A DNA stretch of 31,333 nucleotides from a virus, in the IMG/VR virus record IMGVR_UViG_3300047550_007048; one strand, 5' to 3'. How positions within the stretch are numbered: position 1 is the first letter of the stretch; each line of letters starts with the position of its first letter. A model generated the notes under the pieces. The model was not told the origin of the DNA, did no database searches, and worked only from the letters and a program-made list of their open reading frames with translations. A program made the translations under genes and the position numbers. Positions 1 to 31,333 of this stretch are shown one piece after another.

Positions 1-8990: not shown

Positions 8991-9160
8991 GTCGATCCCC
9001 ATGCGTGGTACTAGCACGCATCTGCCGCTTTCGAGGCGGTGACCGGAGCCGTCCGGCGAAATCATCCAATCAATGGCGGAGCGCTGTGGTCTCGATCCAC
9101 ATGCCGGGTTTTAGCCGGCACCGACTGCTTTCCAGGCAGCGCCGAGCCCTGCTCGGTTAA
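8991..9160. repeat. two tandem, about 70-nt, related structured units (A about 8991-9060, B about 9089-9160), each with 2-3 hairpins carrying 7-nt loops
   Basis: Unit A: ATGCGTG-GTACTAG-CACGCAT, GCCGC-TTTCGAG-GCGGT, CCGGA-GCCG-TCCGG. Unit B: TGCCGG-GTTTTAG-CCGGCA, CTGC-TTTCCAG-GCAG, CCGAG-CCCTG-CTCGG. Both begin with TCGATCC(C/A)CATGC. Confidence 0.5.
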
Positions 9161-9176
9161 CGCTCCATCTTGTTAT

Positions 9177-9488
9177 TTAACCGGGCATCACCGGAGGTTC
9201 TTCCAGCACACCTTCGAATTCCTCGCAGAATCTCTCTGCAACGGCAAGATCCTTGAACCAAAATCTATACATGCGACCGGGACGGATCACAGGATCCTTG
9301 CCATCGTCGTGGTTTTGCTTGTTGAACCAATATGCCCCGCTTGCAAGAACTTCTCCGGCTTCGATGAGTGGCTGTATGTAGGCTATCTGGCGAGCGTTGT
9401 CCAACACGTGGCCTGGCCCAATCTTAGCATAATCGTGTGGTAACGGAGATCCGATATTAACGCTAGCAACCGTTTCTGTTATTTCCAT
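9177..9488 (-). CDS. hypothetical protein (about 103 aa, MEITETVASVNIG...)
   Basis: Minus-strand ORF directly downstream of tRNA-Ser. Internal ATG chosen because the longer ORF start would overlap the tRNA. Confidence 0.4.
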   Translation of the reverse strand: MEITETVASVNIGSPLPHDYAKIGPGHVLDNARQIAYIQPLIEAGEVLASGAYWFNKQNHDDGKDPVIRPGRMYRFWFKDLAVAERFCEEFEGVLEEPPVMPG

Positions 9489-9503
9489 GACGCGATGTTC
9501 CAA

Positions 9504-9593
9504 TGGCGGAAGGTAACAGAATCGAACTGTCAGCCTTGTTTAGGGGCTGGGACGGTTTTCAAGACCGTGTCCCCACCTTGGAGCCTACCTTCC
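9504..9593 (-). tRNA. tRNA-Ser(TGA), class II, CCA encoded
   Basis: Acceptor GGAAGGT/ACCTTCC, discriminator G. Anticodon arm ACGGT-CTTGAAA-ACCGT. Variable-arm hairpin CAGCC/GGCTG. T-arm CAG-TTCGATT-CTG. Confidence 0.75.
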
Positions 9594-9677
9594 TTGCATG
9601 TGCAGATTATATAGCATTTCACGCCAGTGTCAACGGATGATTTTACCGCAGTTGGTCCAAGGCGTTACAATCAAGCC

Positions 9678-10451
9678 ATGAACTGTTTCATCATATCCCC
9701 GACCCTAAAGTGCGGAAGCACGCTCTTGGAGTGGATGCTTAACCAGCATCCGACGATCGCAGCCAATCCGATCAGGGAGAGCTACGGGATCGGAGAGATG
9801 CTGAACGTGATGGATTGGCTTCCGGAAAACCAACATCTGGTCGAAAGCCCGAAGATAGTTAGGCACGGATTCGTCGATGCGACCAGGAAATGGTACGGGG
9901 AGATCATCAATCCGAATAAACTGGATTTTTCCGGGGCACGCTTCACCGGATTTACCAGCTGCCGCTTCCTCCGATGGATGTTCCCCGATGATCCAATGCT
10001 GATCATCGTCCGGGATCCGGTCGATACCTGGCTAAGCTACAAGAGATGGCATGCCATGCATGGTGCCAGGGACAGGGGGGTACCGTCGGTGTCGGCATGG
10101 TTTTCGGGGACCTATGCCAGGCTCAATCAAAGCCTGGGTAGCGTCAGCAACACCCTGGTGGTGAATTTCGAGGATCTCATCACGGATCATCAGCGGGTGA
10201 TCGACTCATGCTGCGATCACCTCGGCATTGGCAGGTTCTCGGTCGATCTAGCAGGCAACGGTGCCGTTTACGCCAACATGACGGCGTTCCCTGGGGATTC
10301 GCATGATGGCGACGGTTTGATGGTCGGCACGCTGGATAGGACCCGGCATGCTGGTCCTTCGGAGGTTCTCGAGATCATGGAGATCAGGAGGCTGGTCAGA
10401 ACGGCGGACACCGGAGGTGGCATCCTGGCCAGATACCAGGGGAAAGATTGA
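9678..10451 (+). CDS. sulfotransferase-family protein (about 257 aa; alternative GTG start at 9627)
   Basis: MNCFIISPTLKCGSTLLEWML is a 5'-PSB P-loop-like motif. LIIVRDPVDTWLSYKRW is a 3'-PB RDP motif. Confidence 0.65.
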   Translation: MNCFIISPTLKCGSTLLEWMLNQHPTIAANPIRESYGIGEMLNVMDWLPENQHLVESPKIVRHGFVDATRKWYGEIINPNKLDFSGARFTGFTSCRFLRWMFPDDPMLIIVRDPVDTWLSYKRWHAMHGARDRGVPSVSAWFSGTYARLNQSLGSVSNTLVVNFEDLITDHQRVIDSCCDHLGIGRFSVDLAGNGAVYANMTAFPGDSHDGDGLMVGTLDRTRHAGPSEVLEIMEIRRLVRTADTGGGILARYQGKD

Positions 10452-10568
10452 TTGGAATGGTGTTGCCTGGAGGTGCGTCCCTTTCAGGTCCTCCTTCTGC
10501 CGGGCAACCGGCCGCCACGTTGGATTGTATCCGTGGCCTTCATCCGGGCTCTTGATCCCCGGCGCCCC

Positions 10569-10591
10569 CTTGGCGATCAACGATCGCCAAG
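10569..10591. other. perfect 10-bp-stem hairpin CTTGGCGATC-AACG-ATCGCCAAG downstream of the sulfotransferase gene
   Basis: Seen directly in the sequence. No flanking T-run, so not a classical intrinsic terminator. Confidence 0.4.
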
Positions 10592-10616
10592 TGCCTCTGA
10601 GCTGGTGCTCGGGCAT

Positions 10617-10705
10617 GCGTTGGTAGGTCCCGGTGCCGGGGGAATCGAACCAATCCTCCGGCTTTCGGCCGGCGTGCTACCATTACACCATAGATCCGTG
10701 TCACT
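10617..10705 (-). pseudogene. degenerate tRNA-like sequence: Gln/Glu-type D-arm (TGGTGTAATGGTAGCAC), GAA-like anticodon hairpin, broken T-arm; ends ..GGGACCT-A-CCA
   Basis: CCA and discriminator present, acceptor 6/7 paired, but no foldable T-stem and the body is too long (91 nt). Confidence 0.3.
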
Positions 10706-10725
10706 CGTGGACCTTTTCATCGCCA

Positions 10726-10800
10726 TGACCCAACCGGCACGAATCGAACATGCGATCTCCCCCTGGACGGGGTTGCTTTACCATTAAGCTACGGTGGCGG
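10726..10800 (-). pseudogene. degenerate tRNA-like sequence: good D-arm TAGCTTAATGGTAAAGCA, T-arm GCATG-TTCGATT-CGTGC, CCA-like anticodon loop; no CCA end and a mismatched acceptor
   Basis: Hand folding only. Confidence 0.3.
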
Positions 10801-10957
10801 TTCTATGGCTTTCCGTTACCATGGCCTTGCATCCTCCGCTCGAATCTAATGGAAGATTTACGGTGCATCAGCTCTATGGTCTTACCTGGGACCGTGCTCC
10901 GGCAAACGGTGCGGACTCTCCCTCGCGGCGGGATAACACGGCCCTCTAGGTAAAAAA

Positions 10958-11032
10958 TGGTGCTCCCACCCGGACTCGAACTGGGTTCTGAGGTTTACGA
11001 AACCCCTGCATCACCATATATGCTTTGGGAGC
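10958..11032 (-). tRNA. tRNA-Thr(CGT), CCA encoded
   Basis: Acceptor GCTCCCA/TGGGAGC perfect. D-stem GCAT/ATGC. Anticodon arm GGGGT-TTCGTAA-ACCTC. Discriminator A. Confidence 0.7.
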
Positions 11033-11383
11033 TTAATTGTTTGCTAACTTTTTGAATTCGTCAAACGACAGGGATCTAACGACCTCCATCTGTCCGTTGG
11101 CGTATCTTTTCGGATCCATGTCGCTGATGACCTCGCCGGTCGGCAGCATGGCATCCCCGTGTACTATCATCTCCGTCCGTCCCGGCCTGGCCTTGATCCC
11201 CCAGAGCCGTATCTCGGCCTTTGGGGCAAGATCGGGATGGTCCCTTAGCCATTCACCGACGTATGCATAGCAGGTGTCCTTGTCGACCGTCCTGCCGTGG
11301 GCGAATCCACCGGCCATCTTTTTGATGGCATTATCAATGGTGGCATTGGTCAGACCGGCCTCGGTAAGTTCCATGTATCTCAT
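11033..11383 (-). CDS. hypothetical protein (116 aa, MRYMELTEAGLTNATIDNAIKKMAGG...), immediately downstream of the sirtuin gene
   Basis: Start ATG 11381-11383 lies 8 nt after the Sir2 stop. The ORF ends abutting tRNA-Thr. Confidence 0.45.
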   Translation of the reverse strand: MRYMELTEAGLTNATIDNAIKKMAGGFAHGRTVDKDTCYAYVGEWLRDHPDLAPKAEIRLWGIKARPGRTEMIVHGDAMLPTGEVISDMDPKRYANGQMEVVRSLSFDEFKKLANN

Positions 11384-11391
11384 GCTGATAT

Positions 11392-12159
11392 TTATAACAT
11401 ATCGACCAGCATTCCTATGCCTGCCAGGGCGGTGGCGGCGATTCCAACGTCCTGCCTGCGGCTCGGTTCGCTTTCGTGAGGATTGATCCGTATCAACGCG
11501 GCCGTGCGCTCCTCTCCGAAATAGCGTATCGAGGGGATCACCGTACCAGCACCGATCTCTATTCCAAGCAGGTTCATCTTCGGTGCGGCCCATGCCCGAT
11601 ACCGATCCTCGCCGTGGTCGATGTTCTTCCATACCAGGCTCGAATCGCTGAACATCATCACGTTCGGGCGCAGGATGTTCTGGCACCTCGGACAGCGGGG
11701 TATCTCGTCGGCCGAGGCCAGTGCTGCGGTGAATGCCGGCATTGGATACACGTCCCTGGTGCAGGGCTGGTTGCATTGCGCATGGCGCAGGTCTCCGTGT
11801 ATCTCATGTATCCGATCGGGATCGTATCCGGCCTTGTGGAAGTGCCCGTCAACGTTGCTGGTCACCACGAAATAGTCCTTGCCGTGGTCAAGCATCGCCC
11901 GCAGCAGTTGATGGTATCCGTCGTGGGGTTGGACGTCTCGATATTGGATGATGCGATTGATGTAGAAGTTCCATGCGGGAACCGGATCATCGTCAAATCC
12001 GCGTGCGGTAGCACGGGCCACGAAGTCCTCCTTGGCCTTGGTCCACATGCCGTCGTTGCCTCGGAAATCCGGAAGACCACTGTCCACCCCCATGCCAGCA
12101 CCGGCAAGTATGACTATCCCGTCGGCGGCATGGAACATGCTTGATATCAACCTATCCAT
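11392..12159 (-). CDS. Sir2-family NAD-dependent protein deacylase / ADP-ribosyltransferase (sirtuin, about 255 aa)
   Basis: GAGMGVDSGLPDFRG..GMW is the sirtuin NAD-binding signature. VTSNVDGHFHKAG. HG...C..C...CPRCQNILRPNVMMF is the Zn ribbon and FGE-like motif. GGAG SD 7 nt upstream. Confidence 0.8.
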   Translation of the reverse strand: MDRLISSMFHAADGIVILAGAGMGVDSGLPDFRGNDGMWTKAKEDFVARATARGFDDDPVPAWNFYINRIIQYRDVQPHDGYHQLLRAMLDHGKDYFVVTSNVDGHFHKAGYDPDRIHEIHGDLRHAQCNQPCTRDVYPMPAFTAALASADEIPRCPRCQNILRPNVMMFSDSSLVWKNIDHGEDRYRAWAAPKMNLLGIEIGAGTVIPSIRYFGEERTAALIRINPHESEPSRRQDVGIAATALAGIGMLVDML

Positions 12160-12174
12160 TTGATCTCCGGATGA

Positions 12175-12249
12175 TGGTGCTCCAGGACAGAATCGAACTG
12201 TCATTTATGCCTTACCAAGGCATTGCAATGGCCATTATACTACAGGAGC
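12175..12249 (-). tRNA. tRNA-Thr(GGT), CCA encoded
   Basis: Anticodon arm ATGCC-TTGGTAA-GGCAT. T-arm GACAG-TTCGATT-CTGTC. Acceptor has one mismatch. Confidence 0.65.
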
Positions 12250-12253
12250 GTTA

Positions 12254-12329
12254 TGGTGCTGATGCTCGGGATCGAACCGAGGGCTTCCGCCTTACCAAGA
12301 CGGTACTCTTCCAACTGAGTTACATCAGC
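12254..12329 (-). tRNA. tRNA-Thr(GGT) second copy, CCA encoded
   Basis: Acceptor GCTGATG/CATCAGC. D-stem ACTC/GAGT. Anticodon arm CCGTC-TTGGTAA-GGCGG. T-arm CTCGG-TTCGATC-CCGAG. Confidence 0.75.
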
Positions 12330-12334
12330 ATGTT

Positions 12335-12416
12335 TGGTGCTACGGGAGGGACTCGAACCCCCGGTGTTGTGTGCCTGCTTACAAGGCAGGTGCTGTCGCC
12401 GCTGAGCCACCGTAGC
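12335..12416 (-). tRNA. tRNA-Thr(TGT) with unusually long (11 nt) variable region, CCA encoded
   Basis: Acceptor GCTACGG/CCGTAGC. Anticodon arm CCTGC-CTTGTAA-GCAGG. T-arm GGGGG-TTCGAGT-CCCTC. Confidence 0.6.
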
Positions 12417-12438
12417 ATGTTTAGTCTACTCTATTTAT

Positions 12439-12513
12439 TGGTGGACCGTTGGAGAATCGAACTCCAGATTTCGCCACGCCAGGGCGATGTGATTCCACTT
12501 GCACTAACGGCCC
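12439..12513 (-). tRNA. tRNA-Ala(GGC), G3:U70, CCA encoded
   Basis: Acceptor GGGCCGT/ACGGTCC. Anticodon arm TCGCC-CTGGCGT-GGCGA. T-arm TGGAG-TTCGATT-CTCCA. Confidence 0.7.
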
Positions 12514-12522
12514 AATTAATCT

Positions 12523-12598
12523 TGGTGGAGCCTATCGGGATCGAACCGATGACATTTAGCTTGCAAAGCTAACGCTCTCCCAGCTGAGCTAAGACCCC
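12523..12598 (-). tRNA. tRNA-Ala(TGC), G3:U70, CCA encoded
   Basis: Acceptor GGGGTCT/AGGCTCC. D-arm GCTCAGCTGGGAGAGC. Anticodon arm TTAGC-TTTGCAA-GCTAA. Confidence 0.75.
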
Positions 12599-12639
12599 AT
12601 GTTCGTATATTAACGCAAATTCCTTGTTTGTCAATGGAA

Positions 12640-13209
12640 TCATGCCATAAATGGTGAGAATCTCTCGACCGACTGTTTCCACGACAATGGATTGCCCGTC
12701 GTCCTGTCGTACAGGACGTAGCTCACGCACCATCTAGATTCGATGCTACTATTGACCATGTCATGCGGCACCCCGACCTGCACGAGGCTGGGGAATCCAA
12801 CCGAAGCTTCCCAGATCACCTGGCAACCCTCGTCCTCATATGTGATGCACTTGGTACCAGCGGAGGTGATCCGATCGATTGGACCTTTTCCGGAAGGTGG
12901 CGGGCGCCACCATCTCATCTTGCTGCCTGAACCACCGTAAACCCAGTTGAGCTTGCAGAGATCCTTCATCGTGTTGCCGTCGATGTGTATAGGCCTCCTT
13001 ATTCCGGGAAGGGAATAAAATACCTCCGCAAGTGGTATGGTGATGCCGAGGCCGTTTAGGAACCCTGTTATCCGCGGATCGAATCCATTGATCGGTATGG
13101 TCGCGTGCCATGAGGATTCCGGGGATCTGTCGACGAGGACCGGATCGAATGCCGGGTGCATGGTCGGATCAAATCCAAGATCAAGGTTCATGCAGAAAGG
13201 GTTCGTCAT
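12640..13209 (-). CDS. paralog 1 of an HxD...H...RxxxS family (putative Fe(II)/2-oxoglutarate-dependent oxygenase-like protein, 189 aa)
   Basis: IHIDG (HxD) ... GFPSLVQVGVPHDMVNSSIESRWCVSY (distal His, then Arg about 10 residues later, then Ser). Two upstream copies of CCGGATAAATAT. Confidence 0.55.
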   Translation of the reverse strand: MTNPFCMNLDLGFDPTMHPAFDPVLVDRSPESSWHATIPINGFDPRITGFLNGLGITIPLAEVFYSLPGIRRPIHIDGNTMKDLCKLNWVYGGSGSKMRWWRPPPSGKGPIDRITSAGTKCITYEDEGCQVIWEASVGFPSLVQVGVPHDMVNSSIESRWCVSYVLYDRTTGNPLSWKQSVERFSPFMA

Positions 13210-13213
13210 CTTC

Positions 13214-13245
13214 GTATATTTATCCGGTTACCGGATATTTATCCG
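13214..13245 (-). promoter_or_regulatory. two direct copies of CCGGATAAATAT(A/C)C, 6 and 24 nt upstream of the paralog-1 ATG
   Basis: Motif family member, duplicated. Confidence 0.5.
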
Positions 13246-13820
13246 GTTAGATGCGGGCCTAGACGGGAAACGGCATCCGGCCATTGCAGGTTCACATCCT
13301 TCTCCATCATTCCCAGCGTGTAGCTCACGCACCATCTGGTTTGATTGGTGGCATTGATGATGTTGTGTGGTACACCGACGTTTACCAGGCTTGGTTGGCC
13401 TATTTCAGCCGAATGCAGCATGGTGCATTCCGATTCATCGAAATCAAGGTATCTAGTGCCCTTCGGCGTGATCTTCGGGGATGCATTCGTTGCTTGGTGG
13501 TTTGGTTTCCACCATGCCATCCTGCTACCATTTGCACCGAATGCCCAGTTCAGCTTGCAGGCAGCGTCCATCACGCCACCATCGACATGTATCCTGGTCG
13601 TGGTCATCGGTCCGGTCCTAAAGATCTCTCCGAAGTTGATTCTTAGCCCGATGGTAGCAAGCCAGGCTGCTAGGTCCTTGTCGAAGTTGGCCCGATCTAT
13701 TATGAACTGGGAGAAGCCAACGGGAGAACCATTCGAAAACATGAACCTAGCAACCTGCTCCATGCCAATGTAGCAGGGTATGCTCGCGCGAATATGTAAC
13801 CCATTGATCATCATGCACAT
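13239..13820 (-). CDS. paralog 2 of the HxD...H...RxxxS family (193 aa)
   Basis: IHVDGGVMDAACKLNW...GQPSLVNVGVPHNIINATNQTRWCVSY. Aligns along its full length with paralogs 1 and 3. Confidence 0.55.
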   Translation of the reverse strand: MCMMINGLHIRASIPCYIGMEQVARFMFSNGSPVGFSQFIIDRANFDKDLAAWLATIGLRINFGEIFRTGPMTTTRIHVDGGVMDAACKLNWAFGANGSRMAWWKPNHQATNASPKITPKGTRYLDFDESECTMLHSAEIGQPSLVNVGVPHNIINATNQTRWCVSYTLGMMEKDVNLQWPDAVSRLGPHLTG

Positions 13821-13822
13821 TA

Positions 13823-13964
<142 letters not shown>

Positions 13965-13975
13965 ATGTATCATAT

Positions 13976-14527
13976 TTAACGTATGTTTCGGAACTTTTCA
14001 AGAATTGATTTCATCTCGACCACGTTACCGTGGTCATTGGCGTCGATGCTGCGATCCATCCTGGTCTGCATCTTGGCACGCCTCTCTCCCATCGTCAGAT
14101 CAATGAGAGCGTTATTGAGTCCAAATCGATTATCAATCATCCTGGTGATCAGCCCGTTCGGCAGCAGTATGTCTCGCACGCTTTCAACGTGTCGATAAGC
14201 CGCTTCCGCATCCATGCCATGCTGGATCATTATTCCGATCGCGGCAGAGGTGCTGCGGCTAATGCCCTGGTGACAGTGTACCAGCAATCTATCCCCATCC
14301 TGCAGATCCTTAGAAAACTCCAGTATGGAGTCCAGATGATGCTCATTTGGCAGCACCCAGCTTTCCATCAGCTGGCTTTCGACGTCGTGGAGATGCAGAA
14401 CCAGATGATTTTCGCAGGAGAAGAGGATCTGTACCCCCGGGTCAACCATGCTTATGATGTGGGTGGGCCACCCGTTTTCTGCCCATCTCCCGGCCTCAAA
14501 AATGCCGCAAATCTTCAGCTCGAACAT
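13976..14527 (-). CDS. cysteine (CX5R) protein-tyrosine / dual-specificity-type phosphatase (183 aa)
   Basis: LVHCHQGISRSTSAAIGIM matches the HCxxGxxRS/T active-site motif. AGGAG SD upstream. Confidence 0.75.
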   Translation of the reverse strand: MFELKICGIFEAGRWAENGWPTHIISMVDPGVQILFSCENHLVLHLHDVESQLMESWVLPNEHHLDSILEFSKDLQDGDRLLVHCHQGISRSTSAAIGIMIQHGMDAEAAYRHVESVRDILLPNGLITRMIDNRFGLNNALIDLTMGERRAKMQTRMDRSIDANDHGNVVEMKSILEKFRNIR

Positions 14528-14627
14528 GTGACTCCTTGGAAGTACCGCAGGGTTTATGTGCTACCAGCGTTAGGTCTGCGAGCTGGGGGGATTTAACCAA
14601 ATGTTCCCCAAAGGTTCCTCGTGGAAA

Positions 14628-14702
14628 TGGCTCCGGCGGGTGGACTTGAACCACCAACCAACAGATTAACAGTCTGCTGCGCTACCATTGCGCTACGCCG
14701 GA
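14628..14702 (-). tRNA. tRNA-Asn(GTT), CCA encoded
   Basis: Acceptor TCCGGCG/CGCCGGA. D-stem GCGC/GCGC. Anticodon arm GCAGA-CTGTTAA-TCTGT. T-arm GGTGG-TTCAAGT-CCACC. Confidence 0.75.
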
Positions 14703-14928
14703 ATAGCTTGTTCCATAGCATGCGGTAAAATCCGCATGCTGTCAACCAGGGCGATGGACGTGATGCATGCGGGCAAAAACTCCCGAGCACCCCGTCCATC
14801 GAACGGACCATCCCGTGGTTTCTCGATCCGATGGACCTGCCAGGGCTGGCCGCGAACCAACCGCTACCTAACAGCCCTGATGGTTTCCATCATCCCGTTC
14901 CATTCTACAGGCGGGTCCCTGCCCGTGT

Positions 14929-15840
14929 TTAGGCCGCCAGCACCGCCCGCAGCCGTTCCTCGTCGAAGCGGATGCGCTTGACATCATCGAGGTTGATGAT
15001 GTTGTCCAGCGTCACCGGTTCGCGATGCTTGGGACCGCGATAGTCGCCGATGGCGGCCATGGTCCGGCGATGCACCTCGGCCAGCAGCTCCTCGCTGGTG
15101 AAGTCAGCCAGGTTGGGCGCCGCGCCCTGCGTGTTGGTCAGCTCCCGATCTAGGTGCTCGACCTCAAGGGCGAGCTCGCGCTTCTCGATCGCCAAGCGCT
15201 CGATGGTCTGGGCTTGGTTCGCCAGGCGGACGTCACGTGCCTCCAGCGCACTCTTGAGTGCCTTGAAATCCTCCATCCTCGGGCCAATGGCCAGCCGGTG
15301 AGCATGAACGATCTCGTAGTCGCCCGAGAACATGGTGATCACGTCCTCGATGCTGGTGACGGTGATCTTGCTGGCTTCACCGGCCAATCGGATCCGCACT
15401 CCCTCCTGTTGGCTCCGATCGCCGTGCAGCAATCGGATCACGGTCCGTGATGGGCGGCCGTTGTAATGGCGCTGGTTCAGCGTCATCTGCCAGCCGGAGG
15501 TATCGCCGTGGCCGTCGAAGCGGAAGCTCGGCGTGTTGATCAGGATCCGCGGGATCTCGCGGAAGTTGGTGATCTTCACGTAGGTCTGGTATCGTTCGAC
15601 GTCGATGTGGTTGCCCGCATTGGTGACCTTGGGACCGACCGGGGAGGTGACCTGGACGGGCTCAAAGGTGTGAGGATCGATCACGATCATCGTGTCATTC
15701 TCCATATGAAGAGATCCTGGCATTTTCCAGTTGATTTCTGTCATGCCGTGTCTGCCCCGGTTTTCCGAAAGGAGCGGGGTGTTGTTCAGCCTCTTTCGGT
15801 CAAACATCAGCTGCTCGCTGCTCTCGGGGTGATGATTCAT
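14929..15840 (-). CDS. hypothetical protein with C-terminal coiled coil (about 303 aa; start uncertain, ORF extends to 15912)
   Basis: Long minus-strand ORF. ATG at 15838-15840 chosen because it has a GGTGGA SD-like sequence. No recognisable domain. Confidence 0.45.
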   Translation of the reverse strand: MNHHPESSEQLMFDRKRLNNTPLLSENRGRHGMTEINWKMPGSLHMENDTMIVIDPHTFEPVQVTSPVGPKVTNAGNHIDVERYQTYVKITNFREIPRILINTPSFRFDGHGDTSGWQMTLNQRHYNGRPSRTVIRLLHGDRSQQEGVRIRLAGEASKITVTSIEDVITMFSGDYEIVHAHRLAIGPRMEDFKALKSALEARDVRLANQAQTIERLAIEKRELALEVEHLDRELTNTQGAAPNLADFTSEELLAEVHRRTMAAIGDYRGPKHREPVTLDNIINLDDVKRIRFDEERLRAVLAA

Positions 15841-15904
15841 CTCGGTTGATCCACCGATGCAGCATGCCGGATTACACGTCCATGATCCGGCATGCCGCGC
15901 CGGA

Positions 15905-16111
15905 TCACACACCGTTCTCGAAGTCCTCGATGGCCTTCTGGATCTCGAGGTTGATGCCGTTGACCACCTTCTCGGCCTCGATGCGCTTCTGCACCAGGGC
16001 CTTGACCTTGGCCTTCAGCGACTCGCGGCCGGCCTTCTGGATCTCGGCCTCGACCTGGGCCAGCAGGCTCTGCGAGCTGTTGTTGGAGGCGTTGTTGTTG
16101 CTGTCGCTCAT
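15905..16111 (-). CDS. small coiled-coil protein (68 aa, MSDSNNNASNNSSQSLLAQVEAEIQKAG...)
   Basis: ATG at 16109-16111 with an AGAGAAGGA SD-like sequence 12 nt upstream. GCTATAAATGCC motif about 50 nt upstream (16164-16175). Confidence 0.45.
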   Translation of the reverse strand: MSDSNNNASNNSSQSLLAQVEAEIQKAGRESLKAKVKALVQKRIEAEKVVNGINLEIQKAIEDFENGV

Positions 16112-16163
16112 GGGATAGCGGGTCCTTCTCTGTGATTGGACATTACAAGCAATGCGCTTGCAG

Positions 16164-16175
16164 GGCATTTATAGC
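16164..16175 (-). promoter_or_regulatory. GCTATAAATGCC motif about 50 nt upstream of the small coiled-coil ORF
   Basis: Motif family member at promoter-like distance. Confidence 0.4.
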
Positions 16176-16221
16176 ACGCACCGTAGGTGCTGTCTAGAGA
16201 TATTTTGGTTGTGCCCGCATC

Positions 16222-17439
16222 TTACCTGCTGGACGGAGGAGCGTGCATGGCTTCCGCCATCTTGAGCTCAGGGAAGGCGGCAAAGGTGTCCTGCTTCCTG
16301 CGGGCATCCAGCATGCGATGGTAATCGAGGAAGCTGCCAAACAGGGATGATCGATCGCGCAGCATCATGAAAGCAGCGGCCTCCTCCCACTGCTTGACCG
16401 GGTAGCCAAGGTAGCCACGCTCGGTCAACCAGGCCCGGTGCTTGGATATGCGATCGCATACCAAGGACTTGTAACCGATGGGAAGGACCCTGGTGCTCAG
16501 GTTCTCGGGTGCCACCAGCATGTTCATCGTGAAACGATCCGGTTTCATCAATGATGATTCGATCAAATGCTTCTGCAGGTCCGGCACGTGGTAGATGTTG
16601 GTGGCCCCGACCGTGCATTGCACATTGAAAGGTATCGACGATTCCATCAACCTGCGGAGGTTTTCCTCGGTACGCTCCCAGACGGTCCCGTTCCTGTATA
16701 TCTCGGCCCTGGGTCCCATGGCATCAAGGCTGGCATGCAGCCTCATCATGGGAAACCTGCGGGCGTACTCGACCAGGTCCCTGCCGTTGTGGACCAGCTT
16801 GCTCAGGTTGGTCGTAAAGGTGATGGGTATGTTGGTCCTACCGAGCTCGATCAACCTGTCCAGTATCTCCCAGTGCTCGGGCACCAGCATGCTTTCCCCG
16901 CCGGCGAAATTGATGCCATCCACCGTTGGTAGATGCGCAATCACCTGGTCGAGGTATCCAGGGACCCTGTCCGATATGCGAACGACCGGATCCTCCCAGC
17001 CGATCTCCTGTGCCCACAGGCTGCTGTATTCGGGGGCGCACGACCGGCAGGAGAAGTTGCAGAGATTGCTGAACCTGATGTTCAGGTATCTCATCTTGAA
17101 CCCGGATTTCAGCGTGCCATCCGGATTGGTATCCTCGATCAGATCCGGGATGATGTCCTTGTACATGTTGTTGAACGTGTCACGGAGGCTCATGGAGTGG
17201 GTACCGTCGCCCGAGGATCTCTTCACGTTGCACTGATGGCATCTCGGGATCTCTTGGTTCGACAGCATTTTCGAGCGCACGTCGCTCATCATCGGACCGT
17301 CGGCGATATCCTGTATCGACACGTCCTTGGTGACACCATCCGTGATGCCACGTTGCTGCCACATGCAGCAGGCCACGGCCTTACCGTCCGGCATCGTGTG
17401 GAGATGTATCCACGGAAAAACGCAGAAATTCTCGTTCAT
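16222..17439 (-). CDS. radical SAM domain protein (405 aa), function unknown
   Basis: YLNIRFSNLCNFSCRSCAPEY contains the CxxxCxxC radical-SAM cluster motif. Additional N-terminal Cys pairs (VACCMW..., PRCHQC). Confidence 0.75.
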   Translation of the reverse strand: MNENFCVFPWIHLHTMPDGKAVACCMWQQRGITDGVTKDVSIQDIADGPMMSDVRSKMLSNQEIPRCHQCNVKRSSGDGTHSMSLRDTFNNMYKDIIPDLIEDTNPDGTLKSGFKMRYLNIRFSNLCNFSCRSCAPEYSSLWAQEIGWEDPVVRISDRVPGYLDQVIAHLPTVDGINFAGGESMLVPEHWEILDRLIELGRTNIPITFTTNLSKLVHNGRDLVEYARRFPMMRLHASLDAMGPRAEIYRNGTVWERTEENLRRLMESSIPFNVQCTVGATNIYHVPDLQKHLIESSLMKPDRFTMNMLVAPENLSTRVLPIGYKSLVCDRISKHRAWLTERGYLGYPVKQWEEAAAFMMLRDRSSLFGSFLDYHRMLDARRKQDTFAAFPELKMAEAMHAPPSSR

Positions 17440-17452
17440 CCGCTATTTATCT
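17440..17452 (-). promoter_or_regulatory. AGATAAATAGCGG motif ending 1 nt before the radical-SAM ATG
   Basis: Motif family member. Confidence 0.5.
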
Positions 17453-17469
17453 TGGATTTTTTCGTGATT

Positions 17470-17545
17470 TGGAGTTCGGGGAGGGACTCGCACCCACATC
17501 ATTCCGGTTTTGCAGACCGGTGCCTAGCTTTTCGGCCACCCGAAC
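17470..17545 (-). tRNA. tRNA-Cys(GCA), U73, CCA encoded; T-loop TGCGAGT
   Basis: Acceptor GTTCGGG/CCCGAAC. Anticodon arm CCGGT-CTGCAAA-ACCGG. Discriminator T. Confidence 0.65.
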
Positions 17546-17598
17546 ATCATTCTTGCGTCAAACAGCATCAGGAAACGATGGCATCCAAAACACTGTTA

Positions 17599-17674
17599 TG
17601 GCGGACCCGGAGGGACTCGAACCCCCATCGAAGAGCTTAGAAGGCTCTTGCCTTATCCATTAGACCACGGATCC
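17599..17674 (-). tRNA. tRNA-Arg(TCT), CCA encoded
   Basis: Acceptor GGATCCG/CGGGTCC. Anticodon arm AGAGC-CTTCTAA-GCTCT. T-arm GGGGG-TTCGAGT-CCCTC. Confidence 0.7.
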
Positions 17675-17680
17675 AAATTC

Positions 17681-17757
17681 TGGAGCGGGTAGGGAGAGTC
17701 GAACTCCGCATTGTCAGCTTGGAAGGCTGCTGGACGCCCCTTGTCCTATCTACCCGC
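17681..17757 (-). tRNA. tRNA-Gly(TCC), CCA encoded
   Basis: Acceptor GCGGGTA/TACCCGC. D-stem GGAC/GTCC. Anticodon loop CTTCCAA. T-arm GGAG-TTCGACT-CTCC. Confidence 0.65.
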
Positions 17758-17770
17758 ATAACACTTAACA

Positions 17771-18082
17771 CTATTTATGTCTAAGTATATACTGCATCTT
17801 AAACGCATGGTCAAGAACGTTTTTGTTTATTCCATGTTTAACGTATATGTCCGTCCGAGGAACCCCAGAATCTAAGTCCTGTTGTATGGATTTCCAATCC
17901 CGTTCTGGACGAGAACGTTTACCGGTTTCGTAAGCTTTCTTAAGAGATTCAGAAATCCTTGACCGTGTTTTTTCCGAAGGAGATTCTGGTTTATGTGATC
18001 TAGCAACGGCCATGATTTCTTGCTTTCTTTTGAGCTCTTCGGCAGAAAACTCTGCAGAAATATTTTGAACTCTTCGCATCAT
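17771..18082 (-). CDS. NUMOD / HTH DNA-binding-domain-only paralog of the GIY-YIG endonuclease C-terminus (103 aa; nuclease domain absent, a homing-endonuclease remnant or free-standing DNA-binding protein)
   Basis: PERDWKSIQQDLDSGVPRTDIYVKHGINKNVLDHAFKMQY aligns with PARDWNGIQLDIDAGMKKRDILTKYGIDRHVFDNGLKRGY of the 22831..23694 GIY-YIG protein. Low GC. Lies 14 nt from tRNA-Gly. Confidence 0.6.
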   Translation of the reverse strand: MMRRVQNISAEFSAEELKRKQEIMAVARSHKPESPSEKTRSRISESLKKAYETGKRSRPERDWKSIQQDLDSGVPRTDIYVKHGINKNVLDHAFKMQYILRHK

Positions 18083-18232
18083 TGCCGCTCTAATTTTTTC
18101 TCGATGTTCCGGGGTCTTTGGCGTTCCTTTTAGCCTCTTTCGGCAGTTGCAAGACGCTGATAAAATCCGTCAATTATCATCTATCATACCGTTGATAGTC
18201 GGCGACATTGATCATGTTAAACAACAGGTGGC

Positions 18233-18310
18233 GCTCTCGGCAGGAGTCGAACCCGCATGTGTCCATTAGCTTTCTCCACGTTCGAAGCGTGGCGGCATAC
18301 GAGAGCAATA
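18233..18310 (-). pseudogene. aberrant tRNA-like gene: acceptor GCTCTCG/CGAGAGC and T-arm intact, discriminator G plus CCA, but an anticodon-like hairpin (CCACG-CTTCGAA-CGTGG, TCG) lies where the D-arm should be
   Basis: Shares its acceptor with tRNA-Arg(CCT) at 19285. Arms appear permuted. Confidence 0.3.
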
Positions 18311-18328
18311 GTTTTTAGCTACGGAACG

Positions 18329-18838
18329 TCATGGGAAATATTGGTACCTGTCCCTGGTGTTCTTCTTGTCCTTGACCAGCCGATCGAACTGCCCGGACTT
18401 GCCGTCCGGCATGAACCCGCTTGGATCGAGGATGCGATCCCCGATCTCCACCCAGCTATGGGGTATCCATCGGAACTCGTCCTCCAGGTGGTTGTTGGTG
18501 ATGTAGGCCAGCCTGTCCACCTTCTTCTTGGGATTCAATCCCTGCTTGCGCATCGCCATGATGTCCTGGTTGGTGAAGGCATCGGGGTCGCTCTGCGGAG
18601 CATCAACCCTGAACCAACCCTTCCTTTTCGTTCCCTGCTTGCTGATGTACCCTGCCGGGATCATCTCGGCATTGCGAATGCCCCTGGATTCCAGGTAATC
18701 CAGGTAATCCAGGAAATCCGAGGATGCTTCACCACAGCCGCCCCTCTCGAGGTATCCTGCCATGGCCTGCGGGCTGGCTTGTTTCCAGAAATCGATCAGG
18801 TGTTGATCAAACCCACCGGCTATCTCATGCAATCTCAT
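18329..18838 (-). CDS. hypothetical protein (169 aa) with N-terminus MRLHEIA
   Basis: ATG preceded 1 nt upstream by CGGATAAATATCCGC. Shares its first 7 residues with the unrelated 28970 ORF. Confidence 0.5.
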   Translation of the reverse strand: MRLHEIAGGFDQHLIDFWKQASPQAMAGYLERGGCGEASSDFLDYLDYLESRGIRNAEMIPAGYISKQGTKRKGWFRVDAPQSDPDAFTNQDIMAMRKQGLNPKKKVDRLAYITNNHLEDEFRWIPHSWVEIGDRILDPSGFMPDGKSGQFDRLVKDKKNTRDRYQYFP

Positions 18839-18853
18839 GCGGATATTTATCCG
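18839..18853 (-). promoter_or_regulatory. CGGATAAATATCCGC motif (itself palindromic: CGGATA-AAT-ATCCG) directly before the ATG
   Basis: Motif family member. Confidence 0.5.
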
Positions 18854-19030
18854 ATGGATGGAGCCCTCGGAGGTAATCGAAACCTCCCTCCCGCGTTCGA
18901 AGCGCAGGGTCCGAAAGCCATCGGCGGGGGCGATAATGGCGGAGGGCGGAGTACTCGAAACTCAGCCCCGTGGGGGGCCGCACTCCTTAGCAGGGAGGCC
19001 CGGACCCCGTCCGGTTCACCCTCCGTAAAA

Positions 19031-19106
19031 TGGCTGGGGGTCCTGGATTCGAACCAGGCTCACCTGTTTCAGAGACAGGCCGCCTCACCGAGAAGCGTCA
19101 CCCCCA
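19031..19106 (-). tRNA. tRNA-Gln(CTG), CCA encoded
   Basis: Acceptor TGGGGGT/ACCCCCA. Anticodon arm CCTGT-CTCTGAA-ACAGG. T-arm CCTGG-TTCGAAT-CCAGG. Confidence 0.7.
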
Positions 19107-19115
19107 ATATATGAT

Positions 19116-19191
19116 TGGCTGCCCACCCTCGGTTCGAACGAGGAACTTCCTGTTTCAGAGACAGGCGATCTACCAGTTGATCTAGTGGGCA
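19116..19191 (-). tRNA. tRNA-Gln(CTG) second copy, CCA encoded
   Basis: Acceptor TGCCCAC/GTGGGCA. D-stem GATC/GATC. Same anticodon arm. T-arm CCTCG-TTCGAAC-CGAGG. Confidence 0.7.
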
Positions 19192-19199
19192 ACGTATCT

Positions 19200-19276
19200 T
19201 GGCTGGCCGCGTAGGACTCGAACCCACTACCTCCTGGTTCAAAGCCAGGTATTCTTGCCTGTTAAACTATCGGCCA
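19200..19276 (-). tRNA. tRNA-Gln(TTG), CCA encoded
   Basis: Anticodon arm CCTGG-CTTTGAA-CCAGG. T-arm GTGGG-TTCGAGT-CCTAC. Acceptor 6/7 paired. Confidence 0.65.
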
Positions 19277-19284
19277 ATGAATGG

Positions 19285-19361
19285 TGGCGCTCTCGGAGGG
19301 ATTCGAACCCCCGACCGTCGGTTTAGGAAACCGCCTCTCTATCCAGCTGAGATACGAGAGC
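19285..19361 (-). tRNA. tRNA-Arg(CCT) with doubled 3' CCACCA
   Basis: Acceptor GCTCTCG/CGAGAGC. D-arm GCTCAGCTGGATAGAGA. Anticodon loop TTCCTAA. T-arm GGGGG-TTCGAAT-CCCTC. Followed by ..G-CCA-CCA. Confidence 0.65.
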
Positions 19362-19366
19362 AAACT

Positions 19367-19441
19367 TGGTTGGCCCACCCGGTTCTGCCCCGAGGTCTTC
19401 CGGTTATCAACCGGGCGCTCTCCTAATTGAGCTATGAGCCA
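19367..19441 (-). tRNA. tRNA-Ile(GAT)-like with non-canonical T-loop GGCAGAA
   Basis: Acceptor TGGCTCA/TGGGCCA. D-arm GCTCAATTAGGAGAGC. Anticodon loop TTGATAA. CCA encoded. Confidence 0.5.
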
Positions 19442-19493
19442 TCAACTTGTTTTCTATTTATAAGGTACGGATCGCTGATCAGCAACCCATATG

Positions 19494-19570
19494 TTGGCGG
19501 CCCCGGGAGGATTCTAACCCCCATCCCCGGTGCTTCACGCCGGTGATCCAACAGTTGATCCACTAGGGCC
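19494..19570 (-). tRNA. tRNA-Phe(GAA)-like (loop GTGAAGC, T-loop TTAGAAT), CCA encoded
   Basis: Acceptor 6/7 paired. D-stem GATC/GATC. T-stem GGGGG/CCTCC. Confidence 0.45.
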
Positions 19571-19613
19571 ATGTTTCGTGCGACACCATGCGTCATGGTC
19601 GAAAGGCATTTCT

Positions 19614-19627
19614 GCCATAAATATCCG
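19614..19627 (+). promoter_or_regulatory. GCCATAAATATCCG motif ending 2 nt before ATG 19630
   Basis: Motif family member. Confidence 0.5.
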
Positions 19628-19629
19628 TG

Positions 19630-20193
19630 ATGACCAAAAACATCTATCATCGAAGGTTGCATCTCCCGAAAGGTGTGGATTTCACACCCAATCATCGGAT
19701 GGAGCAAGAACCAGCCGGTCGTTACAAGGTGATATCAGCCGACGACACACTAAACGGGGGGTTTTACTTTTGGTTGTTGTCCATGGGGCTTCGATGCACG
19801 GCGATCCGATTTTTCAGCAATCTGCCACATGCTAGGTATTCCATCCATGTCGATCAGGAAGCCTCCGCAATGAGAAACTGCACCTTCATGAATTTCCAGT
19901 ATGGGGGAGAGGGCAGCGAGCTCATATGGTACAAACCAATCGGCTTACCAACGACCATAACAAACATTTTTGGTGGCAGGATCGACACCTGGGAGCCAAG
20001 CAAGGTGATCGAGGTGCATCGCGCTTCCCTGGGATTCCCGAGCCTGGTAAACGCTGGGGTACCACATACCATGGTAAACGGATCAAAGCATAGGTATTGC
20101 TATAGCCTGGATATCTCGATCATGAAAGGCAATAGGAGGCTGGATTGGGACTCGGCGATGAGGATATTTTCCGGATTCATCATCCCGGAATGA
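19630..20193 (+). CDS. paralog 3 of the HxD...H...RxxxS family (187 aa)
   Basis: IHVDQEAS...GFPSLVNAGVPHTMVNGSKHRYCYSL. The only plus-strand member. ATG preferred over the GTG at 19627. Confidence 0.55.
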   Translation: MTKNIYHRRLHLPKGVDFTPNHRMEQEPAGRYKVISADDTLNGGFYFWLLSMGLRCTAIRFFSNLPHARYSIHVDQEASAMRNCTFMNFQYGGEGSELIWYKPIGLPTTITNIFGGRIDTWEPSKVIEVHRASLGFPSLVNAGVPHTMVNGSKHRYCYSLDISIMKGNRRLDWDSAMRIFSGFIIPE

Positions 20194-20227
20194 AATCCAT
20201 GCACGGATGTGGTCCGTGTCGTTAATC

Positions 20228-20304
20228 TGGTGCCTGCGAGTGGATTCGAACCACCAACATCCGTGCGCTGAACACGGCGACTCTACCAGTTGGCCTACGC
20301 AGGC
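20228..20304 (-). tRNA. tRNA-Leu(CAG)-like, class-I sized (5-nt variable region), Leu-type D-region GGCCAACTGGTAGAGTC, A73, CCA encoded
   Basis: Acceptor GCCTGCG/CGCAGGC. Anticodon arm CCGTG-TTCAGCG-CACGG. T-arm GGTGG-TTCGAAT-CCACT. Confidence 0.5.
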
Positions 20305-20315
20305 AAAATATGGAC

Positions 20316-20388
20316 CCGGAAGGTAGGTCGCCCTACTGTGTGGCCACACCGGACATGCTAGCTGTCCCATCCGGGATAATCCATGGGT
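20316..20388 (-). pseudogene. degenerate tRNA-like sequence (acceptor CCCGGAT/TTCCGGG, D-arm present, T-loop only 4 nt, no anticodon hairpin)
   Basis: Hand folding only. Confidence 0.25.
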
Positions 20389-20421
20389 CTTACGGTGCCA
20401 GGACACCCGCCCCTGTTAAGT

Positions 20422-20498
20422 TGGTGCATCCGGTGGGATTCGAACCCACACTGTGTGATCTCTCAAACCACTGACTCTACCAGTTGGCCTACGGATGC
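20422..20498 (-). tRNA. tRNA-Leu(GAG)-like, class-I sized, same Leu-type D-region, A73, CCA encoded
   Basis: Acceptor GCATCCG/CGGATGC perfect. Anticodon arm GTGGT-TTGAGAG-ATCAC. T-arm GTGGG-TTCGAAT-CCCAC. Confidence 0.55.
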
Positions 20499-20503
20499 AA
20501 AAA

Positions 20504-20578
20504 TGGTGGGTCCTGCAGGTAACGCTCCTGCCACCTCCTGCATGTCAAGCAGGCGTTCTGCTTCTGAACCAAGGACCC
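20504..20578 (-). tRNA. tRNA-Val(GAC) with non-canonical T-loop AGCGTTA, CCA encoded
   Basis: Acceptor GGGTCCT/AGGACCC. D-stem GTTC/GAAC. Anticodon arm CCTGC-TTGACAT-GCAGG. Confidence 0.55.
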
Positions 20579-20586
20579 GTTATGAT

Positions 20587-20662
20587 TGGTAGCCGCCCAG
20601 GGGATTGAACCCTGCAGGAACCTGGGTGTAAACCAGGCGCGTTCTCCAGCTCGCTCGACGGC
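20587..20662 (-). tRNA. tRNA-Val(TAC)-like with poorly paired acceptor stem, CCA encoded
   Basis: Anticodon arm CCTGG-TTTACAC-CCAGG. T-arm CAGGG-TTCAATC-CCCTG. Confidence 0.4.
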
Positions 20663-20673
20663 CGTATCTCGTT

Positions 20674-20750
20674 TGGTACCCACGGTGGGATTCGAACCCA
20701 CAACCTCCGGTTTCTAAAACCGTTACCTCTACCAGTTGGGCTACGCGGGC
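20674..20750 (-). tRNA. tRNA-Leu(TAG)-like, class-I sized, Leu-type D-region GCCCAACTGGTAGAGGT, A73, CCA encoded
   Basis: Acceptor GCCCGCG/CGTGGGT (two G-U pairs). Anticodon loop TTTAGAA. T-arm GTGGG-TTCGAAT-CCCAC. Confidence 0.55.
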
Positions 20751-20753
20751 ATG

Positions 20754-20856
20754 TTGGTAGCAGGAACCGTGCCGCATGGATTCATGGGGTCCATCCGTAT
20801 CTCACGTCCCTGCCCGGGGTTGTTGGGACTCGCGCGTCGGTCCCTCACCCCGTTCT
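20754..20856 (-). other. unassigned about 103-nt CCA-terminated spacer with internal hairpins (GGGACCGACGCGCGAGTCCC; GGATTCATGG...)
   Basis: No cloverleaf found. Sits between two tRNAs. Confidence 0.2.
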
Positions 20857-20930
20857 TGGTTGGCCATGGTGGGATCGAACCACCGTCGGGCGATTATCGG
20901 TCGCCTGCTCTACCATTGAGCTAATGGCCA
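20857..20930 (-). tRNA. tRNA-Ile(GAT)-like with C33 (loop CCGATAA), CCA encoded
   Basis: Acceptor TGGCCAT/ATGGCCA perfect. D-arm GCTCAATGGTAGAGC. Anticodon stem GGCGA/TCGCC. T-arm GGTGG-TTCGATC-CCACC. Confidence 0.5.
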
Positions 20931-21047
20931 GTAAATTTTTCCTCCTTCTGTTCCCAGGCGAGGCAACCCGGATCAAGCAAGGCCATTCACGTGCTCTATG
21001 GCGTTTGCCATGGCATGCTATTTCAATCTCGACCATGCCGACCAAAG

Positions 21048-21121
21048 TGGCGACCTCACGGGGAATCAAACCCCGGCGACCCGCTGGACAGGCGAGCGTT
21101 CTACCATTAAACTATGAGGCC
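21048..21121 (-). tRNA. tRNA-Asp(GTC), CCA encoded
   Basis: Acceptor GGCCTCA/TGAGGTC. Anticodon arm CTCGC-CTGTCCA-GCGGG. T-arm CGGGG-TTTGATT-CCCCG. Discriminator G. Confidence 0.7.
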
Positions 21122-21128
21122 ATCCGTA

Positions 21129-21629
21129 TCAGGGACGGTTGGTCTTCCACCAACGGTTGATGGAATCCGCCCCAATCTCATCACACACCCCGACGAGCCG
21201 TCCGCCCATGCCGAGGATGCCATCGTAGTATCGGGCCAGCAGCATGTTTGGGCATGCCCGCGGGCGATCAGCTTTCAGCCACTCCACACCCTCGCTCAAC
21301 CTGTGCGTGCCATTGGCCTGCAACCACAGCGCCAGCGCGCTTGCCGTCGAGCGGCAGGCACCTGCGAAGCAATGCACCACCACGCGGGCATCCGTGGGCA
21401 GCGTTCGCCCGTGTGCCAGTATGGCTTCAGCATGCTCCATGGTTGGAGCGTAAAGCTTGCTGGGATCCTCCTCATCATCGAAGTAGATGGCGAAATGGTT
21501 GGCTGCCGGTATGCGCGGCGGGCGGAAGATCCTATCGCCCACGTCCAGCATGGTGACGAGGTGCGTGGCATCAAACCGCTTGGCGGTCCGCTTGACCTCG
21601 CTCTTGCCACAAACGGTAAACTCTGGCAC
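21129..21629 (-). CDS. cysteine (CX5R) phosphatase, paralog of the 13976..14527 gene (166 aa, GTG start)
   Basis: VVVHCFAGACRSTASALALW active-site motif. AGGAGA SD upstream of the GTG. Confidence 0.7.
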   Translation of the reverse strand: MPEFTVCGKSEVKRTAKRFDATHLVTMLDVGDRIFRPPRIPAANHFAIYFDDEEDPSKLYAPTMEHAEAILAHGRTLPTDARVVVHCFAGACRSTASALALWLQANGTHRLSEGVEWLKADRPRACPNMLLARYYDGILGMGGRLVGVCDEIGADSINRWWKTNRP

Positions 21630-21648
21630 GATGCGTCTCCTGCAAAAA

Positions 21649-21724
21649 TGGTAGCGCCAACGAGGATCGAACTCGTTTCTCCGGGTTGAAAGCCCAGCAT
21701 TCTAACCATGTAAACTATGGCGCC
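21649..21724 (-). tRNA. tRNA-Glu(TTC), CCA encoded
   Basis: Acceptor GGCGCCA/TGGCGCT. Anticodon arm CTGGG-CTTTCAA-CCCGG. T-arm ACGAG-TTCGATC-CTCGT. Confidence 0.7.
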
Positions 21725-21866
21725 ATGTGTTCCGCATGCGCTGGCCCCCTATCCCGCCGCGCTGCACGATGCCTCCTGCCTTGCTTCTTTCGTCGCGTAA
21801 CATGGCATCTTTCCAGACCATGCAATGCTAACATGCCCGCGGGCATGGAAACATGCACGGTTATTA

Positions 21867-21943
21867 TGGCTCCCGGAGTAGGAATTGAACCTACCTGATG
21901 AACAGATTAACAGTCTGCTGGCACACCTTGCGCCCATCCGGGA
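21867..21943 (-). tRNA. tRNA-Asn(GTT) second copy, CCA encoded; its 5' part overlaps the 3' end of the DUF559 endonuclease ORF
   Basis: Acceptor TCCCGGA/TCCGGGA. Anticodon arm GCAGA-CTGTTAA-TCTGT (identical to the 14628 copy). T-arm GTAGG-TTCAATT-CCTAC. Confidence 0.7.
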
Positions 21944-22527
21944 TTAAAATCAATGAACTCTTTCATCTGTTGGATGGAACCTTTTGCATCACTGCATATT
22001 TCTTTCCATCGCATGCGTAATATAGCGTAGCCTTCTGCGGCTAGCAACCCGTCTTTTGATTTATCTCGTTCTTTTTGATCCAAGAATCGATCATGCTGTT
22101 CGCCATCTATTTCGATGACACGTTTCTTATGCAACCATGCAAAATCTAGACTGAATCGATAGAATGGATGTTCCCTGACGTAATTTTTGTCATCGAACTC
22201 ATTTAATATAACCTGCATAAACCATTTTTCTGGCCAACTAGGTTGGTTATTCCACCGGCTTCTACCAATGTTCCATGCTCGCCCATCTGCATGGGCTTTT
22301 TTCATACTATTCGATCTTTGTTTATTCTGCTCTTTGGTAGTAACACGAGGGTATTTTACTGATGCTAGTTTAGTCGCATCGGATTTTGATCTGGTAATAA
22401 TCTTACCGTCTCTCACAGCTTTTAGGAAAGTAATATTAGACATCTTGAAATGCTTGATAACCTCTCTACTGGAGTGGTTATCATCATAATATTTTTGCAC
22501 TTCTATCCAGTTTCTGGTACGACTCAT
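21907..22527 (-). CDS. DUF559 / Vsr-like (restriction-endonuclease-fold) endonuclease-domain protein, probable mobile endonuclease (about 206 aa from ATG 22527; GTG at 22542 is an alternative)
   Basis: FSLDFAWLHKKRVIEIDGEQHDRFLDQKERDKSKDGLLAAEGYAILRMRWKEI matches the DUF559 core (D...E.DG..H). Low GC. GCTAAATATTGAT motif directly upstream of the ATG. Confidence 0.6.
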   Translation of the reverse strand: MSRTRNWIEVQKYYDDNHSSREVIKHFKMSNITFLKAVRDGKIITRSKSDATKLASVKYPRVTTKEQNKQRSNSMKKAHADGRAWNIGRSRWNNQPSWPEKWFMQVILNEFDDKNYVREHPFYRFSLDFAWLHKKRVIEIDGEQHDRFLDQKERDKSKDGLLAAEGYAILRMRWKEICSDAKGSIQQMKEFIDFNPGWAQGVPADC

Positions 22528-22540
22528 ATCAATATTTAGC
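22528..22540 (-). promoter_or_regulatory. GCTAAATATTGAT motif abutting the ATG of the DUF559 gene
   Basis: Motif family member. Confidence 0.45.
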
Positions 22541-22703
22541 ACAGTCAGATGCGTTTACCAATTCCGCCATCCAGGAATAAAACCCAAAGTCTGTGCCCTT
22601 TTGCCTCATACACCGAAGGAGTCTTGGCTGGCCGGACCGCCCAGTTGTTGTTCTTGTTGCGTGTGTTATAGCATGCACCGCAGTTGGTGTCAATGCCTTT
22701 CTT

Positions 22704-22788
22704 TGGAGCAGGTCGGGGGAATCGAACCCCATTGCCGTTAAGCGCCAGGTTGGAAGCCTGGTGACGGGCCCACCCGTCTACGACCTGC
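22704..22788 (-). tRNA. non-canonical tRNA-Sec-like (8-bp acceptor / 4-bp T-stem, 6-bp D-stem with 4-nt D-loop, 14-nt variable arm) tRNA with Gly anticodon TCC; U73, CCA encoded
   Basis: Acceptor GCAGGTCG/CGACCTGC. D-arm GACGGG-TGGG-CCCGTC. Anticodon arm CCAGG-CTTCCAA-CCTGG. T-arm GGGG-TTCGATT-CCCC. Confidence 0.5.
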
Positions 22789-22795
22789 ATGTAAC

Positions 22796-22881
22796 TGGAG
22801 CGGGATGGGGGAATCGAACCCCGGTGCTGATTAGGCTCCAGACTGGCAATCTGGTGACAAGCCCACTTGTCCACACCCCGC
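22796..22881 (-). tRNA. second tRNA-Sec-like (8/4, 6-bp D-stem with 4-nt loop, 15-nt variable arm) tRNA with Gly anticodon GCC; U73, CCA encoded; 5' half overlapped by the GIY-YIG ORF 3' end
   Basis: Acceptor GCGGGGTG/CATCCCGC. D-arm GACAAG-TGGG-CTTGTC. Anticodon arm CCAGA-TTGCCAG-TCTGG. T-arm GGGG-TTCGATT-CCCC. Confidence 0.5.
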
Positions 22882-23694
22882 GCTATTCTTTGCGATATAG
22901 CCACGTTTTAGACCATTATCAAAAACATGCCGATCTATACCATATTTAGTCAATATGTCTCGTTTTTTCATGCCAGCATCGATATCGAGTTGGATACCGT
23001 TCCAGTCTCTGGCTGGTTTTTTACGTTTGCCAGAATCCCATGCTGATTTATTTGCAGAGGAGATTTTATCCCTGGTTTCATTTGAAACGATTTTTGGTTT
23101 CTTCATCCTAGCAGCATTCATTCGCCGTTGCCGTGAAGCCCGTTCCTCATCAGACAAGACCTTGTTTTTCAACGTTTCAGAAATCTTTGCCTTGTGCTCT
23201 GGCGAAAGCTTTCTGGAGGACAATGACTTCCTCATTTTATCCTTTACACCAGGGCGCGATGCCATTGGAGATTTTAGCAATCGCTGCCTTGATGCTTCTT
23301 TTATTTCCGGCGTGGCTTTTCCACGGACAGAATTGCTGATTCTTTCTTTTGTCTCGGTTGAATGTTTATAACCGGGTCTCTTGTTTTTACCAGTAGAATT
23401 GATGTAATCAAATCCACCTTTTCCACCAATCTTGATGTTATATGTGTTAGATCTTTGGACAAATGCCTCGTTGACAATCTCTGCTTCTTTCCGAAACATG
23501 TCATCAGACGTTTCAAAGTATTCTAGGATTGTTTTCGTGAATTTTTCAATTCCGTGTTTTTGGATAGCAGCATTTAGGACCTTACCGGATCCCATGTAAC
23601 CATCATTGATGTCATCGGTGATATGCACACCGATGTAAATCTTGCCATTTATGTGATTGGTGATCTGATATAGGTAGCGATAAATCTGCTTCAT
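22831..23694 (-). CDS. GIY-YIG homing endonuclease with NUMOD repeats and a C-terminal DNA-binding domain (287 aa)
   Basis: IYRYLYQITNHINGKIYIGV...GSGK is the GIY-YIG core. The C-terminus is homologous to the 17771..18082 ORF. Low GC. GTATAAATAGTCC motif abuts the ATG. Confidence 0.8.
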   Translation of the reverse strand: MKQIYRYLYQITNHINGKIYIGVHITDDINDGYMGSGKVLNAAIQKHGIEKFTKTILEYFETSDDMFRKEAEIVNEAFVQRSNTYNIKIGGKGGFDYINSTGKNKRPGYKHSTETKERISNSVRGKATPEIKEASRQRLLKSPMASRPGVKDKMRKSLSSRKLSPEHKAKISETLKNKVLSDEERASRQRRMNAARMKKPKIVSNETRDKISSANKSAWDSGKRKKPARDWNGIQLDIDAGMKKRDILTKYGIDRHVFDNGLKRGYIAKNSAGCGQVGLSPDCQSGA

Positions 23695-23708
23695 GGACTA
23701 TTTATACC
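23695..23708 (-). promoter_or_regulatory. GTATAAATAGTCC motif immediately 5' of the GIY-YIG ATG
   Basis: Motif family member. Confidence 0.5.
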
Positions 23709-23856
23709 AATAGGCTACCTCTACATCATACCCGCGTTATAGTCCTATTTATATTGAATACCCGTGCTCTATTGGTACTCGGCTGTAGGTGACTAACCCA
23801 CAATATCCTGGACGGTCGGGTCCAGGCCACCGAATGCTACCGTGTCACGGGGTCTT

Positions 23857-23941
23857 TGGTGGGGAAGGTAGGATTCGAACCTACTAGGCCGAAGCGGCAG
23901 ATTTACAGTCTGCTCCAACCCTCCAACGTTGGCGCTTCCCC
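23857..23941 (-). tRNA. tRNA-Tyr(GTA), class II, A73, CCA encoded
   Basis: Acceptor GGGGAAG/CTTCCCC. Anticodon arm GCAGA-CTGTAAA-TCTGC. T-arm GTAGG-TTCGAAT-CCTAC. Confidence 0.7.
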
Positions 23942-23954
23942 AAGCTCTTGAAAG

Positions 23955-24038
23955 TGGAGGTCCGGGTGGGACTCGAACCCACGGTGTTTGCATAGCTGAT
24001 TAAGAGTCAGCCCCCTTCGCCACTCGGGACACCGGACC
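23955..24038 (-). tRNA. class-II (Ser-like D-arm CCCGAGTGGCGAAGGG, 12-nt variable arm) tRNA carrying Lys anticodon CTT; U73, CCA encoded
   Basis: Acceptor GGTCCGG/CCGGACC perfect. Anticodon arm GCTGA-CTCTTAA-TCAGC perfect. T-arm GTGGG-TTCGAGT-CCCAC. Confidence 0.5.
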
Positions 24039-24155
24039 ATTTATGGCCTTAGAGACACGACGCCGGTGCTGCCCTAACCCTCTTGCGCTCAAGTCCCCAT
24101 CCTACGGCTGCATCTCGGAATGGGGCGGGCTATCTGCTCTCGTCGTGCTCTAACT

Positions 24156-24230
24156 TGGTGGACCGGGTGAGGATCGAACTCACCGATGCCGGATTAAGAG
24201 CCCAGCTGACCCACCAGGGTGCTCCGGTCC
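24156..24230 (-). tRNA. tRNA-Lys(CTT), class I, CCA encoded
   Basis: Acceptor GGACCGG/CCGGTCC. Anticodon arm CTGGG-CTCTTAA-TCCGG (two G-U pairs). T-arm GTGAG-TTCGATC-CTCAC. Confidence 0.6.
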
Positions 24231-24236
24231 AATTGG

Positions 24237-31333: not shown

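Follow-up and report, generated by a model that had tools for sequence, protein, structure and literature searches.

Three probable type I leucine tRNAs for CUN codons in an uncultivated huge phage with a very large tRNA array

Introduction

Textbook bacterial tRNA-Leu is a class II molecule with a long variable arm. The window analysed here, a 31,333-nt stretch of viral DNA (IMG/VR virus record IMGVR_UViG_3300047550_007048), carries three tRNA genes that combine leucine anticodons with bodies of class I length. Which amino acid would such tRNAs carry, are they working genes, and how exceptional is their kind? An earlier note on this DNA had offered two readings, streamlined leucine tRNAs or mischarging tRNAs, and had called them unusual for a bacterial system in either case. 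Our analysis indicates that they are probably three functional elongator type I leucine tRNAs, encoded by an uncultivated huge phage within a very large tRNA array. They are most likely CUN-decoding leucine tRNAs charged by a leucyl-tRNA synthetase (LeuRS) that needs no long arm.

Results

Three tRNA-Leu genes of class I length

ARAGORN and the Rfam tRNA model RF00005 both identified three tRNA genes with the leucine anticodons CAG, GAG and UAG, as the earlier note had reported. All three matched the full Rfam model (1-71), for which the gathering score is 29. The span from 20228 to 20750 had been described as three leucine tRNAs; these are present, but two tRNA-Val genes lie there too, between Leu(GAG) and Leu(UAG):

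20750-20674, minus strand: tRNA-Leu(UAG), type I; ARAGORN and RF00005 (57.7 bits, E = 3.7e-10); anticodon 20716-20714, variable region 20706-20702; G1.U72, G5.U69, A37
20663-20587, minus strand: tRNA-Val(UAC)
20578-20504, minus strand: tRNA-Val(GAC)
20498-20422, minus strand: tRNA-Leu(GAG), type I; ARAGORN and RF00005 (49.5 bits, E = 6.5e-8); anticodon 20464-20462, variable region 20454-20450; A37; every stem fully paired
20304-20228, minus strand: tRNA-Leu(CAG), type I; ARAGORN and RF00005 (42.3 bits, the lowest of the three, E = 6.6e-6); anticodon 20270-20268, variable region 20260-20256; all stems paired (G49.U65)

Each leucine gene is 74 nt long plus an encoded CCA, with an acceptor stem of 7 bp, an anticodon stem of 5 bp and a T stem of 5 bp bearing the T loop UUCGAAU. 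The anticodon loop has 7 nt with U33 in all three genes, and CAG, GAG or UAG occupies positions 34-36. The variable region measures 5 nt and forms no variable stem (AGGUU in the UAG gene, ACAGU in GAG and AUGUU in CAG), and the discriminator A73 and the U8:A14 tertiary pair are present in every gene. The cloverleaves thus bear out the class I length, the 5-nt variable region, A73 and the good acceptor, anticodon and T arms noticed before. In the UAG gene the uppermost position of the anticodon stem is a mismatch, A27/G43. The 3:70 pairs of the three genes are C-G, A-U and C-G, and G3:U70 is found in none of them. Single-sequence folding recovered the acceptor and T arms of these genes, but not the full cloverleaf, with weak z-scores (-1.1 to -2.6).

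The D stem consists of 3 bp (10-25, 11-24 and 12-23) with a C13/A22 mismatch, and the D loop reads A14 A15 C16 U17 G18 G19 U20 A20a G21. Position 48 is U, so that an A15:U48 Levitt pair is possible. A D arm with a 3-bp stem, a 13/22 mismatch and an AAYUGGUAG loop is the architecture of bacterial class II tRNA-Leu, as in Escherichia coli. An alternative register with a 4-bp D stem breaks two pairs, and the 3-bp register is favoured by covariation among the three genes (G11.U24 versus C11-G24). The D region had been described as a shared, Leu-like sequence. It is of leucine type in all three genes, but it is not identical among them, reading GGCCAACTGGTAGAG in CAG and GAG and GCCCAACTGGTAGAG in UAG, where the D stem has GCCC in place of GGCC.

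A dense tRNA array in a phage context

All 42 tRNA genes that ARAGORN detected in the 31.3-kb window lie on the minus strand. Rfam added five further matches to the tRNA model, two of which are readable as tRNA-His(GUG) and tRNA-Ile(GAU) while the other three are aberrant or degenerate, and the array total comes to about 47 tRNA genes. Degenerate tRNA-like sequences lie, for example, at 18306-18232 and 10798-10729. Some other tRNAs of the array also show a body type that does not fit their anticodon. Spacers around the GAG-Val-Val-UAG block are only 5-10 nt long, and a scan for promoters and terminators between 19 and 22 kb gave nothing above the shuffled expectation. As in bacteria, the tRNA-Tyr and tRNA-Ser of the array belong to class II, which indicates that the translation system served is bacterial. 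Neither a class II tRNA-Leu nor a UUR-reading tRNA-Leu was found when the window was scanned with ARAGORN and Rfam.

The proteins encoded in the window include a major-vault-protein-like protein, a fusion of a glycosyltransferase and a methyltransferase, a nucleotide-sugar epimerase, a radical SAM protein, a DnaQ-like exonuclease, two GIY-YIG/NUMOD3 homing endonucleases, a DUF559 endonuclease and two dual-specificity-phosphatase-like proteins. SegB-like GIY-YIG homing endonuclease genes are embedded in the tRNA array itself. Matches of the vault-like protein were confined to three records of uncultured phages: two of 735,411 bp, in which the hit coordinates are identical, and one of 462,018 bp, to which it is 38% identical over 98% of its length; the exonuclease matched jumbo phages such as PA5oct. 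These proteins point to the window being part of a huge phage. Megablast of 25 kb of the window against 50,697 phage records revealed no near-identical genome, the sole match being 82-87 nt at the tRNA-Ala(UGC) gene (12517-12603); the cultured collection thus lacks this phage. Two IMG/VR contigs, L015 (IMGVR_UViG_3300032315_001715, 452,799 bp) and L033 (13.3 kb), are close relatives, and relatives of the window are phages of 450-735 kb.

In eight confident window ORFs, leucine is encoded by CTG (121), CTC (69), CTA (22), CTT (21), TTG (38) and TTA (5), and CUN codons thus account for 233 of 276 leucine codons (84%). Whether CUN codons fall on conserved leucine positions gave a mixed picture in one epimerase/PDB alignment, which has only about 20 informative sites.

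Structure of the genes is maintained by compensatory change

The copy of Leu(GAG) in L015 is 97.4% identical to that of the window, and the sole difference is a compensatory replacement of G28-C42 by A28-U42. The copy of Leu(UAG) in L033 shows 93.5% identity, and its 5 differences all leave the structure intact: C-G became U-A at 29/41, G-C became C-G at 51/63, and a G.U pair became G-C through position 69. As read from the sequences of these orthologues, the GAG and UAG genes show recent purifying selection.

The same holds on a larger scale. In a gapless alignment of 148 distinct members of the family described below, 98.7% of stem cells were paired, against 61.8% in column shuffles, and the covariation score was 0.954, against 0.204 in shuffles; in both cases none of 500 shuffles reached the observed value. 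Pairing amounted to only 35-49% when the partners were slid by 1-3 columns, and changes on both sides were found in 19 of 20 pairs. The D stem follows the same rule, with 99.8% of its cells paired across the family and with covarying pairs (for example, G11.U24 versus C11-G24). U8 and A14 are invariant in the family alignment, A14 being fixed by the search pattern.

Nucleotide 37 sets the CAG gene apart. Bacterial CUN-reading tRNA-Leu usually has G37 (m1G37), and position 37 is nearly always a purine. G37 occurs in none of the three window genes, which have A37 in GAG and UAG and C37 in CAG. Across the family A37 predominates (41 A versus 17 G among the UAG members, for instance). We considered A37 as a phage-specific trait and ruled this out, as the same mixture of A and G is found in bacterial solitary and array copies. 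The C37 of the CAG gene is highly unusual, being the sole C37 among the 227 short tRNA-Leu collected. A close orthologue of this gene was not found; its best match, 81% identical, lies in an Asanoa tRNA array. In the relative L015, the slot adjoining Leu(GAG) is occupied by an 85-nt class II Leu(CAG), which indicates that types I and II serve the same phage lineage, where they presumably share one LeuRS. The CAG copy of the window may work poorly or be impaired, owing to C37.

The short body is widespread and tied to leucine anticodons

When the GAG gene was compared by blastn with the 50,697 phage records, 43 records matched, and every annotated match, in phages of Pseudomonas, Bacillus, Lactobacillus and Gordonia, was a tRNA-Leu; a longer query additionally matched Sinorhizobium phage Phosso. 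Using ARAGORN on seven cultured-phage loci, we found eleven tRNA-Leu of 75-78 nt and two long ones, both of which are UAA readers. The tRNA-Ser and tRNA-Tyr of these arrays are still 84-94 nt long. Carriers with an annotated short tRNA-Leu include:

Pseudomonas phages PE09, phiPsa374 and vB_PseuGesM_254
Bacillus phages TsarBomba, BCP78 and vB_BcoS-136
Lactobacillus phage Iacchus, Gordonia phage Phendrix and Sinorhizobium phage Phosso

Family members were then collected with an anticodon-free pattern that spans the D arm and the T loop, CCAAYTGGYAGAG-N9-T-NNN-N{10,40}-GGTTCGAATCC. In IMG/VR viral contigs it matched at least 120 stretches. All 126 in-register matches listed carry a leucine anticodon (UAA 41, CAA 39, UAG 28, CAG 7, GAG 7, AAG 4). 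The phenylalanine anticodons GAA and AAA differ from leucine anticodons by one base, and neither these nor any other non-leucine anticodon occurred among the 126. Six further matches were out of register by one base; the D stem of these tRNAs has 4 bp. In bacteria, with one genome per species, the pattern matched at least 120 loci, and an anticodon of the six-member leucine set was present in 122 of the 123 matches listed, never one for phenylalanine. A gap equivalent to a 5-nt variable region was counted in 99 of the 132 viral matches listed and in 116 of the 123 bacterial ones.

Counted from record titles, about 96 of the 120 bacterial loci listed (about 80%) belong to Actinomycetota, including Mycobacterium, Nocardia, Pseudonocardia, Micromonospora, Corynebacterium, Gordonia and Bifidobacteriaceae. 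No second tRNA accompanies the gene in its stretch (up to 8 kb) in 89 of the 120 loci listed; this solitary type I tRNA-Leu, mostly a UAA or CAA reader, looks like a normal chromosomal gene. About 10 of the 120 are arrays of 11-29 tRNAs, where CAG, GAG and UAG predominate, as in the window. Both types of tRNA-Leu, I and II, coexist in 26 of the loci collected. Two elements that the search pattern left free were practically invariant across the family, A73 (130 of 130) and U48 (129 of 130); U33 occurred in 129 of 130. The window genes are 77-83% identical to phage and actinobacterial members and 93-97% identical to the L033 and L015 copies, against 70-73% for the best non-leucine tRNA of their own array.

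A strict D-arm signature was also considered as an isotype classifier and was dropped, as it fits a few tRNA-Gln and tRNA-Arg in the 4-bp-stem register and the loci had been preselected for it.

Leucine identity and a proposed route to charging

Several lines of evidence argue for leucine identity. One is the use of a single body for both the UUR and the CUN boxes, which share only the amino acid leucine: in about 250 independent matches listed, this body is tied only to the six leucine anticodons, with one bacterial exception. Another is the set of A73, U8:A14, A15/U48 and the Leu-type D arm, which are known LeuRS determinants; A73, U48, U8 and A14 are published as such for the E. coli, Aquifex and Streptomyces enzymes (PMC6614811, PMC9976931). 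According to established identity rules, only LeuRS, SerRS and AlaRS ignore the anticodon in bacteria, and the other bacterial synthetases need anticodon bases that NAG does not offer (PMC9976931). The lack of G3:U70 speaks against alanine identity, and that of G73 and of a long arm against serine identity.

Comparison within the window gave a consistent picture. The array neighbours closest to each leucine gene are the other two leucine tRNAs (73-78% identity). The best identity to a non-leucine tRNA of the array is 70-73% (Arg), where the background has a median best value of 67% and a maximum of 73%. Since cross-isotype identity stays within this background, the three genes are not recent anticodon-shift copies of another isotype in the window.

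On these grounds we propose the following route. As the array lies on one strand and the spacers around GAG-Val-Val-UAG are so short, the leucine genes would probably be co-transcribed with their neighbours. Host RNase P and 3' processing enzymes would then cut the transcript, the CCA being already encoded. A LeuRS, most likely that of the host, would add leucine, recognising A73, U8:A14, the A15:U48 Levitt pair and the Leu-type D arm (3-bp stem, G18G19 placement, 20a), elements that are independent of the long variable arm and of the anticodon. The charged tRNAs would decode CUG (CAG), CUC and CUU (GAG), and CUA and CUG (UAG). Charging is expected to depend on the LeuRS lineage, since E. coli LeuRS fails on the type I tRNA-Leu of Streptomyces coelicolor.

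Alternative explanations

The other reading of the earlier note, mischarging, would make the three genes class I bodies of another amino acid that have acquired leucine anticodons, so that CUN codons would be misread. A class I length is atypical of textbook bacterial tRNA-Leu, chimeric tRNAs of such a kind exist (PMC8450103), and the array itself holds tRNAs whose body and anticodon do not match. All the same, we regard mischarging or recoding as extremely unlikely. The three genes are nearest to each other and not to another isotype, the body is bound to the six leucine anticodons in more than 240 independent matches listed, A73 is invariant, the marks of alanine (G3:U70) and serine (G73, long arm) are missing, other synthetases would need bases absent from NAG (PMC9976931), and a type I tRNA-Leu has been leucylated in vitro (PMC6614811). 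It is the streamlined leucine tRNA that gains from the LeuRS determinants, from the exclusively leucine anticodons of the relatives and from this leucylated precedent. That the three genes are decaying or non-functional copies, relics in a junk-tolerant array, is also highly improbable as an account of the whole set, since all their stems are intact apart from A27/G43 in UAG, the changes that separate the GAG and UAG genes from their orthologues are all compensatory or G.U to G-C, and covariation across the family is very strong. For GAG and UAG decay is very unlikely. For the CAG gene alone it is a minor but real possibility: besides the degenerate tRNA-like sequences elsewhere in the array, this gene combines C37, the lowest Rfam score and the lack of a close orthologue, and L015 has a class II Leu(CAG) in the neighbouring slot instead.

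Two further explanations accept leucine as the amino acid and concern the reason for the short arm or the source of the synthetase. The short arm might serve counter-defence, an armless tRNA-Leu escaping tRNA-directed immune enzymes that cleave the long variable arm or anchor on it, while LeuRS still charges the tRNA; immune nucleases or nucleotidyltransferases recognising the class II arm could not act on it, and the phage would keep translating under attack. The tRNA-Leu of Pseudomonas, Bacillus, Lactobacillus and Sinorhizobium hosts is class II, and short-arm tRNA-Leu occurs in phages of all four; SegB-like homing endonuclease genes also lie inside the array. Defence enzymes acting on variable arms exist, namely Septu and retron-Eco7 for tRNA-Tyr and MenT3 for tRNA-Ser, but none is known that attacks tRNA-Leu at this arm. 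Moreover, the Actinomycetota contigs scanned carry this tRNA type as an ordinary gene standing alone, a setting to which no phage logic applies, tRNA-Ser and tRNA-Tyr of the same phage arrays keep their long arms, and types I and II coexist in the 26 loci mentioned above; we consider this explanation unlikely. Alternatively, the host LeuRS might be unable to charge these tRNAs, which would then rely on a LeuRS or accessory factor from another part of the huge phage genome. In a 2020 Nature study of huge phages, genomes of this size class are reported to encode aminoacyl-tRNA synthetases, and the relatives of the window, as noted, reach 450-735 kb. The failure of E. coli LeuRS on a type I tRNA-Leu, and a competence that depends on the leucine-specific domain, would also fit (PMC6614811). 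Against this, Pfam and PHROGs scans of the 20 larger window ORFs revealed no synthetase gene, and phages of about 95-160 kb carry the same tRNA type, which leaves the proposal distinctly unlikely. Functional type I leucine tRNAs charged by a LeuRS indifferent to the long arm remain our preferred reading.

Discussion

The closest biochemical precedent is the type I tRNALeu(CAA) of S. coelicolor, which has a 5-nt loop (ACAGC) and is leucylated by the single LeuRS of that organism, ScoLeuRS, with a kcat/Km of about 44% of the type II value (PMC6614811). Leucylation requires U8:A14 and the 5-nt loop length, and E. coli LeuRS did not charge this tRNA, the ability being mapped to the leucine-specific domain of ScoLeuRS (PMC6614811). 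The window genes resemble it in the 5-nt loop (ACAGU in the GAG gene), A73, U8:A14 and G18G19. In S. coelicolor, type I coexists with class II tRNA-Leu under one LeuRS. The Streptomyces tRNA is a chromosomal, essential UUG reader with C48, whereas the window genes are phage-borne CUN readers from a family in which U48 is paired with A15. We infer that the Streptomyces tRNA belongs to exactly the same sequence family.

A second precedent is the short-variable-loop tRNALeu(UAG) mentioned in passing for the tRNA clusters of Mycobacterium mucogenicum and M. phocaicum (PMC6582537). It, too, lies in a dense accessory cluster, and a normal long-arm isoacceptor is found elsewhere in that genome; the cluster comprises 11-14 genes in a bacterium, whereas the window holds a phage array of about 47. 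For M. tuberculosis, long variable loops have been noted specifically in tRNA-Leu-2, -3 and -5; this hints, although the paper does not spell it out, that the other leucine isoacceptors of this species are without one.

Nearest to the window in setting are the cultured phages listed above, whose tRNA-Leu genes lie in tRNA arrays, are 74-78 nt long and 77-83% identical to the window genes, and share their D arm, T arm, A73 and 5-nt variable region. Their carriers belong to other phage lineages and infect other hosts, and mostly UAG or CAA versions are found. A short-arm CAG isoacceptor was present in none of the seven cultured-phage loci, so that none of these has all three CUN readers as type I.

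The canonical class II tRNA-Leu, as known from E. coli, has A73, U8:A14 and A15:U48 in common with the window genes, as well as the 3-bp D stem with its 13/22 mismatch, the AAYUGGUAG loop with 20a and an anticodon that LeuRS does not read. It differs in its long variable stem-loop (>10 nt, against 5 nt here) and in G37, which is usual there, against A37 or C37. Animal mitochondria have a type I tRNA-Leu with a short variable loop as well, for which A73 and A14 are identity elements (PMC9976931). Mitochondrial tRNAs have relaxed D and T loops and a dedicated mitochondrial LeuRS, whereas the window genes have canonical elbows (G18G19, UUCGAAU).

The kind is therefore already known, from the S. 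coelicolor biochemistry, the mycobacterial clusters and dozens of GenBank phage annotations, and the window genes add members to it. To call these tRNAs unusual for a bacterial system was an overstatement, given that the window derives from a huge phage and that such tRNAs are routine in cultured phages, common as solitary genes in Actinomycetota and present in mycobacterial clusters (PMC6582537). Their breadth nevertheless appears to be under-appreciated: type I tRNA-Leu was regarded as rare by Fan et al. 2019, NAR (PMC6614811), and we collected at least 120 viral stretches and at least 120 bacterial loci. Besides the Streptomyces study, our full-text literature search yielded the single sentence on the mycobacterial clusters and reports of defence systems directed at variable loops, and no paper dedicated to phage short-arm tRNA-Leu.

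Several consequences may follow for phage biology. Type I tRNA-Leu might restrict or report the host range of a phage, a role suggested by the failure of the one LeuRS tested, from E. coli, on the one type I tRNA-Leu tested. The lack of the arm might also be of consequence for resistance to defence systems aimed at tRNAs; if the counter-defence explanation were true, the whole array with its embedded SegB-like homing endonucleases would be a defence-resistant replacement translation kit. On our preferred reading, the three genes are ordinary working parts of the tRNA complement of a huge phage and not signs of recoding. The rule that every bacterial tRNA-Leu is of class II fails in a large share of Actinomycetota and in many phages, and type I tRNA-Leu should be expected by annotation pipelines and isotype models.

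Protein genes in the window

Protein-coding sequences were found at the start of the window and within the tRNA array, as follows:
1-2505, minus strand: protein of 834 aa that carries shoulder and repeat domains of the major-vault-protein type
8154-8987, plus strand: GIY-YIG homing endonuclease gene (SegE/SegB-like, NUMOD3), embedded in the tRNA array
22831-23694, minus strand: second GIY-YIG homing endonuclease gene of the same kind, likewise embedded
21907-22542, minus strand: DUF559 endonuclease gene, embedded in the tRNA array
13976-14527, minus strand: small dual-specificity-phosphatase-like ORF between tRNA genes
21129-21629, minus strand: second ORF of this type, between tRNA genes

The only matches to the vault-like protein among the 50,697 records of the phage collection were three uncultured huge-phage records (462 kb, 735 kb), at 38% identity. 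G+C content dipped to 0.47 and 0.45 at the first and second GIY-YIG genes, respectively, versus about 0.55 elsewhere, as mobile insertions would be expected to show; in T-even phages, segB likewise lies in the tRNA region. The first phosphatase-like ORF scored 38.8 bits against Pfam DSPc, above the cut-off of 33.5, and the second scored 26.2 bits, below it. It is conceivable that their products act on RNA ends.

Unusual loops and damaged tRNA-like sequences

Unusual tRNAs, tRNA-like sequences and a tmRNA-model match lie on the minus strand:
20504-20578, minus strand: tRNA-Val(GAC), within the span that holds the short-arm Leu tRNAs
26672-26745, minus strand: tRNA-Met(CAU)
26936-27008, minus strand: tRNA-His(GUG) with G-1 and C73, matched by Rfam and not called by ARAGORN
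19370-19441, minus strand: tRNA-Ile(GAU), matched by Rfam and not called by ARAGORN
13827-13964, minus strand: Ser-like class II tRNA with G73 and a long variable arm
18232-18306, minus strand: degenerate tRNA-like sequence
10729-10798, minus strand: degenerate tRNA-like sequence
26114-26235, minus strand: weak, fragmentary tmRNA-model match between tRNA genes, which scored 25.4 bits and did not reach the gathering score (47)

The Val(GAC) and Met(CAU) tRNAs share an odd T arm, GCAGG-AGCGUUA-CCUGC, that lacks the U54-U55-C56 motif. The D loop of Val(GAC) also lacks G18G19. The elbow is thus non-canonical. In His(GUG) and Ile(GAU) alike, UUCGAAU is replaced by an unusual T loop, GCAGAAC. The anticodon loop of the Ser-like tRNA is interrupted by an insert of about 55 nt that holds a T-arm-like hairpin of its own; the insert is too small to be a group I intron. 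The acceptor stem of 18232-18306 is that of Arg(CCU) at 19285-19361 and its interior is scrambled; this sequence and 10729-10798 are probably decayed copies.

Leu(CAG) (20228-20304, minus strand) has C37 beside the anticodon, at window position 20267, a residue found in no other of the 227 short Leu tRNAs collected. It may impair this tRNA or be a sign of something special.

Suppressor tRNAs in a relative

Two CUA-anticodon (amber suppressor) tRNAs were found in L033, a related 13.3-kb viral contig, one of them directly after its Leu(UAG) gene:
L033 435-508: CUA-anticodon tRNA
L033 12366-12441: CUA-anticodon tRNA

These tRNAs hint at stop-codon recoding in this relative. No CUA-anticodon tRNA was found in the window.

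Long tRNAs with Gly and Lys anticodons

Three long tRNAs carry glycine or lysine anticodons; an ordinary Gly(UCC) and an ordinary Lys(CUU) also lie in the window:
22704-22788 and 22796-22881, minus strand: selenocysteine-tRNA-like tRNAs with glycine anticodons (UCC, GCC)
17681-17757: ordinary class I Gly(UCC)
23955-24038, minus strand: 84-nt tRNA with lysine anticodon CUU
24156-24230: ordinary Lys(CUU), 75 nt

In the 84-nt CUU tRNA the D arm is Tyr/Ser-like (CCCGAGUGGCGAAGGG), the variable region is 13 nt long and residue 73 is U73. In both Gly-anticodon tRNAs the acceptor stem has 8-9 bp, the D stem 6 bp with a 4-nt loop, the T stem 4 bp and the variable region about 13 nt; both also have G1-C72, C2-G71 and discriminator U73. 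The first scored 53.7 bits against the Rfam tRNA-Sec model, above its gathering score of 47. The array thus contains long-arm 'Gly' tRNAs beside its short-arm Leu tRNAs, and the former may be the more surprising of the two.

Follow-up and report, generated by a model that had tools for sequence, protein, structure and literature searches.

Tandem tRNA genes with glycine anticodons and an 8/4 cloverleaf in a phage tRNA array

A 31,333-nt phage sequence (IMG/VR record IMGVR_UViG_3300047550_007048; hereafter the window) carries on its minus strand two tandem tRNA genes, tRNA-Gly(GCC) (22796..22881, 86 nt) and, 7 nt downstream in the sense direction, tRNA-Gly(UCC) (22704..22788, 85 nt), both of which fold as 8/4 cloverleafs. 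We consider it likely that they are functional phage-encoded glycine tRNAs built on this non-canonical scaffold, which would be charged by GlyRS and decode GGN codons as Gly. The basis of this interpretation is the fold, the covariation, the identity nucleotides, the synteny with a canonical tRNA-Gly and the normal usage of GGN codons. The sequence of the locus is identical at every base in two independent sequencing runs. The window also encodes homing endonucleases and phage proteins, and its closest relatives in GenBank are jumbo phages.

The original prediction of a Sec- or allo-tRNA-type 8/4 body with the Gly anticodons UCC and GCC is borne out by unconstrained minimum free energy (MFE) folds. 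Further support comes from ARAGORN for both genes, from the Rfam tRNA model and covariation for the GCC gene, and from the Rfam tRNA-Sec model and homologs on two contigs (L041 and L029) for the UCC gene. In the MFE folds the acceptor stems comprise 8 bp, GCGGGGUG/CAUCCCGC with one G.U pair in the GCC gene (22881-22874 paired with 22807-22800) and GCAGGUCG/CGACCUGC in the UCC gene, followed in both by a 2-nt linker, a 6-bp D-stem with a UGGG loop (22871-22856 in the GCC gene), one unpaired A and a 5-bp anticodon stem. The anticodon loops, UUGCCAG and CUUCCAA, display GCC at 22847-22845 and UCC at 22754-22752, respectively. Both genes have the T-arm GGGG-UUCGAUU-CCCC, U73 and an encoded CCA, which confirms the 8-bp acceptors, 4-bp T-stems and U73 that had been proposed. 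The D-arms had been described as identical, which holds for their architecture but not for their sequence (GACAAG/CUUGUC versus GACGGG/CCCGUC, i.e. three compensatory pairs). Likewise, the variable regions are long as claimed (15 nt in the GCC gene, 14 nt in the UCC gene), but their pairing amounts to only 2-3 weak base pairs (dG 0 to -1.5 kcal/mol), which differ between the copies and take the form of a 3-bp hairpin in the UCC gene. A candidate sixth pair of the anticodon stem (alignment columns 28:46) is A.A or A.C in five of five long-arm members and is flagged as non-canonical by Rfam. For the UCC gene the MFE structure coincides with the centroid (-40.7 kcal/mol); shuffle z-scores of the folds are -1.8 for the GCC gene and -3.0 for the UCC gene.

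The rival 7/5 fold forces a C.C or U.C mismatch at 49:65, which is visible in the ARAGORN drawing; we prefer the 8/4 arrangement, with an acceptor branch of 8 + 4 = 12 bp in which the same C.C or U.C occupies the place of a fifth T pair. The 49:65 pair is formed in 0/6 homologs, whereas G8:C is paired in 7/7. When seven distinct homologs are placed on the 8/4 model, 95% of the cells are paired and compensatory (double) changes occur in 14 of the 23 pairs, a level of covariation reached by none of 500 shuffles. The fifth and sixth D-stem pairs covary among homologs (AU/GC and GC/AU/GU); the eighth acceptor pair (G:C) shows no covariation of its own because it is invariant. In a covariance-model check, as had been proposed, the UCC gene scores 53.7 bits against the Rfam tRNA-Sec model RF01852 (gathering score 47), and the GCC gene, which has no match to that model, scores 39.9 bits against the general Rfam tRNA model.

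Other large phage contigs, the longest of 543 kb, carry homologs whose stems are kept by compensatory changes over five contig lineages; among them are 8/4 tRNA-Gly(GCC) genes (in L033 and L036, both with an A3.C70 mismatch). Phage arrays also contain a wider set of tRNA-Gly(UCC) genes with long variable arms; the pattern used for this set gave 0 matches in 185,579 cellular (bacterial and archaeal) genomes. When IMG/VR was scanned for the scaffold with the anticodon left free, the matches had NCC anticodons only; the homolog searches relied on restrictive sequence patterns in which either an NCC anticodon or a Gly-type acceptor was obligatory, and thus cover the range of anticodons in part. 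Megablast of the locus against GenBank phages gave no match. The sole blastn match of the two genes was weak; it lies in Salmonella phage KKP_3831, in a T5-like tRNA-like sequence of the Leu(UAA) type, and was rejected as not a relevant homolog. Sequence-specific viral scans yielded chance matches only, without tRNAs.

Analysis of the identity elements suggests which synthetase would act on these tRNAs. The bacterial GlyRS set consists of G1:C72, C2:G71, U73, C35 and C36 (PMC9976931), and both genes carry all five, so that the predicted identity agrees with the anticodon; this comparison uses the bacterial (E. coli) set, and the GlyRS type of the host may differ. G1:C72, C2:G71 and U73 are present in 20 of 20 correctly parsed distinct long-variable-arm Gly tRNAs, these two included. 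Position 3:70 is G3:C70 in the GCC gene and A3:U70 in the UCC gene (G:C in 17, A:U in 2 and A.C in 1 of the 20); this element of the E. coli Gly set is not strictly kept, because of the A3:U70 here and the A3.C70 of L033/L036. GlyRS of T. thermophilus additionally reads the core nucleotides G10, U16 and C50-G64 (PMC9976931); GlyRS may recognize tRNAs with such a changed D-arm and T-stem less well. Other identities were rejected from the sequence, namely AlaRS (no G3.U70), CysRS (no GCA) and ThrRS (no G35 U36).

The original prediction raised a different outcome: SerRS would act on these tRNAs through their long variable arm and Sec-like body, and the resulting Ser at GGN codons would recode proteins or sabotage host translation. 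The genes do resemble allo-tRNAs in their 8/4 branch, long D-stem with a tetraloop, expanded (14-15-nt) variable region and, in the UCC gene, a score above the Rfam tRNA-Sec threshold, where allo-tRNAs likewise appear as "false positives". Moreover, allo-tRNAs are described with 35 anticodons, and in E. coli those bearing Leu anticodons led to the insertion of Ser and to toxicity; in the view of Mukai et al., a tRNA with a long variable arm is compatible with SerRS when nucleotide 73 is G or U (PMC5389517). Nevertheless, C2:G71 is listed as an antideterminant against E. coli SerRS (PMC9976931, Table 3), and both genes lack G2:C71 and G73, which belong to the serine identity set (PMC9976931). 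The variable helices are short and unconserved: they comprise 0-4 bp in long-arm Gly tRNAs, versus 3-7 bp (at least 4 in 11/12) in Ser tRNAs of the same arrays, which retain G2:C71. An in-array example of a serine-identity tRNA is provided by tRNA-Ser(UGA) (9504..9593, minus strand, 90 nt), with a G1-G2-A3 acceptor, G73, roughly 5 bp of variable-arm helix when the tRNA is folded as a whole, and an 8/4-compatible branch (A8:U65 or G49.U65). Expanded variable regions also occur in at least nine other class-I families of these arrays, which cannot all specify Ser. A separate idea links long variable arms to U34 anticodons; once Gly is left out, the counts do not support it (10/66 for U versus 6/56 for C and 6/56 for G). 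The genes further differ from allo-tRNAs in the absence of an extended anticodon stem and of a strong variable-arm helix, and in an acceptor identity that matches the anticodon, contrary to the Ser/Ala identity with an unrelated anticodon of allo-tRNAs. The latter are found in Clostridia, Proteobacteria and Acidobacteria, often in toxin-antitoxin or transposon contexts, and not, as here, in a complete phage tRNA array. Given the full glycine-charging signal set, the two genes are therefore most likely the phage's own odd-shaped Gly tRNAs and not a serine-inserting device, which, considering also the synteny, array composition and codon usage described below, appears improbable.

The array comprises 42 tRNAs called by ARAGORN and five further Rfam tRNA matches, all on one strand, and covers all 20 amino acids (His being recognized in addition to the ARAGORN set). 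It also contains other aberrant tRNA-like sequences. By a strict 8/4 test, the only positives among the 42 are the three Gly genes, which are also the only Gly tRNAs of the array; if they were removed, Gly would be the sole missing amino acid. The third one, tRNA-Gly(UCC) at 17681..17757 (minus strand, 77 nt), had been taken for a canonical class-I tRNA. Our folds contradict this view: the gene has an 8-bp acceptor (GCGGGUAG/CUACCCGC), a 4-bp T-stem and C.C at 49:65, combined with a variable loop that is short, a D-stem of 4 bp and an anticodon stem whose top pair is weak, and it scores only 32.1 bits with the Rfam tRNA model. A close analog is present in a viral contig of 234,659 bp (L058), found by a scan anchored on the T-arm and acceptor, as the sole useful member among the matches listed; the rest were ordinary tRNA-Gly genes and att sites. 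The depletion of GGA/GGC codons, proposed as a sign of recoding, was not observed, as GGN codons amount to 66 per 1000 in ten window ORFs; essential Gly motifs are included, e.g. the GxxGxxG Rossmann motif of a phage epimerase is encoded by GGA/GGT/GGC.

A related 452,799-bp phage contig from IMG/VR (L007), with an exonuclease 71% identical, shares the order Glu(CUC)-Lys(CUU)-Gly(GCC)-Asn(GUU)-Asp-Leu(UAG)-Val(UAC), and its tRNA-Gly(GCC) at the equivalent position is canonical (72 nt, 7/5). In L006, Gly(GCC) is 7/5 with a 14-nt variable arm. As originally observed, an ORF for a GIY-YIG/NUMOD3 homing endonuclease (22831..23694, minus strand, 287 aa; Pfam and PHROG matches) half-overlaps one of the tRNA genes: the first 51 nt of the GCC gene double as the final 51 nt of the ORF, TAA stop (22833-22831) included. 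A GIY-YIG fragment adjoins the canonical tRNA-Gly(GCC) of L004 and L007. Directly downstream of the UCC gene there is a DUF559 ORF (Vsr-like endonuclease fold; 21907..22542, minus strand; PF04480, E = 2.6e-12), called beside the tRNAs in independent assemblies, which is probably a second mobile endonuclease flanking the pair.

The intrusion of the GIY-YIG ORF into the GCC gene, the further aberrant tRNA-like sequences of the array and the A3.C70 mismatch in L033/L036 could be taken to indicate decaying copies without a role, resulting from structural drift or from damage by homing endonuclease insertion. This is very unlikely, as all four stems are fully paired, U33, A37, the G18G19-type D-loop Gs, the UUCGAUU T-loop, U73 and CCA are all intact, and compensatory changes preserve the stems in five contig lineages. 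Moreover, the overlap is itself conserved alongside an intact tRNA, since a full-length GIY-YIG homolog, 89% identical, likewise ends within the 8/4 tRNA-Gly(GCC) of L033 and L036.

With bacterial tRNA-Sec (RF01852) the two genes share the 8-bp acceptor, the 6-bp D-stem with a 4-nt loop and the long variable region. The reading that they are true selenocysteine tRNAs which carry sense anticodons and recode GGN to Sec is nevertheless of negligible probability, and we reject it. Their acceptor/T helix has 12 bp (8/4), as opposed to 13 bp (8/5) in bacterial tRNA-Sec; the G73, UCA anticodon, 6-bp anticodon stem and stable long variable arm of the latter are replaced here by U73, Gly anticodons, a 5-bp stem and a weak variable helix. 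The GCC gene does not match the Sec model, and GGN is found at ordinary Gly positions. Bacterial tRNA-Sec needs SelA and SelB; a search for SelB/SelA-like genes had been proposed, and a Pfam scan of 30 ORFs in the window found no SelA, SelB or SelD.

The closest parallel is offered by 8/4 phage tRNAs for Ser and His (Mukai 2017, NAR 45:2776, PMC5389517), which have the same 12-bp branch split 8/4, reside in phage tRNA clusters and have anticodons that agree with their identity elements, i.e. they are cognate isoacceptors and not suppressors; the 8/4-compatible tRNA-Ser(UGA) of the window adds to this similarity. The differences are that the amino acid here is Gly, for which 8/4 geometry is not mentioned in the main text of PMC5389517 or in a 2020 review, that two of the three Gly genes add the Sec-like 6-bp D-stem with tetraloop and the 14-15-nt variable region, and that tRNA-His of the window is an ordinary G-1 7/5 tRNA. 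A precedent for a Sec-shaped 8/4 tRNA directed to a non-SerRS synthetase by U73 and the anticodon is selC* tRNA-Cys (described in PMC5389517 and PMC7609411), which differs in its Cys identity, its A51a bulge, an often associated CysRS* paralog and its occurrence in anaerobic bacteria, not in phage arrays. With canonical bacterial tRNA-Gly the two genes have in common G1:C72, C2:G71, (G3:C70), U73, C35, C36, the encoded CCA, anticodon loops of the CUUCCAA and UUGCCAR types and a positional ortholog (in L007). They differ from it in the 8/4 instead of 7/5 branch, a paired G8 instead of U8, a D-stem of 6 bp with a 4-nt loop (versus 4 bp with 7-9 nt) and a variable region of 14-15 nt (versus 4-5 nt).

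Retention of the Gly identity set despite a strongly altered body, together with the presence of long-variable-arm tRNA-Gly in phage arrays and in none of the cellular genomes scanned with the same pattern, is also consistent with Gly-charged tRNAs that serve mainly outside the ribosome, either as glycyl donors (e.g. for Mom-like DNA hypermodification or Fem-like peptide bridges) or as decoys or resistant substitutes against toxins acting on Gly-tRNA-Gly. There are precedents: Gly-tRNA-Gly serves phage Mu Mom as co-substrate, it is specifically acetylated by TacT and similar GNAT toxins, and staphylococci possess dedicated non-ribosomal tRNA-Gly species (PMC13219725). We regard such a role as rather unlikely. 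A Pfam scan of 30 window ORFs detected no homolog of GNAT, Mom or Fem proteins, the anticodon loops have a standard form, and Mom accepted all E. coli tRNA-Gly isoacceptors (PMC13219725), so that no special tRNA is needed. The complete array has no Gly tRNAs apart from the 8/4 genes, which favors a role in decoding.

According to the preferred interpretation, as glycine-decoding tRNAs, both genes would be transcribed within the array of about 45 tRNA genes of a huge phage, with the 3' CCA already encoded, and a bacterial-type GlyRS of the host would charge them via G1:C72, C2:G71, U73, C35 and C36. EF-Tu and the ribosome could accept such tRNAs because the acceptor/T helix still has 12 bp (8+4, not 7+5). 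As described in PMC5389517 and PMC7609411, 8/4 and 9/3 tRNAs, allo-tRNAs among them, undergo processing and charging and function with the EF-Tu and ribosomes of E. coli; which amino acid they carry depends on identity elements. In phage protein synthesis the GCC tRNA would read GGC/GGU and the UCC tRNA GGA/GGG as glycine, and the pair together with the 8/4 gene at 17681-17757 would form the entire glycine-decoding set of the phage. Expression, charging by GlyRS and use by EF-Tu and the ribosome are predictions from the sequence.

Why the shape has diverged can be suggested only tentatively: the tRNAs may have evaded host factors directed at tRNA-Gly or at tRNA shape, the GIY-YIG homing endonuclease associated with this slot may have brought about rapid change, or drift may have been tolerated, the last being considered because many tRNA families of these arrays have expanded variable regions. 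A more specific and more speculative proposal is that 8/4 and long-variable-arm tRNA-Gly constitute a phage-specific class, whose body has been selected, beyond mere tolerance, to resist host effectors that act on tRNA-Gly or on the usual tRNA shape, or the GIY-YIG endonuclease. Compatibility with GlyRS, EF-Tu and the ribosome would then be retained, while glycine decoding or glycyl transfer would become insensitive to GNAT toxins that acetylate Gly-tRNA-Gly or to tRNA nucleases; alternatively, the remodeled gene would be immune to the linked homing endonuclease.

Our findings carry a warning for annotation, as covariance models either label such genes tRNA-Sec (the UCC gene, and also a 90-nt Lys(UUU) gene of L029) or overlook them (the genes of L033 and L041); a published survey of huge phages deduced selenoprotein coding from "tRNA-Sec" calls (PMC10747093). 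They extend to glycine the list of natural non-7/5 tRNAs, with 8/4 known before for Ser, His, Cys*, Sec and allo-tRNAs, and reveal class-II-like tRNA-Gly(UCC) genes as a wider set in phage arrays. In this phage every Gly decoder has switched architecture. If the shape is adaptive, the evolution of tRNA bodies under phage-host conflict could be tested on this case, and synthetic biology would gain natural 8/4 scaffolds that carry GlyRS identity; and if the body has indeed been selected, tRNA architecture, beyond the sequence of the anticodon loop, would be a battleground between phages and their hosts.

Genes A (tRNA-Gly(GCC), 22881..22796, minus strand, 86 nt) and B (tRNA-Gly(UCC), 22788..22704, minus strand, 85 nt) are separated by 7 nt, and the sequence of their locus is the same in two independent read sets. 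In the sense orientation gene A reads GCGGGGUG-UG-GACAAG-UGGG-CUUGUC-A-CCAGA-UUGCCAG-UCUGG-AGCCUAAUCAGCACC-GGGG-UUCGAUU-CCCC-CAUCCCGC-U-CCA, and gene B reads GCAGGUCG-UA-GACGGG-UGGG-CCCGUC-A-CCAGG-CUUCCAA-CCUGG-CGCUUAACGGCAAU-GGGG-UUCGAUU-CCCC-CGACCUGC-U-CCA. Unconstrained folding returned exactly the 8/4 cloverleaf (8-bp acceptor, 4-bp T-stem) for both (z = -1.8 for A and -3.0 for B); the 7/5 frame imposed by ARAGORN leaves G8 without a partner and requires a mismatch, C.C or U.C, at 49:65. Gene B scores 53.7 bits on the Rfam tRNA-Sec model and passes its gathering score of 47, and gene A obtains 39.9 bits on the general tRNA model, with deletions forced in the T-arm. On the strength of the folds and of the Rfam score of gene B, the Sec-like shape described in the original prediction is accurate save three details. 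The D-arms, reported as identical, have a common architecture but not a common sequence (GACAAG/CUUGUC vs GACGGG/CCCGUC); the variable arms are indeed long, but barely helical; and the supposedly canonical tRNA-Gly(UCC) at 17681-17757 (minus strand) has in fact GCGGGUAG/CUACCCGC, a 4-bp T-stem and C.C at 49:65.

Related sequences were sought with a pattern comprising the UGGN D-loop, 6-bp D-stem spacing, A26, NCC anticodon loop, long variable region, T-loop, 12 bp to U73, and CCA. In JGI metagenomes it matched 29 stretches, about 20 of which are real Gly tRNAs within tRNA arrays. Three distinct tRNAs on four loci combine the 8/4 shape with the 6-bp D-stem: a UCC tRNA on a 543,035-bp contig (L029, the same as IMG/VR L043; D-stem GAGCAA/UUGCUC), a GCC tRNA near-identical to gene A on contigs of 55,294 bp (L033) and 5,494 bp (L036), and a UCC tRNA on a 2,267-bp contig (L041), whose D-stem has one bulged U. 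An 8/4 Gly(UCC) with a short variable loop, resembling the third Gly gene of the window, was found on a 234,659-bp contig (L058). The tRNA array of this viral contig also contains a full-length tmRNA gene (4531-4883, Rfam 121.6 bits).

In the alignment of seven distinct sequences (A1), 95% of cells form a standard pair under the 8/4 model, and changes on both sides occur at 14 of the 23 pairs, including covariation in the extra D-stem pairs. None of 500 shuffles reached the observed pairing values, and sliding the 3' partners as a control lowers pairing to about 42-50%. The eighth acceptor pair is G:C in 7/7 sequences and, being invariant, has no covariation of its own, while the competing 49:65 pair forms in 0/6. 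A strict test (base 8 paired with base 65, 49:65 mismatched, 4-bp T-stem) was positive for 8 of the 360 ARAGORN tRNAs from the window and the loci compared with it, all eight being tRNA-Gly; most of these loci were chosen by the Gly pattern, so only the contrast within the window (Gly 3/3, others 0/39) is unbiased.

Seven of nine matches to the pattern in IMG/VR are real long-arm tRNA-Gly(UCC), some of them duplicating JGI contigs, and in many arrays (L017, L018, L020, L030, L035, L049) the long-arm UCC gene adjoins a canonical 73-75-nt GCC gene. Among 185,579 bacterial and archaeal species (one genome each) the same pattern found no long-variable-arm tRNA-Gly, only three chance matches; the absence from cells is suggestive only, because only genes with an encoded CCA, a particular T-loop and UGG D-loop spacing can match the pattern.

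The original prediction proposed that these tRNAs might insert serine at GGN codons. Bacterial glycine identity depends on U73, G1:C72, C2:G71, C35 and C36, whereas in bacterial tRNA-Ser the pairs G1:C72 and G2:C71 are conserved, and identity is read from G73 and the variable arm; for E. coli SerRS, C2:G71 is a documented antideterminant (Giegé and Eriani, PMC9976931). G1:C72, C2:G71 and U73 are present in genes A and B and in every one of the 20 distinct long-variable-arm Gly tRNAs that we collected and that parsed correctly; position 3:70 is G:C in 17 of the 20, A:U in two (including gene B) and A.C in one. In their variable regions there is either no structure or a helix of at most 4 bp (dG 0 to -4.9 kcal/mol). 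In the Ser tRNAs of these arrays the second acceptor pair is G2:C71 and the variable arm forms a helix of 3-7 bp (at least 4 bp in 11 of 12). In the window tRNA-Ser(UGA) begins its acceptor with GGA, has G73 and, when the whole tRNA is folded, shows a variable helix of about 5 bp. This tRNA-Ser(UGA) (9504-9593, minus strand) can itself be drawn as 8/4 (A8:U65, T-stem ACAG/CUGU) or as 7/5 with G49.U65, and is probably an example of the (8/4) tRNA-Ser that Mukai et al. have described from phages. In allo-tRNAs the inserted amino acid is set by identity elements rather than by the anticodon (PMC5389517; PMC7609411); in genes A and B both point to glycine.

Gene order and codon usage bear on the same question. 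The window and L007, a related array, share the order Glu(CUC), Lys(CUU), Gly(GCC), Asn(GUU), Asp, Leu(UAG), Val(UAC), and at the position of gene A L007 has a canonical 72-nt 7/5 tRNA-Gly(GCC). Another array (L006) encodes a 7/5 tRNA-Gly(GCC) with a 14-nt variable arm, GUC-GAAA-GAC, and on account of these two forms gene A stands at one extreme of a range of structures among orthologous glycine tRNAs. Glycine is the sole amino acid that the array would lose without its three 8/4 genes. The depletion of GGN codons looked for in support of recoding is absent from 10 window ORFs, where they amount to 66 per 1000 codons (GGC 27.7, GGT 16.9, GGA 12.3, GGG 9.2), and GGA/GGT/GGC encode the Rossmann motif GxxGxxG of an epimerase; serine at GGN codons would harm the phage itself.

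Expanded variable regions also occur in Asn, Cys, Glu, Ile, Lys, Pro, Thr, Trp and further tRNAs of the same arrays, and an expansion found across so many identities therefore cannot be a serine switch. An unstructured 11-12-nt insert of the AYACAA(A)CACC type is present in Thr(UGU) and Lys(CUU) of the window (12335-12416 and 23955-24038) and elsewhere in Gly(UCC) and one Pro(UGG) (L017, L027, L030, L045, L006), a distribution that suggests a recognition motif held in common or else the duplication of tRNA genes followed by changes of anticodon. Some tRNAs with this insert have a similar D-arm as well. An anticodon-free scan of IMG/VR, a narrow test since the scaffold had to include a Gly-type acceptor, returned L043 and ordinary tRNA-Gly genes or att fragments, all with NCC anticodons; this agrees with a Gly-specific family and not with an allo-tRNA-like anticodon lottery.

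The array comprises 42 ARAGORN genes, each with an encoded CCA, and five further Rfam matches; all lie on the minus strand and together they cover 20/20 amino acids. The Rfam additions include a normal G-1 tRNA-His(GUG) (26936-27008) and a tRNA-Ile(GAU) (19370-19441), both with an unusual T-loop, GGCAGAA in place of UUCRANY. The tRNA-Leu genes CAG, GAG and UAG (20228-20304, 20422-20498, 20674-20750; each 77 nt, A73) lack a long variable arm and are thus class-I-shaped, a mirror image of the long-arm Gly tRNAs; tRNA-Leu(CAG) of L007 is a normal 85-nt class-II form. A 138-nt class-II match to the Rfam tRNA model at 13827-13964 has a Ser-like GGA acceptor and G73, and its anticodon loop is interrupted by an insert of about 51 nt that holds a T-arm-like hairpin (GGAGUUCAACUCUCC). 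With the insert removed the anticodon could be GCU. The window ORFs use AGC more than any other Ser codon, and the ARAGORN and Rfam matches of the window include no other tRNA-Ser(GCU). A tRNA-like gene with a UCG anticodon (18232-18306, Rfam 35.4 bits) has good acceptor, anticodon and T arms, G73 and CCA, lacks a normal D-arm and has a 19-nt variable region. A degenerate tRNA-like sequence at 10729-10798 (Rfam 37 bits; acceptor poorly paired, no CCA), whose anticodon loop may read UCC, is probably a pseudogene. In related arrays a tRNA called Pyl(cta), with the amber-reading CUA anticodon, lies directly upstream of the Gly gene (L005 5404-5480, L006 11647-11722, L033, L036), a hint that some members of the lineage recode TAG; no such tRNA was detected in the window.

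Two homing-endonuclease-type ORFs are interspersed with the window tRNAs, one GIY-YIG/NUMOD3 (23694..22831) and one DUF559 (22542..21907), both on the minus strand. Other window genes encode a DNA-polymerase exonuclease subunit, sugar-modifying enzymes, a radical-SAM protein, SIR2, phosphatases and an MVP-shoulder protein. The last, an 834-aa ORF at 1-2505 (minus strand) extending past the window start, contains Major Vault Protein shoulder and repeat domains (PF11978, E = 8e-20; PF17795), unusual in a phage. Megablast of positions 22000-24500 (genes A and B with flanks) gave no matches among GenBank phages. The exonuclease shares 37% identity with its counterparts in PA5oct-like jumbo Pseudomonas phages and 56-71% with genes from IMG/VR contigs (up to 452,799 bp long) that carry syntenic tRNA arrays, and we infer that the window comes from a huge phage.

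For the reading of genes A and B as glycine tRNAs, the analysis shows the fold and its covariation, the identity nucleotides, the synteny and the codon usage. They would be co-transcribed with the array and processed, charged by the host GlyRS, delivered by EF-Tu, since 8+4 equals the canonical 12 bp, and would decode GGY and GGR as glycine, a course of events that we consider rather probable. Use by E. coli EF-Tu has been demonstrated for other 8/4 and 9/3 tRNAs (PMC5389517). Non-ribosomal glycyl donation, as an alternative role, has precedents in Mom and Fem (PMC13219725), but no partner enzyme was found among the window ORFs scanned. Candidate causes for the changed body of the glycine tRNAs are tolerated drift, divergence driven by a linked homing endonuclease, and escape from host effectors acting on tRNA-Gly or tRNA shape; GNAT toxins specific to Gly-tRNA-Gly are cited in PMC13219725, and PMC10264068, PMC11555353 and PMC13056530 describe tRNA-cleaving defences and phage tRNA counter-measures.

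As to the endonuclease, the GIY-YIG frame of the window (22831-23694) stops inside the tRNA-Gly(GCC) gene, as does the same ORF (89% identity over 287 aa) inside the 8/4 tRNA-Gly(GCC) of L033 (1136-1996) and L036 (523-1383), and a GIY-YIG fragment (17946-18236) adjoins the canonical tRNA-Gly(GCC) of L007. Across the lineage this endonuclease accompanies the tRNA-Gly(GCC) slot, and it may target the canonical allele. The arrangement is reminiscent of SegB in the tRNA cluster of T4.

The 8/4 form is already known from allo-tRNAs, selC* tRNA-Cys and minor tRNA-Sec species, and specifically in phage tRNA clusters from tRNA-Ser and tRNA-His (PMC5389517). We found no report of an 8/4 or class-II-like tRNA-Gly in the main text of that paper, a 2020 review or full-text literature searches. 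Genes A and B have neither the extended anticodon stem of allo-tRNAs nor their Ser/Ala identity with an unrelated anticodon, and they lack the defining features of tRNA-Sec. They do fit the cognate 8/4 phage tRNA, to which they add a Sec-like D-arm and variable region, and we therefore rate them as a variant of known 8/4 tRNAs, extended to a new amino acid, glycine. Rfam labels gene A and the L029 Gly gene as plain tRNA, misses the L033 and L041 Gly genes, and labels as tRNA-Sec both gene B and a 90-nt tRNA-Lys(UUU) that adjoins the 8/4 Gly gene of L029 (6456-6541, minus strand; 6-bp D-stem, GAAA-capped variable hairpin; 50.6 bits, above threshold), which is likely another source of false tRNA-Sec calls in huge phages. 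Because of these labels, the anticodon and geometry of the "selenocysteine tRNAs" reported in huge phages (PMC10747093) need checking.

Follow-up and report, generated by a model that had tools for sequence, protein, structure and literature searches.

The stretch of viral DNA analysed here (31,333 nucleotides, IMG/VR virus record IMGVR_UViG_3300047550_007048; hereafter the window) carries an 84-nucleotide gene which is probably a functional phage tRNA-Lys reading AAG codons, built on a type-II body, belonging to a family of long-armed lysine tRNAs, and charged by lysyl-tRNA synthetase (LysRS) mainly through its anticodon. A long variable arm is the textbook preserve of the tRNAs for leucine, serine, bacterial tyrosine and selenocysteine. 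Together with its 60-odd relatives, the window gene represents a lysine tRNA family with this long-arm architecture that is common in large phages. The family is widespread and apparently undescribed, since a full-text search of papers open without subscription found no description of a type-II-shaped phage tRNA-Lys, nor any account in the searchable literature of the genes of isolated phages as being of this shape.

The gene is identified by ARAGORN as tRNA-Lys(ctt), 84 nt long, at positions 23955-24038 on the minus strand (Table 1). It scores 49.6 bits on the Rfam tRNA model (RF00005), against a gathering score of 29, with an E value of 6e-8 over the whole window. All of model positions 1-71 are matched, and the lysine anticodon proposed in an earlier reading of the same DNA (the sequence-only reading) survives a check for displacement by the covariance model: CUU stays at positions 34-36, with no shift of the anticodon. 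The minimum-free-energy fold is a cloverleaf and, with ARAGORN and Rfam, confirms the perfect 7-bp acceptor stem, the canonical T-arm and the paired anticodon arm GCTGA-CTCTTAA-TCAGC that had been noticed in that reading. Besides the 7-bp acceptor and 5-bp T stems there is a 3-bp D stem with a D loop of 10-11 nt, and the hallmarks of a tRNA are intact, namely U8, G18-G19, U33, A37, the UUCGA T loop, the perfect acceptor stem and the encoded CCA. The variable region, previously put at 12 nt, has this length by the covariance model and 11 nt by ARAGORN, and is without a stable stem; at best it forms 2 bp (UG/CA) round a CAAA loop, followed by CC, and the minimum-free-energy fold contains no stem there. 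Folding energy was dropped as evidence for the gene, its z-score of -0.88 being usual for tRNAs and uninformative.

Table 1. Positions of the long-armed tRNA-Lys gene, its parts and other tRNA genes of the window (position 1 is the first letter of the window).
Feature	Position	Strand	Description
Long tRNA-Lys(CUU), whole gene	23955..24038	-	84 nt with encoded CCA; ARAGORN and Rfam RF00005; GGUCCGG UG(U) CCC GAGUGGCGAA GGG G GCUGA CUCUUAA UCAGC UAUGCAAACACC GUGGG UUCGAGU CCCAC CCGGACC U CCA
Acceptor stem, 5' strand	24032..24038	-	GGUCCGG; pairs perfectly with 23959-23965
D-arm	24012..24029	-	(U)CCC GAGUGGCGAA GGG G; 3-bp stem, large loop; covariance-model alignment
Anticodon arm	23995..24011	-	GCUGA CUCUUAA UCAGC
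Anticodon	24002..24004	-	CUU, reads AAG; ARAGORN and Rfam covariance model
Variable region	23983..23994	-	UAUGCAAACACC; 12 nt (covariance model) or 11 nt (ARAGORN); stem of at most 2 bp
T-arm	23966..23982	-	GUGGG UUCGAGU CCCAC
Acceptor stem, 3' strand	23959..23965	-	CCGGACC
Discriminator and CCA end	23958; 23955-23957	-	U73; encoded CCA
Short tRNA-Lys(CUU)	24156..24230	-	75 nt; A73, minimal D loop; same anticodon as the long gene
Spacer between the two Lys genes	24039..24155	-	conserved in related phages up to ~20 nt short of the long gene
tRNA-Tyr(GUA)	23857..23941	-	canonical type-II, A73; 13 nt downstream of the long Lys gene
tRNA-Thr(UGU)	12335..12416	-	82 nt; 11-nt variable region; variable/T half resembles the long Lys gene
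Two Sec-like long-arm tRNA-Gly (UCC, GCC)	22704..22881	-	8/4; U73; 53.7 bits on the tRNA-Sec model

Set against a canonical type I tRNA-Lys, the gene has the YUU anticodon, the loop CUCUUAA and A37, but lacks the 4-5-nt variable loop, the 4-bp D stem and A73. No match to the tRNA-Sec model (RF01852) was retained at the locus, where the best family is the general tRNA model and the anticodon is CUU, not UCA. An independent assembly (Logan SRR35181309, L198) has exactly the same sequence over the entire Lys-Lys-Tyr stretch, which is therefore no product of faulty assembly in a single contig.

Relatives of the gene were collected by scanning IMG/VR and GTDB genomes with a pattern and by BLAST against isolated phages, with the family defined by a D-arm of the form CCGAG.GG..AAGG, a YUU anticodon, a variable region of 10 nt or more and a GGTTCRA T loop, all of which are found in the window tRNA. 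The collection holds 63 distinct type-II-shaped tRNAs, each with a CUU or UUU anticodon, nearly all of them in tRNA arrays of phages or phage-like elements. A degenerate pattern combining the type-II D-arm, YUU and the T loop has 37 loci in IMG/VR, each an ARAGORN tRNA-Lys of 81-97 nt, although the pattern itself demanded a YUU anticodon, so that the statement that all are lysine tRNAs is partly circular. Across 185,579 species (one genome each) the identical pattern occurs at just 21 loci, 19 of which lie within dense tRNA arrays. Among 786 distinct tRNAs, the 17 nearest to the window tRNA are all long lysine tRNAs, 76-85% identical to it.

The pattern of conservation indicates that the family is under selection as tRNA. 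All seven acceptor pairs are formed in 63/63 members, with 4-5 pair types each, and compensatory changes are seen in every stem; the anticodon loop is CU-YUU-AA in 60/63, and the T stem is most often GUGGG/CCCAC. In the variable arm, 52/63 members have a hairpin of 3 bp or more (30.9 ± 3.6 in shuffles) and 36/63 a GNRA loop (0.4 in shuffles); the arm of the family has the 3-4 unpaired 3' bases that characterise Tyr geometry. The variable arm of the window member is degenerate, unlike that of most of the family, and has neither the hairpin of at least 3 bp nor the GNRA loop. A similarly degenerate arm occurs at locus L023, whose variable region (UAUACAACACC) is, with that of the window's own tRNA-Thr(UGU), the closest to it.

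Isolated phages carrying long lysine tRNAs include phiCbK-like phages of Caulobacter, phages of Brevundimonas and of Ruegeria/Roseobacter, Rhodobacter phage RcXuper, and the Xanthomonas phages X1 and XacN1. The GenBank label for these genes is tRNA-Lys, except that one homologue is called tRNA-Ser in the records of Ccr29 and Ccr32. Both lysine isoacceptors are long in RcXuper, CcrRogue and Karma, and the array fetched contains no short tRNA-Lys. Long and short lysine tRNAs with the same anticodon are found together in at least eight phages, a coexistence that fits two bodies of differing vulnerability.

The discriminator base is free in the family, being A in about half of the members and U in about half (A29/U27/G3/C2). 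In the same loci it is A in 15/15 tRNA-Tyr and 93/94 tRNA-Leu, G in 25/28 tRNA-Ser and 23/23 tRNA-Asn, and U in 30/33 tRNA-Gly. The class II LysRS of E. coli uses A73 as a determinant, so in hosts that have this type of enzyme U73 would be expected to make charging weaker. For class I LysRS, in contrast, N73 is marginal (PMC9976931), and Alphaproteobacteria have mostly LysRS1 (PMC1475646). These two points, and the mostly alphaproteobacterial hosts of the isolates, prompted the idea that long lysine tRNAs are confined to phages of hosts with a class I LysRS. It is weakened by X1 and XacN1, which infect LysRS2 hosts and carry long lysine tRNAs with A73, and weakened further by the window's tRNA-His, whose canonical G-1:C73 argues against a host in the alphaproteobacterial subgroup where class I LysRS is usual. 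The class of LysRS is retained solely as a hypothesis on which discriminators are tolerated.

The long gene has a neighbour with the same anticodon at a distance of 117 nt. The sequence-only reading had placed this second tRNA-Lys correctly, at about 120 nt, and had called it normal, which it is not: its D stem of 4 bp closes a 4-nt D loop, and it lies below the Rfam tRNA gathering score and reaches 33.4 bits on the tRNA-Sec model. The acceptor stems of the long (GGUCCGG) and short (GGACCGG) genes differ by a single base pair. Relatives of the window phage are found only in IMG/VR and JGI metagenomes, with identical fragments in Logan and JGI assemblies. They keep the short tRNA-Lys(CUU), there with U73 (L001-3 and L063-66), and in all seven (7/7) the place of the long gene is taken by a short tRNA-Lys(UUU); the long gene is therefore dispensable or recently acquired in this lineage. 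Four of these loci, besides L001-3, came from a metagenome scan with the conserved Lys-Lys spacer; all four have the short tRNA-Lys(UUU), and the scan found no second lineage with the exact long gene. The exact 31-nt core of the long tRNA has no match in IMG/VR, and stretches of the window have none in INPHARED by megablast or blastn. On the other side of the long gene, the tRNA-Tyr(GUA) is no duplicate of it: the D-arm and the acceptor and T stems all differ.

Codon usage bears on the amino acid that the tRNA should carry. The core open reading frames of the window phage contain 137 AAG and 25 AAA codons; AAG thus makes up 85% of lysine codons, and it accounts for 3% of all codons. Both the catalytic YGIAK lysine of a short-chain dehydrogenase/reductase (SDR) and the Walker-A GKS lysine are encoded by AAG, and the phage therefore needs AAG to mean lysine.

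In the explanation that we favour, the LysRS of the host would charge the long tRNA-Lys(CUU) mainly by recognising U35 and U36 of its anticodon, and the tRNA would supply lysine at AAG, the dominant lysine codon, alongside the short tRNA-Lys(CUU). U73 would protect it against TyrRS and LeuRS, which need A73; TyrRS and the LeuRS of E. coli depend critically on this base (PMC9976931). The weakest step concerns the body, and it is put forward tentatively: the altered shape might provide a second tRNA-Lys that is unseen by host nucleases targeting tRNA-Lys, or by other body-recognising factors. Evasion of tRNA-Lys nucleases would be a plausible reason for the long arm.

Wrong-class long arms recur in many large phages, including a tRNA-Asn in phiKZ, and the long-armed phage tRNAs keep the elements of their own isotypes (U73 in Gly, G73 in Asn, A1-U72/G73 in Trp and A73 in Pro). 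One possibility, which we would not yet favour, is that large phages re-dress their tRNAs in the wrong class while keeping cognate identity: Lys most often, together with Asn (including that of phiKZ), Thr, Trp, Ile(UAU) and Gly, would gain a type-II or Sec-like arm, and Leu would often lose its own. Such a change might serve as a disguise from body-recognising nucleases or factors, or as a mark of self in a phage-driven purge of host tRNAs, with U73 as an anti-determinant for TyrRS and LeuRS. The sequence-only reading had suggested that the window holds a deliberate set of long-variable-arm tRNAs with non-cognate anticodons, joined by a shared U73. A set of long-armed tRNAs with anticodons of short-armed isotypes is indeed present, comprising the two 8/4 tRNA-Gly and also the tRNA-Thr(UGU), which had not been listed. 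Its non-cognate character is not supported, given that the long-armed tRNAs keep their own-isotype discriminators, that N73 is free in the lysine family and that catalytic lysines are encoded by AAG. Nor is U73 a common signature of the set, as it is the normal discriminator of tRNA-Gly.

The alternative that survives best accepts a functional tRNA-Lys and denies a purpose to its arm, which would have arisen by neutral drift or by recombination among the tRNAs of the array; the expansion would be tolerated, as the variable region would be read neither by LysRS nor by EF-Tu or the ribosome. We consider this account possible but doubtful. Long variable regions do turn up sporadically in the Asn, Thr, Trp, Ile, Gly, Pro, His and Met tRNAs of phage arrays, where tRNA-Leu is often without its long arm; the relatives of the window phage manage without the long gene; and the similar variable/T halves of the window's Thr(UGU) and Lys(CUU) tRNAs suggest exchange within the array. 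Such processes do not readily explain an old and widespread family in which the variable hairpin and its GNRA loop stand far above shuffled sequences, nor the presence of long and short forms with one anticodon side by side in at least eight phages. A matching type-II D-arm has also been adopted, which simple insertion into a loop would not yield.

A role outside translation is improbable in our judgement. The RNA would then be a decoy or sponge for tRNA-Lys-binding nucleases or factors, a regulatory tRNA-like RNA, or a decaying copy. With a short tRNA-Lys of the same anticodon 117 nt away, decoding of AAG is already covered, the long gene is missing in close relatives, and the variable arm of the window member is degenerate. 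There is also precedent in that some irregular tRNAs studied by Mukai et al. are charged but unused in translation (PMC5389517). Against this account, every tRNA hallmark from U8 to the encoded CCA is intact, the family is conserved and shows compensatory changes in every stem, and in the fetched arrays of phiCbK-like phages and RcXuper the long form is the sole type of tRNA-Lys.

The sequence-only reading had taken the body to be Ser-like, which would make the gene a SerRS-charged type-II tRNA with a lysine anticodon that inserts serine at AAG as part of a deliberate recoding set. We consider this very unlikely. Comparison with other tRNAs indicates that the body is Tyr-like rather than Ser-like. 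The D-arm is of type II, as had been claimed, but it is of the generic bacterial kind common to Tyr, Ser and Leu and so is not specific to serine; both the D-arm and the anticodon stem match those of the tRNA-Tyr(GUA) of phage Lak-B1, with one D-loop base different at most. The variable region of 11-12 nt, with a stem of at most 2 bp, falls in the Tyr range (11-15 nt), whereas in 119 distinct tRNA-Ser from phages and arrays it is always at least 13 nt (119/119, median 18 nt), mostly with stems of 4-7 bp and 0-2 unpaired 3' bases, against the 3-4 of the long lysine family. A serine anticodon (NGA or GCU) is absent from the window tRNA, which has CUU instead.

Several features do speak for serine. 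Besides the type-II D-arm and the expanded variable region, the window tRNA has G1-C72 and G2-C71, identity pairs conserved in bacterial tRNA-Ser (PMC9976931), which the short lysine tRNAs have too. In allo-tRNAs, Mukai et al. read a long variable arm combined with G73 or U73 as suggesting serine identity (PMC5389517), and the tRNA-Ser labels of Ccr29 and Ccr32 point the same way. We had considered U73 as proof against SerRS and rejected it: the phage tRNA-Ser among the matches listed (61) have G73 in 50 cases, U73 in 10 and A73 in 1, so the discriminator alone does not exclude this enzyme. About half of the lysine family has A73, in contrast to that single case among the 61 listed. Charging with serine would also leave several isolated phages with mis-charged tRNAs as the sole lysine tRNAs of their arrays, would place serine at AAG-encoded catalytic lysines and at 3% of the codons of the window phage, and would run counter to the own-isotype identity elements retained by other long-armed tRNAs.

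A GGA start of the acceptor stem was rejected as a mark of lysine tRNAs, as 90% of tRNA-Ser likewise begin with GGA. A scan with the same D-arm and the GUGGG T stem, leaving the anticodon free, returned mainly Ser and Leu tRNAs among the matches listed, so this motif is generic to type II and not specific to lysine. BLAST matches in Lak megaphages were rejected as lysine homologues, the Lak-B match examined being a true tRNA-Tyr(GUA); that match is still informative on the origin of the long lysine body.

That the gene is an anticodon-mutated derivative of a tRNA-Tyr or tRNA-Leu, still charged by TyrRS or LeuRS and inserting tyrosine or leucine at AAG, is scarcely credible despite its Tyr-type D-arm, anticodon stem, variable-arm length and geometry, the genuine tRNA-Tyr 13 nt downstream and the retention of U35, a major TyrRS determinant (PMC9976931), since U35 is all that it keeps of the Tyr identity set (A73 and GUA being replaced by U73 and CUU), A73 is critical and nearly invariant in array tRNAs for both amino acids, the acceptor resembles that of the neighbouring short tRNA-Lys and of neither Tyr tRNA in the window, and misreading of AAG-encoded catalytic lysines would amount to self-poisoning.

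If the long tRNAs are charged with lysine, as we think probable, they gauge how much variation in the tRNA body LysRS, EF-Tu and the ribosome tolerate, and they offer natural scaffolds for the design of orthogonal tRNAs. They would also allow a test of the idea that phages alter the shape of a tRNA, beyond the sequence of its anticodon loop, to escape tRNA-targeting immunity. Structural disguise, if true, would be a new principle of counter-defence, and would show in a natural setting that a type-II tRNA-Lys is acceptable to LysRS, EF-Tu and the ribosome. Were the tRNAs not charged with lysine, phages would possess natural mis-sense tRNAs, a finding of still greater weight. Tractable members of the family exist in phiCbK with Caulobacter and RcXuper with Rhodobacter, and an analogous tRNA-Asn in phiKZ with Pseudomonas. 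Databases list the genes as plain tRNA-Lys and occasionally as tRNA-Ser. On a practical level, they can be given a wrong label by annotation pipelines and isotype-specific models.

The closest known counterparts of the window tRNA are the lysine tRNAs of phiCbK-like phages, RcXuper, vB_RpoS-V10, DSS3P8, X1 and XacN1, which share with it the type-II D-arm, the CU-YUU-AA loop and, mostly, the GUGGG/CCCAC T stem. They lie in tRNA arrays, have variable arms of 11-20 nt, and are at most 83.5% identical to the window tRNA (RcXuper); most of them have a 3-4-bp variable stem with a GNRA loop, in contrast to the stem of at most 2 bp in the window member. The phages themselves are unrelated to the window phage, with no nucleotide match outside the tRNA. 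Among cellular tRNAs, bacterial type-II tRNA-Tyr has the same 3-bp D stem, the CCGAG.GG..AAGG motif, a variable arm of 11-15 nt and U35. It differs in having GUA and an invariant A73 in place of CUU and U73, and the acceptor and T stems of the window tRNA resemble those of the phage's Lys tRNAs, not of its Tyr tRNAs.

Long variable arms on anticodons of normally short-armed isotypes have a parallel in the nev-tRNAs of nematodes, reportedly described by Hamashima et al. in 2012 as leucine-charged tRNAs in which a Gly or Ile anticodon sits on a type-II body. Those tRNAs are eukaryotic, have Leu identity and are mis-sense, whereas the comparative evidence for the window tRNA points to cognate lysine identity. 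Allo-tRNAs, and the (8/4) tRNA-Ser and tRNA-His of alphaproteobacterial phages, likewise combine long arms with a location in phage clusters, some non-Ser anticodons and G73 or U73 (PMC5389517). Allo-tRNAs have an 8/4 or 9/3 fold and a Sec-like D-arm with a long stem and tetraloop, in contrast to the 7/5 fold and ordinary type-II D-arm of the window tRNA; it is the two long tRNA-Gly of the window that do fit the allo-tRNA-like 8/4 shape.

As regards the proposed function, anti-phage nucleases repeatedly target tRNA-Lys, and phage T5 escapes the AriB nuclease of the PARIS system by means of a variant tRNA-Lys (PMC11464382). The T5 tRNA and that of the window are both extra lysine tRNAs, borne by a phage and differing in sequence from the host type. 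In T5 the arm is of normal short length, and it is substitutions in the anticodon stem that confer resistance; in the window tRNA the whole body, both D-arm and variable arm, is that of another class.

Within the window, the gene we call long Lys(CUU) reads, on the minus strand from 24038 to 23955, GGUCCGG-UG(U)-CCC-GAGUGGCGAA-GGG-G-GCUGA-CUCUUAA-UCAGC-UAUGCAAACACC-GUGGG-UUCGAGU-CCCAC-CCGGACC-U-CCA. ARAGORN calls it a tRNA-Lys(ctt) of 84 nt, and it scores 49.6 bits with the Rfam tRNA covariance model against a gathering score of 29. Its minimum-free-energy fold is a cloverleaf with the variable region unpaired, and a Logan assembly (SRR35181309) matches the window exactly over the two Lys genes and the Tyr gene downstream of them. 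The type-II-shaped tRNA with a CUU anticodon proposed in the sequence-only reading is thus borne out by ARAGORN, Rfam, the fold and this assembly, and the covariance model places CUU at positions 34-36, with no shift of the anticodon. The variable arm reported there does have 11-12 nt but lacks a stable stem, with at most UG/CA around CAAA, and the supposedly Ser-type D-arm proved to be generic for bacterial type-II tRNAs. The neighbouring short Lys(CUU), described as normal, has the same anticodon but a very small D loop, and falls below the Rfam tRNA gathering score. Long Lys(CUU) itself passes the Rfam tRNA test and is Lys by its anticodon and loop, and its architecture is not that of a canonical tRNA-Lys.

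Over its 31 kb the window forms a dense array of tRNA genes: ARAGORN finds 42, all on the minus strand, and Rfam five further ones. Small ORFs and genes resembling those of homing endonucleases lie among them. Phage-family matches of the flanking proteins include a DNA polymerase exonuclease subunit, methyltransferases and a radical SAM protein. No related phage was found among isolated phage genomes by megablast or blastn; relatives are present in IMG/VR and JGI metagenomes, and independent assemblies from Logan and JGI contain fragments identical to the window. The source is taken to be an uncultivated large phage. A large ORF truncated by the window edge carries Major Vault Protein domains, which are unusual in a phage protein.

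Features of the window and of related loci, with positions in the respective sequence
Feature	Locus	Position	Strand	Details
Large ORF	window	1-2505	minus	Major Vault Protein shoulder and repeat domains (Pfam E = 8e-20, 4e-7)
tRNA-Thr(UGU)	window	12335-12416	minus	82 nt; 11-nt variable region cacacaacacc
tRNA-Ser(GCU)	window	13827-13964	minus	~49-nt insertion in anticodon loop (ARAGORN, introns allowed); Rfam tRNA 41.8 bits
tRNA-Ile(GAU)	window	19370-19441	minus	Rfam only; T loop GCAGAAC
tRNA-Leu CAG, GAG, UAG	window	20228-20304, 20422-20498, 20674-20750	minus	77 nt, short variable loop, A73
DUF559 homing-endonuclease-like gene	window	21907-22542
tRNA-Gly UCC and GCC	window	22704-22788 and 22796-22881	minus	8-bp acceptor, 4-bp T stem, 6-bp D stem with tetraloop, long variable region
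GIY-YIG/NUMOD3 homing-endonuclease-like gene	window	22831-23694
Long Lys(CUU)	window	23955-24038	minus
Spacer between Lys genes	window	24039-24155		117 nt; hairpin CCCCAU...AUGGGG
Short Lys(CUU)	window	24156-24230	minus	4-bp D stem, 4-nt D loop (ACCC-UGGU-GGGU); A73
tRNA-His(GUG)	window	26936-27008	minus	Rfam only; G-1:C73; T loop GCAGAAC
Short Lys(CUU)	L001	3508-3582		U73
CUA-anticodon tRNAs	L001	435-508, 12366-12441
CUA-anticodon tRNA	L002	9952-10027
CUA-anticodon tRNA	L003	7060-7133
CUA-anticodon tRNA	L064	3458-3531
CUA-anticodon tRNA	L066	4808-4881
Long tRNA-Gly(GCC)	L002	10898-10983
Long tRNA-Lys(UUU)	L050	6852-6937		Thermoleophilia MAG contig (0.8 Mb)
Long tRNA-Lys(UUU)	L053	7181-7266		Thermoleophilia MAG contig (2.8 Mb)
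tRNA-Asn	L069, Xanthomonas phage X1	2265-2350		akin to that of phiKZ
tRNA-Asn(GUU)	L072, jumbo phage phiKZ (AF399011)	269557-269645		87 nt, type-II shape, variable arm GGC-GAAA-GCC-CACC, G73
tRNA-Ile(UAU)	L009; L029; L034; L049; L057	11562; 3725; 7782; 2030; 5015		21-25-nt variable region

Type-II-shaped tRNA-Lys with a CUU or UUU (YUU) anticodon form a family, here termed long Lys. A degenerate pattern running from a type-II D-arm through a YUU anticodon loop and a long gap to the T loop, with no requirement for acceptor pairing, gave 38 matches at 37 IMG/VR loci, mostly on contigs of 40-600 kb; all 38 are tRNA-Lys of 81-97 nt by ARAGORN. When 185,579 species were searched, one genome apiece, it gave only 21 loci, the majority on Alphaproteobacteria MAG contigs and 19 within dense tRNA arrays; on two 'archaeal' MAG contigs the tRNAs are identical to IMG/VR phage tRNAs. 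The two Thermoleophilia copies are the only isolated ones, no tRNA array lying within 8 kb of them, and could represent either copies in the chromosome or sites of integration. By BLAST, the isolated phages with long Lys comprise all phiCbK-like Caulobacter phages, Brevundimonas phages, Rhodobacter phage RcXuper, Ruegeria/Roseobacter phages and Xanthomonas phages X1 and XacN1, where the genes are annotated as tRNA-Lys or, in two records, tRNA-Ser. A total of 63 distinct long Lys tRNAs were parsed. Among 786 distinct tRNAs, the 17 nearest neighbours of long Lys(CUU) are all long Lys, at no more than 85% identity. Its true relatives are genes that public phage genomes list, without further remark, as 'tRNA-Lys'. 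No description of a type-II-shaped tRNA-Lys was found in full-text literature, including reviews of non-canonical tRNAs and tRNA identity, most subscription journals lying outside the search. The family matters because it is common, occurs in tractable model phages and is directly testable.

To judge from its sequences, the family has the properties of a functional tRNA. The acceptor stem has 7/7 pairs in all 63 members, with 4-5 pair types per position, and anticodon-stem and T-stem pairs are formed in nearly all, although such pairing is partly selected for, since ARAGORN reports only sequences that pair. The loop is CU-YUU-AA in 60/63. In 52/63 the variable arm forms a hairpin of 3 bp or more, against 30.9 ± 3.6 in shuffles, and in 36/63 a GNRA tetraloop closes it, against 0.4; there are 27 different variable-arm stem sequences.

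Long Lys(CUU) is most likely an AAG-reading lysine tRNA, which would be charged through its anticodon and work in parallel with short Lys(CUU). Long and short Lys with the same anticodon occur together in at least 8 phages, suggesting that the two bodies are not equivalent; RcXuper, CcrRogue and Karma have the long form for both Lys isoacceptors, and no short Lys tRNA was found in their fetched arrays. Anti-phage nucleases often attack tRNA-Lys: AriB of PARIS reads the anticodon stem-loop, its cut falling between positions 40 and 41, and phage T5 escapes PARIS via a variant tRNA-Lys (PMC11464382). This cut lies near the point where a long variable arm emerges, and it is a reasonable hypothesis that the altered body would hinder tRNA-Lys nucleases. 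A serious alternative is that expansion of the variable region is neutrally tolerated and has no adaptive role.

Charging with lysine has also to be weighed against the proposal that a Ser-like body carries a deliberately non-cognate anticodon. All 119 distinct tRNA-Ser of the fetched loci have variable regions of at least 13 nt (median 18), and their parsed hairpins (n = 31) have stems of mostly 4-7 bp, with 0-2 unpaired 3′ bases in 30. In tRNA-Tyr the variable region spans 11-21 nt (median 13.5), with a stem of 2-3 bp that is mostly followed by 3-4 unpaired 3′ bases, and the long Lys family shows this pattern. Since long Lys(CUU) has a variable region below the Ser range, and its D-arm and anticodon stem match a genuine Lak-B1 tRNA-Tyr(GUA) at every base, the body is Tyr-like, and the non-cognate enzymes to consider are TyrRS and LeuRS, not SerRS. 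Both enzymes need A73 (PMC9976931), and in the same arrays the discriminator base (N73) is A in Tyr (15/15) and Leu (93/94) and G in Ser (25/28). In long Lys it is free (A 29, U 27, G 3, C 2), as expected for an enzyme reading mainly the anticodon; for LysRS, A73 is important in the E. coli class II enzyme and marginal in class I (PMC9976931). Non-A discriminators occur in 33/64 long and 15/56 short Lys (Fisher p = 0.009, kinship ignored). This excess in long Lys would fit U73 protecting a Tyr-like body against TyrRS and LeuRS; as sole ground against SerRS, U73 was dropped, being present in 10/61 phage tRNA-Ser.

The acceptor stem of long Lys(CUU) is one base pair from that of the adjacent short Lys and unlike those of both window Tyr tRNAs. 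Its G1-C72 and G2-C71 are also found in Ser, and a GGA start is commoner in Ser than in Lys. G2.U71 occurs in 11/63 long and 6/25 short Lys and, Asp apart, is seldom seen in other isotypes. Lysine codons in thirteen core window ORFs are AAG 137 times and AAA 25 times, and AAG encodes the lysines of both the SDR motif YGIAK, where it is catalytic, and the Walker-A motif GGPGAGKS. The phage depends on AAG as Lys, and a CUU tRNA inserting Ser or Tyr would damage its own proteins. Together with the Tyr-type body and free N73, these lysines make recoding or non-cognate reading unlikely. A class I LysRS is in keeping with Caulobacter, Rhodobacter and Ruegeria as hosts (PMC1475646); it was rejected as a general condition because Xanthomonas phages also have long Lys, with A73, and the canonical window tRNA-His counts against it.

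All seven close relatives, found via the conserved spacer or upstream ORF, have a short tRNA-Lys(UUU) at the long Lys site, which points to replacement or recent arrival in the window lineage. Apart from its discriminator, short Lys(CUU) differs from that of the relative L001 at one D-loop base, so that N73 looks unconstrained in this host. The spacer has ~3 differences from L001 up to ~20 nt before long Lys, and a 34-nt probe from it matches exactly at four metagenome loci (L063-66); it could be a processing signal, promoter or small RNA. The amber-reading CUA tRNAs of relatives make one ask whether TAG is suppressed or recoded in this phage group; TAG is the stop codon once in 13 window ORFs.

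Where isotypes that normally have a short arm occur in the arrays with a long one, each keeps its own discriminator: G73 in Asn (including phiKZ), A1-U72 with G73 in Trp (CcrColossus, 86 nt; Lak-B1, 92 nt), U73 in Gly and A73 in Pro. Synechococcus phage BUCT-ZZ01 has a long-armed Thr. The variable/T half of the window Thr(UGU), a gene absent from the list in the sequence-only reading, is closely like that of long Lys(CUU), which suggests module exchange within the array. The window Leu trio is type-I shaped, the reverse of the Lys case, and 51/177 distinct Leu tRNAs of the fetched loci have variable regions below 9 nt. In the window His and Ile(GAU) tRNAs an unusual T loop replaces UUCRANY. 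tRNA-Ile(UAU) with expanded variable regions occurs in 11 phage arrays, and its ordinary 4-bp D stem indicates a different kind of expansion.

The two window Gly tRNAs, read earlier as Sec-like with non-cognate anticodons, are Sec-like in shape, one lying above the Rfam tRNA-Sec gathering score (53.7 bits), but retain the Gly set (G1-C72, C2-G71, U73, C35C36); the GCC gene is conserved in the relative L002. They share their shape with the (8/4) allo-tRNAs (Mukai 2017). Long Lys(CUU), in contrast, has neither the 8/4 or 9/3 arrangement nor the Sec-like D-arm of allo-tRNAs (PMC5389517); it differs from tRNA-Ser in variable arm and anticodon, and from tRNA-Tyr in anticodon and in having U73 in place of A73.
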